A stretch of 63,958 bases of DNA, counting the filler, from Thelocarpon superellum (Eukaryota), in NCBI GenBank assembly GCA_026025795.1. It is 15 parts of 15 records of this genome, joined end to end, with 100 filler letters (N's around TTAATTAATTAA, not from the genome) between each part and the next. Parts side by side here need not be neighbours in the genome. Positions count along the whole stretch, not along the records: positions 30,919 to 35,141 come from JAPEUG010000756.1; 14 more parts are not named here. One strand, given 5' to 3'. Below are positions 1 through 63,958 of the stretch, piece after piece; position 1 is the stretch's first letter; the number at the start of each line of letters is the position of its first letter. Below the pieces are notes generated by a model, which saw only the letters and a list, made by a program, of their open reading frames with translations, did not search any database and was not told the DNA's origin. The position numbers and the translations under genes were made by a program.

Positions 1-1819
1 TCCGATTCAATTGATTTCATAGGGTACCCGTAGCTTCAACCAACGGCCCGCTTGGTCTGACGGCTCTTCTTAGTACGGTGGCGTGCCAGGGACTAAGGGT
101 AAGCCATGGGAGTCTCACAGAGGATTCATCTCGGAGACGGGTGAACTACTGCCGTCTTACTGGCTCCAGCCCGGAGGTTCAAGAAGCTTCCTGCATCGTG
201 TCCAAAGGTTCAAGGGGATTACCATATATCATGATTGATGGTCGCCGTATCCGGCAGCATCTCGCCGCACGCATGATCTTGGACCAGCGGCGTGGGTCAG
301 TCGCTGTGAGAGACGACGGTGATTGTAAAGGCCTCCATCTCTGGTAGAGATGCGGCGGTCTCCTGGCGCATGAGCTGGCTGTGTAGCGGTGACATACGCG
401 TACCTCGGGAGAACCAAGCAACGTTAACCGTTCGTGGAGCAAACGTGTCAGGGCGCGACCGGTGTCTCTAGCCTTTCGCCTCTTCGCCCAATACTTGGGA
501 GGGCTCGAGCACGAGGCTGCGCTACACCTCGTAGTCCATTATTATTCTTCCCTTTCGTGCTTGCCCACAGAGAGTCACCTCATCAGATCGGCCAGCCTTA
601 AACAATGAGTGGTGCGGGGGATGACCGGTAAGCAATCCCATCCCGGCGTCTCGGTGTGGGTCAACCATCAGACCTGAAGTGGATTTGGGGGCGGCGGCGG
701 GTCTCGGGATCTTCCCCGAGGTCTCCGACAGGGCCGCGGGGGGCTAACGCTCGTGCACCCCCAGCTGGCAGACGCAACGTGGACATCAGGCAAGCGGCGC
801 AAGCCGCCAGGGGCGCCAATCGAATGCGTCGGTACCGCCACGGCCGGCAAGCGGGGCCAGCGGTCCCAGTCTATCCAACGTCGCCGGCAATGCCTGGACG
901 GGTGGTGATCGCTCCACGCGAAACTCACCCGTTCCCAGCATGGCGGAAGACCACCACGTGCCCGTGAAGGGCTTCAACGCCCTGGAAAGCAAAGAAATGC
1001 TCCGACGAGGTAGACCATCTCACCCTTCCCGTCCAGCGGCCCGGATCACCACTCCCTGCAGAAGCCTGAGGGTGCCGTGCGGGAATGGCCGTGGCTAATC
1101 TGCCACTTCTAGGGTACCTGGAAGTGAGCCGCACCGGTAAGCGCCCTTGGCTTCCTCCGGCCATGATATGCCATCCGACGGCTCGCCCCTGATCATTGAC
1201 GCCCACCTGTTGCAGACGATGGATCGGGCGTGTACAAGTCATCTACGGGCGATGGGAATCGTGCGCGGACAGCAGGTCCGTGGGCTTCCAAGCGTGAGCT
1301 ACGTCGAATCTCCTTGCGGCCGGCGACGAGGCTGACGCCAGCAGCGAATCACATGGCTAGTGGTCAAGATTTTTTTGTCCAGCTACGCAAGGCCGTGGCT
1401 GCGTTGCAGCAGCCAGCCAACACGAACAGCTCCTAGTTCGAGACACAATGAGCCCAAGCATCGTGTGGGATCAACGGCTAACGGCGGAGGGGAGAAGATG
1501 GAGAAGCAAGAACCAGGAGTATGCGCGGGATCAGAAGCGGAGACAGAGACAGCCAGCAGCGGTCGCACGAGGGAAAAGAACAACCGAGGCACAGGATGAT
1601 GCAGACGCAGACGCAGAGGTGAAAAAGAAACCGACGCAGAAGCAGATTATATAGAGTCGTCAAATTCGTTGTTGAAAAGACGAACGCCCCCCTCGCTCCA
1701 CGCTGTTCAGATGCAAGAATAGCATGTCTTCCGTACCCATGTGACACGCCGATTACCCGCGGAGAGACACAAACATGCTCATTGCTCCAATTTCTGGTCC
1801 AACGCAGGTCCATCGAGTC

Positions 1820-2564
1820 TCATCCCGGCCGTGCGGATTTAGACTGTTTCGAAGCAGCGGCGGCGCCGGGCTCAGGCCGTCCGGAACTGCTAGGCTCGGG
1901 TCTATCAACGCGGCTGGCTTCGTGCAGTCTGGAGCCGCTTGTCCCGGGCCGCCCGAAGCCTCCTCTTCCCTCGCGAGTGTCCGCGCCGTCACTATCGGAC
2001 GGGTCGAGCTCAGAGGCGGTGTCCATGGGATCGTCTCCCTCATCCCCACCAGCGCGAGCGGGATCTAGGCCAGCGGCGATGCGTTCCTTGCGTAGAGCGC
2101 TTCGGCCCGCAGCTTGGAGGTTCTTCAGTCCCCTCTCCATACACTTGACCACGTGGTAAGCATGCTGCTGACGCGTGATTGATAGAGGAATCCGTCTGGC
2201 TTACCTTGGATTCTACGATCTGCCACTTCTCCCCCACACGCGCACCCAGCAGGCTCCACATATCCCGTCGCGCCTCCATATAGTGGCGCGCCAGATCCTC
2301 GAATCGCTCGCCGCCCCAGTCGTCGACGTTGCGCTTCTCGATCAGGCGCTCGTGACGTTTGCGGCAGGCGTTTGGGGTCTTGGTGGGGAAATGTGCGGCC
2401 TGGATGGGCGCCCAATTCAGTCCCTGCGCGCGGGCATGCAGCAAGGTCTGGTCCTCTTGTGGCGTCCAAGCCGTGGACGCTCGCTGACCAGATGGATCCA
2501 TGAGGCTCGAGATGGGTATTGCAGATGCTCGCCAGATTGATCGTGGCCTCGACGCCTTTGGCAT
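1820..2564 (-). CDS. Myb/SANT-like DNA-binding protein; 2 exons (intron 2144-2204)
   Basis: Myb-type repeat WTPQEDQTLLHARAQGLNWAPIQAAHFPTKTPNACRKRHERL and a second repeat (DW...LARHYM...MWSLLGARVGEKWQIVESK|CMERGLKNL); a GTAAGC..CTTAC..AAG intron joins ORFs 2040-2564 and 1820-2152 in frame. Confidence 0.85.
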
Positions 2565-4415
2565 GCTTCACGAGGTGACGGGCAAGAGCAGCAATGGCAA
2601 CGACGGTGGAGGACTTTAAACATCAGTTTTGCCTGTCGGGAGAACATCGCCAAGCCGGCGGTGAAGCAGGGTGGTGTAAAGGGCGGCATATGTCGGTGCA
2701 TATGGCATTGCCGAGGGATTGAAGTCGTTTCGTGAAAGCCGGACACGTCGGTTCCAAGGCCGGCTCCGGCGCGCGTTGAACAGTCTCAGGGAGGGGAGCA
2801 GAGATGGATCTCGTGTCGTGAACGTTCATGCTGTACCGTGGCTCGCCTGTAGAGGGATCGACAGCGGCTGAAACGATTCGGGTCGAAGGAGCCTCTTGGA
2901 CCATGTAGTGGGTTTGCTGGTCGAGCAGCGCAGGTTGGGCGGGTGGTGTTACTGGAGGTGTGGGGTTCCCAAACCAGGGAGCTACAGATCGATCGGACAG
3001 GCATGAGGCTGCATTTCGTCATGTTGCCGGGGGCGGCGTCAGTGCTGCTGGCCCGGGCTCGTCGCCGCTGGGCAGGACGATGGGTCGGGTGGCAGGTCAG
3101 GTGCCAAAAATGGCATCTGGGGCTCAACACTCCCAAGCCAGCCGCTACCCCATGTTCGCCGGCCGTATCAGCTGGAGCGGGATGGCGGGCGGGCGGTCGA
3201 AGAAGAGCAGGCCATGCAGGAGTCCGTGCGCAGCTGACAAGAGCTGTTCAGGAAACCAGGGAACGGACGCGTGAGAAACAGAGAGGGGCACCCGGCAGAC
3301 GAGAAAGGAGACGGTCGCGACGTCGCCGTGTCGCAGGATCAGCCCCTCCTTCAGGCTTCGTTCATACCATTGTTGCCCTTGTTCTCTTGGCCGACCATTA
3401 CGACAGTCAGGCGAGGATGCGTGCGGAAGTCGAGCAGCATCGAAGCATCAATGAAAGCGAACGGTGACATTGATGCGCTCTGGTATCATCTTCTCCGGCT
3501 TTTGGTGCTCGAAAGAATCGGACGGCAGTGGGCTCTGCCCATAATGGATGATGGGCGGCGTGTGAGCGGTGCATTTGACGTTCATGCACGCCTTTCAAGC
3601 CATCAAACCCGATCTTTTATGCGATTATGTTAATTGGATTGCTGTAACCCATTCGGGTACATTCAAGGCAAACACCATGCACCATATCCAGTGGGGAGGG
3701 AAGAGCGGGTGGTTTGGGTTTGGCCGCCGTCGCGGCCGTTCCGCCTTCCGACCCTGGTGCGGAAGAGCTGAGTACATGGAACGCGCTGACGACCGTGTCG
3801 GCCCGTACTTCCCCTGAGTGACTTCCTACGGCCTCAGCGCCCACTTAGGCGGACTATCTGTCATGCCTTGCTTGATCGTGTAAACTCGCCATCGCTCCGA
3901 CGAGGCCAGGCTTGGGCGACCAGGTCGCTTGGATTGTGTCAGGCATTTCCTAATTGACACCACGCCTTCGCCAGCAGATCTGATACCCCGATACCGTGTT
4001 CTCAAATGAGAAAGGACGATGCCACGCCAGGAGCAGATTCGTTCTGCCCGTTTGCCGGGGCTGGTACGCCATAGCATCGCAAATGCCGCGGATGAGATGA
4101 ACTTTCTTGCGTGGCGGATGTGATCTGCGCGATCGTCGCAATCTGCAACATGATGTCACGGATCGGCAGCGTGGCTGTTTGGTGGTTGACTGACGATAAT
4201 TGGACCTCACAATCAGTTTATTCTATGTGTTCTTGCAGCCGGTAGACACTCGTCTTCACACACCCCAACTCTTTCCTTGAACAGCAGACACTCTTCGTAA
4301 CTTAGGTAGGCAGGGACCTTTCAACTAGCTGCGTTTGGGTGACGGTGCTGATGCTGGTTAGTCTGGGCCGCGGTGTGCACGCAGACTACTACTCGTACTC
4401 ATTACTAGTGAAGAG

Positions 4416-4515
4416 NNNNNNNNNNNNNNNNNNNNNNNNNNNNNNNNNNNNNNNNNNNNTTAATTAATTAANNNNNNNNNNNNNNNNNNNNNNNNNNNNN
4501 NNNNNNNNNNNNNNN
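4416..4515. other. Artificial contig linker N44-TTAATTAATTAA-N44 (first of 14; others at 8871, 13321, 17758, 22132, 26494, 30819, 35142, 39424, 43676, 47916, 52135, 56320, 60454, each 100 bp)
   Basis: Identical 100-bp N blocks with a central 12-mer that gives stops in all six frames; internal contig lengths fall monotonically from 4355 to 4034 bp. Confidence 0.98.
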
Positions 4516-5271
4516 GCGATGTCTCTCTCTCCAGCGATGTCTCTCTACGTGGCAACCCCGAGCGAACAAAAATGAAGAGAAGGCTAAGATGAGACGACGA
4601 ATCAGGTATCCGCCCAAGATGATCCCCGGCTGCCACATCACGATCCACACGAGCGCGACGACAGACCGCGAGGCCCGCCTGTTGTTGAGCGCTCTGGGCA
4701 TTCCCTTCTATGGCAAGTTTGTAGATTAGACCAGACCCGACTGGATTACTGTATCATCTTCTCCTTCTACGATGTTGTCAGAGGACAGGGTCACTTTCAC
4801 TTGCATCATCGTCCATTGAAGCGTGGGGATATTGCTCTCTCTCTCTCTGTGTATAGTACAAGACAGACAAACCAGGGATAGAGGTAGATGAGTACGAAAT
4901 GCCCTCCTCGCCACTCGTCCCATTGCAGCCCATCGCACCTCGTCGTCTACCCACTGCCCCCTACCCCCTACCCACTGTCCGCCGCCCATGCCCATCAAAG
5001 GAAGTGCGCCACCGTCCATCCATGCTAGCCAGTAGCGCGACGCCATCGCCCCGTACCGAGATTTCCCCCGAAACCAGGCGTCCCAAGCTGAAGACGCAAC
5101 GGAGAAAGCAAACTGAGAATGAGTGCATGGTCGAGGGAGAGACGCCAAAGGTATTGCCAAATCTGCAACAAACGCTACGCTCCGAGGGGTCCGAAAGCAA
5201 GAAGATCAGGTGCAAGTGCAGATGCAGATTCAGATGCAAGGTGAGATGCAAGGTCGCCGGTGAGGCACAGA

Positions 5272-8177
5272 CTAGGCCGTGGGGTTGAGGAAGGGACTGA
5301 GGAGGAGCTCGTCGGCGCTGGGCCGCTTGTTGTGGTCGAGTTCGAAGGTGCGTTCGAGGAACGTCTTGGCTTCGTGGCTGGCTTGCTCGGGCATGTTGGG
5401 GCTGGCCTTGCTGTTGCCGATCTTGAAGATGGCCTGCAGCTGCGACGAGTCGGGGTAGGGGTGCGTGCCCGTGAACATCTCCACCACCAGGCAGCCCAGC
5501 GACCAGATGTCGGCCTTGCGCGTGTACGACGTCTGCTTCACCACCTCCGGCGCCATCCAGAAGACGGAGCCCTGCAGCGACGGCCGGTTACGCCCGGCCG
5601 CGCCCGAGTTGAGCAGCGAGCTGGCCTCGACGCGCTTGGAGATGCCAAAGTCCGAGATCTTGATCCCGCCCTTGTTGTCCACCAGCACGTTGGCGCCCTT
5701 GATGTCGCGGTGGATGATCTCGCGCCCGTGCAGGTACGCCAGGCCCGTGAGCGTCTGACGCACAAAGTTGCGGATCAACGGCTCGCGCAGCGGTCCATAC
5801 TGGTTCAGCATCGCCGCCACCGAGCCGCCCGGGACATACTCGAGGAAAATGTTGAGGTGGTCGTCGTCCGAGCTCGAGCCGAGGTACTGCACGATGTTGG
5901 GATGCTGCAGCTCCTTGAGCAGCCCGATCTCGCGCTTCAGCGCTTCCACCATGCTCTTCTTCTTGTTGTCCACCTGCGAGCCCGTGTCGGACGGCATCTC
6001 CACCTGCTTGACCGCCATCAGCTCGCCCGTGATGGCGTGCAGGGCCAGGTACACGCTGCCGAACGAGCCTTGCCCAATCAGCGCGCCCTTCATCCACTTG
6101 GTGTTCTCCCACGACTCCCCGGCCAGGAAGCGCGTCAATTCCTCGTCCTGCTCCTCGCCGTCTTCCGCGAGCGCCTTGGTGATCTCCGTCGCCGGGGACG
6201 GGTTGAGGTTCGTCGCCACGCCCTCGCTGGCCAGGTTCGAGGCCGAGTCGGACCCGCTTTCGAAGGATACGTACGACTTGCGGTCCGGCTCGCTGTAAGA
6301 TTCCTCACGCAGGGGCTCGAGCGACGATGATGCGACCGAGTCGCGGTAGGACGTCGGCGGAAGGCCGTACTTGGTGAGCGAGAGCGGCCGCGGCGCCGCA
6401 GACGACGACGACCCGCCCGTGAGCCAGGTGTCGGCAATGCTGGGGATGGGCGGGGCGTCCTTTAGGCTAGAGGCCATGCTGAGGTTGCTGACCGTGCTCA
6501 GTCGACTCGTGGCCCGGCTGAGGCGCATCGAACGGCGGATCGACATGCGAACCGTCTTCTCGATGTCCTCCTTTTGGTGCTCAGGGAAATAGGTGGCCAG
6601 GTCAGAGCTGATCAGCTCGCTAGGCGGGCGCTGCCCAAGGAACTGGCGCATCACCCCCGGCGGTCGCTTCTGCGGCTCGTCCATCGGACTCACCACCTCG
6701 AGATCGCGTGGGTTGGGCGGGCGCTGGAGCCCGGACGACCCGAGCGGGGTCTGGATCATGTCAAGCGATTCTCCCGTCAGCTGCGCGAGCTTGATGCCGC
6801 TGCGCGTCGTATTGTTCTGGACCGCCGCCACCTGACTGCTGTGGTATTCCTCCGTCGCGATTTGCGCCGCCCGCTGTAGCTCGTCCTCGCCAGGCTCGCC
6901 CGCGTGAATCTTGCGCAGGATGAGCCGATTCCGTTCGGCGCGGCTGCGGTCGCCACAGATGCGCACCAGCTCGGCGTCGCCGATAGGCCGGCAGAGGGCC
7001 GGATCCGGATCGGTGCCGCCCAAGACCCAGAAGCGGTAGTTTTTGACGTGATCTTCGCGCAGGCCGAATCGCTTCAGCGTCGCCCGGATGATCTCCTCCG
7101 CCGTCTTGCGGTTGCGGCTCTCGATCACGCGAGTCTCCCCACCTTGGTATATGACGCGGACGAAGTTCTGCGGCAAGGAGCCCATGGTCGAGCCGTCGAG
7201 GCTCTGGTTGTGCGAGTGGGCCGGGCGCCGGGTGGGAATCGAAGGGTCGCCAGGCGTGCCGGGACGTCGACCCGAGGAGGAACTCGCGCTGGGAGGGTTG
7301 CTCGGAAAGTAGGCGGTTTGTCCTGGCTCTCGTTTGCCCATATCCATCGGACTGGGCACGTTGTACCGCGCAGTTCGCAGTGACCGTCCCTCGCCGTCGT
7401 ACGAGGGAGAGCCGGGTCGGAGCGGGAGTTTGCCAAGATTGGCAGGCACCGAGGTGGGCATGTTGTGAGTGACCATGGAGCCATCGATGATGGTGGACTT
7501 TCGGCGGTTGAAGGCTTGCGAGGTGGAGAGGCTGCGTTGAGTGGCGGACTGGGGCGGACGCGGCGATCCCGACGAAGAGGGCGTGTACGCGGTGTTATCC
7601 AGCGCGGCAAAGGAGTCGCGATTCCGCTTCCGCTGCTTGGCGTAGGCCTTGTTCCGTAATCCCTTGATGGCGACGAAGATGCGGACCCGGTCCCCGATCT
7701 TCTTGATGCCCAGCTCCTTCAGGACGGCCTGATCACACTCGAGAAGATTGTCGCCGTTGAAGTTGTTGGCTACCGGATACGGTGACATGTCAGTCCCGTA
7801 TCCACAAACTGGTTGTCGCCGATGATACGTACCTTTGAAGAGTTGCTCATACTGCCCGCAGTTGATGGAATGCAGCCATTCGGCGACTCGCTTCTCGTCC
7901 CATGATCTGCTCCATCAACACGGTCAGTGAGGAGGCCAGCGGCGAGATGGTGGCTCGGGCGGACCGGGAGGACTTACCGGACTGAATCAGGTCCGTCGTA
8001 GATGTCCGAAAACTCCGACTCGGTCGGGCTGGCGTAGGTCGCTTGGGCAGCCGTGAGAGCAGGCTGAGTGCGGCGGTGGGACTGCGTGCTTGGCCGCAGC
8101 GCCGCGGGAACATTCTGGGTGGAGGCGGTGGTATCCCGCGCGCTCACATACGGCACTTTCGTGGCTACCATCGCCAT
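5272..8177 (-). CDS. STE11: MAP kinase kinase kinase Ste11/SteC (SAM + RA + kinase domains); introns 7907-7977 and 7770-7832
   Basis: SAM domain (WDEKRVAEWLHSINCGQYEQLFKANNFNGDNLLECDQAVLKELGIKKIGDRVRI), GQRPPSELI motif, kinase motifs GQGSFGSV, HRDIKGAN, DFG, GSVFWMAPE; GT-AG introns restore the frame. Confidence 0.96.
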
Positions 8178-9202
8178 CTTGCCGGTGATGTGGGATGGTG
8201 AGCCCCAGGTGAGGATGGAAGCGACGACGGCGGTGGGTGGTGCTGCTGGTTATGAAGAGGTCCTCCCGCGTCGGCCGTCGCGCCGAGGTTGCTGGACGCT
8301 ACGGTTTCGACAGGTCCGGATGGATCCTTCAGCACCGGGTGGTGGTGAGACGACGAGTGGCCGTCAGGACAAAGGTACACATGGAGCGGGCGAGGGCGCG
8401 AGGTGGCCAGCAACAGCAGCGGGTCGACGGGGCAAGCACGCACGGTCGTTTCGTCTCGGGTATGGTCGTTGAGTTCGCAGGGCAATCACAGTGGCAGCCG
8501 TAGAACGGACACGAGACTGTTTATGAACGAACAGTCGCGAAATGTCGCACGGTGCCGGGGGGTGAGTTGATGAAGGACGGGACCCTACGACTCCGCAGGC
8601 GTTACACCACTTCAAACGCTTGGACTAAGGGGGCCTCCGATAGTCCTTGGTGTGGCCCTGGCACCAGTGCGGTGCTGGCGGGAGCCTCTGGGTGCGAGGG
8701 GGCGTTCGTGTTTGACTTTCCCTCCGACTCGCTAAGCCGAGGCGACACCTCACCAACCGCAAGTTTCAAGATGCATCATGCCGCTGCGTCAGGCTGACGA
8801 GGCGTGGCCACCCAGCGGCTCGCTTCACTCGCAAACCTCAGGCGAGGGTTCTCGCGCTGCGAGGATATTANNNNNNNNNNNNNNNNNNNNNNNNNNNNNN
8901 NNNNNNNNNNNNNNTTAATTAATTAANNNNNNNNNNNNNNNNNNNNNNNNNNNNNNNNNNNNNNNNNNNNTGGTCGGGTCGGAAGGGAAAACACGCGAGA
9001 CCCTCAGCAGAGTTTGGCTGCACGAGACATTCGCTACGCCCTGTCGGGCCGGACGCGACTGGCGCCCAGACCAGACGATCCCGACACACCTCGTCCAACT
9101 GATCCGATCATGACATCGCGACAAGACGATCAATACGCACACGCCTCTTTGTCCACGTAACCAGACCACCTCCAGCCAGCTCGAGAGCCAAGTTTGCGGT
9201 CC

Positions 9203-12200
9203 ATGATGAGTGACCGTGGCCCCCATTCACGGCGGGCGCGTACACCACCTCCTGCCGCGCCTCTTCCACCAATAACAAACACCGACGGAACGGCGCTGTC
9301 GGAGACGCTCAAAGGCCTGTCTCTGAATACCCCGTCAGCTACGCCATTGCCAAACACTCCCCAAGGCGCCATGTACCAGAAACCCGAGATGGTGGATTCT
9401 GGCGCCGCTCATCATGGGCTCTCGTCCCCTCGAGTGCGCCGCCCCAGCTCCAGCTCGACCCACGGCGACCAGCCCTCGTCCTCTCCAACCCTGGCACACA
9501 AAGGCTCCGTTTCATCCTTGACGGGCGTCGGAAGCATCGCCAGTCCCCGCACGAACAGCATGAGGCGCGCGTCAGGCCAGTTTGCCTCCTCGCCGGCCAA
9601 GATGCATGACCGGTCGCCGACCCTCGTCCAGCCGTCGGCCCCCCCTCCTCCCACCCCGGCGTCGGTTGCGAAAGCCTGCTTCGAAAAGGAACTCGCCTTG
9701 CACGCTGCAGCCTCATCGTCGGATCTGCCATCGAAGACGATCGTCATCCTTCAAGATGATTGTTATGGACATCGCTTTTCCCGTCCGCGGACGACCCGCG
9801 CGAGCCTGAGCACCATCGTTGAACGACCCGAACGACTCAATGCGACGATCGTAGGGATAGCAGCTGCGTACGTGAGACTAGGCGGACGGCACGCCGACGG
9901 GAAGTATCCACCTCATCCGAGGCTCGTCGCACGCCCACCGCCTGACATTCCCTTTCGCATCCGAAAGTCGTCGCGACGGGTGCCCCTCTCCTCTCCCATG
10001 GTGACGCAGGTGCATGGTCCCAGATGGATGAATGAGCTCACGGCCATGTGCGAGGCGGCCGAGGCCAAGCTGGCCTTGAACGGCAAGGAGTTGGTCCGCA
10101 CCGAATCACACGCGCCTCCTGGAGAGGACCACGACCGACCGAGGCTCCATGAAGGCGACCTGTACCTGTGTCGCGAGTCTCTGGCCGCCCTCGAGGGCTG
10201 TCTCGGCGCCGTGTGCGACGGGGTCGATCGGATTTTTGGAATCGGAGAGCCGAGTCGTGCGTTTGTCAGCATCCGACCGCCGGGCCACCACTGTTCCGCC
10301 GGCTACCCGTCGGGCTTCTGCTGGCTCAACAATGTGCATGTGGGAATTGCTCATGCTGCCATGAGGCATGGTCTGACCCATGCCGCCATCATCGACTTTG
10401 ATCTCCACCACGGAGACGGGTCACAGTCGATCGCTTGGGCACACAATGCCAAAGTGGCCAGGCTGCCCAAGAACGCCCCGAACGCCAAGAAGACGTCCCT
10501 TGGCTATTTCAGTGTACACGACATCAACTCTTATCCGTGCGAGATGGGCGATGAGGAAAAGGTGCGCAACGCGAGCCTGTGTGTGGAGAGCGCCCATGGT
10601 CAGACCGTGTGGAACGTGCACCTCCAACCGTGGAAGAGCGAGGACGAATTCTGGGAACTGTACCACACTCGGTACGCCGTCATCCTCGACAAGGCCCGTA
10701 CTTTCCTCCGACACCACACCCAGCGACTCCTTGCCGCTCCCAGCTACCCTGCCCCCAAGGCCGCCATTTTCCTCTCCGCCGGCTTTGACGCCAGCGAGTG
10801 GGAGGGGGCCGGCATGCAACGACACAAGGTCAACGTCCCCACGGATTTCTACGCCACCCTGACCCGGGACGTCATCCGCATCGCCGACGAGGAAGGACTG
10901 GGCGTTGACGGCCGCATCCTCAGCGTGCTCGAGGGTGGGTACAGTAATCGTGCCTTGACCAGCGGCGTCTGGAGCCACCTGTGCGGCCTCGCTGGCGAGG
11001 ACCGCCAAACTCGGATCGTCCAAGAAGCCAATGGGCTCGGTCACGAGATGGGCAAACGCATGGGGGTGGCTCATGGTGCAGCCGACGAGGACAGTCTTAT
11101 GGCGACCGTGCCAGCCTTCGATCATGCCTGGTGGAGCGTCCAGCGCCTCGAACAACTTGACGCACTCGTCCACCCACCGCCAGCACCGCCTCCGAAGAAG
11201 ACTCGTGGCACGACCCCTCCGACCTATTCTTCCCCTACGCAGTCCTTCACTGCCAAGATCAACGCGTCGCCCGGCCTACATCGAAGCGTGTCGGGCGCTG
11301 GATCTCGTAGCTCTTCCTTGGCACCCTCACGCTCCGTCACCCCACCTCCACCCGACGTGGAGTGGCACACATCGGCTCACGAGCTGAGCAAACTTCTCAT
11401 CCCTGCCGATCGCTCCACGACCAGCTGCACACCTGAAGAGCTTTCCGCCGATGCGAGCCGGGTCAAACGCGAGCGACGATCATCCCCCGGCTTGCCCACG
11501 ACGAACGAATTGGTGGACGGAAAGCGCATGACCCTACGAGATCGCAAGGCTCGCGCGCCCGACCATATCCTTGAAGAAGAACAGCCCGACCCGGCCGTGC
11601 TTAGCAAGGCAGATCGACGGAAAACCCTCGCTGGCCCAGGCATCGTCGCGGATGACGCCGCCGGTCGGGTCGCGACTAACGGAGAGGCCTTCAAGCAACC
11701 GACGAATCAATCCCGACGGAGAATGAGCATGGCGTCCAGCGTTGGCTCGGTCGATAGTGAGCTCTCGCGCAGCTCTCGCGCTCCTTCACTGCCCCCGAAC
11801 GGCATGCCTCTTCCATCGGTCGCGAGGCCGACCAGCCAACCACGGTCCCGGGCACCGGCCTCTGGCCCAACCGTGGCAAAGAAGACACGACTGCCCAGTC
11901 ACGTCCGCACCGAAGCTTCCAAAGCCCGGACGACCAAGAAGCCCATTAGCATCTCCAAGGAAGGTCTTCCGACCCACACGGCCTCTCAGATAACTCGGTC
12001 AGGTCTGGACAACGCCACTGGCGGTGGTCAGGCTGGCACCAAGCCTCCGATATCTACCGACCCAAGCAAGCACCGAGACATAGACGCACTAGCTTCTAGC
12101 CTCACAAAAATCAAGCTTCACGTCCCACCCCGGGCCGAACACGATGCGCGAGAGAAGGAGAAGAAGAAACCAGTAGCCCGACCAAAGAAGTTGGGTCCTG

Positions 12201-12730
12201 TGAAGCCTATCGCACCAAAACCAACGAATCCACCAACAACGATGCAACATCCGCCAGTCATGGATGATCCATTCCGAGAGGGAAGAGTGCCACCACCGCC
12301 ACAAAAGCCGACCCCGTCGTCGTCGCCAGCCTTAAACGGTAGTAACCCTTCAAACGACACAACGTCATCCACCACCGCTCCGACGAGCGTTTCCAACACC
12401 TTCATCCACTATGAAGTCCTGCCGCCAAGCCAAGCACCGGACGTAAGAACCGGGTCGCTCGTCTGGCTCCCTCCCAACACGTCCACTCCGCCTGCTGGCG
12501 CACGACGAGGGGATCTTCCAACCTTTACCTCCAACTCGCCTATCCCGTTCGCCAAAGCCGCATACAGCACGTCCACGCCGGCTGCTGTCGCGGATTCACG
12601 CATCCCCCGAGCAGACCCAGGATGGCCATTGCAACAGAATCTCGTCGGACCTGAGCCCGCAAACGTCGTCAAGCCCGATCCTTCAAAGACCGAGGACATG
12701 TGGGCGGTCCCAGACACCCCACCACGATGA
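9203..12730 (+). CDS. HOS3: Histone deacetylase Hos3/HosB, intronless, with a long low-complexity C-terminal tail
   Basis: IVERPERL, RPPGHH, GFCWLNNVHVGI, DFDLHHGDG, SVHDINSYPCE, SAGFDASEWE and LEGGYS motifs typical of fungal Hos3. Confidence 0.93.
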   Translation: MMSDRGPHSRRARTPPPAAPLPPITNTDGTALSETLKGLSLNTPSATPLPNTPQGAMYQKPEMVDSGAAHHGLSSPRVRRPSSSSTHGDQPSSSPTLAHKGSVSSLTGVGSIASPRTNSMRRASGQFASSPAKMHDRSPTLVQPSAPPPPTPASVAKACFEKELALHAAASSSDLPSKTIVILQDDCYGHRFSRPRTTRASLSTIVERPERLNATIVGIAAAYVRLGGRHADGKYPPHPRLVARPPPDIPFRIRKSSRRVPLSSPMVTQVHGPRWMNELTAMCEAAEAKLALNGKELVRTESHAPPGEDHDRPRLHEGDLYLCRESLAALEGCLGAVCDGVDRIFGIGEPSRAFVSIRPPGHHCSAGYPSGFCWLNNVHVGIAHAAMRHGLTHAAIIDFDLHHGDGSQSIAWAHNAKVARLPKNAPNAKKTSLGYFSVHDINSYPCEMGDEEKVRNASLCVESAHGQTVWNVHLQPWKSEDEFWELYHTRYAVILDKARTFLRHHTQRLLAAPSYPAPKAAIFLSAGFDASEWEGAGMQRHKVNVPTDFYATLTRDVIRIADEEGLGVDGRILSVLEGGYSNRALTSGVWSHLCGLAGEDRQTRIVQEANGLGHEMGKRMGVAHGAADEDSLMATVPAFDHAWWSVQRLEQLDALVHPPPAPPPKKTRGTTPPTYSSPTQSFTAKINASPGLHRSVSGAGSRSSSLAPSRSVTPPPPDVEWHTSAHELSKLLIPADRSTTSCTPEELSADASRVKRERRSSPGLPTTNELVDGKRMTLRDRKARAPDHILEEEQPDPAVLSKADRRKTLAGPGIVADDAAGRVATNGEAFKQPTNQSRRRMSMASSVGSVDSELSRSSRAPSLPPNGMPLPSVARPTSQPRSRAPASGPTVAKKTRLPSHVRTEASKARTTKKPISISKEGLPTHTASQITRSGLDNATGGGQAGTKPPISTDPSKHRDIDALASSLTKIKLHVPPRAEHDAREKEKKKPVARPKKLGPVKPIAPKPTNPPTTMQHPPVMDDPFREGRVPPPPQKPTPSSSPALNGSNPSNDTTSSTTAPTSVSNTFIHYEVLPPSQAPDVRTGSLVWLPPNTSTPPAGARRGDLPTFTSNSPIPFAKAAYSTSTPAAVADSRIPRADPGWPLQQNLVGPEPANVVKPDPSKTEDMWAVPDTPPR

Positions 12731-15224
12731 GCGACTCGTAACTAAATCACCCAATCAATACTACATCTCTGGTCACGCCCCTCGTTCTCAACAATTACTG
12801 AGCGAAAGCAAACAAGATTTAATCTGTATTCGTAGTTATTCCGGAATTATGATACCCTCATCAGCATCCGCGAAAGGCACAGGCCGGGGATAACAGAAAG
12901 CTCCTGTCATAGCCGTGGATTCCAGTGCTGGAGAAGATGGCAGTAGGGACAAAGGCATTTACGATAACCAATTATTTCCCCATTGGGATTTCACCATCCA
13001 GAACCTCGGCTCTGAGGTGACCAATGACTGTTGTATGATCATGGTTGAAGACTTCAAGTCTGTGGTGTCCTAATAGACAACAACCCTAAGCATTGCTTGG
13101 ACCAATCTTCTTGAATACACCCAAAGACTGTTTGGCAGTGCCTTTGCTAGTGCCTTTGCCTGCACTGATAAGGACTGTCTTCTAGACTATGAATGGGTGG
13201 CTTGAAGATTTGGAGACTTTGGCTTAGTGTGACAACAAGGCCTACAGCTAGGCAGAAATGGTAGACATTATTGATAGAAGTTGATTATGTAGCTTTTAGA
13301 GCTCATACACCTATTTCTAANNNNNNNNNNNNNNNNNNNNNNNNNNNNNNNNNNNNNNNNNNNNTTAATTAATTAANNNNNNNNNNNNNNNNNNNNNNNN
13401 NNNNNNNNNNNNNNNNNNNNACGAGCGCGACCGTTGAATCGCGAGACGGACGGGATCCCACGGGCCAGCCGTGGTGCTACCCAGCGCAGCAGCAGATCCT
13501 CCGACTGCAGCGACTGGCTACAGTACGAGTAATCAGTCGTTATCATCCATTGACAAAGTAGCATCTACCAGGACGAGTAGTCTCACGCAGACGCTGGACG
13601 TGGGGGAGAGGATACTTCGACGCTTCGATGCGTGGGCGGACCAGGCGCATGCGTGTGTAGTGACAGCATCTCCTTCCACCACCGCCATCCATCTCTCGGC
13701 ACTTCGCAAATTACTCGGCTGGACCGCTTCCGTACGCCGCCACTGTACTCGTCCAGTAATGCTCGCACCACCGATGTCCGTCTACCATCATCTCGACCCG
13801 TCGGCCGGATCCGAATCCCATTTGCTACCACATCGGCTACCTGTCGTGGTGTGACTACTCGAAAATGCCCAGTCCGCTCTGTAAGCTTCCGCTACGTTGC
13901 GTTGGAGTTCTCCTCCGCCGGGCGTTTACTTCATAATGCTGGTGGCTCCTACAGATGCTTCCTGCCCACATCAGAGTGCACGTCGGTGGTAAGGATCTCG
14001 TCCCGTGCATGATCTCATGTCGGTACGAGATGGCAAGTGACAGCAGCTGGTTCAACGTGCTGGCCCACGCCTTACCGCAGAGCGAGGGCGCGCTCCTACA
14101 GCTCTAACCTGATGCTCGTGTTTTTCAGCGTAAGTGGTTTTAGTAGGCGACCTAAAGTCCACCACCAGACGGCGCGATGACGTCGTCGGGCTCCAGTGGG
14201 GAATTTTCCTCGCCTGCGCCGTGCTCGCCCTCAGATGAGTAGGGGGCCCTCCCAGCGCGTGAGAAGTGCTCGCATCGAATGCGACCACGATCAGTAAAGT
14301 CGGTGGGTGGTCCGCAAAATCCTGCCATATGAACTTCACAAGCATGCAACATCGAGTTTTGCGTCCTATTCACAGCAGTTTGTCCCATCTGTATTTCCGT
14401 TTGCCCCACATATCACTACATGTTTTTTATGTCTTCTCGTCCTGTTCTATTCAACAGCCTCATTCAGTTCAGCCGAACGCGACGGTGCGTCTACTTTGCT
14501 CTTGTCTTTCTCGTTCTCGTGTTTCGTACTGCGTTCAGGTGTTGCGTGTCGCTATGGGACAGAATAGAATACGGAAGTGTTGAGCGAGGTGAGAAAGGGT
14601 GGAGGGAAGGAAAGTATCAGGTCAGGCGTCCAGGTAGGCCCCTCCCTGCGGTGCTCACAGTACAGTATCACTATACGGTATTCAGCTAGGCCAATCAAAT
14701 CCGATCAGATCCTCCAGGGTACCTAAACAGTACACAGAAAGGATCCCATTACTGTGCCTGTCATGTGCTCGTCATGAGGGTGATCGGTTTGGGTCCTTGG
14801 ATGTACGCCGACTAGTTTCCAAGAGTGGTTTCTCTCGGTCCCCCACACCTCATACGGACCGGGATCATCAGGGGATAAGCGCCCTCTAGGAATACATCTA
14901 AGCATGAGACGCATAACCGAGGCCGCTCGAGCCGAAAGGGGATGATTTAAAAAGTAGAAAAACGTAGGGGACTGATGAATTTTGGTATTATCGTGACTTG
15001 TAGCGGGTCTCGCTCTCGTTCTCGTGCAGGTAGATGCGGGAAAGTAGCATTCGTCATACGGCACGCATTGCGCTGTCATCGCTATCCCCTTGAAGTCTTG
15101 TAGTCTCTGTCCCTCCGCGCCCCTCCGCGCCCCTCTCATCCTCCCTTCTCTGCAGCAGTCCGTCCACCCACACCACTCTCTCTCCCATTTGAATTGCCCT
15201 ACTCCCCTGGGTCGCTCTCTTCCT

Positions 15225-16947
15225 CTACATCGCGCCCAGATCGTCCCCGTCGATAGCAGCTAGTAGCTCATTCGGTGTCGTGCCGAGGCTCTCGGATGGT
15301 TCCTCGGCGATGGCGCGGTATTGTAGGTTGGATGGGGCGCCCGTTAGCGTCGCACGGGGTGTTCTGGTGACGTTTCAATGGACGGATCACAGCGTCCTGA
15401 GGGTTGGCGTGGTGTGTGATCGCGGTAAAACGCGTTGAGGGGGGAGATACAGCGTTTCAGGATTGGGCGTTGGGCCGGGTGATGCGTCCACTGAGCAGAC
15501 GGGAAACAGTGTTCGGAGGTTGAGTGTCGCGGCGGTTGATAGGATGGGTTACAGGACGAGAGAGGGCGTTCTCTTCCAGGGCGTCGCGCGTGGCGGTCCG
15601 ATGGCCTTGAGAAGAAGGGCCGGCGGTCTGAGGCTCGGCATCGACGCTGGTCGGGGTGACAACGATCTTGGGGCGGAGGGATGTTATGGAACTTGAACTT
15701 GCGGAGGATCTCTGCTTCCCGTCAGTTCGTCGTCACACATGAGCGGCTGACAGCCTAGGCGGCAAGATCGACCTACCGTCACTTCGATAGAAGAATGTGA
15801 ATCGGGCGTGAAACCTCTCGTTGGGATCGTATGGCTTCAACGAGTGAACAAAGCCCGGTTGGTAGCCCCGTTTCTGCTGGTCGAATACACTGTTGATGTC
15901 TGGTAGATTAGGGAAGGTGGTCCGGAGAAAGAGAGACATACGTGACATTTTCGCTGTTGCCACTCACATACACGTCGAGATTCTCGTTCTTATCATGACC
16001 AACGCCGGGCAATGGAAGTCGACGTGCTTCGACGATGACACGCTCGAGGATGACGGCGATATTGCCTACCTCATCTTTCTTGGCCCGCGGCCGATGCTGT
16101 TCCAACGTGGCTAGCTGCATCGAATATAACAGCTCGATCTCATCCGGGCTCTGCGTGCTTAGCTGGGCGACATGATCATCTCCATGAACGAATCCATCCA
16201 AGAAGGTGCCAATGCCTGCTTCTTTGAAGGCCCAGCCACGCTGCTGCACTATCCCGTTCAGCTCGAGCAGTGTCCGCTTCATAGAGACCGCCCCGAGAGT
16301 TGGACGGACGGACTGATTCTGCGGGTTCAGGAAGACGCATAAACGGCGCCGAGCCGTCCTTTGTCCGTCGAAATAGACGGATATGATCAAGTCATAAAGT
16401 GGGCTAGCCAAGTGAGTCAATGTGGAAGCTGGACCACGACGGGCCCGCGGGCCAATCCGACCGTCTTCGCGTGGCAGCATCTCGGTGTGGGCTACGCAAG
16501 GAGTCAGCGTTATATCCCAGCAGTCTTGCAGCTTTCCACTCACATCCGGCGGCCGGCCTGTCGGAGGGGTTTTCCTCCACCTTGATCTTGGTCGACTCCA
16601 CCTCGGGCTCCTCCACCTTGACCGGGCCGACCGAGGTCAAGGAAGAGAGCTAGTTATTGGGAGTGTCACGCGTAGATGCCAGCCTAGCCGACGGATGTTC
16701 AACCTGGTATGGAACTCGAGGCTAGACGCTGATGCGGAAGGGCATGTCCTGGGTAGCCTGGACACAGGTACTGATTCTGTCTTTGCTTCTCAAAAATCGC
16801 GTTTCCTCATTCCGGGAGCTCGTGTTCGTCCTTCGTTCGAATGATGCGGACGGTGATGCCATGCAGCTCCAGCCTTTTGAAGAGATTGCGTCGTACGAAT
16901 GACAACTGCTGGACCGAGAGAGGTGGAGGGTCCGTCAAGAGGAGCAT
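15225..16947 (-). pseudogene. Disrupted gene of a fungal hypothetical family (DUF7918-like)
   Basis: Spliced reconstruction LELHGITVRII..LPE*G..RISTCVQATQDMPFRISV*PRVPY..SVYFDG..WAFKEAGI..VGNIAVILERV..RFHARFTFFYRSD|EILRKF; in-frame stops at 16807, 16722 and 16650, plus a +1 frameshift in the A5 run 16792-16796; family name is from recall. Confidence 0.6.
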
Positions 16948-17857
16948 AGAGGATCAGAGCGTGGGTCCAACTATGGAGGACGTTATGCTGTCTCTATCAC
17001 GCCACGGGAGGAGACCCACGAGGGGGGGGGGTCAAGAAGTGGAGCTGTGGTCCAGGGCGGGAAGTGGAAGTTGATGTGAGAAGTGGATGTTTGGGGGAAG
17101 CGGATGTTGTTGTAAGAGTCTGCCTCGTCCACCGCCGTGCCTTGCGCGGAGCACGATAGACTAAGAGATACGACTAATCGACCGGGACGACAGATCAAGA
17201 GGGTCGACAAATCGAGAGAGGCGGTGCTAGTCAGGGCAGTGCATGAAACAGCGATATGTGAACGGCGTGGGATCACAGGATGCGAGTACAGCGAGGCACA
17301 GGAGCGTGTGACTCGAGCAGAAGAAGAGTGAGGATGACCGAAGTCTCCGAGGTGCGGTCGATGATGTGCAGGCTCGGCGAAGGCGGTGGAATGTAAAGTA
17401 CAAGGAGGCGTTTACGTGCCGGGAGATAACACGCGTAGGGGAGCATGCACAAAGAGAAGGCGCGAAGACGATGCACGGAGAGGTGCGCGACTCATCCTGC
17501 CGATATTTATGGTTCGTGATTGGCGTGAGTGGGCCGGAAAGCTTGAGAAGAGAGATACGTGTTCGATGAGACGGCCACAGTCACGCAGAGACAAGGAAAG
17601 GGCACATCACATGGATCTTGTGGCATGATTATGGGCATGGCCAAATGAACAGAATGACATGTTTAACGAGGAAAGAAAGGGGCGTCCTGCTCGTGGCGGA
17701 GGCATGTCCCGACGCCCAACCGTGCCCCACCAAACCCATGAGATATCCAACAACGCCNNNNNNNNNNNNNNNNNNNNNNNNNNNNNNNNNNNNNNNNNNN
17801 NTTAATTAATTAANNNNNNNNNNNNNNNNNNNNNNNNNNNNNNNNNNNNNNNNNNNN

Positions 17858-19382
17858 ACCTCGAGTTCGATCTCGTGGAAGAGTTCCTCGGGAATGGAGG
17901 ACAGCACGGCCTGCAGCGCGTCGATCTGAGATCCCATCTCGCTCTCCTTGCCGGACGCGTACATGAATGCGTTGCTGAGAACGAGCAGGGTCGAGGGCAC
18001 GCCGTACTTCAGGCGCAGGTCGAGCCACATCTGTAGGTCGTCGCGCAGCCGCGCCGGGCTGACGCCGTGGGTGCGCAGACCGCGCGAGGCGCACGCCATT
18101 TGGAGCTCCGGCACCGAGAGCGAGTCGACCCCTTCGAAGCTGATGGCGCGGTCGTCTCGCTTGATTTGCCGCATGCGATGTCGGATCTGGTATCGTAGCA
18201 TCATGTCTGTTCCGAACGTGTTGAGGTTCATGTACCGCGTCATTCCCACCAGCTGCGGCCGGGACAGATTGTCCAACGTCAAGTCGTCCTTGAAAATCTT
18301 GCATACTTTGATCACATCGTCTTGCGTCGGTGACTCTCCGGTTGCTCGGACCTGCGATGGTCAGATGGTGGGAGGGAGTGAAGGGGGTGGGAGATGATGT
18401 GGCACACCTTGCGGAAGAACTCGATGAAACCTTCTCGCTGCGCATTGACCGAGCTGACGGGAAGCCCCGACTCTTTCAGCGTGTCGCGCAAGAAGCTGCT
18501 GACTTCCTTCCTGGTCGCCCGGAGGCTGTTGACCTTGGCTTCCTTGGACTTCTGTCCCTCGTACGTGCTGGGGAGGAGGTTCGGAAAGAGTCGTAGCGCT
18601 ACAGGCAGAAGCAGTTCGGCGAACGGCACGATCACAAAGACCGAAAAGGGCACCAGTCGACCGAGGTCTTGCACGGTTCGTTGCAGCTAAGTTGTGTTAG
18701 TCGTGATCGTACCCGCAGGGAACTTCCTCACCTGTCGATGCTCTCGACGGCTGAGCTCGTATCCCGCCGCCATCTTCAGTGCCAACTTCACACTGATCTT
18801 CACCTCCGTTGCCAACAGCATCGTGCCATCCCAGTAGTGCATCACCTCCCTCTTGATCTTTTGCACCAGCGTCAGCTTCTTCTCCTCCTTCTTCGCCTCC
18901 ACTTTTTGTTCCGATGACCTGGCGCTCGTCGCCTTTTCCGTCGTCATCTGCGTCAAGCTTTTCTCCTCCGCCGTCGTCTCGGACTTGACCGCACTCTTGG
19001 ACACGCCATTCGATTCGGCGGTGGCGGACGAGGCCGACGCAGCCTTGGTGGACTTTTCCTGCGGTGGTGGTCGTTTGGCCGCTTCCGCGTTGAATCCTGG
19101 TGGAGGCACAGCCGGTATCCCGCCAGAGGACGTCGACGTCTCGGTCGAAAGAGTCCGACGTGACATCAAGACGGCGATGGCCGGCACATGGGCCGGAAGT
19201 CCTCGCGCATTTCGACGAAGGTAGGCCGAGAAGGCGGGAGGTGGGTTGATGGATGGACGAACGGGGGTGCGCACTATGACCGTCAGCTCTGTCGAGACAC
19301 CCATCGTCGATCTGGTCCTACCGCCGGTGGACCAGGCGTGGCTCGCCGAGGCATTCCGTAGGAGCTTCGCGGGAGCGCTCAT
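17858..19382 (-). CDS. MDM38: LETM1/Mdm38 mitochondrial inner-membrane protein, 3' truncated at contig edge; introns about 19274-19321, 18687-18731, 18352-18407
   Basis: HYWDGT.LL..EVKIS.KLALKMAAGYELSRREHRQ, DLGRLVPFSVFVIVPFAELLLPVALRLFPNLLPSTYE, DDLTLDNLSRPQL; Arg/Ser-rich N-terminal presequence. Confidence 0.95.
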
Positions 19383-19804
19383 GGCGGCGATGGTGATGGC
19401 AGCGCTTCAAGACTGATGTCCTAGGTGGGAGATATGGGCGCCATGGGTGTCGACCGTGGGAACTTGGAAAGGTTGGTCGGATGCAGTAAGCTTGATAATG
19501 AAGGAGTGGCTGAAGCTACATATGCCCAATAATACGAGAGACTCTGTCGCTGAACACGGACGCCAACAGGCGTCATCATTGGATGATTACCTAAGCCTTT
19601 CGCCCATTCTTTTCCGCGGCGGCACCCGCCGGGATTCATGTTACCACGGGACGCGTGCTTCTCGGCACTCGCCTCGCATCGCTGACTCAAACTCAGGTCC
19701 ACAAACCACATTTTGCTTCTCGGCTCAGCTCACAGACCAACAAGACGCCTTGCTGTCTATGGAAGATGGTATGCAGCGTGCACATTGACTTTGATCATGC
19801 TCAT

Positions 19805-21234
19805 CTAAAGCTTCCCATCATAGATGTCCCGAGCCCACTTGGTGTATTGCGAGTCAACCCCGGCGTTTCCATCCGTCAATGTAGCAAACATCGCCCGACA
19901 AAAGTAGTCCGATCTCTTCTGCGCCCACCAAAAGCTCTCTGGCAATAGTTTCGACACGGTCAAGTAAAAGAGCAGCAACAAAATTTGAGCGGTGCGGTCG
20001 TTCCGTCTGGTGGACTCCACTAAGCCAGCCTCGCATTTCACCGGCCACGAGAAGAGCAGGCGCCCCATGTCGGTCCACAATTCGGGGAGCTCGACCAGGC
20101 CGCGAGTCTGCTTCAAGATGGAAAGGGCTGGGATCAAGCGGATTGCGGCGTCCATGTATGCCGAAAAGTCCTCGTCGCTGGCGTCCGGGCTGCTGGTGCC
20201 CCAATAGCAGTCGACAAAGAAGGCTTCAAGCTCTACCGGAAACGTCGTCCTCTCCGAGTATTGTCGGATGGTGCTGGTGGGTCGATGGCAAAGCATCGGC
20301 TGGAAGAAGTAGATGTCTCGCATGGGCATAGTGGCCAGGAGTACTCGTCTTAGGCCAGTGGAGAGGGCAAAGAGGTGGTCCATTCCAAGATCGAGATGGT
20401 GCTCGTCCAATGGATTCTGGAAGTCAAGGCAAGTCCATGCATGATGAAAGAGCAGCAGGGAGCTGGAGATCAGGGTGCTGGCGTTGGACTCGCTGAGGGG
20501 TGCCGAAAGTGCACTCCGCAGTCCGTGGAGCGCCTGCGAGACGTGGTGGAGCTCCGCTTGACGTTCGGTTGGATCATCGGGCTTGAGGTATCGAAGATGA
20601 GACGCAGCCATGGTGAGAACGGCATGCATCAGATACTCGTTCTGGACGAAATCAGGTCTCCTTCCTGCCCTTAAAGGTCTATTTACATCATACCTCCAGG
20701 GCAAGTGGTATGACCTTGCCTCTCCAGAAGTCAGGGCCAAACGTCAACGTCTCGGCCGTGACGGTGGTAAAATGATGGAAGTGTCTCATGTGTAACAGAC
20801 TCATGCGCGGCATCGCGTTGTCTCCAAGCACGATCGCAGACGACGGAGGCAGGACCGGGCTCGGCATAGAGCCCAGGCCGGCCGCGGGAGCCACGCGTCG
20901 AGTCGGAGACGTCGCTGACGACCCTCTTCGCGATGCGGCCTTGATTGTGCATCGCTGACCCCGTTTGACACAGTTCCGGCAAGAGGGCAACGCCTCGTCA
21001 CACTGCATGCGAGCACTGGTCAGATGGTGAGGCGCGGCCAGCGGGTTGGAGCGTCTTCAAGCTTGCCTTGATCTTCCGCTTCTTACACCCCTCACATCCC
21101 GTCCTCGACTTGGTGTGTTGACGGCGCTGACGGATCAGCTGTCCATCTTGATCGACGTCTGGATCAAGCGGATCACCCGCTAGGCTAAAGAACGAGTACA
21201 AGCCAGCCGGCGCAGACCGTACGCTCGGGTCCAT
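19805..21234 (-). CDS. Zn(II)2Cys6 transcription factor (Upc2/Ecm22-like C6 family); introns 21003-21066 (GC-AG) and 20642-20693
   Basis: RRQHTKSRTGCEGCKKRKIK|CDEALPSCRNCVKRGQRC zinc cluster; L.HHF...TA.TL and EYLMHAVL..AASHL middle homology region. Confidence 0.9.
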
Positions 21235-21767
21235 AGGGAAGGGAAAGTTGACAGGACACAAGTAAAGGGTCAAGAGCCTTGGGCCTGACGAGAATCCTCG
21301 TATACCAGAATCGTCTGAACGAGGGGCGGCAGCTGAAGAATCCCTTTCATAGACATCAGTCAACACAAGCAATGGACCGCGTCAGCGTGCGTCTATTACA
21401 TCGCGAGAGCTGTATAGCCTGGCCGTCCGGGCCCCGTCCTCTAGACATAGAGCCCCTAAGTCGGATCGGGAATACGAGATGCCCGCCAACCACGTCGTAT
21501 TCCCAATTGGTCGCAGCCTCTCTCCCATCAGCCATCAGGTACCATCGAAGCTTCCCCATTATTCCCACGTCGGAATTCGCGACGAATGAATGACGTCGAG
21601 AGATTGAATTGCAGCTCAGACCCTTCTTCTCCAGGCTCATGGCTGCGTGCTGCTGTGTGTAAGGAGTAGTTGGCAGGTTCTCCACCAGATGCCAAAGACA
21701 GTTCCCAAGCTCCCCACCCTCCCCGTAACCGTAGCCCTCCACAAGACCACTCTCCACAATCACTACC

Positions 21768-22131
21768 TTACCCGGCATTCTCTCGTCCCGATTCTTCGTC
21801 TCTCTACCCTAATCTACCGCTGATATGACCAACCAGACCGCCATTCTGACTGGTTCTACTGCCGGTCTGGGTCGAGAGGCGGCCTGACATCTCGTATGAC
21901 TCGGCGCAGAGCGAGTCATCCTTGCCGTCAGAAGCACCGAAAAGGGCGAGCAAGCGAAGAAGTCGATCGAGGATTTCACGGGTCGGCACGGCATGGTCAA
22001 AGTCTGGAATCTCGACCAGACCAGCTATCCTCCAGTGCAGGCTTTCGCGCAACGGGGAACCAATGAATCGCGGCGCTTGGACTGCGTCATCGAGAACGCC
22101 GCCATAGCTACCCGATCCTCCAGCGCCGTGG
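21768..22131 (+). pseudogene. Short-chain dehydrogenase/reductase (retinol-dehydrogenase-like) pseudogene, 5' part
   Basis: SRFFVSLP*STADMTNQTAILTGSTAGLGREAA*HLV*LGAERVILAVRSTEKGEQAK..WNLD....V.AFA..RLDCVIENAAI; Rossmann TGxxxGLG motif with stops at 21810, 21885, 21897. Confidence 0.85.
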
Positions 22132-22231
22132 NNNNNNNNNNNNNNNNNNNNNNNNNNNNNNNNNNNNNNNNNNNNTTAATTAATTAANNNNNNNNNNNNN
22201 NNNNNNNNNNNNNNNNNNNNNNNNNNNNNNN

Positions 22232-22290
22232 GGTATACGGAGCATGGTAGGTATACGGAGCATGGTAGGTATACGGAGTACGGTAGGTAA
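22232..22290 (+). repeat. 18-bp tandem repeat (GGTATACGGAGCATGGTA) x3+, at contig edge in the RPT5 3' flank
   Basis: Read directly; third copy has 2 mismatches. Confidence 0.9.
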
Positions 22291-22320
22291 GTCAAAGTCG
22301 CTGTATGTCTATCCAGCCAG

Positions 22321-23799
22321 CTAAGCGTAGAAATTGACCGTATCCTTCTTCTTGGCCTGCACCTCCGCAATGGCATCGACGTAGTTCTCATGCGAGATCT
22401 TGACCTGGCCCGTCCGGAGCGCGATCATGCCCGCCTCGACGCAGACGGCCTTGAGCTGGGCGCCGCCGAACTCGTCCGTCGATCGCGCCAGTTCCATCCA
22501 GTTCACGGCGTCGTCGACCGTCATTTTGCGCGAGTGGATGCGCAGGATCTGCGCCCGCGCTTCTTCGTTGGGTAGGGGAAACTCGATCTTGCGGTCCAGA
22601 CGGCCAGAGCGGAGGAGAGCCGGGTCGAGCACGTCCACTCGGTTCGTGGCCGCCAGGACCTTGACCCGGTCGTCGGACGCGAAGCCGTCGAGTTGGTTCA
22701 GCAGTTCCAGCATCGTGCGCTGCACTTCGCGGTCGCCCGACTTTTCCGAGTCGAATCGCTTGGTGCCGATGGCGTCGAGCTCGTCGATGAAGATGATCGC
22801 CGGTGCCTTTTCCTTGGCCAACGCAAAGGCGTCGCGCACCAGCTTGGCCCCGTCGCCGATGAACATCTGGACCAGCTGGGGGCCGGCCAGCTTGAGAAAG
22901 GTCGCTTCTGTCTGGGCGGCGCACGCTCGTGCCAGGAGTGTCTTGCCCGTTCCTGGGGGCCCGTACATCAGGGCGCCTAGGTCGGAATGAGCTTGATCCT
23001 TGGGACGAGGGAAGAGGAGAGTGAAAGGGAATCATACCCTTGGGAGCCTTGATGCCAATCTTCTTGAATCGCTCCGCCTCCTTCATCGGCCAGACCACCG
23101 CTTCCACCAGCTCCTCGATCTGCTTGTCCAGCCCTCCCACATCCGTGTACTTCTCCTTGGGCTTCTCGTCCACCTCCATCGCTTTGACTCGACTGTCGTA
23201 CTCTGCGGGGAGGATGTCCAGCACCAGGTAGGAATCCTTGTTGACCCCGATCATGTCGCCAGGCTTGAGCTTGTCGGCATCCACCAGCCCGATCAGCGGG
23301 AGGAAGATGGTCTGTCGGGTCGACGTCTTGATCACCGCCGACTGCCCCACGCGAGTGGCGTCTAGATCGATGTTGGCGCCCTCTTCCGCCGCCTCGGCCG
23401 TAGGGTCCATCTTCAAGAGCTCCACGATGTTGCCCACGAGGTAGGGAAGTTGTCTAACGACGCGTCAGCTGGCGCGTAATAGTCCCATGTGAGGAAGCTT
23501 TACCGGTTATTCACAATCTTGTCCTGGTTCTCCTTGATCTTCTCGTTCATCGCGCTCTTCTCGTGCGTCAACCGCTGGTGTTCACTCCGCATAATCCGTA
23601 GATCGTTTTCCAGTAACCGCCGTCGCATCGTGATGTCTTGCGTGCTTGAGTGTAGGATCTCGTCATCGATCAGACTGGCATCCTTGTCCTCGCCCGCGTC
23701 TTGCATCTCCGCATCTCCACTCTGATCCTTCTTGCCCTCATCCTTCTTGTCCTCCTTGCCTTCACGCTCGAGATCATCGAGATCTTCGAGTGTCGCCAT
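22321..23799 (-). CDS. RPT5: 26S proteasome AAA-ATPase subunit Rpt5 (6A); introns 23454-23503 and 22977-23037
   Basis: [30 protein letters not shown] (Walker A), [30 protein letters not shown] (Walker B), C-terminal FYA HbYX motif. Confidence 0.97.
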
Positions 23800-24074
23800 G
23801 TCGAACGTTTAGATGATGAAACGACCGTGGGAGCTCGGACTTGTCTAGCTGCGGGAAGCTGACAGGAAACTCTGGTCGCTTGACCACTGAGGCAATGAAG
23901 TGGAGCTCACGCGCTGCTGCACCGAACGGGCGTCGTTGTAGGCGTCGCTCGTCTTACGTATTTACGGTGCACGGCGAATCCATGACTAAGCGAGATGGAA
24001 GGTGATATGTATCGGCCTGACCTACTCCATCTGACCTTCCATCCTGCTCCGGCTTTCGTCATCCCGTCACCCAA

Positions 24075-25863
24075 TCAGAGTGCGTTCAACAAGTCGCTAC
24101 GCTTGGTAGTAGTACTTCGATATCGAGACATGAAATCGTCATGATTGACTGTGACGGTCAGCGAGAGTGGTCTGGCAGAGTGTCTCTACTCACCGTACCC
24201 CCCGCACATCCTCCTGTCTCCCGTGTATGCAGACCGTCCGTGTAGCACTCGCCAATTGTCAAAGACTGATCAGGTCAGCCCTGGTCTGGAGAAGTGGCAC
24301 GAATCTTACTCAAAGGTCTTCCCGGTCGCAGCTGCTCCCAGTACTCCATCTCCTGACGTCTCAGGATCTGCGCCCATGTCCTCGCGGCATCATACCACGC
24401 CTCTAAATCTGCTTCACTGGCCCATTGGTCCATCGTGGCTCGATCGTCATTATTCCATCGGACTTGGAAGAGCGCTCCAGATCCAGGGTAACGGTTCAGG
24501 ATCGGCATGGGAAGGGCCGGCCGAATCGAGATGCCTTCATTCCCACTAGCATGCGTGGGTACGCGCACCTTGCTCAAGACGTTGTAGGCGGCCGGATCCT
24601 CCGTCTGTAGCTGCTCGGCTGCCGCAAAGCCATCAACGAGTAGTGACTCTCCCCCGGAGCCATTGGTATGGGAGAGCAAATGAAACAGCTGAAGGCCCGC
24701 GGGGTCGGAGAAGTAGGTCGTGTCGGTATGGGCGCCCAGCGCGAGTGACGTGTAGGCTGTGTCCTTGGACGCTAGGTCCCCTTTAAAGTCCCAGAAGCCT
24801 CCTAGGATAGTGTAAGCACAACTCAGTGACCGATTTCCGGCCGGTGAGGACTACCGTAATGGGTGTGCCGGATGAAAGCAATTCTCTCCAGGAGTTGTTG
24901 TGTGCTCTCTGGGTCAATTGGACAGCCATCAACATAGCAGAAGCCATATTCGCGCTGTTCCGGTCAGTGTGGATCCCCCAAAAGATAATCATCTTACAAT
25001 CTTCGCCGTCCAGTCTCGAACCCCCTCCTCTGATCTCATGACATCTTGAAAGTCGACCGTTGGAGGTGCTCGGTGGATTTGCGAACCCCAGGTCCGCAAC
25101 CTAGTCATATTCAGCATCTGCAAGGCACAAGTAGCACATGCCATACTTTTCTGGAGGAGACTCAGCCAAGCAAGGGTGATATGAATGACTTCGAAGCCAG
25201 TCCCACGTGTAGAGACTTTCATGACCATCATCCTCCCCTAATGAGCAATTAGCACCTGCGGGAAGGATACAGGGGAACTAAATACATTTGACTCGGAGCC
25301 CAATCTCCTCTCCACGAGCATGAGCGGCTTTGATATCTCGCGGGATCTGCAGAATCTATTAGCAATGGGTATGGAAGAGCGCAGCGTCGAAACATGCTGA
25401 CCGCAAACGTGTCCAAAAGCCTCTGCTTGGTGTCTTCGTGAAAGCAGCTGGAACATTGACAGTGATCTCTTGGAATCCATATCAGAGTCAGACACCGATA
25501 CGATCGGTCTCATGCGAATAAAGCTTACCGAAGCCAGAGATTATGACTATTGATAGTCGAGTTAGAGGGACATCATCTGGTATATTGCTCGACGTACAAA
25601 GATGAAGAGCCGCTCGACGGCCATGGAATTGTGATTCTTTTCGAGTCAAACGAGATTGCAGGATCTGCAGGCTCACGTCGACCCGTCGTGCTCGAGAATG
25701 CCCGTTGTTGATGCAACGGCCGACATTGTTGGTGGATTTCCAACTCCTCCCGTCCCACTGACAATGCCCCACGCACCTTGGAAAATCTTGAGAATCTCTT
25801 CAGGCCCGTGGCCTTAAGAGTACTTGACCTCCACGGGACAAACAGTGACCTAGATCGAGACAT
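24075..25863 (-). CDS. Trimethyllysine dioxygenase (TMLH, carnitine biosynthesis), about 10 introns, mitochondrial presequence
   Basis: FHNLWLRDHCQCSSCFHEDTKQRL zinc site, THYGGFWDF, ALGAHTDTTYFSDPAGLQLFH, GGESLLVDGF, QVRWNNDDR, FDNWRVLHGRSAYTGDRRMCGGY. Confidence 0.9.
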
Positions 25864-26085
25864 TGCGGGGACGTTGCGGTAGAATACAAAGCGTCGATTG
25901 CCTCGTCGCAACTTGGTGTGCTACTCGTGCCGAGGCTTGTGTTCCGTGCTGTACTTGTACCACATTCCTACACCTCAGGCCTCCATCGATTGACCAACAT
26001 CCAAAAGCCAAAAACAACAGCTTTTCAAAATGAAGAGTGATTTGAGATTAACATCCAGCAAAAATCGAAACTGGAACCGTCAAAA

Positions 26086-26166
26086 CGACGCGGATGGGAC
26101 TCGAACCCACAATCTTTGCCAGGTTCCGAACCGGAAAGCAACGCCTTACCATTAGGCCACCGCGCC
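26086..26166 (-). tRNA. tRNA-Arg(CCG) with a 9-nt intron
   Basis: GGCGCGG/CCGCGTC acceptor stem, D-arm GCCTAATGGTAAGGC, anticodon arm TTGCT-TTCCGG[TTCGGAACC]T-GGCAA, T-arm GTGGG-TTCGAGT-CCCAT, followed by TTTT Pol III terminator. Confidence 0.93.
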
Positions 26167-26295
26167 GTATCGTTCCATGATACTCCTTATATCGATATAT
26201 TAATCTAATCTGTTCTCCTTACCCTCAATTGTCTTCATATTCTTCATCTGAAGCTCAACGTAATATCACACACACTCTCCAATACATCTTCTTTC

Positions 26296-26493
26296 CTATA
26301 GCTTACTCCGCCCTTCTCCCACAGTCTTCATCAGGGCGCGGCCATTGCTCAAGACGACTTTACCCCCTGCCACGCGAGTGGTGAATCGAATTTCCTCCCA
26401 TCCGTCCTTGATCTCGCCCGTCATCCAGATCTCCGTGATCAACTTATCCCCCGGCTTCACCGGAGCGGCAAATCGGGCCTGGAACTCCTTCAG
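26296..26493 (-). CDS. C-terminus of a peroxisomal MaoC/hot-dog-fold dehydratase (enoyl-CoA hydratase 2-like), 5' truncated
   Basis: LKEFQARFAAPVKPGDKLITEIW...EIRFTTRVAGGKVVLSNGRAL...RSKL*; ends in canonical PTS1 SKL. Confidence 0.85.
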   Translation of the reverse strand: MKEFQARFAAPVKPGDKLITEIWMTGEIKDGWEEIRFTTRVAGGKVVLSNGRALMKTVGEGRSKL

Positions 26494-27661
26494 NNNNNNN
26501 NNNNNNNNNNNNNNNNNNNNNNNNNNNNNNNNNNNNNTTAATTAATTAANNNNNNNNNNNNNNNNNNNNNNNNNNNNNNNNNNNNNNNNNNNNTGCACGC
26601 ATATGGATTTGGTCGAGCACCCCTGGATCACGGAGCAAATTGTTGCATCATCGGACCGTTGGATCGTTCATTCGTTGGCGCCATCGCCGGGCCTCCTGGT
26701 GCTCATGGCAGGGAAGAGAGGGTGCAGCGGGTGTTGGGCGGTGGAAAGCTGCATTGAACAGGGCGCACGGGTGACTAGCGGACTCCTCCTCGCGTGGCCA
26801 TCGGGGAGCGGGCCAGGGCGTCAGCAAGCGGGTGAACGTGAATCGGCCCCGAGGACAAGATGACGAATGCCCTAGGGCAAACGACAGTCGCGGAATAGTA
26901 TTCCGCCGCATCGGATGACCGGGTCGGCCGGTGCGTGGTGGTAGTGCTCGTAGTGGTGGTGCGGTCCACGAAGCTTTGGGGCAAGGTTACTTCCGTGCCG
27001 TCCTCACCTCTGGCTCCTTCGCTCCTCTCGCTCCTCTCGCTCCTCGATGTAGTGCAGAGAGAACACACACGGGGTACGATAGTTTTCCTCGGAGCCTAGT
27101 TCACTATGTTCTTGCCTAGTCCACAGTCCAGGTACGCCGTCAAGCACAGATGTGGCACCCATGCTTCAGGGCACAGGTCTGGATAAGCTCACCAACCACA
27201 CCGCGTGTGCCCAGCGTAGACGAGAGGTCCACTTTTAAATCTAGACCAAGTGGGTCAAGTGTATAATTATAGAGCAGCGGGAGCTCCTCTAATCTTCCAC
27301 ATGAAGCCTTACCGACGAACGTGACACGAGATACGGCGACGCAGCGGCGCGGCTTCGGGCGATGGGGATGAAAGCACGGACGACGCAGGCTGAGGTTGAG
27401 GTGCGTCGAGGCGACGCGAATCAATCGGCGAGTTACTCGCGGCGAGTAGAGAAGACGCCTGGCACATGGGAACTCGACTACGGCCGAGAGGAGTGTGATG
27501 GCGACGCAATAAGATCCAACGTTATAGATATACAATCCCATCCGGAGTCCCCTGATCATGAAGATCCCCCAACCGAAATAACAACGCCCCATGTCCCACT
27601 CCTCTCTGCCCCTCCGGCCCTCGGACATCCCCCAACTTGACTTCTGAGCGATGCACGATTC

Positions 27662-28880
27662 CTAGCTAGCCTGACTCTCTACCTCCGTGCTCTTTGCCGC
27701 CGACGACGCTGATGCAGCCATCTGCCAGGCGGGAATGGCGGCCCGGTTAATGCTTCTCCCTTCCCTTGCTGTTCCTCCCCCTCCGACCGCCGACGGCGTG
27801 GCCGGCTCTTTCCGCGCCGTCGCGGGGAGCGCGGACGACTCGGTGGCGTCCACGCTGCCGTTGATCGTGTGGGTCCCATTCGTCGTGGCGCTGCCCGATG
27901 ACGGACCGCTGCTACTGCTGGCGGACCCCATACGATTACCCACCAAGGTCTTCAGACTCTTCAGTTCCGCATTCAGCTCCTTCAATCTCGTGTCCGTCGT
28001 CTCTTTGTGTGCTTCCATGGCGCGGGGGATCAGGTCACGTAGCCCGCGAATTTCGTCGTTGATCCGCCGCGCCTCGTCCTCCCGCCGCCGACTGGCGTCC
28101 TTGAGCTCCCCCACCACCGTGTCCACATCCTGGAGGGCCGTGTCCAGGTGTTGCGTGCGCGATTGTTCCGAGGCCTTGAGCGCTTCCGTATCCGATTGGA
28201 GCTGGTCAAGCAGGGCAAAGGCTTTGTTGAAGGACTCGTCGATCGACGCTTTGTCCGCCTCCAGTTGCGGCGTGGTCGGCGGAGCGATCAAGGGGTAGAT
28301 GTAGCGCTGCGAAGAAAGGGGTCAGATGCGGTGAGAACAATGAAGAGGCCTGGATCTACCTTGGCCACGAAGAACAATCCGTATCCCACACCGCCCACCA
28401 CGGTCGCCATGATGAACCAATCCCTCCAGTCACGTCGCGGGACGCTAGAGGCCGGTTAGCAGGTGCTGCTGACCCAATGCAGGCCGCACATACTCTGGAG
28501 CCTGCCCCGGCTGCCAATACCCCCCCGGATACCCTCCATATGCACCCGGCGGCGGCTGGCGCATCATCTGCTGATTTGGGTGGCCATAATTCGACGCGTT
28601 CCCTTGGGCGACTGAGGCCGGGTCTTCTCCCGCTCGCGCGAGGGCCGCCTCGACCTCTTCAGGCGTGAGGTTCTTCGATTGGAGAAAGGCGATGCGCTTG
28701 TCGAGCGGTGAGCTGGCAACTCCGGGATCTTGTAGGACTGCAGCGTACGGGCAGGTCAGTGACATGGCCGCTTCAGCCGGTCCTGACAAACTCACAGGTC
28801 ACCTGTATTTGTTAGCGTCTTCATCCACGGAAGGAATGAGCCTGACCTACCGCCGACGCAACCAAATCCTCGCGGACCAT
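27662..28880 (-). CDS. PEX14: Peroxisomal membrane docking protein Pex14; includes a 7-nt microexon 28796-28802
   Basis: MVREDLVASA|VT|FLQDPGVASSPLDKRIAFLQSKNLTPEEVEAAL N-terminal domain; RDWRDWFIMATVVGGVGYGLF transmembrane segment; coiled coil; IPAWQ motif. Confidence 0.95.
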
Positions 28881-29735
28881 CGTGAGGCGCTCTGCTGGTC
28901 GTAGGAGGCTGGTATGGATGACGTGCCTCTTTCACCACGCGAACGTGGCGTCGTCGAGCGTCGTTGCACTTCTCGGCCGAGAAGCTGTTGGTGTCAGTCA
29001 CGACGATCGATCGTCATCCCCGTCGGACTCGAAGAGGGCGAGGGTCGCGGTGGAAGGGATTGGGTGATGCAGGCTGGACACTGAATAACCCATGAGCCTC
29101 GGCATACGATAGCCTCATTTGGAGGAACTCAGGATCCCGCTGACCTAAGCACCTTCCCGGTGGCTGGAAGCTGGTGCTGGGTGGCTTCCTTCCCGTTGTG
29201 TCCTGGTTGAGGAACAGCGCGGCGCTAGTGATGATAAGGTTAGCGTCGATCACCCCAGGTGTCCGAAGGTCTACGGCGGAGTCGTTGTCGTTCAGATGCC
29301 ACGCACTTGGCGCGTACCGCGCACCAAAAATGTCTTCTGCCCTGGATCCATCCGTGGTTTTGGAACGAATGACTGTATTCAGATGACACTGATCTTTCCA
29401 TGGCCGTATCCTACTACTCATGCTGCGGTGCCCAACATGTGGGCTGCGAGCTTCCCAAGGTGCTTCGATGCAACTCATCCGACGCGGTTGGAAGTATCCT
29501 ACATCGTCGGCGGCTCTTCCGCATGCCCAAACGAGGCAGCGTTCAGCGTTGAGCCTTCGGCGTTCAGCCTTCGGCCTTCGGCCTGCATCTCCTGCTTATC
29601 CCGGCGTCTTTGCTCCGCTTGCATCTTGCCTTTCCCACACATGTCTAAGAGAACTCGACTGATGTGAGATCAAATTGTCAGCTTGGACATTAAAGGGCCG
29701 GTAGACTGGGAATTCGACGCCCTTCGGCCAAAGCA

Positions 29736-30818
29736 TTACTTCTTCGCTCTGGACTGCACGCTGAAAAAGGCACTCATTTTCTTCATGCCGCTCACGTCGG
29801 CCTTCTTCAGGTCACGCAGCCCGCGACTCTCGCCCGCCTTCTTGCGCTTCTCCTCCTCGTCCTTCTTTCGTTTCTTCTCGGCACGCGTCTCCGAGGCCTC
29901 GTCGTCCTCCTCGATTGACCGTTTCAGCGCGAAGTCCGACAGCGGTCGAGACTGGAGCGCTTCCCGACGGAGTTCCGCCAGGCGATCGAGATGCGCATCC
30001 AGAGGGGAGAAGTCGATGGAGGAGGATGACACGAGGAGAGATTGCAACGAGCGGGAGAGGGGCGGGGGGATGTAGCTGGCGACGAGATAGTGAAGGGCGG
30101 TCCGCACTCGGAGCAGGTGTGCAATGTGCCCGAATTCCGCTCCCGGGTTCGAGGCTGGCGTGGTCACGGCCGTGGCGATAGACCTGCTCGACTCGACGGA
30201 TTCCGATGTCTTGTCCGACAGATTGCTCACGTCGGCTGACAAGGTGGGTCGCATGGTTGAGTCAGGATGGGCCTTATCCTCGACTGCCGCCTCACCCGAG
30301 GGGAGGGTGGCTTCGCGCTTGATGGACAAGACGGGCGCATCGAGTGCTCGCCGCACCAGACTCTCCTCCAGGCTGGCGGGTAGGCCGTGGTCGACCATGC
30401 GTGTAGCTTTGGCGAGCAATTGCTGCAGCAAGGATTCGTCATTCAAGCGGTACATGCTCTCGTCGCCGGCCTCCACCTTGTCGCACACGGTAGCCAATCG
30501 GTCCTCCAGGCATTGTCGGGTTGGTGCATGTTCCAGGAGATGGGCAAAATGTGCGGATCGCTCGGAGAGCGTGTCAAAGTAGTCTTCGACGGAGAGAAAA
30601 CGCTCCTCGTGGGCGGCCTCTTTGGACGCAGGCGTTAGCGCCGGGAGGATGAGGAAGAGAGGATCGAGTGGGGTGGTGATGTAGAGGGCGGCGTCTTTGG
30701 AGACGTATCCATTGGAGATTTGTGGGGCCGCCGGAGTCTCTCGGGTTGCCTGGTTGGCTTTCTCCGCGGCCGGAGGAGGTGTCGGTCGCGATCGGGCAAG
30801 TAACCAACTCCGAGGACT
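29736..30818 (-). CDS. RNH202: Ribonuclease H2 subunit B (Rnh202/Ydr279), 5' truncated
   Basis: PRSWLL..GYVSKDAALYITTPLDPLFLILPAL, VCDKVEAGDESMYRLN..L..KA.RM..GLPASLEE, C-terminal LKKADVSGMKKMSAFF PIP-box. Confidence 0.88.
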   Translation of the reverse strand, partial: SPRSWLLARSRPTPPPAAEKANQATRETPAAPQISNGYVSKDAALYITTPLDPLFLILPALTPASKEAAHEERFLSVEDYFDTLSERSAHFAHLLEHAPTRQCLEDRLATVCDKVEAGDESMYRLNDESLLQQLLAKATRMVDHGLPASLEESLVRRALDAPVLSIKREATLPSGEAAVEDKAHPDSTMRPTLSADVSNLSDKTSESVESSRSIATAVTTPASNPGAEFGHIAHLLRVRTALHYLVASYIPPPLSRSLQSLLVSSSSIDFSPLDAHLDRLAELRREALQSRPLSDFALKRSIEEDDEASETRAEKKRKKDEEEKRKKAGESRGLRDLKKADVSGMKKMSAFFSVQSRAKK

Positions 30819-31117
30819 NNNNNNNNNNNNNNNNNNNNNNNNNNNNNNNNNNNNNNNNNNNNTTAATTAATTAANNNNNNNNNNNNNNNNNNNNNNNNNN
30901 NNNNNNNNNNNNNNNNNNAAGCAATCGTCCGTACTCGATTCCCCCCCCCACCTCTGGTCGGCACCGGTAACGATGTCATACCTTCGCGCCGCACTTGTCC
31001 GATAGCTACGCGAAAATCGGCGGACAGCCTGCTCGACGTGCCCCGCCTCCGCTCGAGTTCAACAAAATCATCTCACTGCACCCCCTCGTTGGACATTCCC
31101 ACGGCCATTGGACCACC

Positions 31118-32688
31118 ATGTCGCTATCCAATAAGCTCGCCATCACCGATGTGGATCTCAAGGACAAGCGCGTCCTCATCCGCGTAAGTCGCAGCCGCGG
31201 GAGCGTGCTCGAAGTTGCGACCTCGGTCGCGGACCAAGTGTTGGCTGATCATCCCGCTCCGTGCAGGTCGACTTCAACGTCCCGCTTGATGCCGACCTCA
31301 AGGTCACCAACAACCAGCGCATCGCCGGTGCGGTTCCGACCATTAAATATGCCGTCGAGCATCATGCCAAGGCCGTCATCCTCATGTCCCACCTGGGCCG
31401 ACCGGACGGAAAGCGCGCGGCCAAATACAGCCTCAAGCCCGTGGTGCCCGAGCTGGAGAAGCTCCTCGGCCGGAAGGTCACCTTCCTTGAAGACTGCGTC
31501 GGCAAGGAGATTGAGGAGACGGTCGCAACGGCCAGCGGCGGCGAGGTCATCCTGCTCGAGAATCTACGATTCCATATCGAAGAGGAGGGCAGCGCCAAGG
31601 ATACCGAGGGCAAGAAGCATAAGGCCGACCCAGAGCAGGTGAAGCAATTCCGACAAGGATTGACGGCCTTGGGCGATGTCTATATCAGTGAGCGAGCCCG
31701 TGTCTCCGCGTGTGACTCAAGTCGTCCCCACTGACGTGCGACGGGCGGCAGATGACGCCTTCGGCACGGCCCATCGTGCCCACAGCTCCATGGTCGGCGT
31801 CGAGCTGCCGCAAAAGGCAGCGGGCTTTCTCGTCAAGAAAGAGCTCGACTACTTCGCACAGGCGCTGGAGAAGCCGCAACGACCCTTCCTGGCCATCCTG
31901 GGCGGAGCCAAAGTGTCGGACAAGATCCAGCTGATCGACAACCTGCTCACCAAGGTCGACAGCCTCATCATCTGCGGCGGCATGGCCTTCACCTTCAAGA
32001 AGACCCTGGAGAATGTCAAGATCGGCAACAGCCTGTACGACGAGGCCGGTAGCAAGACGGTCGGCGACTTGATGAGGAAGGCTGAGAAGCATGGTGTGAA
32101 GATCGTCCTTCCCGTTGATTATGTCACGGGCGACAAGTTCGCCCCAGACGCCACGACTGGCTATGCCACGGATGCAGACGGCGTGCCGGATGGCTGGATG
32201 GGGCTCGACTGCGGCGAGAAGAGCATCGCGCTGTTCAAAGAGACTATCAACGAATCCAAGACGGTTTTGTGGAATGGGTTGGTCCTTCCGCAATTGGTCG
32301 GGTGGGAGTGTTGAGACTGACCTCTTCGTCAGACCACCGGGCGTCTTCGAGATGGACGCCTTTGCCACGGGTACCAAGGCCATGCTCGACGCCGCCGTGG
32401 ATGCCGCGCAACACGGCAAGATTGTCATCATCGGCGGTGGTGACACGGCCACGGTCGCCGCCAAGTACGGCGTCGAGGATAAACTAAGTCATGTGTCCAC
32501 TGGTGGCGGGGCGTAAGTCAAGTCACGCGATCTCCGATAACTGAGTGCTGATCTCGCGTGCACCGCAGATCTCTTGAGCTCCTCGAGGGCAAGGACCTCC
32601 CAGGCGTTTCGGCGCTTTCCGTACGTCGTCTTGTAGCCTTGGCCCCTCTTTGCGCATCACTAACGTCACCGTGATCTAGAGTAAGTAG
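31118..32688 (+). CDS. PGK1: Phosphoglycerate kinase, cytosolic isoform (...ALSSK*); introns 31184-31266, 31688-31751, 32278-32332, 32513-32568, 32621-32679
   Basis: [103 protein letters not shown]. Confidence 0.98.
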
Positions 32689-32729
32689 GCTCGTGTCTCG
32701 GTCGACGACGGAGCCTGACACGGGGGAAG

Positions 32730-32749
32730 AGTACACGTCCAGACTCTGA
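32730..32749 (+). other. PGK1: Predicted alternative terminal exon of PGK1 encoding (K)YTSRL* (PTS1)
   Basis: Donor GTAAGT at 32681, branch CTGAC at 32715, acceptors AAG/GAG at 32729/32731, then TAC ACG TCC AGA CTC TGA. Confidence 0.75.
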
Positions 32750-32978
32750 AGTGTCGGCGTGTCTGGTCCTTTCGGTGGGCCCGAAAAGAAAAGTTGGGAC
32801 AGCATGGAGGAAGCATGGGCTTGCAAACGGTACCTCTGGTCTCATCCCCGAGTCAAGACGTGCCATATAGAGCGATGCCATACAAACTAGGCGTAGATGA
32901 TGATGATGGCCTTTGCTCTGGTATGATACAATCTCGTCACACGGAGAACAAGGTAGACGCGAGAAAACGAGCAATCGC

Positions 32979-33412
32979 TCATCCCCGCTTATTCGCCTCC
33001 ACCTTCTTCAGCTCTTCCCTGGACGCAGAGTCTTGTCAGCAAACCATGCACATCAACCGTCGGGACCTCCTCGAAGCGACGGGACCACGTACTTCAACTG
33101 CGCCGAGAAGTCCTCGCTGGTATCGTCATCGTCCCAGCTCTCTTCCCAGAGATGCGTATTGGTCCCCGTCACCTCCGTCTCCTCCTGGGTCCAGTCTGCG
33201 TGGACAATCAAACCATCTGCCGTCAGCCTCGCGCAGTCTCCCCGGGCGCGAACAGAAGGGACCGACGGACCTTCTGTGGGGAAATCCTCAAACTCGTCGT
33301 CTTCCTCGAGCGCCGCCGTGGGCTTCACCGCATCCTTGTTGGCCTCTGTCGCAGCGGCATCGGACGTGGCGGCCTGGGTGGCCGAAGACGACCCTTGAGC
33401 TGGGGCCGACAT
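32979..33412 (-). CDS. SEM1: Proteasome lid/TREX-2 subunit Sem1/Dss1, 2 introns
   Basis: LEEDDEFEDFPTE|DW...HLWEESWDDDDTSEDFSAQLK|EELKKVE. Confidence 0.96.
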
Positions 33413-33877
33413 GGTGGGCGGGGGATGAGCCGGTCGTTGTGGGACCCTTGGGAAGAGTTTGGTTGAAAACAATGTCGGACGAGAGGGCATCGACGGACGA
33501 TTATCGCCTTAGGCGCCGCCCTTAACTAGGAGCGTCACCGGGCGCTACGCGCGCCTTACCTTCGGGCCTCCACGGGTAGCTGGCGGGTTCCCTTCGGTAC
33601 TCGTAAGCCAGGCGACCGCAGCAAGTCTAGACGAACGAAGCATTTCGATGACGGAAGCGATAGCGATTGAGCTGATATGTTACTTAGCGCTGACTACCAT
33701 TGTGCGTCGTTGCATGGCTCCCATGTCATGAAGCAAATCCCGACGGGTCCGCCTCGTCGATCGACATATCTTCAGTGGCCAGAAAATCCCAAGAAATGAA
33801 AGCAGTCTCTTTTTTTACCTACCTTGATACAATTCCCGAAACGCCGTCCAGCCTACGGACAACACTGGCAAGCAAGC

Positions 33878-35141
33878 ATGTTTCGCATAGGATCGTGGCT
33901 TGCCGGCACAACACCCAAAGCAGAACTCTCTCCAGAAGGGTCGGATGTGCAAGACGAGACTCTGGACCGTGAGTAGCTCTCACCTCGGGATGCGGTCCTG
34001 GCGCTGATATCACTTCTCCATGGGCTAGTCAACCATGCCTTACAAGGTGAGGAAGTGGGACAGCGGGGAGCTTACCATGCCTGCCAGGTCTGATGCTTGT
34101 CACATTACTTAGGGGCCTCACATATCATGAATGATGATATCGACACGGCCCTGGCCGAGCTTAACGAACGCAAGTCGGCCTATCATCAGGTGAGGGCCCC
34201 CAGACCCGGCCGCCGTCCTCGACCACCACGTCTTGCCCCCCACCCCGGGCAAAGGACGGTGACGCTGATGGCGGTGACGGACGGCGGCAGCTCGGGAGAG
34301 GGATCGTCTTCTTCCTGCAAGCCACGCTTGGATTCGAGCAGGACGTGATGCGGCAAGGTGACGACTAGCTTCGTCCCCGGTCCATTCGTGTCGGGTGGCT
34401 GATCGGGGGCACGCCACAGCCTCGACCTACCTCGCCGAGGCCGAAGCCATGGCGTACAAGGAACACCGCCAGGCCCAGCGCGATCCCAGGCCTCCCCGCT
34501 CCTCGATCTACCCCCCCGGTGCCGAGTATGCCCTCTGCACCGCCCAAGCGCAGCTCATGAGTGCCGTCGTCGCGGTACTGAATGAGAGCTTGACCGAGAG
34601 CATCCGCGGCTTCTACAAGTTGCGAAAGGCCTATGTCACGATGGATGCGCTCATCGATGCCGAACAGAAATATCTGGCCGGACGCCCCACCACGGATAAG
34701 GCAGCGTTGCCCTTGGGCGAAAAGGAAAATCGGGACCGACAATCCAGTGATCCGACGTCGGAAGAGGCCGTCTTCGCGGGCACGCTTGACAACTTCATTC
34801 ATTCTGGGGCCAGCCTGTGTTTTGGGCTCCTCCTGATCCTGATCTCGATGATTCCCCCCGCCTTCGGGCGATTGCTCTTCATCGTTGGCTTCAAGGGCGA
34901 TCGAGAACGTGGCGTGCAGCTGCTGTGGCGGGCCTCGAACCAGGAAGACATTCACGGGGCCATGGCCGGCCTGACGCTGCTTGGCTACTACAATAGCTTG
35001 AATGGATTCTGCGACATCCTGCCCGACGAGGGGGGCGAGCAGAGTTTTGGCTATCCCAAAGAACGATGCGACGCGCTCCTCGTACGCATGCGGACCCGCT
35101 ATCCCAACAGTCGCATGTGGTTGGTTGAAGAAGCCCGGCTC
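33878..35141 (+). CDS. IML2: Iml2/TTC39-family TPR protein, 3' truncated; 18-nt microexon 34029-34046
   Basis: MFRIGSWL, HIMNDDID.A, LG.GIVFFLQATLGFEQDVM, IYPPGAEYALC.AQAQLMSAVVAVLNESLTESIRGFYKLRKAY, FIHSGASLCFG..SMIPPAF.RLL.IVGFKGDRERG. Confidence 0.9.
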
Positions 35142-35241
35142 NNNNNNNNNNNNNNNNNNNNNNNNNNNNNNNNNNNNNNNNNNNNTTAATTAATTAANNN
35201 NNNNNNNNNNNNNNNNNNNNNNNNNNNNNNNNNNNNNNNNN

Positions 35242-35423
35242 GCTCTGGTCGAGAGTGAAGGTATCCCCGCCACCTGAAGGTCTCCAGCCCATGCCATTGT
35301 CGGCGAATCTACACTTGCCCGATTGTTTGGACAAGTCCAAGTAGATGTTCTCGAATGACTCCCTGAAGAAGGCTTCAGCATCTGGGCGTACGCTCTGGCC
35401 GATACTGCGACGGCGACTCACAT
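35242..35423 (-). CDS. POB3: FACT complex subunit Pob3/SSRP1, 5' end only; start codon split by intron 35363-35421
   Basis: MESFENIYLDLSKQSGKCRFADNGMGWRPSGGGDTFTLD matches the fungal Pob3 N-terminus. Confidence 0.88.
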
Positions 35424-35952
35424 GATGGTGTTCGGAGCGTTGAATGTCACGGACAGGTGATCGGTGGGGAGCAGCACAAGCGTTGGAGTGGGAAGACCTG
35501 CTACTGAGGCCGGGAGAGATCGGAGCACATCGAGAGTATGGTCATACGACGGCGAGACGATTCTTGAGAAGTTATCCGGCCAGGTTAGGGCAGAGTGAAG
35601 CCTTAATAATCCGTTCGATCACACTGTCGAACTGCCGCTGACGCGTGAAGCGGGCGAATTTGAGGAAACGCGATTTAGCGTGTCGAACTCTAAAAGTGAA
35701 GCTTCGAGCGAGCTGCATCCAATTGGTCTTCTGGATGTATCGGGTCGATCGCCCAGCGCAGAGGTGCCTCACTCTCGTGCTGCTACTTACAAGGCAGTCG
35801 TGTAGAAGGGGACGGATGATAGGATCATTGAGAGTCCTTGCAGCGGCCAGCCGTCCCATGGGTGTCGACACCAACAGATTCATGCTATGGACGAATACCG
35901 TACAGATCCCCCAACTAATTTTTCACCCCCCTATGCCTTCCCTATGCCTACC

Positions 35953-36340
35953 CTATGCCTTCTTCTTCCCGGCTGCCTTGGCCTTGGCCACCCGTCGCTG
36001 ATTACTCCGGATCATGACCACGCTTAAGAAGGAGCCGACCACGGCCGACCCAAGGAGGATCAAGATGACGGGTATCCGGATGGCCCACGCTCGAGGCGGA
36101 AAGAGATCGTGCAGGGGATGACCAGGGTCGACGAAGGGCTGTCACGGCAATTAGAATTTGTCTCATTAAGCAGCGAAGTGTACTCACCATCAACAAAGTC
36201 CAGATCGTGTAGTAGAGAAAGACGGCGGAAGCTACCACGAGCATGGCGAGACCGATGAGTTTATCAAGCTGGAAGTGAAGAACAGTCAACGTACATCCTT
36301 CATAGACGAGGTAATGGGGAGCATGATGTATCCTTACCAT
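35953..36340 (-). CDS. DPM2: Dolichol-phosphate-mannose synthase regulatory subunit Dpm2, 2 introns (first directly after ATG)
   Basis: M|LDKLIGLAMLVVASAVFLYYTIWTLLM|PFVDPGHPLHDLFPPRAWAIRIPVILILLG; C-terminal KKKA ER-retrieval motif. Confidence 0.95.
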
Positions 36341-36702
36341 GGCTGCAAACATGCATCAAAAGGAAGCTGATGAAGTGAAGATGAGGATATGACTTGGACG
36401 TAGATGAAGGAGGGGAGTGGGCTGGACGTCGGCGATGAAGGAAATCTAGCACAGGTCAACTGAGTTTACGTGTGAGTGCTGGGGCCAGGCAGGCGACCAC
36501 CCGGACTGAGAGGGATCGCTAGGGGATATTTCGAGGGACAAGAGATACTGAAGCTGCGCAACGTCCATCACGTGCCTTCTTCCCCAAGCAAAAAGTTCAC
36601 GTACGGCGATGGAAACTCTCTCATCTGGTCCGAAGGGGAGAACAGAAGCCATGAGTCTTGCCTGACACCGATCCTCTGGAAAGGTCAACTCGGTCGTCCA
36701 TC

Positions 36703-39391
36703 ATGGCAGACTCCGTCGTCCTCCAGTCGGCCGTCCGTCTTCCTACTCCGCCACCGCCTGAGGAATATTCCGCGGTGGCAGGGAAGCGCAAACGGTCGTC
36801 CGTCTCTCGCTCGCCCTCTCCACGACGTCGACCCTCACCACCACGCGGTCCGCCGCGGACGGGCCCTGTGCTGCCCGACGTAGACCCGCAGCGAGCGATG
36901 GAGCGTGAGCGGCAACTTGCGGAACGACTACGGGCCCGAGAGACCGAGACGGCCGCCCCTCCCCCCGCCCGCACCGAGGAGGAGAAGCAGGCGGCGGCCA
37001 AGGCGGAGTATGAGCGCCTGCTCAACGTCCGCTCCGGCGGAACCTACATCCCGCCCGCGCGTCTTCGAGCGCTGCAGGCACAGATCACGGACAAGAGCAG
37101 CAAAGAGTACCAGCGCATGGCGTGGGAGGCGCTGAAAAAGTCCATCAACGGGCTCATCAACAAGATCAACGTGTCCAACATCAAGTTCATCGTGCCCGAG
37201 CTGTTCGGTGAGAATCTAGTCCGGGGCCGGGGTCTCTTCTGTCGGAGCATCATGAAGGCCCAGGCGGCCAGCCTCCCCTTCACTCCCATCTACGCCGCCA
37301 TGGCGGCCATCGTCAACACCAAGCTGCCCCAGGTCGGCGAGCTCTTGCTCAACCGGCTCATCGTGCAGTTTCGCAAGGCGTTTAAACGCAACGACAAGGC
37401 CGTGTGCCTCTCGGCTACCACCTTCATCGCCCATCTCTGCAACCAGCAGGTGGCGCACGAGATGGTGGCGGCGCAGATCCTGCTGCTGCTGCTCAACAAG
37501 CCGACCGACGACAGCGTGGAGATCGCCGTGGGCCTGACGCGCGAGGTCGGACAGCATCTGGAGGAGATGAGTGGATCCATCGCGCTCGCCGTCTTCGACC
37601 AGTTCCGGAGCATCCTGCACGAGGCTGACATCGACAAGCGCGTGCAATACATGATCGAGGTTTTGTTCCAGGTGCGCAAGGATCGGTACAAGGATAACCC
37701 GGCCATCAAGGACGAGCTCGATCTGGTGGAGGAAGAGGATCAGATCACGCATCGGACGGGCCTCGACGACGATATCGATGTGCAGGATGGGCTTAATGTC
37801 TTCAAGCTTGACGAGGAGTGGGAAGCGCACGAGGCGGCCTATCAGAAGCTGAAGGCGGAAATTCTCGGCGAAGCCGATGACAGCGATGAGGAGGACGGTG
37901 ACGAGACCGACGACAGCTCCGAGAACGAGGAAGCCAAGGAGGAGCGAGAATTGGAGATCAAGGACCAGAGCAACACGGACTTGGTGAACCTGCGACGGAC
38001 CATCTACTTGACCATCATGTCGAGCATCGACTTTGAAGAGTGCTGTCACAAGTTGATGAAGGTATGCAAACCTGTGGAGAGAAATCCGGGGCCAAGTGAC
38101 TGATGAGCGATAGGTCACGCTACCTCCTGGGCAAGAGCCGGAGTTGCCCTCGATGGTGATTGAGTGCTGCTCGCAAGAGCGGACCTACTCCAAGTTCTAC
38201 GGTCTCATCGGCGAGCGATTCTGCAAGCTGAACCGGCTCTGGACGGATCTGTACGAGCAGTCCTTCACCAAGTACTATGAGACGATCCATCGGTTCGAGA
38301 CCAACCGCCTGCGCAACATCGCGCGTTTTTTTGGCCATCTCCTCAGCTCCGACGCCATCGGGTGGCACGTCATGTCGATTGTGCATCTGAACGAAGACGA
38401 GACGACGTCCAGCAGCCGGATCTTCGTCAAGATCCTCTTCCAAGACCTGGCAGAATCGTTAGGCATGGTCAAGCTGCAGGAACGGCTCCGCGACGACTTC
38501 CTCCAGCAGAGCTTCGACGGACTGTTCCCCAAGGACCATCCACGCAACACCCGCTTCTCCATCAACTACTTTACCAGCATCGGCATGGGCGCCGTGACAG
38601 AAGGGATGCGAGAACATCTCAAGAACCTGCCCAAGCCTGTCATTCCTGCTCTTCCCGCCGCGGCGCCTGATGCGGCCTCGGAGACTGGCAGCTCCGTGTC
38701 AAGTTATTCATCGTACACGGGCTCTTCTCGATCTCGGTCGCGGTCGCGATCATCCTCCCGGTCTCGGTCGCGGTCGCGGTCGCGGTCGCGGTCGCGGGAC
38801 AGGTACCAGAGTCGACGCGGACGAGATCGAAGCTATGCGCGATCGCCGTCCCGCTCTCCCACGCCGCCGCCTCGACGTGCTAGAGCGAGGGCGGGACCAG
38901 CTGGACGAGAGCGAGAGCGAGGGCGGGGACGCAGTTCATCATTCTCGTCGCGGTCGCGATCACGCTCGATTTCGCCGTCGCCGCCGCCACGACGCCGCCG
39001 CGACCCGTCCCTTTCTCCTTCTCCACCGCGTCGATCCCGCCCCGGTCCACCCGCACGTAGAGACCGCGACCGCTCCGTCTCGCCGCCACCGCGCCCACGA
39101 GGCCGAGGAGACGGAGGCGGAGGGGGAATCAGACGCGGACGTGCGCGGTCATACAGTCTCACGCCCAGCAGTCGAAGATACAGTGCCAGTCCAAGTGGCA
39201 GCCGCGAGAGGGAGAGGGAGAGGGAGAGGGAGAGGGAGAGACCAAGAGGCGCGAGGCCGTACTCACGTTCTGCGACGCCTCCTCCTTCGTCACGAAGAAG
39301 GGGAGGACCCGATGCGCGACGGGGCCGGCACGATGACTCTCCGTCTCGGTCGCCTGTGCCTGTGCCTGTGCCTTCTCGCCGTGCTCGCTAG
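36703..39391 (+). CDS. CWC22: Pre-mRNA splicing factor Cwc22 (MIF4G + MA3 + RS-rich tail); intron 38062-38113
   Basis: [78 protein letters not shown]; tail encoded by (TCGCGG)n and (GAGAGG)n. Confidence 0.97.
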
Positions 39392-40129
39392 TTCTACCCT
39401 CTGGTAGTGTGCGTGGGAGCGTGNNNNNNNNNNNNNNNNNNNNNNNNNNNNNNNNNNNNNNNNNNNNTTAATTAATTAANNNNNNNNNNNNNNNNNNNNN
39501 NNNNNNNNNNNNNNNNNNNNNNNAGGGAGGGAGGGGAGAATAAGGGAAGAGGGAGATGGTGAGAAGAAGAGGCCGGACAACAAGGCAGCGGTGAACAGAA
39601 CATCTCCACCTGGTTTCCTTTTGATTCGACACTTGATACTTGACCGTGACGACTTGTCATTATCGTCACTTACTCAAGTAGCAGTCCGTGTGTCCGTGTG
39701 TCCGTCCGTGCGTCAGCTAGTCATTTATTTCCTTGAGTTCCCTTACCTTAGTTACTTCAGGTACGAGTTCCTAGGCCCGTAATTTTCGTCACACTCCGCC
39801 CTTGATGTTATTGACGGTTTCGACTTCTCCTCGCTCGCTCGTTCGTTCGGTCGTTCTTTCGTTTCGTGCTTTATTCTCATTTATGGTATGCTGACTACCC
39901 TGTGCTACTTGGTGCTTTCCTTTCCTTTCGTTGCCATGGCTATTTGAGAGTGGTTTCTTGAGACACTTCTTCCCTTGGGGTATGCTGTTTGAAATGGCGT
40001 GGCGATGATATCGACGGATCATTCTACTCTAGGCACGGGACGAACAGATGCACGTATGGAGGTAGGAAAGGCGGGGCGGGAAGCATGACGTCTCCCCAGC
40101 CCAGCCCAGCCTTGGTAACAGCCTAGGTC

Positions 40130-41046
40130 TCACGTCTCGGTGGAGCCCAAGATAAACTGCTCCAATTCCCGATGCGCCGTATCGAGGTCGTCGTTGACGA
40201 TGATCTTCTCATGCGCGCCCTCCGTCTGTGCATACGCGAGCTCTTTCTCGGCCTGGTCGAGCCGCTTGCGGATCGAGACCTCGTCTTCCGTGCCGCGGCC
40301 GCGTAGACGCTGCTCGAGGATCGCTAGCGAGGGCGGTGCGATAAACGTGAAGCGTGCGTTGAGGTTGGTTTTCTTGACTTGCTTGACGCCCTGGTGATGC
40401 GATCCAGACATGAGTATCAAGACGTGGGTTGATATGTATGTAGGGGTAGGTAAGGGTAGGTAGGGCAGGGAGAGGAGGAGGACCGTGGCATTTTACCTCC
40501 ATCTCAATGTCCAGAATACATATCAGTCCCTTGTCTGCCACATCGCGCACCGCCTTGACGCTTGTGCCGTAGTAGTTTCCCGAAAACTCCGCATTTTCGA
40601 TGAACCCGCCCTGCTCGACAAGAGCAAGGAAATCTTCTCTCGACACGAAGTTGTACTCCCGTCCGTCTCGCTCGCCTTGCCGTGGAGCGCGGGTCGTGTC
40701 TGTAGACGGGTGAGGTCCACCCTCGCAGTCAGTAGTTGCCACGCTGGCTGCGTTGAGAGGATTCGCGGTGCTCGAGAAATCGTGCGAGGGGAGGTTCCTT
40801 GGTGCTCGGGCAGTAGTCGGACGGGAGCAGAGACGGGGTTTGAGGAAGCAAGGAAAACGAACGGGAAACAGAGTAGCCAAAGGTGCCGGGATGCTGAGCG
40901 ATGAGTCGCGTCAGCAGGGTGGATTTGCCCGTTCCGCTGGGCCCGGAGACGACGACCGGTCGAGGGTGATTGCTGGCTGACAGGACATGTCAGATCTTGA
41001 GCCGTGGCCACGCCAGACTTGAGGCGGCACACTCACGTGGGGCCAT
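40130..41046 (-). CDS. GUK1: Guanylate kinase; introns 40977-41036, 40700-40862, 40391-40496 (longer isoform from ATG 41148)
   Basis: [17 protein letters not shown]-loop, [69 protein letters not shown]. Confidence 0.96.
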
Positions 41047-41494
41047 TGGGCGATTCGGCCTCGATACCCACGTCGCCACCGATCGTAAAGAAGAGAATCG
41101 AGGGGTGAAGATATGTCTCACCGGCAGGAGTGTCGTGCCGGGGAGCATTCGTGAGGTTAAGGATGTCGTGGCTCGGGCTCATGACCCAACTACCGAGCGG
41201 TGTGTGAGACGGTGAGCCGATGTGACTTTGCACGACGTCGGAGAGTAGGACCCTACTTGCACCACCCGACAACCATCCTACGCCACGGCAGGGACAAGAT
41301 TTACAGATACAGGGTCGGCGTCATTCGGGAAGTGAGACCCTTTTCGGTGTCATCAATATCTCGTCGAGGTGCGCAATGCCTGTCGTAGATGCTATCGCTC
41401 CCACAACCCAGAAACCGACTGGATCATGCCCAAAACGCCACTAATGATACACGGCAGCGTCGAATCCCAAGCCCCACAAACTCTCGTGAAGAAG

Positions 41495-43518
41495 CTAGGA
41501 TGGCTTCGAGGAACTCGAGATGCTTCCCGATCGGGAGTCCTTTGCGCCCTGCTGTGCCTCTTGCTCCAAGAAACCTGACCATAGCTCCGCGAGGGACTCC
41601 TTGTTGCCGCCCGCGTTGGCGAAGAGATCGGAATGGAGCACAGGTGAGCTCGGGGTCCGGTTGAACGGAGAGATGGGTGTGCGAAGACTGTTGTTGGAAG
41701 CACCCGGCCTGGCTAGACCCGCCTGCTCGCGTTGGTCTGCAGGGATCAGAATGGGTCAAAGGGATCAGCGAGAGAGTGCACGTACCGTCGGACCAATTGA
41801 GCAGGGCAGCGATCAATTGGAGCACTTGGAATTTCTTGGGGTCGGCTCGGTCGAGCGCGAGAAAGTGTAGGAAGTGATTGGTAACAATATGTCTGCCATG
41901 ATCAGTGATCGTTCACCTCGAGCGACGTCAGACAAGGGGCTAGGATACCTGTCGATGTTGTCCTCGGGCTTGCCCCGCTTCAGGACGCGCAGAGCCTTGG
42001 TTAAGTGGTCGTTCAGAATGACGGCTTCGTGCCTCAATTTGCCAATCAAGAGGTTCTTTTCCTTCACCTCTTTCTCAAATGGCCGGACTCTCTCCAGCTC
42101 TTTCTTCGTCGCATCCACAGCCGAATGTGATTCATGCGCCCTGCTTTCCAGCTCTTGGAGTTGCTTCCGGAGTGCGTCGACCTGAGCCTCGTTGCTCTCG
42201 ACAAGCTCTCGTAGCTCCTGCTTGCGCGCTGTGTGGTTGCCGTCAGCATTGCACCGATTGATCGACATGACCAAGACGTACCATCCTGAATATCTTGCAA
42301 CGCTCGTTGTAAGCCATCGACGGTCAAGGACTGATTGTCCCGCTCCGCGGCGGCCTTCTCGTAAGCCTCCTTCTGGTGGGATAGCTGCTCTTCGCTTTCC
42401 GCCAGTCGCTCGGTCAATCCCTCGCGCATCGACCGTTCCTCCATGGCCAGGACTTCCCAATCCTGCATCGCTTGCTTGGCCGCCTCGAACTCTTCTCGCG
42501 CGAAAGCCTCGCGCGTGACCAGGTCTTCCCGCTCCTTGCTCCAGTTCTGCTGAGATAGATTGGCACGGTTGCGGAAGCTCGACAGCTCTTTGGAACGCTG
42601 ATCGCCCTCTTCCCTCAGCTTGGCCACGTCTGCCTCCAGGGTCTCGTTACGCTCTTGGAGCGCTTTCTTCTCCTCTTCCAGCTCGTCGATCTGGTCTTTG
42701 GCTTCGCCAAGCTCGGCCTAGATCCTTCTTAGCCAATGATGCAGGATCGAGAATTCGCGACGCGCCCTACCCGATCGGCTTTGAGCCGTTCGCCCAGCTG
42801 TGATTTAATGGTGTTCACTCTGCCCAGGAGGTTCTGGTACTGCGTCTCGGCTTGCTCCTTCTCGCCCTGCGACTCCTCTAGCTGCGTTTGAAGCTTCGTG
42901 ACCTCGCCGTCATGTCTTCGCTGGAGCTCTTGCAGCGACTGCCGCAGCTGCTCCACCTCCGTCTGCAGCGCCTCGCGATCCTTGGCCAGTGCCTCGAGAC
43001 GGACCTCGGGTTTGGAGACCGGCGCTGTGCCGGTGGAGGGCATGGGCGTGCCATTTCCCGCCTGATGGTCCAGACGCTGCTCGGGTGCCTGCGTTGACAC
43101 AGCAGGCGAAGCATTTGTTGTCGCTTTGGGCCCTTGCGATTCCGCGTCGTCCGGCCCGGGCGCCACGCCATTGGCCGCTATCTCCTGCACAGCAAAGAAT
43201 CGGTCAACGGGCCAAAAATGCAAAGTCGGTCGTTTGACGTACCGTCGGAGTCTCGGGTTCGTCGAGATCGCCCGTGTCCCCCTCGGGTGCTGGGTCATGG
43301 CCCTCCCTCGATCCATTCGTCTTGGCCGCGTGCTCGTTTCCTTCTGGTTTGGAGGTCGACTTCTTCTTCTTCTTGTTGCTTGACTTCTTACTTCTCGACA
43401 CTGTACAATAGAATTAGCAATAGCGATACCCAGGACATGCCCGTCGCAACCGGCCGGTGTGCTTGCCTTGATCACTCGAAGCCCCCAGCGCTGCGTTCGA
43501 GCTGGCGACAGCTGACAT
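41495..43518 (-). CDS. RUD3: Golgin Rud3/GMAP-210-like (coiled coil + GRAB domain); first intron 43401-43466 is GC-AG
   Basis: YQNLLGRVNTIKSQLGERLKAD, AKQAMQDWEVLAMEERS, KEVKEKNLLIGKLRHEAVILNDHLTKALR.LK, IDRQIVTNHFLHFLALDRADPKKFQVLQLIAALL.W, ESLAELWSGFLE. Confidence 0.92.
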
Positions 43519-44329
43519 GGCCGGAGGTTACGATGGGTTTCGCAACCGACTGATCACGGCGGTACGGTATGCAGTGGTGCTCCTTGAGCGGATCCGTCCT
43601 GGCCCACCATGCGATGTGGGTATCGATGGCCAGGATGTTGCGTATGCGTATGCGAATGTACAATCACGGCGACTANNNNNNNNNNNNNNNNNNNNNNNNN
43701 NNNNNNNNNNNNNNNNNNNTTAATTAATTAANNNNNNNNNNNNNNNNNNNNNNNNNNNNNNNNNNNNNNNNNNNNCTCTCGCTCTCTCGCTCTCTTCGTC
43801 TATCAGTTGGAGGGGCATTGATGGCGTTTCTCTCCCCTCGTACTCTTTTTTCATACATGGTGCGGGCAGTCTATGATACGACGATCTCTTTCCTCCATTC
43901 AAATTTATGAGAAGCATGGATAGTGCACATGGGAAATACGCAGGAAATATGCATGGTGCACGGCGGGTTTGTGAGGGTAACAAAAGGCGGCTCCCTTACT
44001 GAAACACTCTTCATTGCGCCTATGATGCTCCCTTTCTCACAGATGAGAAGACATGGCACTCTCATACGTCGGTAGGTAAGTTGCAGTCTTCTTCGGTTCC
44101 GAAAAGCAAGAAAAGGACCTGCGTGCCACTGCCATCGCCGTTGCCTCAGCGCTTCCGTATCCGTATCCGTACCGTACCACTCTGATCTGATCCGCGATCC
44201 TTGTCCTCATCCTCGACGGTGCCTCAACATCTCCCCCTTATTGTATTCAGTCCACAAAGTCTCGGCTGTCTCCGGTTTGGTGACTCCCTCCTCCTTGTTC
44301 CTTGCTCGTCCTCGAGATGGATTGGCATT

Positions 44330-44689
44330 CTATGCGGTCGGGTTGGGATTCATCTGTGCAGAAAGAGACATCAGTTTGGATGGCTTCCTGAGGGACACGG
44401 GTCTCGTCGAGACGTGGCATGAGGTGACGAACCTTTCGCTTGCCACCGGTCATCGTCACGTTGACGAATCGTCGAGTGTAGGTTATCCGCTTCTTCGCCC
44501 GGCCCTTGGGCGTCTTCTTCTTCTCTTGAGGCTCGACCTGGGATTCGGAGAGAGTGAGTGAGCTATGACTTGCCATGTGTCTGTCCAGGACCGCCAGCCA
44601 GGGGCCCTGTCGTGGGAAACTGGACGTACCTTTGGCGTCTGCGACTTGACCTTTCCAGCACGCGCGAGCGATCCGTGAACCTTACCCAT
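44330..44689 (-). CDS. RPS30: 40S ribosomal protein S30 (eS30); introns 44538-44629 and 44354-44432
   Basis: [62 protein letters not shown]. Confidence 0.98.
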
Positions 44690-45394
44690 GATTGCGGTGT
44701 TGGATGATGGAGACGATGGGGGGTTGGTTTGATAGATGGATGGATGAACGTCTGAGTGGCGGATTTATCGTCGGATGGTCTTCCTTGGAGAGATGCAGAG
44801 GGGAGATTTCGAAGAGAAGCAATCCCAAAGGTTACAAATCGTTCGAGGGATCAGTTGAAGTTTCAATAGTTGATGAGTCAACGACTTGACGATGGCGATG
44901 TTGGGCAATAGGCCAATGCGCGAGAGTCCTGGTCTGCCCACTACCGAGCCAGGATTTCTTCGTAGCGAGCAAGGGCAAGACCTAGCGCCGTGTTCCCCTC
45001 TACTGTACCACACTCAAGTCAGAACAAAGACTCGTGAATCATGCTGATAAGTCATTTCCACTCATTCCTCTTTGCTACACGGAAATTCTGGCTCCAGATC
45101 ATCCGCGTCCCTCGTCAAGTCCTGCTGACCATATCTGTGCTTTGTCCATCTCCACCATAGGTGAGGTGTCCTTGGTCACGTGCTAGGCCGTGTTGATTTC
45201 GTCATGGTGAAGTCGTCCTCCACGGGGAGCTCCGTACGTCGCTCGCTGGACGGCTGACCGATGTCCATGATGTCCATTCATGAGCTACTCACTCTCAAAG
45301 CGGCGAGCCTGTCAGCAGAACGACGTGCAGCCTTGGTTACGATCTCATGCGCTAGAGAATTGTACACAGTTCATTCCGAGATAGCGCTTCCAGA

Positions 45395-46276
45395 ATGATC
45401 GTCTCAAGTCTCTTATCCGTCCTTGCCATAGCCCCTCTAAGCGTGAGCTCCTCTATCCTACCCCCACCACAACACGTCTTCTCCAACCCGTCCACATCCC
45501 CACCGACAACGCTCCGCATCCCCTCGATCCACGAGTCGGCCGTGCAAGCTCGCCGCATCTTTTCCCTCACACCCCTTGGCACGCTCTCCACTGTCTTTCC
45601 ACCGCACGCCAGCGCCGACGAGGATGCGGGGCTCTCTCACACCCCCAGCTCACTAGGCGGGGCGCCTATCGGGCTGATGGACTACACCGCCGACTGCTCA
45701 TCTGCGTCCAAGGCACCCAGCAGCGATGCAGGCGAGCAGAGCACGCAAGACGGCGACCCCGTGATCCTCGCCATCTCGATCGCGACGTCATTCAAGAACG
45801 TGGAGGCGGGGTCCAACATCTCCCTCTCTCTACGGTGGCACCCGCCGTCGAATTACAAATACGCGTACTCGGCTGCGTCACTTCCCCGGTTCAGCCTGAT
45901 GGGATATCTGGCGAAGATACCGGACGAGGAGGTGCTACGGGAGAACATCGCCCAGTGCTTCGTCGGATATCACGCCGATGCCGCTGCCTGGTTGCCGGGA
46001 AACCCGATCCATCGCAGCGAATGGGTGCGTCTGGTCGTTCAGGAAGTGTATTGGATTGGGGGGTTTGGGGATCGTGCGTACATTGGTTGGATCCCGGCCG
46101 AAGAGTGGAGGAGCGTGACGAAGGCGGAAATGGACTCGATCCGCTTGCCGGGAGAGATAAGAGCTGGAGCTGGAGCTGGAGCTGAAATGTTCGACGACAA
46201 TTTGGTCCGGGGTCGGATCTCTGTGGAGGGATCTCTGATGGATGTTATGAGAGGCTGGATGCCGGATTGGGCTTGA
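45395..46276 (+). CDS. Secreted/vacuolar CREG-like FMN-binding split-barrel (pyridoxamine-phosphate-oxidase-domain) protein
   Basis: Signal peptide; IPSIHESAVQARRI...GTLSTVFP, PIGLMDY.ADC, G.P.ILAI.IATSFKN..AGSNISLSL, PRFSLMG, HADAAAWLPG..IH...WVRLVVQEVYWIGGFGDRAYIGWIP. Confidence 0.88.
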   Translation: MIVSSLLSVLAIAPLSVSSSILPPPQHVFSNPSTSPPTTLRIPSIHESAVQARRIFSLTPLGTLSTVFPPHASADEDAGLSHTPSSLGGAPIGLMDYTADCSSASKAPSSDAGEQSTQDGDPVILAISIATSFKNVEAGSNISLSLRWHPPSNYKYAYSAASLPRFSLMGYLAKIPDEEVLRENIAQCFVGYHADAAAWLPGNPIHRSEWVRLVVQEVYWIGGFGDRAYIGWIPAEEWRSVTKAEMDSIRLPGEIRAGAGAGAEMFDDNLVRGRISVEGSLMDVMRGWMPDWA

Positions 46277-46801
46277 ACTGTACACCTTGGGTGGAGAGTC
46301 GGAAACAGTACATAGGAGATCATCTTGGGGGAAACAACCTATGTACAAACGCGAATGTAGTCCAAACGAGGAGCAAGGTAGATAAGTAGAACGTACCGTC
46401 GTACAACTGTCTACGGGACCCTCGCCCTCGCCTCACCCGAATGACGCCGCTCTCGCTGGGCATGCTTAGTGATGTGCGTGACGTCGCATGTCCTAACACT
46501 GCACGCTGCAATTGAAATGTGTTGGAGTCTGATGTACTCGTACCCGAAGTTCGGGTACGAGTCCCGAACTCATACAGTGGACGATTGTTGCATTGCATTG
46601 CGAAGGATTCTGCAGGACGGTCTAGTCCACTGCCAACCACTCCGCCTTCGTTTGCATTCAGCTCTGTGCACTTATACTTCCTCTGTCAAACATGATCTGA
46701 GATATGTGTCTTGTATTGGGCTCCCCCACCTGGAGAAAGCACCAAGTAGATGCCTCCGCGCTCGCACGTCCTCGCGGAGAGTGCACGATGTATGTTCACC
46801 T

Positions 46802-47209
46802 TTTCGCCTCTTCGCAACCACGGTGTGGTCCATTGCTGATATTCTGTGGTTGGTCCTGAGGTAGACCCAGGATGCCGTGCGCGTCAAAGCTTCCCCGCTA
46901 GGCTATAGTGAACAGGATCAAGATGCTCCGTCTCAATCCGGTACCAGCTTGGAGGTCCCGCTTGTCTTTCTCTATAATCGTCATGCCTGCTCAGCCGTGG
47001 TCGGGGGGCAGAAGGCTAATCTTGTCACAGACACCGGATCGACGATTGCGTTCGTCCCGTTCAAGTGGTCAAGGTTTTTCAATACAAGAACGCCATCAAT
47101 CGCAGGCTGCCGTTCTTTCGGTCCTTCTACGTGGCCTTTGACTTCAACTCCACCAATGGAGCCGTACCTCGCATCGGCTTCGCTTCTCGAGATCTTCAGA
47201 GGTGAGTAG
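46802..47209 (+). pseudogene. Possible remnant of a secreted pepsin-like aspartic protease
   Basis: Hydrophobic leader FRLFATTVWSIADILWLVLR* then VKASPL, then VVGGQKANLVTDTGSTIAFV (DTGS catalytic motif context); in-frame TAG 46862-46864; no second lobe seen. Confidence 0.4.
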
Positions 47210-47545
47210 TGAGAGAATTGGAGATGGGGACAATGCAACATCGAGGCGATGCAAGGGGCGTTGGCGAGAGAGTGAGGTCGCCTCTTTCGACCTTGTTCCA
47301 GCGAGGCAGTAGTGCGATCGCATGGGCTCGGAAGAAAGAGGCCCATTCGCTGCATCGGGACGGGCAAATGTGCGCCGTGACCGCAAATCTCCATTCCATA
47401 GGTATGTCTTGCCGTTGAAATATAAATTGAAGAGAGTAGAACCAAGCGCGTCAATTTGATCGATCGAAGACGCTTTTTTCCCCTTGTCCACTTGACTGCA
47501 GTGCGTTGTTCCCTCTCTCCTTCCTTCCACATCAACACTGCAACC

Positions 47546-47610
47546 CTTGATCTCTGCTTGATCTTCGCTTGATCTCCGCTTGACCTTTGCTTGATCTTTG
47601 CTTGATCTTC
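47546..47610 (+). repeat. Degenerate 11-bp minisatellite (CTTGATCTTTG) x6
   Basis: Read directly. Confidence 0.9.
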
Positions 47611-47682
47611 CCTCTCCCCGCCGAGTTCCCCCAATCTTCGACATCTCCGTCAATCTAGTCAGCTACCAGCCACAGCTACCCG

Positions 47683-47915
47683 CTACTCATTCGGCGGCGA
47701 CATGCGCATGCGTTTCGTGGTGAGATCGATGGCGCTGGTTCGGAGATCGAGACGTTCCCTACGCTTCCGAGCTGGTGCGGGACCGTTGTTGGAGAACGGA
47801 CTCATTGGCGGAATGCTCGAGAAGCTGGGGGTAGGCGATGGCATCGTCACTGGGGCTGCCGGTGCTGGGGCCGGCGGGTAGCGAAAACCCGAGGTTGAGA
47901 TCATGTCGGGCGGGC
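47683..47915 (-). CDS. C-terminal fragment of an unidentified protein (Pro/Ser-rich, basic NLS-like), 5' truncated
   Basis: Open frame from the contig edge to a stop, with coding-like codon usage; RKRRERLDLRTSAIDLTTKRMR. Confidence 0.5.
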
Positions 47916-48015
47916 NNNNNNNNNNNNNNNNNNNNNNNNNNNNNNNNNNNNNNNNNNNNTTAATTAATTAANNNNNNNNNNNNNNNNNNNNNNNNNNNNN
48001 NNNNNNNNNNNNNNN

Positions 48016-48404
48016 ATTATAGCCGAACAGGGGCTGACTTGACCGTCGCGGTGCACCAGCAAGCAAACGACTACACCACATACTGCCTTAACGTGATTGG
48101 CGGCAGCGGCGACCCTGAGGAGAACACTTCCTTGGAGGTGGCGTCTCCCAACTCCTTCAATGAGAATGACGATGGCCCATTTGTCGGATCGCCCTGTGTG
48201 CACGTCACCCCGACCGCGCATGGCTCCGACGTCGTCCTCAGCCTCGACTCGGCCCTCACGAGGACCAAGTGGAACAGCTTCGTCGCCTGCGAATATTACA
48301 CGGACAACTATATGATCGCGCTCAAGGATTATACCAACCCGCGCAGCGATATCTGCCATGATGTCACGCTCGTCGCTACCAATATCGAGGGCTCTTTGCT
48401 GTAG
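48016..48404 (+). CDS. C-terminal part of a hypothetical, probably secreted/cell-wall beta-rich protein
   Basis: Open from the contig edge; spaced Cys residues, WNSFVAC..C.DVTLVA ending typical of small fungal secreted proteins. Confidence 0.5.
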
Positions 48405-48736
48405 AGTGGCGCTACAGCGTCGTACAGCAGCCATTCGACGCGGAGGGTTTAGGCAGAGCAGGGAGAGGGGAAAGGGGGAGTGAGGAGAAAGGCAAAGCCA
48501 AGATCTGGCATTCAAAGATGTACTACTAGATTTCGATTTCATGATCCGTCTCTTCTAGGCTGTATGTCTGCGTCATTCCGTATGAGAACTCGTGAACCCA
48601 AACCCTTTCAACCCTTTCCGCCAAGTGAACACCCCATCCCCCCATCCATCCATCGTTCAACCAGAGAGGAAATCCAGAATCATCATTGGAAGAGAGAAGA
48701 AAACAAGAAAGGTGAGAGGGGACGTGAGGACGAAAC

Positions 48737-50450
48737 TCAAGAATAAGGATCCAGCGGCAGAAAAGAACACGATGCTCTCGCGGGCCAGTCCCCGTCCGAG
48801 GCTGGCCGCTTCATGTCTTGGATAGCTGCTACGCTTGTCCCACCTCCACCTCCACCCTCACTTTCGCTTCCGTCTGCATCTGATCCAAAGGAAAACACCA
48901 CCAGAGAAGTGAAGAGAACATGCACCAGCGGCTCGTACATGCCAAATGCGGCGCCGATGGGAAGACGAGGCTGAGTGCGCACGGAGACGACGATGGTAGG
49001 GTTCGTCGTGACTTGCGCTTTCCCCCCATCCCTGCTCCCCCATTCGGAGGAAGGAGTACGGGGGATCAGATTGGAAATGTCGAGTTCGTGGATCGAATAC
49101 TGCGCGGCGTAGTAATACAGCATCGTCGAGTTCGACGCCGTGACGGCGCTGAATGAGGCGTCGTGGTGCGTGAGAACCTCGGTTGCCATAGCCCTTGTAG
49201 GAGTAAGCTGGGGTGGGCTGGCCAAAGATATCCAGCGGTGCAACATACCTTGCGTGTATTCCCCCTAGGGATCCGACAACAGCATGTATGATTCCTGCAG
49301 GGTGCCGCTGCCCGAGCAGTAGAACAGCCGGACAGCGTCCGCATCCACGGTGGCGGAGAGACGAGACTAAGGCGCCGGGTTGGTGACGCGCGCTCCGTTG
49401 GACCGTACGTCCGAGCCTTTTGATCCCAGATTACTTCCTGGACGAATGCAGTGCCGCTTCCGTCATCAGCGTGGTAGTATAGCCTCGCGCCTGGTCCGGT
49501 GCTGAATGTTGACGAATACACGGCGGCGAGGCTGAGGCCCCCGTTGTCACTTGATGTCGCCGAGGATCCGTTGACCTTCACATTGAGACTTCCCAGGTAT
49601 TGCGAGGTCATTTGCCATATGGGTTGGATGGGTGAGTTGCGCTTCTCTTGGATGATGTTGTACTTGTTGAGGTAGAAGAGGTGACCCTGATTTCATCAGT
49701 ACGATTCGATCAAGCGGGGCGGCGCACATACCGTCTGAGCGGATCCATTCAGCCACATGTACAACGCAATCCCAGTATCGTTCCTTGCATCCGTCAGGAT
49801 AGGCCTCGAGGTCTGCCATCCGTCCGTCGATCCGTTGTATTGTATATCTTGCAGCGGACCGGAATTTTGCTGGTAGTAGAGACGATGATATTGCTCGTCA
49901 GACGTGTTCGCTGCGCCGGCTTCCAGGAATCATAAGGTGCTTAGCGCTATCCCCGGTCGTGGGTCGTTCAATGGTCTAGGCAACGTAAGCTATCGTCTTT
50001 CTTTCAGAGCTCAGGGTTCCTCACGGTGGGGCAGTCGGATTGGCAGTTGGACTGGCGACGATGTTTGTCGGCGCACTTATGATCAACGTCGAAACGTCCA
50101 TGTCCGATGTTGCAATGGCCGACGCTTTTGCTTGTGCCATAGCTCTTGCTCCGAAGACACCCCCAAAGATCCCACCTGCAATCAACAATAGGAGTATTAC
50201 GATCATCGAGACCAAAGCATTGGGCCTCAAGCCACAGAATCTTCGTTGCCGTGGTAGTTGTCCCTTCCTTGTCACTGGAATCTCGGTAGTAACCCTCGGC
50301 CACGGCAGCTCGCTCAAAGTCGCGCCGCCGGCGGACGTACAATCGACCACTTTCTTGTCATGGCCCACCGCGGCGCACACGGTCTTGTCACTATCATTGT
50401 CGCTCGAAGAAAGGAACGGAATTGAACATGTCCCTCTCTCTGACGTCCAT
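48737..50450 (-). pseudogene. Membrane-anchored fucose-specific-lectin-fold (beta-propeller) protein, disrupted
   Basis: RRFCGLR + transmembrane ALVSMIVILLLLIAGGIFGGVFG, then blade motifs HRLYYQ, HLFYL, ARLYYH..VQEVIWD, VRLFY..TLQE, TMLYY..IHEL; stops at 50021, 49930, 49367, 49265 and frameshifts. Confidence 0.65.
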
Positions 50451-51822
50451 ATGCACCGTTCGCTCTAAGAGATTGGAGAACTCTGCTGGACCGTTACCTA
50501 GATTCTGTAAGCTTCGTTAAACCTAGAAGTACCCAAAAAGATCCTCCTTACCATGGACAGCTTTCCCTCGGGCATGTTTGCATCAGACTCGCCAAAGGAA
50601 TTGGGGAGCAGATCATGGGTCGTGTGCTTTTGTACTTACGACACGCGACCCTGGCATCCCAGGATACAACCGATTATGTATCCCATGGATACGACCCCGG
50701 GAGCGTCACCCTTGGGACCGCCTCGGCCAGGATGTATCAGGAAATAGCAGACATCCAGGTCCAGATCTGGATCTTGGATGACCCGTTACGCCATGAGGCA
50801 GATGTGCCGAGCTCAAGCATGGCACATCTGTATGGCACTATCGAAGCATCTCGTGATGACAGGGACCCTCCACCACCTCGTCACAAGAGTAGCGTTGAAG
50901 AAAAGGGAATCACGTAACCATGATGGAAGAAGATGGCGCACACACGACCAGGAGGCTATGTCGATGCCAGACCCATGGTGGAACAGCAACATGGCGACCA
51001 GGAAGCACGGGCCCCACCATCACACAAGCAAGCTGAAGCATGGGGCCGCGCAGCGGCGGTGAAGTGGATGGTGGTGGGGCGTGCCGGTCTCCCTTGCCCC
51101 CAGCTCGGCAATCCTAACCGGATGGCTCCTCGTCCTACTGGGGAGGTCGCCAGGTCCACGAACGCCGTGCTCAGACCAGAGGGCGCTCCTGCAGGATCCC
51201 GCAGCGAAGCGAGATCGTCTTCCGCTCCGTCGCACGGACGCGGTAGCAGACGGGGTGACGACGGGATCGACTGAAGCCACGCGAAGGATTACCGTTAATC
51301 TGCTCCAACGGGGACCGATCGACGAGAGCGACGGCGCGATGGCGTGACGGGCAGACGGCAACGGCGTGTGTCATGAACTCCGATTATCGAGATAGCCTAG
51401 CGTTATAGACGGTTGGGGATCGCGGAGCTCGCCCTGCCCCTCCCATCTTCATTTGGCCGTCGCACCTCGCCATCTCCCAATGCCCTCGTTGGCTATCGCC
51501 GCCACCGTGCAAGGTGACTCAGCCGTCCGAGCAGCACCCGAACAACAATCTAGTCCTATCGGATAGGCGGCGAGCTGGAAGTCTCTACTTTCGCCTCCTC
51601 CTTGCGAGGTGCCCCCAGTCTTGTACCGTGAGATTGGGTCGATTTTCCTAGCCCCATCGCGATAATCATGACGGTGGCTCCATGAAGAGATCTCCCTACT
51701 AACGATATAACCTCGTCCATCGAATGAACAGTGCGTTTGAAACACATCGGCCCACCACCAGTATATCCAGGCTCGGAGATGTCTGACACAGACACGCCGA
51801 CAATGTCGATGGTCAAGGAAAA

Positions 51823-52134
51823 CTAGTAATATCTAGTTCTCTTCTGAGGAAGCAACCCCCGAGAAGTCTCCTCCTCAGCCTCGCTATCGCGGTCGAGAAC
51901 GGGATGTGCCGTCGTCTTTACCTTCCGCCGAGGCTGTGCCCGAGATTGTGCCCAGCCATTCTCTACCTCGGCCGGCTCGTCTGCGTCTGCGGTCTCGTCA
52001 AGTCGACGCTTCGTAGGTCGTGTTGATGTCTCGTCTGGTGCGTCAGTAGCTTCTTGCCCGACCTTGTGCGGCCCAGAGCGCTGCAGACGTTTGCGCAGCA
52101 CCACCTCGAGATCGCCAAGATGATTATGATTCTG
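51823..52134 (-). CDS. C-terminal fragment of an unidentified charged (likely nuclear) protein, 5' truncated
   Basis: Open frame from the contig edge QNHNHLGDLEVVLRKRL...PTKRRL...KRTRYY*. Confidence 0.5.
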   Translation of the reverse strand, partial: QNHNHLGDLEVVLRKRLQRSGPHKVGQEATDAPDETSTRPTKRRLDETADADEPAEVENGWAQSRAQPRRKVKTTAHPVLDRDSEAEEETSRGLLPQKRTRYY

Positions 52135-52289
52135 NNNNNNNNNNNNNNNNNNNNNNNNNNNNNNNNNNNNNNNNNNNNTTAATTAATTAANNNNNNNNNN
52201 NNNNNNNNNNNNNNNNNNNNNNNNNNNNNNNNNNGATTTCCATTCCATACGTGAGGATACATACAAGACAAAAGGGGGATCATCGGCCA

Positions 52290-53442
52290 TTACCACGCGA
52301 CATGGCCACCATCCATCCGCAGGTCGGAACCGGTCATGAATGAACTGGCATCACTCAGCAAGAACACAGCCGCGCCCCGATACTCCTGGGGTGCGCTGAA
52401 TCGACCCAGCATGTTTTGCTTGGGCCACTCGGTCTTCCGCTCGGGAAATTCGTCGAAGAGATCCTCGACCATCTTGGTCAGAATATAGCCTGGGGAGATG
52501 GTGTTCACGCGAATCCCATGTTCACCCCACTCGGCCGCCAGGTTCCGTCCCAGCTGCAACACGGCGCCTTTAGACGCGTTGTAAGCCGGGCAGATGAGAC
52601 CCTAGACCGGCCGTGTCAGTTCGTCGTGAAGCATTGGTGGTGGAGAGAGCTCCTCGTACCCGATTGGCGACGGTGCCACTCATGCTCGCAATCAAGGCAA
52701 TGCTGCCTCCATTTCCGAACCGAATCATCTGCTTGGCCGCTGCCTGCGCCGTCATGAACACACCCGTGATGTTCACTTCAAACAAGCGGTTGGCGTCCTC
52801 TGCCTTGTACTCCAGCGCCGGGGTCTCTTGCTGGATGCCTGCTGCCGCGATGAGACCGTCCAGGCGGCCGTGGTGCGTGCCAATGTCCTCGACGATCTGA
52901 GTCATGTGCTCGACTTCGCGAACGTCGATCTGGCGATAATGTAACTCGGTGCCGAGCTCATTGGCAGCACGTTTCTGGATTCGATCAAAATCAGGAGAGG
53001 GTGACGGGAGCCGGTCCAAGGCGTAGACTATTCAGGTACCCGCGCGTCAGCACTGACGACCTTTCGGAGAATGGATCACTAGGAGAGTGGAAGACTCACC
53101 CGTGGCTCCCGCCTCGAGTAAGGCTTCGGTTTGGGTCAGGGCCAAGCCGCGCGCGGCGCCCGAGACCAGGATGACCTTGTCCGTCAAGTTATATTCAGGG
53201 TTGCGCTTCGTCGTCCCCAGGAACGCGGGCGACTCGTCTCCATGTTCGAGGTTGAAAGTCTCGCGCGTCGGCGGCTGGGGGGGCGCTCGTCGGTCCTGGG
53301 ATTTGGCGGCGCCTTCGAACGACGAGCTAGGATATGCTCGGGCAGTACAGACGCTGAAGGGACGCACGGTCGTGGCGGTAAAGGGTCGGGAACGAGTAGT
53401 GGCGCGAAGAGCTCGCGGCAGGATCTTGCCGTAGAGGCTCAT
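52290..53442 (-). CDS. Mitochondrially targeted SDR, D-arabinitol 2-dehydrogenase/sorbose-reductase-like; introns 53028-53099 and 52602-52659
   Basis: Arg-rich presequence; VSGAARGLAL, IAAAGIQQ, IASMSG, YNASK catalytic motif, IRVNTISPGY, FMTGSDLRMDGG. Confidence 0.92.
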
Positions 53443-54339
53443 GATGAAGGAACTGCGGGATACTGTCGTAACCCGGGGCCTACGTGCCGGGGACGGCGAG
53501 GTTCATATACTGGTACCAGTAATTGCAAGTGCATGGGCTCACGTAGGGGTGGATGGGATTCACGTCTTTATCAAGGCAGAGGTGGAGGCAGAGCAGGCTG
53601 GCTCGGGAATGACGTCGAAGCGACGATAATTCAAGGGTCAGGGGTCAAGCAAGGGTCGGAGGAGGAAAAGACTGCTGAAAGAGTATGACCCCGCAAAACT
53701 CGCGAGGACTGGGAGGGACGGGGCGAAGCGGCCAAGAGCCACGCGGATGAAGCACTGGTACCTTGTTTGTCAAGCTGTGCAGCGGAGCTTAGTCCGGTAG
53801 CTATAGTAGTGCGGCGTCCCAGCTTTGAGCATCCCGGCTCTGAGGGTGCAGCTAAGGTTCCAAAGGGAATTCGGGCGCGAACCTGGCTGCCGGAACCCAA
53901 CTACGTCAGAGCCATAGCCAAGGCCAGAGCGGCCGCAGCAAGCTGGGGCAACACACCAATCACAGCGTTCGTCTGAGATTGGGTCGCGCCACGCGGCGAG
54001 TCATGGGAGACATGCGAATTTCACTCTTCCTGTGCTCGTACGAGTATTTTGTAACGTTACCTTTTCCACTCGCGCCTGGCAGGTACGAGTACGGGAGTAT
54101 TACCACGAAGGCACTCCACAGCACAAGAGACACGCTAACTCGTCATTCCGGAGTACCTACCAGACAGGTACAGAGCAAGACGCGCACGCATCATCTGGTG
54201 GGACCCAATCGCTAATGATTACAGTTTCCACAAAGGCCATCCGAGCGACTCCACACGTCTGCATGCCCCGACAAGTTGTGGATCTTGCCCTACGTCTTAA
54301 CACAGTTCCCACTTCGCCGTCCTCTTGCCGAGCCTCACC

Positions 54340-55386
54340 TCATCGAGCACCCGCTAACCGCCGGGCTTGGACTTCGCTTAGCGCCCGACTGCCCGAGAAG
54401 AAGGCGACGGCGCCCACGGCCGCAGCGGCAGGGAGCGTCTGGAACAGATTCCAGGAGTAGTAGTAGAGGAAGAAGATGCCTTCCATCGCAACCACCGATC
54501 CAAAGAACAAGAGGTGAGACAGCGGAGCGCTGCTCAGCGCCGGCGAAAGGTGATTGACGTTGGCGCCCAGCGTAAGCCACTGCGGTCAACGGTCAGCATT
54601 GTCGCTCTGACCACCTCCCCACTACAAGGGGCTCGGGCACTTACGACGCCAAACAAGATGGGAATCGTCACGAGCACAGCTCCGGCGAAGACAAGGCTGA
54701 TGATCTTGGGCGGGCTCGTCGGATCGACACGGAAGATATGGTGGATCTCTTCGAGCTTGCCGTACCGCAACGGCTTCGCCAATTGAGCGACAGGCTTGTC
54801 GGGATCTTCCATGATGTCGAGGCTGAAGACAGGGCTATCATAGCCCATGGCAGATCCAAATGATCCCAGAATGATCTTGGCCTGAAGCGGTTGTGACGCC
54901 TTGACAAATTGGACAGGCAGGTCCTTCTGGGTCTAATCAAGAATGGATGAGCCACATGCCACCGGCGTCTTCGCGACCAGAGATCCACTCACCAGCTCAA
55001 CCTTGCCTTTCCCACTCTCCCTGACGCTCAATGCGTATGAGGTCTCGAGCCCGGAGTCGACATCCTTGACGGAGAGGAAAGCCTGGTGGGGCCGCTTGGT
55101 CTTGCCATCCTCTTGCGTCGTGAGCAAGACCTTCAACGTGTCGGACGGTCCCAGCGTAACTACGCCAGATAAAGCTTTCTGAGCTGAAAGTCTAGTCCAC
55201 GCTCAAGGTCAACGGCCAGCTCCTAATATTGGTGTCGTGTACGTACTTCTCTTTGAACCCGCCCACGCTGCTTTTGCCTTGCACGGAAACGGTACCCTCA
55301 TCAAATCCCCATGAGGATGCGGCCTGAGATACACCCACTACACCAGCCGCCACGATCGAGTAGAGTAATTGCGAGGAGAGACGCAT
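54340..55386 (-). CDS. SWP1: Oligosaccharyltransferase subunit Swp1/ribophorin II, 3 introns
   Basis: Signal peptide, KRPHQAFL, RYGKLEEIHHIFRVDPTSPPKIISLVF, EGIFFLYYYSWNLFQTL, GSRALSEVQARRLAGAR*. Confidence 0.94.
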
Positions 55387-55874
55387 GGTTGAACTGCGTC
55401 GTGATGATTGATGATGTTACCAGAGAACTGGCCGCACGAAAAGGCAACGTAGCTTGCGGACTTATGCTGTCAGTCAAAGAGACCAAAAGCGCATTGATGA
55501 CTGATTGGGCCGGTAAGCCAAGTAACTAACGTACTCGTACATGGAGCGGGCAGAGGTGATGTCGCTGCCCGTATGCCGGTGCCGTGGAGGTCGAGCAGCA
55601 TTCGTGGTTGTCTCAGTGCCCCCTATAAGTACCAGAGACAGGACGATGCGAGGAAAGCCCTCTAACGTCGAGAATTAGCTACTTTAGGAATCAGAGCTGA
55701 ATTGCTAATCTACGCGTAGTCTGGGATAGTAATAGGAGTGGGCAAATGACCAGATCACGTGCGCGCTCCTGCACTACCAAATATGGCGCCTTCGCCCTCC
55801 GTCATTCCGCGCACTTCAGCAAAATACTTCGGATCTCGGCGGCGCTGACTCGCTGCGGGAGGCTATCGGATTTT

Positions 55875-55906
55875 CTATTCGACTATTCGACTATTCGACT
55901 AATCGA
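55875..55906 (+). repeat. 8-bp tandem repeat (CTATTCGA) x4 in a divergent promoter region
   Basis: Read directly; last copy CTAATCGA. Confidence 0.8.
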
Positions 55907-56059
55907 TATATATGATTAATTGCGTGCCACCATCCAAATTCTTACCTCCTCCCGCCATTTCGATGTGCCAAGTGCACCGAACCTCTTTGCAGAACGAGCA
56001 ATCCCAACACACATGCACCCCGCAGAGGCCTTGTTTAGGCTGCTGTCGCGAACGACACA

Positions 56060-56319
56060 ATGCCCCGTGAGTGAGATCCTTTGTGCCGAGCACGCCCAAG
56101 CCCGCAACCCACAATCCTCGACGCCTGGAAAGCCGCTCCCATGGGCTTGATTGAAGTGGCTTTGAGCTGACGTCCGCTCTCATGCAGTGACCAGAGGCAG
56201 CGCGCGTGCGCTCGAGGCGGCGCCTACCCCTCGCCGTCGCGGCGGCCGACCACAACGGAACTCAAGCCGCCTGAGTGGAGATGATCTGGGTACGCCGGAT
56301 GACCAAGGCTTGTTGACTC
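56060..56319 (+). CDS. 5' end of an unidentified gene (MP|LTRGSARALEAAPTPRRRGGRP...), truncated
   Basis: ACA-ATG context, GTGAGT..CTGAC..CAG intron in phase, divergent from SWP1. Confidence 0.4.
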
Positions 56320-56419
56320 NNNNNNNNNNNNNNNNNNNNNNNNNNNNNNNNNNNNNNNNNNNNTTAATTAATTAANNNNNNNNNNNNNNNNNNNNNNNNN
56401 NNNNNNNNNNNNNNNNNNN

Positions 56420-57394
56420 TGACCGAAGGCCCTGTCATCGACTGGCTGGAACCCTCGCCCACTCTTCTCTCCGAATCAGGCGCCGACGCCATGGCGGTGG
56501 ACTCGGGTGCGGGGAGTATCGGCAAACTGCCGGATGTTCGATTCATCGCGCGTCTGGAGCCCCCGGTTGTCGTCCCGCTCCCGGTGGCCTACGAGCTGTA
56601 CGCCTCCGTGGGGATCGAAATTCCACAAGAATCCCTCCGCGCCACCACGTTTGACGACTTGCTCCTCCAAGGCTACGGGACGTCCGCGGCCGAGGGCGAC
56701 ATCCGGGCGATTCATCAACGACGAGCCTTGACGGTCCCCAATGAACACGATGACTTGGCCGTACGGGAACATGAATACACGCTGTACGTGGAAAAGCAGG
56801 ATTACGGACGGGTGATTGAGGAGATACCCTTCGCGCATCCGAGGCAGCTCATCGCCGTCCTCCCGGTAAGCAGATTGGATCCAGTCCTCCAAGCATACAG
56901 GGTGGACTAAGAGCTTCTTCGTCTAGATCTTACGACAGTATGCACTCTTGTCCAGCATCCTCCACACGACGCTTCCGCGAGAGAGCACCCCCAAAAAGTC
57001 TTCGTCCGAATCATCCACGCAGGATTCATCATCAGAAACGATTGAGGAGTCGAATATGCCACGAGAAGCTGCCGAGCTGGGCCGGCTCCTCGCGGATGAT
57101 GGATGTCTCGGTGCGCCTGATCTGTCGATAGACATCGGCCTCTCGGCGCAACCCGCACCTCGGATGACATTGGTCTTTCCGTGGAAGAAAGAGGCGGTGA
57201 CGCTGGTGTTTGAGATTGATCGCGATGGGGCCATCTCGGTGGTTAGTCAGAACGCGTGGAGAGACGGAGAGTCGCATGGTGATGGAGGCGACGAGAAGGA
57301 GAAGCCGCGCAAGGAGACGGACCCGCGTCGCGTACTGGAGATCAGTGAAGATCTCGGGATCACAACGGAGTATCTCCGGCGACGGCTCGTTTGA
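56420..57394 (+). CDS. MED1: Mediator subunit Med1, 3' part; intron 56866-56926
   Basis: LPDVRFIARLEPPVVVP, H.YTL....YGRVIEEIPFAHPRQLIAVLP|ILRQYALLSSIL, LEISEDLGI..E C-terminal pattern of Pezizomycotina Med1. Confidence 0.75.
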
Positions 57395-57535
57395 TGTGAC
57401 GGATTTGACGGGGAGGATAGACCTTCCGAGCTGTAACATAACATTGTGTCTGAAAAGACACGACATGTGAAGGTAATATCTACAGGTCTGCCGGAACGAT
57501 GCAAATTCCATGAACGAGTATATTCCCAGTCACCC

Positions 57536-58241
57536 TCACCTCCGTGCTGCATTCTTCCTGGGACCCGGGTCCCACGCTTCCGGCTGCCACCGCTCATCTG
57601 CCCCGCCCTTACTGACCTCCCATGGATTCTCTCGTGCAGTCTTCTCCCTTTTCGGCCCGGCCCTCCCGACCTCCGCGCCCTCCTTTCCCTCTCCCACATC
57701 ATCACCATCCTCCTCCTTTCTTGGTACTCCCCGGCCGTTCTCCGCCACCTCCCCCTCGGCCGCACTCTGCTCCATCACACCTCTGTCCCGCGGCCGATCC
57801 TGCAACCTCGGTTTGGCCGCCCACCTTGCATCCGCCTCGCTCGCCAAGACGACCATCGCCTCTCTTCTCGCCACGTCGTCCCGCTGTTCCTGCAAAGACG
57901 GCGCCGAGAGCCGGGTATGTCGCAACCACTGGTGCCACGCCGGACTGATGCGCAGATCGGCATAGGTCGAGAGACTGGGCGTCGTCGCTGTGCTGGTATG
58001 CGGCGGTTGTACGATACGGCGCAGGCGCGCGGCACGGAGAGAGGAGGGAGGGACGGTGGGAGGGGCGGCGGAGGAGAGAAATTCCCAGTATGTGTTCCCG
58101 TCTAGGTCGGCGCCTGTTGCTTGGTACGTTAGCGGGCGGTGAAGAGGGAGGAGGGAGAGAGGCCTTGCCGGCTAGAAACTTTCGTCGCCATGGGAGCTTC
58201 AGGCTTTTCCATTGCAGCCAGAGCGTGCGCAGTGGTTTCAT
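57536..58241 (-). CDS. NDUFA12/NDUFAF2 (mimitin-like) complex I assembly factor; GC-AG intron 58114-58168
   Basis: WKSLKLPWRRKFLA|GADLDGNTYWEF, RRIV.Y, ISPAWHQWLRHTR..APSLQEQ, LA.EADARWAAKP, ENPWE..WQPEAWDP. Confidence 0.9.
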
Positions 58242-58274
58242 GGTGGTGGTGGTGGTGGTGGTGGTGGTGGTGGT
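58242..58274 (+). repeat. (GGT)11 microsatellite abutting the NDUFAF2-like start codon
   Basis: Read directly; (ACC)n on the coding strand directly 5' of the ATG. Confidence 0.95.
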
Positions 58275-58774
58275 GACGCGTTGATTGGATTTGGAAGCTC
58301 TCGAGCTCGTTGTAGCTATCCACTGCAGGCATCTACTTGTAGCCCACCTGCCGCGGTAGAGGTTCAATCACGTTTCCTTAGGCGGCCTGTCTTCCCTGAA
58401 CCGCCGCTCGCTACCCAAAACTTGGCGAGGCGAGAGCCCCGCCCCTCAAGATCTCGAGTCTGCTACGCCTACGCATACCGACGCCGCACCACCAGCCACT
58501 GACAATGTCACAATCCTACTGGGAAGCACTCGTAGAAGAACCATCCGTGCTCTGTCATGTTTCTTGCTTACAATTGCCCACTATGTACACGACGAAGATG
58601 GGGCTAGTTCCCGATGCCTCCAAGAAGCATTCTCTCAATCGTCACCGGCACACATCTTGGGTCAATGTCGACCGGATCCGCCCTCTGCTCGCGCCACAGG
58701 ATCTGGCCTTCGGAATCAAGGTGTCGACAATGGATTCCCTTTCTACAGCGAGCAAACAGGGGGCAATCTGCGAT

Positions 58775-59433
58775 TCAAGTGTCAGCCTTTCTCCATATTC
58801 CTGTCGGTCGAGATCTATCAAAGGAGCGGGAGTCACTTACGGTACCACGACACCCAGATGCCGTCGGCCATGTCCAGGTACGTGGCGGAAGTCTCCAAGC
58901 GCCGAAAGAATCTCCACCTGTTCGCAGCCAGTCAGTCAGATCATGGCAGAGGATCAGGCGATGCGTATACCGGTCTCTTCCGTCATGGATGAGTAGGAGC
59001 TTGTGTTCGTTTTCGTCCAGATGCAACGTGAGGGGCTGCGGAGGCTTCATGAAGTCCACCTGCACCACTTTGTCGTCTGCTGAGTAGGAGAAATTGCCCA
59101 TCTGTCTGATGTCGTTGGTGATGCCCGCTTCACAGTCTCGATATCCATCCGGTGTAGACCGTGGGTCAGTTCGTGCTACAGTCAGATGAGTTGGTACACC
59201 GCAAAGTGGTGCCAAGCCTAGAGGCTCGGGAGTGTCGGCGTCCTACGGTATATATAGAGCTGTGGGCAATCGCTATCATATACATCACCAAAGGTGGCTC
59301 GTTGCACGTCGGTCAGCGGGCTCGTGTCTCGTTTCTCTAGCCGGAGACCGAAACGGGGACCGGTGGGAGGGGGCTGGCAGTGGGCCAGTCCGAGGATCGT
59401 GGAGCAGATGGGGATGCTCCATCGGAGGCGCAT
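58775..59433 (-). pseudogene. Possible decayed secreted (effector-like) protein gene
   Basis: Signal-peptide-like MRLRWSIPICSTILGLAHC, Kex2-like LEKR, TAG at 59218-59220, then coding-like fragments in shifted frames. Confidence 0.35.
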
Positions 59434-60354
59434 GCTGAGGACGGAGGACAGAGCAACGCCATCAGTCGATCCCGTCGGAGCGAGAGCAACGGCAGCATGT
59501 GGGGCCCACCAAGTTTTATCTACGAGGATGATGCGCCACGCTGCCATGCGTGCGATCCATGACGAGCATGTGGTCCTCGGGACATCAAGCACCGGAGACG
59601 AGCGATGATAACGCCGTGACCCCGGAGCGCGACGTCAATAGGGTGGCGGCGGCAAAGTCTTCAGGTGGCCCCCGAGGCATGAACTCAATCTGCAATCCTT
59701 TGCATGGGGGTCACCGCCGGTGCAGGTCATTGGAAAGCAACCTTGGCTGGCACGCTGGATTATGCAAACGAGCGACAGTAAGGCGGCCCACTAGCGCTTG
59801 CTGCTGATCGGGCCATCGATTGCCCATTGCCATGCTTTGGTCACGTCAGTGACTGCAGGCTTCTGACGTGGGGAATACGTCCCCAAGCATTCGGAGCTTG
59901 ACAACAGTCATCGCGGACGGCGTTGGAAATTCCTCCACGAGTGCGGGATTCCGGGTGCGGGTGATCAGCACTACCGATGTACAGGCAAACGAAAAGCGTT
60001 ACACGTGCGGGGACCAAGTCTGGGTCGTGTCGCGGTGCCGCGTCAGGGTGGAACGACCCCACCACGTGCGACGGGTAGGGCGAGATTACAGGACTTTAGC
60101 ACTCGCTCGCCGTACCGCGGGCCTACGGCAGTCGACATCTGCATCGTTCGTCGCGTGCACCAGCGGCGACATGTCCAGCAGAGGGAACGAAGATACGTCC
60201 ATCGCTCCTTCTGATCCTCGTCGCTTTCCTCCAACCACGTCGACTGTCTCTCGATCATGTTTTCTTGGATCAACATTCCCGACGCTGGGGTCATCCGCTG
60301 AAGCCATTTCTATCACATCCTGGGGTGGACTGTACATCCATACCGCCCCGCATC

Positions 60355-60453
60355 ATGGCCTCGGTCAGCTCCTTGGATCGCGACCTGCGCAAGATGCGTC
60401 TGTCCAAATATTCGCCACAGGCGGCCGCGGAAATGCGAGAATGGATCGAAGAG
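60355..60453 (+). CDS. SCP1: Calponin/transgelin homolog Scp1, 5' end only
   Basis: MASVSSLDRDLRKMRLSKYSPQAAAEMREWIEE matches the N-terminus of fungal calponin CH-domain proteins. Confidence 0.85.
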
Positions 60454-62219
60454 NNNNNNNNNNNNNNNNNNNNNNNNNNNNNNNNNNNNNNNNNNNNTTA
60501 ATTAATTAANNNNNNNNNNNNNNNNNNNNNNNNNNNNNNNNNNNNNNNNNNNNCTCTCCAGTCCCTCGAGCCCCCACCGAACGTATCCGACCGCACGACC
60601 CATGTCCGTACCTCGCCCCCCAACTCCATTCTAGCCCTGACTCCTTCGCAATGCGTCCCATGCCACAGAGGCGTGTCTCCACTACCCACTCGGACGACGC
60701 GAGAGGCAACACGTTGCGGCACAACCAGCCAACGAGTGGCCAAGGTTACGCCCCTCTACGCCCCTCCGGCTCCTCTGCACCGCACTGGCCTCCTCCCTCG
60801 GCCATCCGTGCGGCAAAAACGTAGCGCCCTGTATGGGACTCGAACCCATAACATCCAGATTGTTCTTGAACGGAAGTTAGTCGATAGCTTCATCTGTATG
60901 TGGAGAACCTTGAGGGACTTCAAACCTCGGGAAATAAAAGTCTGGCGCTCTAGCCAATTGAGCTAACAAGGCTTTCCCGTACTGGGATAGAGAAGACGTC
61001 CTTAAAGTGGGATATACTCTAAATCAGCGTATGCTAGTTACCTCGGATGCTGAAGTGATCCTCCACTTCGAATCTGGAGACTGTCGTGACGACCAAGTTG
61101 GAAGTTTACCCCGCCTATGGTCATCTGAGGAGTACTCGTAAGCTGACGCACTCGACAAGACTTATGAGATTTTACTTAGTTGCGCTCGAAACGGATACTC
61201 GGCCTCGCTCTTTTGCTCCTGTACAGGTACACTATGGTCGAATGTTTACGAAGAATGGTACGTCAGCATCGACGCCGTAATGGAAAAAGGTGACGCTGAG
61301 TCAGTGCCCACGGCTGACATTCATCGCAATGATGTGTTTCTTCCTTACGACCACGACGTACGAGTTCCTTACACATTCAAACATACAAGATTCTCACGAG
61401 TTTTAGTCTGCATGACATGGCGGAGCATGTCTTGCAAGAAAAGTCCCGGTCGAGTAAATCGTTCTCATCTAGTAGCTAGAACAACAGAAATATGAGAGCG
61501 ATGGGTATAGTGAATGGCAAATTTGTAGATGGCAAGACATGAAAAGAGATTAAAAGAAGTAATAATGAAAATGAAGTCGAGATGCGCAAAGCAACGCTTC
61601 GGACAGGGCGAAAGATCTACTTCCCTCGGAGGCACACGTCCGGCATCGGCGGCATCGGGGGTGTCGGCGGCGTTGGCGATGGGTGGTGGTTGGGGTGGTC
61701 GTGGAGCGGTGGCGCCAGGGCCCATCAGCTGGGCGATGGCCTCGGGCCCGAAGGCCGCCACCAGGCGAGCGAGAGATTCCGCCGAGACGAGAGCGTTGGC
61801 CGCCGTGGGGGAAGTGATGAAGGCCATAGTGGTGGGAGGTGGCGATACGTATGGCGGCGGGGTAGACAGTATTTACCCATACCGCCGAGTGGAAACGGCC
61901 CTCAAGCGAAGCACTTCCAATTCGTATGAAACGGTAAAACTGTAACCTACATCGTAAGACTAGGGAAGACCTCGTGACTAGTAACCACGTTACTGTTATA
62001 GTACTAAGGAGTGCCCTGTGGATAGTGACCACATTGATAGAAATCACATTACTTCGGAGTGCTCGTTATATATCAATCGGGTAGGGCAGCTTGAGGATGC
62101 ACGTCACGTGATTTGGACCGCGGCTATCCACGGTGCCCCTCCACCGGCGAAAACGAGACCGAATGCATGTTTACATCCCCACTGTTCATGAGCGTCTGCC
62201 TCTCTTGCACACCCTCAGC

Positions 62220-63958
62220 ATGTCCGTCGTCGCTCGCCATTTCCCTCGCGCAATTCCTCGAGGCATCTGGCGGCGGTCCATTGCGCGCTCAGGTGTCGTG
62301 TGTCGCCCGCCCTCCATCTCGGCACTCACCATTTCCCCAACAACCCCCTCCTTGTCCCGAGCCCACAACTTCTCCACTGGCTCAAGCATGCATTCGTCCG
62401 CCCCGATTTCTGCCAGCCCGCGAGAATATGACCCCGAGATTCGTGACATCTCCCATTACGTCCATGAGTACTCCATCAGTTCGGACCTAGCCGTGGGTTC
62501 TCTCGACCCCACTGCAACGAGCCCTCAGGTGAACGCTGACCTCGGCAATACAGTTTGACACCGCCCGCTTTGTCTTCCTGGACACCCTTGGATGCGGATT
62601 GGAAGGTCTGCGGTTCAAGGAATGCGCCAAACTGCTCGGACCCATCGTCGAGGGCACGATGGTCCCCCACGGCACCCGGGTCCCAGGGACCTCCTACCAG
62701 CTCGATCCCGTCAATGGCGCCTTCAACATTGGCGCCATGATCCGGTGGCTCGACTACAACGACTGTTGGCTGGCGGCGGAATGGGGTCATCCGTCAGATA
62801 ATCTTGGGGGGATTCTGGCCGTGGCGGATTGGATCTCGCGCACGAACCGCGCCGGGGGTCACCTCGGTCAGGGAAAGGTCCTGACGGTCAAGGACGTGCT
62901 CGAAGCGATGATCAAGGCGCACGAGATCCAGGGATGCCTGGCGCTGGAAAACTCATATAACAAGGTGGGCCTGGACCACGTGGTGCTGGTCAAGGTGGCA
63001 ACGGCCGCGGTCATCTCCAAGATGCTTGGCTTGACCGAAGTGCAAACGGCCGATGCCGTGACGCAGGCATGGGTCGACGGACAGAGCCTGCGCACCTACC
63101 GCCATACCCCCAACACCATGTCACGGAAATCGTGGGCTGCCGGTGACGCCTGTCAGCGCGCGGTGAATCTGGTGCTCAAGGTCCAGCGGGGTGAACCAGG
63201 CGTCCCTACCGTGCTCTCCGCTCCCGTCTGGGGCTTCTACGACGTCCTCTTCAAGGGGAACAAGTTTGCGTTCCAGCGTCCGTATGGCAGCTACGTCATG
63301 GAGAATGTTCTGTTCAAGGTGTCGTATCCTGGTCAGTTTTCCCCGTCCTCGCGCTCCCGATTCCCCGGCTGACACCGTCAGCCGAATTCCACTCGCAAAC
63401 AGCCATTGAAGCGGCCAAGCGGATTCACGCGCAGTTGAAGAGCATGAACAAGTCGGCCAAGGACATTGAGGCGATCACGATCCGCACGCATGAGGCCTGC
63501 GTCCGGATCATCGACAAGCAGTTCAAAGCGATGGACAACTTCGCCGACCGTGACCACTGCATCCAGTACATGGTGGCGACGATGCTCGTCTTCAACCGAC
63601 TGGAAGCCACCGACTACACCGACGGAGGCGAGGCGGCGACGTCTCCCCTGGTCGAATCTCTCCGCAAGCGCATCGCCTGTGTCGAGGACCCCCAGTTCAC
63701 CAAAGACTACCACGATGCGTCGCTACGAACGATTCCGAACGCCCTGACCGTCACCCTCAACGACGGCACCACGCTAGAAGAGGTCGTCGTCGAAGCCCCG
63801 CTGGGCCATCGCCTCCGGCGCGAAGAAGCCAAGCCCGAGATCTTGGCCAAATACAAGCGACATCTCGCCCCGCATTTCTCGGAGAGCCGCGTCGAGGAGT
63901 TGGTGGAAATAGGCGTCGACGCCAAAAGACTGGAGGCGATGGATATCGATCGATATGT
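62220..63958 (+). CDS. PDH1: Mitochondrial 2-methylcitrate dehydratase (PrpD), truncated at window end; introns 62493-62553 and 63332-63381
   Basis: Presequence; [96 protein letters not shown]. Confidence 0.97.

Follow-up and report, generated by a model that had tools for sequence, protein, structure and literature searches.

Can a peroxisomal form of phosphoglycerate kinase (PGK) be produced by way of an exon of a single nucleotide? The question is raised by the PGK gene of Thelocarpon superellum, at the 3' end of which two introns lie one base apart and a downstream reading ends in Ser-Arg-Leu (SRL). Dual targeting of glycolytic enzymes to the cytosol and to peroxisomes through hidden signals is established and has been little mapped. 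In 2012, Freitag, Ast and Bolker (Nature 485:522) reportedly traced the cryptic peroxisomal targeting signal (PTS1) of Aspergillus nidulans PGK to differential splicing, and that of Ustilago maydis Pgk1 to stop-codon read-through.

The 3' end of the Thelocarpon PGK gene

The window analyzed, a stretch of 63,958 nucleotides, is made of about 15 contigs of about 4.2-4.4 kb each, arranged by descending length and joined by 14 linkers within 4416-60553. A linker reads N44, TTAATTAATTAA, N44, as at 30819-30918 and 35142-35241, on either side of the PGK contig. Because the linkers are artificial, gene neighborhood across them is meaningless; the PGK contig, which comes from a metagenome bin, extends from 30919 to 35141 only (4223 nt). 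The Myb and TMLH genes, cited in a preliminary description of this DNA for their AAG acceptors, are on contigs other than this one. PGK was modeled on the plus strand with exons at 31118-31183 (ATG at 31118), 31267-31687, 31752-32277, 32333-32512 and 32569-32620, the fourth being flanked by introns at protein positions q338 and q398 and the fifth ending in GCG CTT TCC (ALS). When intron A is removed, the 417-residue product agrees in every letter with protein P0002 ('MAG: phosphoglycerate kinase [Thelocarpon superellum]'), exon 3 being 100% identical to it, and PF00162 was listed for every match of the homology search made with exon 3. This identifies the gene as the cytosolic PGK ortholog of a Thelocarpon-type lichen fungus. 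Further along the contig are a DSS1/SEM1 family gene on the minus strand (33056-33508, E = 1.2e-17), convergent with the 3' end of PGK, and an Iml2/TTC39 gene fragment on the plus strand (34365-35141, E = 6.9e-60), which runs off the contig end. No overlapping gene was found on the minus strand over the 3' region of interest, where the sole open reading frame, of 113 aa, is unsupported.

Intron A (32621-32679, plus strand) is 59 nt long and in phase 0; it opens with the donor GTACGT, has CTAAC at 32660-32664 and closes with a TAG acceptor. It is followed by A-GTAAGTAG, which reads AGT AAG TAG (32680-32688, plus strand), the Ser-Lys-stop of the cytosolic isoform, and which from 32681 is also a perfect GTAAGT donor. 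SK directly follows ...LS in 147 of the 188 PGK relatives of the protein set, so that removal of intron A is required for the normal C-terminus of the enzyme; judged by this comparison, intron A is constitutive and necessary for the conserved ALSSK-stop end. The donor that overlaps the stop codon opens the alternative intron B (32681-32729, plus strand, 49 nt), with CTGAC at 32715-32719, the branch A at 32718, and an AAG acceptor. The tail exon beyond it (32730-32749, plus strand) reads AG TAC ACG TCC AGA CTC TGA, the stop codon lying at 32747-32749. Nucleotide A32680 is flanked by two complete introns (TAG/A/GTAAGT, with CTAAC on one side and CTGAC on the other). In the cytosolic mRNA it opens the terminal exon; by sequence and arithmetic, it is also a putative 1-nt internal exon of the PTS1 mRNA, since together with the tail exon it reads K-Y-T-S-R-L-stop.

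Several C-termini can be read from this arrangement. Splicing of intron A to 32679 gives the cytosolic end, ...VSALSSK-stop. Removal of both introns with A32680 kept gives ...VSALSKYTSRL-stop: excision of intron B deletes the normal stop and appends KYTSRL, the last three residues of which fit the pattern [SAC][KRH][LM] in silico. A second AG at 32730-32731 (plus strand), a GAG acceptor, matches donor A in phase, and its use would yield ...VSALSYTSRL-stop. The AAG acceptor at 32729 leads into the tail in frame only when A32680 is kept, and its direct joining to donor A yields a frameshifted, non-PTS1 tail of 49 residues after ...ALS. Retention of intron A gives a further C-terminal reading (20 residues, not shown). 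The coordinates and motifs of both introns and the three tail readings proposed in the preliminary description all hold on re-reading, and the sequence does contain two complete introns back to back, separated by a single base.

Two other ways to a PTS1 were rejected. Read-through of the TAG stop keeps the frame open until TGA at 32716-32718 and ends in ...DGA, which is no PTS1. A GAG acceptor at 32713, which would give PDTGEEYTSRL, lacks a branch site in the interval from the TAG at 32679 to 32713. A second AG also occurs two bases past the acceptor of intron A (TAGAG, 32677-32681) and mirrors the AAGAG at intron B; if used, it would lead to ...ALS-stop.

An alternative intron over the stop codon in related fungi

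A search for related loci matched 579 stretches (534 relatives), and 80 loci were kept. With one locus left out for want of the anchor motif, three because they ended too early and one because it had <120 nt downstream, 3' ends were compared in 75 loci plus Thelocarpon PGK (64 after dereplication); class labels follow the best match to named proteins. In most of the compared loci the codons after ...LS are a contiguous AGT AAG TAR, and the donor A/GTAAGT overlaps the stop codon. We scored a tail when an AG located 35-90 nt downstream led, within 12 residues or fewer, to a PTS1-like end, and compared the true phase with two control phases. Among the 38 dereplicated loci with GTAAGT at +1, the true phase (phase 1) gave a short PTS1-like tail in 27, of which 12 are canonical ([SAC][KRH][LM]), vs 11/38 and 13/38 (4 and 5 canonical) for the control phases, which are not fully independent. 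Under the same rule, a PTS1-like tail is absent from 11/38 GTAAGT loci. An in-phase AAG acceptor was found in all tail-giving loci (27/27) and was the sole kind of acceptor in 20 of them. In the same loci, 68 unique constitutive introns of PGK use CAG (42), TAG (17) or AAG (9) as acceptor, and none uses GAG. The terminal Ser codon is AGT in 40/45 dereplicated loci ending in S-K-stop (AGTAAG in 39/45), whereas elsewhere in these PGK genes AGT accounts for 160/1483 Ser codons (10.8%); this bias points to selection that acts on the donor rather than on the protein. The alternative intron of the relatives is 43-79 nt long with an AAG acceptor, and leads to tails that include RRAARL, STSSKL, SQKARL, SISPRL, NHSRKSSL and SRMRSSSL. 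By these features, intron B of Thelocarpon (49 nt, GTAAGT, CTGAC, AAG, K-YTSRL) matches the pattern exactly. That this donor recurs in relatives together with an AAG acceptor and a PTS1-like tail, and does so more often in the true phase than in the control phases, is more than chance would give; on this comparison, the SRL tail represents a cryptic PTS1 module that is conserved in the PGK of several classes of Pezizomycotina.

Tails of this kind are found in annotated proteins. Leotiomycete PGK annotations carry NRPSKSSL (Cadophora), RSSGKSSL (Rhynchosporium), SRYKSSL (Tricladium) and SRPSKSSL (Drepanopeziza), and two more annotated PGK proteins end in EKSKL and SKL. The coding sequence is intronless in 16 loci, and most cDNA-like contigs keep intron B, which corresponds to the cytosolic form. 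One sample series looks like metatranscriptome assemblies, since L053 and L057 repeat the sequence of L044 with introns, which L044 itself lacks. Contig L075, also cDNA-like, reads ...ALSSSRSKL-stop, as expected for A/GT joined to a tail exon. Its genomic counterpart was searched for among the loci and not found, so that L075 is suggestive of use of the module rather than proof of it; the tail could instead be constitutive and not alternatively spliced. Because intron B recurs across relatives and its tails are annotated, the cryptic PTS1 itself would be the already known Aspergillus-type mechanism, and the module of the Pezizomycotina relatives is most likely that of A. nidulans PGK. The preliminary reading of the SRL tail as a cryptic PTS1, of the kind that fungal PGK acquires by splicing, is borne out by the module in 27/38 loci, by the AGT bias and by the annotated tails. 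Likewise, to the question of whether the SRL-stop is conserved, the answer is that the tail module recurs in relatives well above the level of the control phases.

Some loci depart from the common form. The Umbilicaria-like L005, L006, L008 and L009 (at about 3256-3330 in each) carry AGTAAGTAAGGT, with two overlapping donors, and of the two only the +5 donor (GTAAGG) leads to a canonical tail, SSKNTAKL, by way of an ATGAG acceptor; where the donor of the module lies thus differs from lineage to lineage. Elsewhere (L012, L015, L026, L044, L049, L070 and L071) a donor lies five bases into Ser-Lys (AA/GT) and, with a downstream acceptor, would turn ...SSK-stop into ...SSKL-stop, a canonical SKL at the cost of one added residue. 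A transcript-like protein, P0178, ends in ...ALSSKL. In L025 (865-905) the stop TGA is followed by CTC and by an in-frame extension, LASGKL-stop, which may represent a PTS1 gained by read-through rather than by splicing. The Sordariomycete-like loci L045, L056, L058, L060, L066, L077 and L078 end in ...ER[KSQ]-stop, not SSK-stop. Several Sordariomycete-like loci still have a GTAAG-type donor over the stop codon, and among these Sordariomycete-like loci only L078 has a canonical tail under the tail rule (ERKSRL).

Age of intron A and routes to the SRL tail

That PGK can gain a cryptic PTS1 through alternative splicing is already known; by the comparison made here, the unusual part is the intron at the A position. 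Three of the 80 loci kept from 534 relatives have an intron there (L038, L052 and L054, all from Tuber-like Pezizomycetes), at the same codon and in the same phase, and among the 80 loci these three are likewise the only ones to share with Thelocarpon the introns at protein positions 338 and 398. Their exon 3 is 91% identical to that of Tuber magnatum PGK, and in a quick ML tree with SH-aLRT support they group with Tuber (SH-aLRT 100). Thelocarpon PGK is placed apart from Tuber, weakly with Sclerophora and Piccolia (SH-aLRT 92) and near Candelaria and Pycnora. With three intron positions common to distant lineages, ancient retention together with repeated loss of 3' introns is simpler than three parallel gains. 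Intron A is thus probably an ancient intron that was retained, and not, as had been supposed in the preliminary description, one that was gained. Annotated C-termini from Sphaerosporella (P0149), Geopyxis (P0154) and Candelaria (P0021) continue ...ALS-VS..., V-S being GTAAGT translated. As protein models, these annotations hint at an unrecognized A-position intron, and hence at more carriers.

After the A-position intron, the Tuber-like loci read AGC AAG TGA or AAC AAA TGA, and the GTAAGT donor and the PTS1 tail are absent from L038, L052 and L054. No relative with both an A-position intron and intron B was found among the 80 loci kept, so that the two-step route has no comparative example in this set. 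Since the A-position intron appears to be ancient and intron B is common to the sampled Leotiomyceta classes, A and B have probably coexisted for long in this lineage. Thelocarpon PGK nonetheless keeps every element of the module intact (donor B, branch site, AAG acceptor and canonical SRL); the chance persistence of AGT-AAG, calculated from observed codon frequencies, is about 0.1. Had intron A instead been gained recently and in parallel, the module might be intact only because there has been too little time for its decay.

We incline, if only slightly, to the reading that PGK carries the conserved cryptic PTS1 module and that the PTS1 isoform is made by sequential splicing around a one-base exon. 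Intron B would be a short, deliberately weak alternative intron, with the donor A/GTAAGT written into the Ser-Lys-stop and with an AAG acceptor, and its excision would remove the stop codon and add a few residues ending in the peroxisomal targeting tripeptide SRL. Most transcripts would lose only intron A and encode the cytosolic ...ALSSK. A minority would be spliced twice. In the order that we infer, A would be removed first, recreating the ...TCN-A/GTAAGT context that is native to the unspliced RNA of relatives: the junction formed reads ...TCC-A/GTAAGT, vs ...TCG-A/GTAAGT in the relatives themselves. Intron B would then be removed at low frequency, which would make A32680 a one-base exon and give ...ALSKYTSRL, a product presumably imported into peroxisomes. 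Were B removed first, TAG-A-AG would become a TAGAAG tandem acceptor for intron A, and either KYTSRL or YTSRL would be produced, both in frame. More tentatively, and with doubt somewhat outweighing belief, we suggest that peroxisomal PGK arises through an alternatively used 1-nt exon in which history has a part: the ancient intron A and the cryptic-PTS1 intron B would have stood one base apart since before the Leotiomyceta radiation, the cryptic PTS1 would thus have arisen back-to-back with A, and most lineages would later have lost the upstream intron.

The in-frame SRL tail is also reached by a direct splice from donor A (32621) to 32731, through the distal CTGAC (32715) and the GAG acceptor. 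This would give ...ALSYTSRL with donor B unused, and would dispense with the unusual exon; the intron removed would be 111 nt long, with its branch A 13 nt from the acceptor. However, past the distal branch site an AG is first reached two bases earlier, in the AAG at 32729, and joining donor A to it shifts the frame. Moreover, GAG serves as acceptor in 0/68 constitutive PGK introns of the relatives, and it is because the direct route requires such an acceptor that we favor routes through intron B and the one-base exon. The direct splice would also leave the kept GTAAGT, with its AGT codon, unexplained, and we consider it quite improbable. The preliminary description had stressed that AAGAG offers a correct phase to each donor. 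Arithmetically this is true, but AAG/AG is present too in L001, a locus with no A-position intron, so that the double phase need not be an adaptation and, given the GAG count, is probably incidental.

It is also conceivable, though in our view unlikely, that intron A blocks donor B. Only the 32620/32680 junction, followed by unspliced AGTAAGTAG, would then occur, the protein would end in ...ALSSK, and SRL would be an undecayed leftover. The Tuber-like loci, which have the A-position intron with neither donor B nor a PTS1 tail, indicate that a state free of the module is viable; yet these loci carry AGC or AAC at the terminal Ser codon, whereas Thelocarpon has kept the donor hexamer, CTGAC, the AAG acceptor, the phase and a canonical SRL-stop, even as the tail has diverged from that of the nearest locus among the 80 kept, L001 (KHVEALTSL). 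A dead module should have decayed if intron A is ancient. That the SRL-stop and the splice-like motifs are merely coincidental 3'-UTR sequence is hard to credit. Short motifs are common, and the control phases yield PTS1-like tails as well (11/38 and 13/38 loci), but the same geometry with AAG acceptors is found in 27/38 relatives, the AGT codon bias is strong and the tails are annotated in public proteins. Differential splicing of A. nidulans PGK is, in addition, experimentally shown according to a review (PMC3798809).

Thelocarpon PGK among known systems

In a literature search that reached few subscription journals, no description was found of a one-base exon or a back-to-back intron pair for PGK. 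If the sequential route is true, A32680 would be the third reported one-base exon, by the count in PMC12940212; within the literature searched, it would also be without precedent as an optional exon and as one that switches the compartment of a protein. With a constitutive intron one base ahead of donor B, Thelocarpon PGK offers a natural test of two abilities of a fungal spliceosome: splicing again at a newly formed exon junction, and using a one-base exon optionally. The PGK module is kept at the nucleotide level across several filamentous ascomycete classes, and a donor in Ser-Lys-stop combined with a deliberately poor AAG acceptor would be a simple annotation rule for finding the isoform. 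Confirmation would tie micro-exons and recursive splicing to the control of organelle targeting, and would give a structural reason why gene finders overlook such isoforms.

The peroxisomal isoform of A. nidulans PGK arises by differential splicing, as stated in two reviews (PMC3798809 and PMC12316961). As far as these describe it, the likeness to Thelocarpon is in the enzyme and in a minor, C-terminally extended PTS1 isoform that depends on alternative splicing at the 3' end. Unlike A. nidulans PGK as it appears in the reviews, the Thelocarpon gene has a constitutive intron with its 3' end one base short of the alternative donor, and its PTS1 mRNA would need two splicing events around a one-base exon, or else the GAG acceptor. 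For U. maydis Pgk1, PMC9549241 and PMC12316961 describe a PTS1 reached through stop-codon read-through. The enzyme and the dual cytosol/peroxisome logic are the same; unlike there, read-through of the Thelocarpon TAG ends in ...DGA and hence is not the route here.

Single-nucleotide exons have been described elsewhere. For that of Arabidopsis APC11, the authors proposed sequential removal of the introns, with intron definition and recursion (PMC4674806). The one-base exon of CYP621A in Fusarium, also a Pezizomycotina fungus, is spliced, with SRA read support (PMC12940212), which shows that a Pezizomycotina spliceosome is capable of one-base exon splicing. Thelocarpon PGK shares with both genes the AG/N/GT layout and two complete flanking introns. 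In contrast, the exons of APC11 and CYP621A are constitutive, lie inside conserved domains and are backed by cDNA or SRA reads, whereas A32680 is a putative internal exon in a minor alternative isoform only.

The preliminary description had also taken the layout to imply recursive- or stwintron-like splicing. Stwintrons of Pezizomycotina involve consecutive splicing of abutting or nested introns (PMC5587772). The fungal group is the same, and intron positions offset by one base are a recurrent feature there too. In the strict sense the term does not apply: the internal intron of a stwintron must interrupt the donor, branch site or acceptor of the external one, and here the genomic sequence has each of GTAAGT, CTGAC and AAG of intron B uninterrupted, and intron A ends one base upstream of the donor G. 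Nor is the genomic AAGAG a NAGNAG tandem acceptor, as its spacing is two bases and not three; the TAGAAG tandem would exist only after removal of intron B. Drosophila ratchet points are zero-nucleotide recursive splice sites. Like them, the Thelocarpon layout has a 3' splice site that abuts a 5' splice site and would involve re-splicing at the new junction. Unlike them, it keeps one base and has introns of about 50-60 nt rather than tens of kilobases, and its second step would be optional and would alter the end of the protein.
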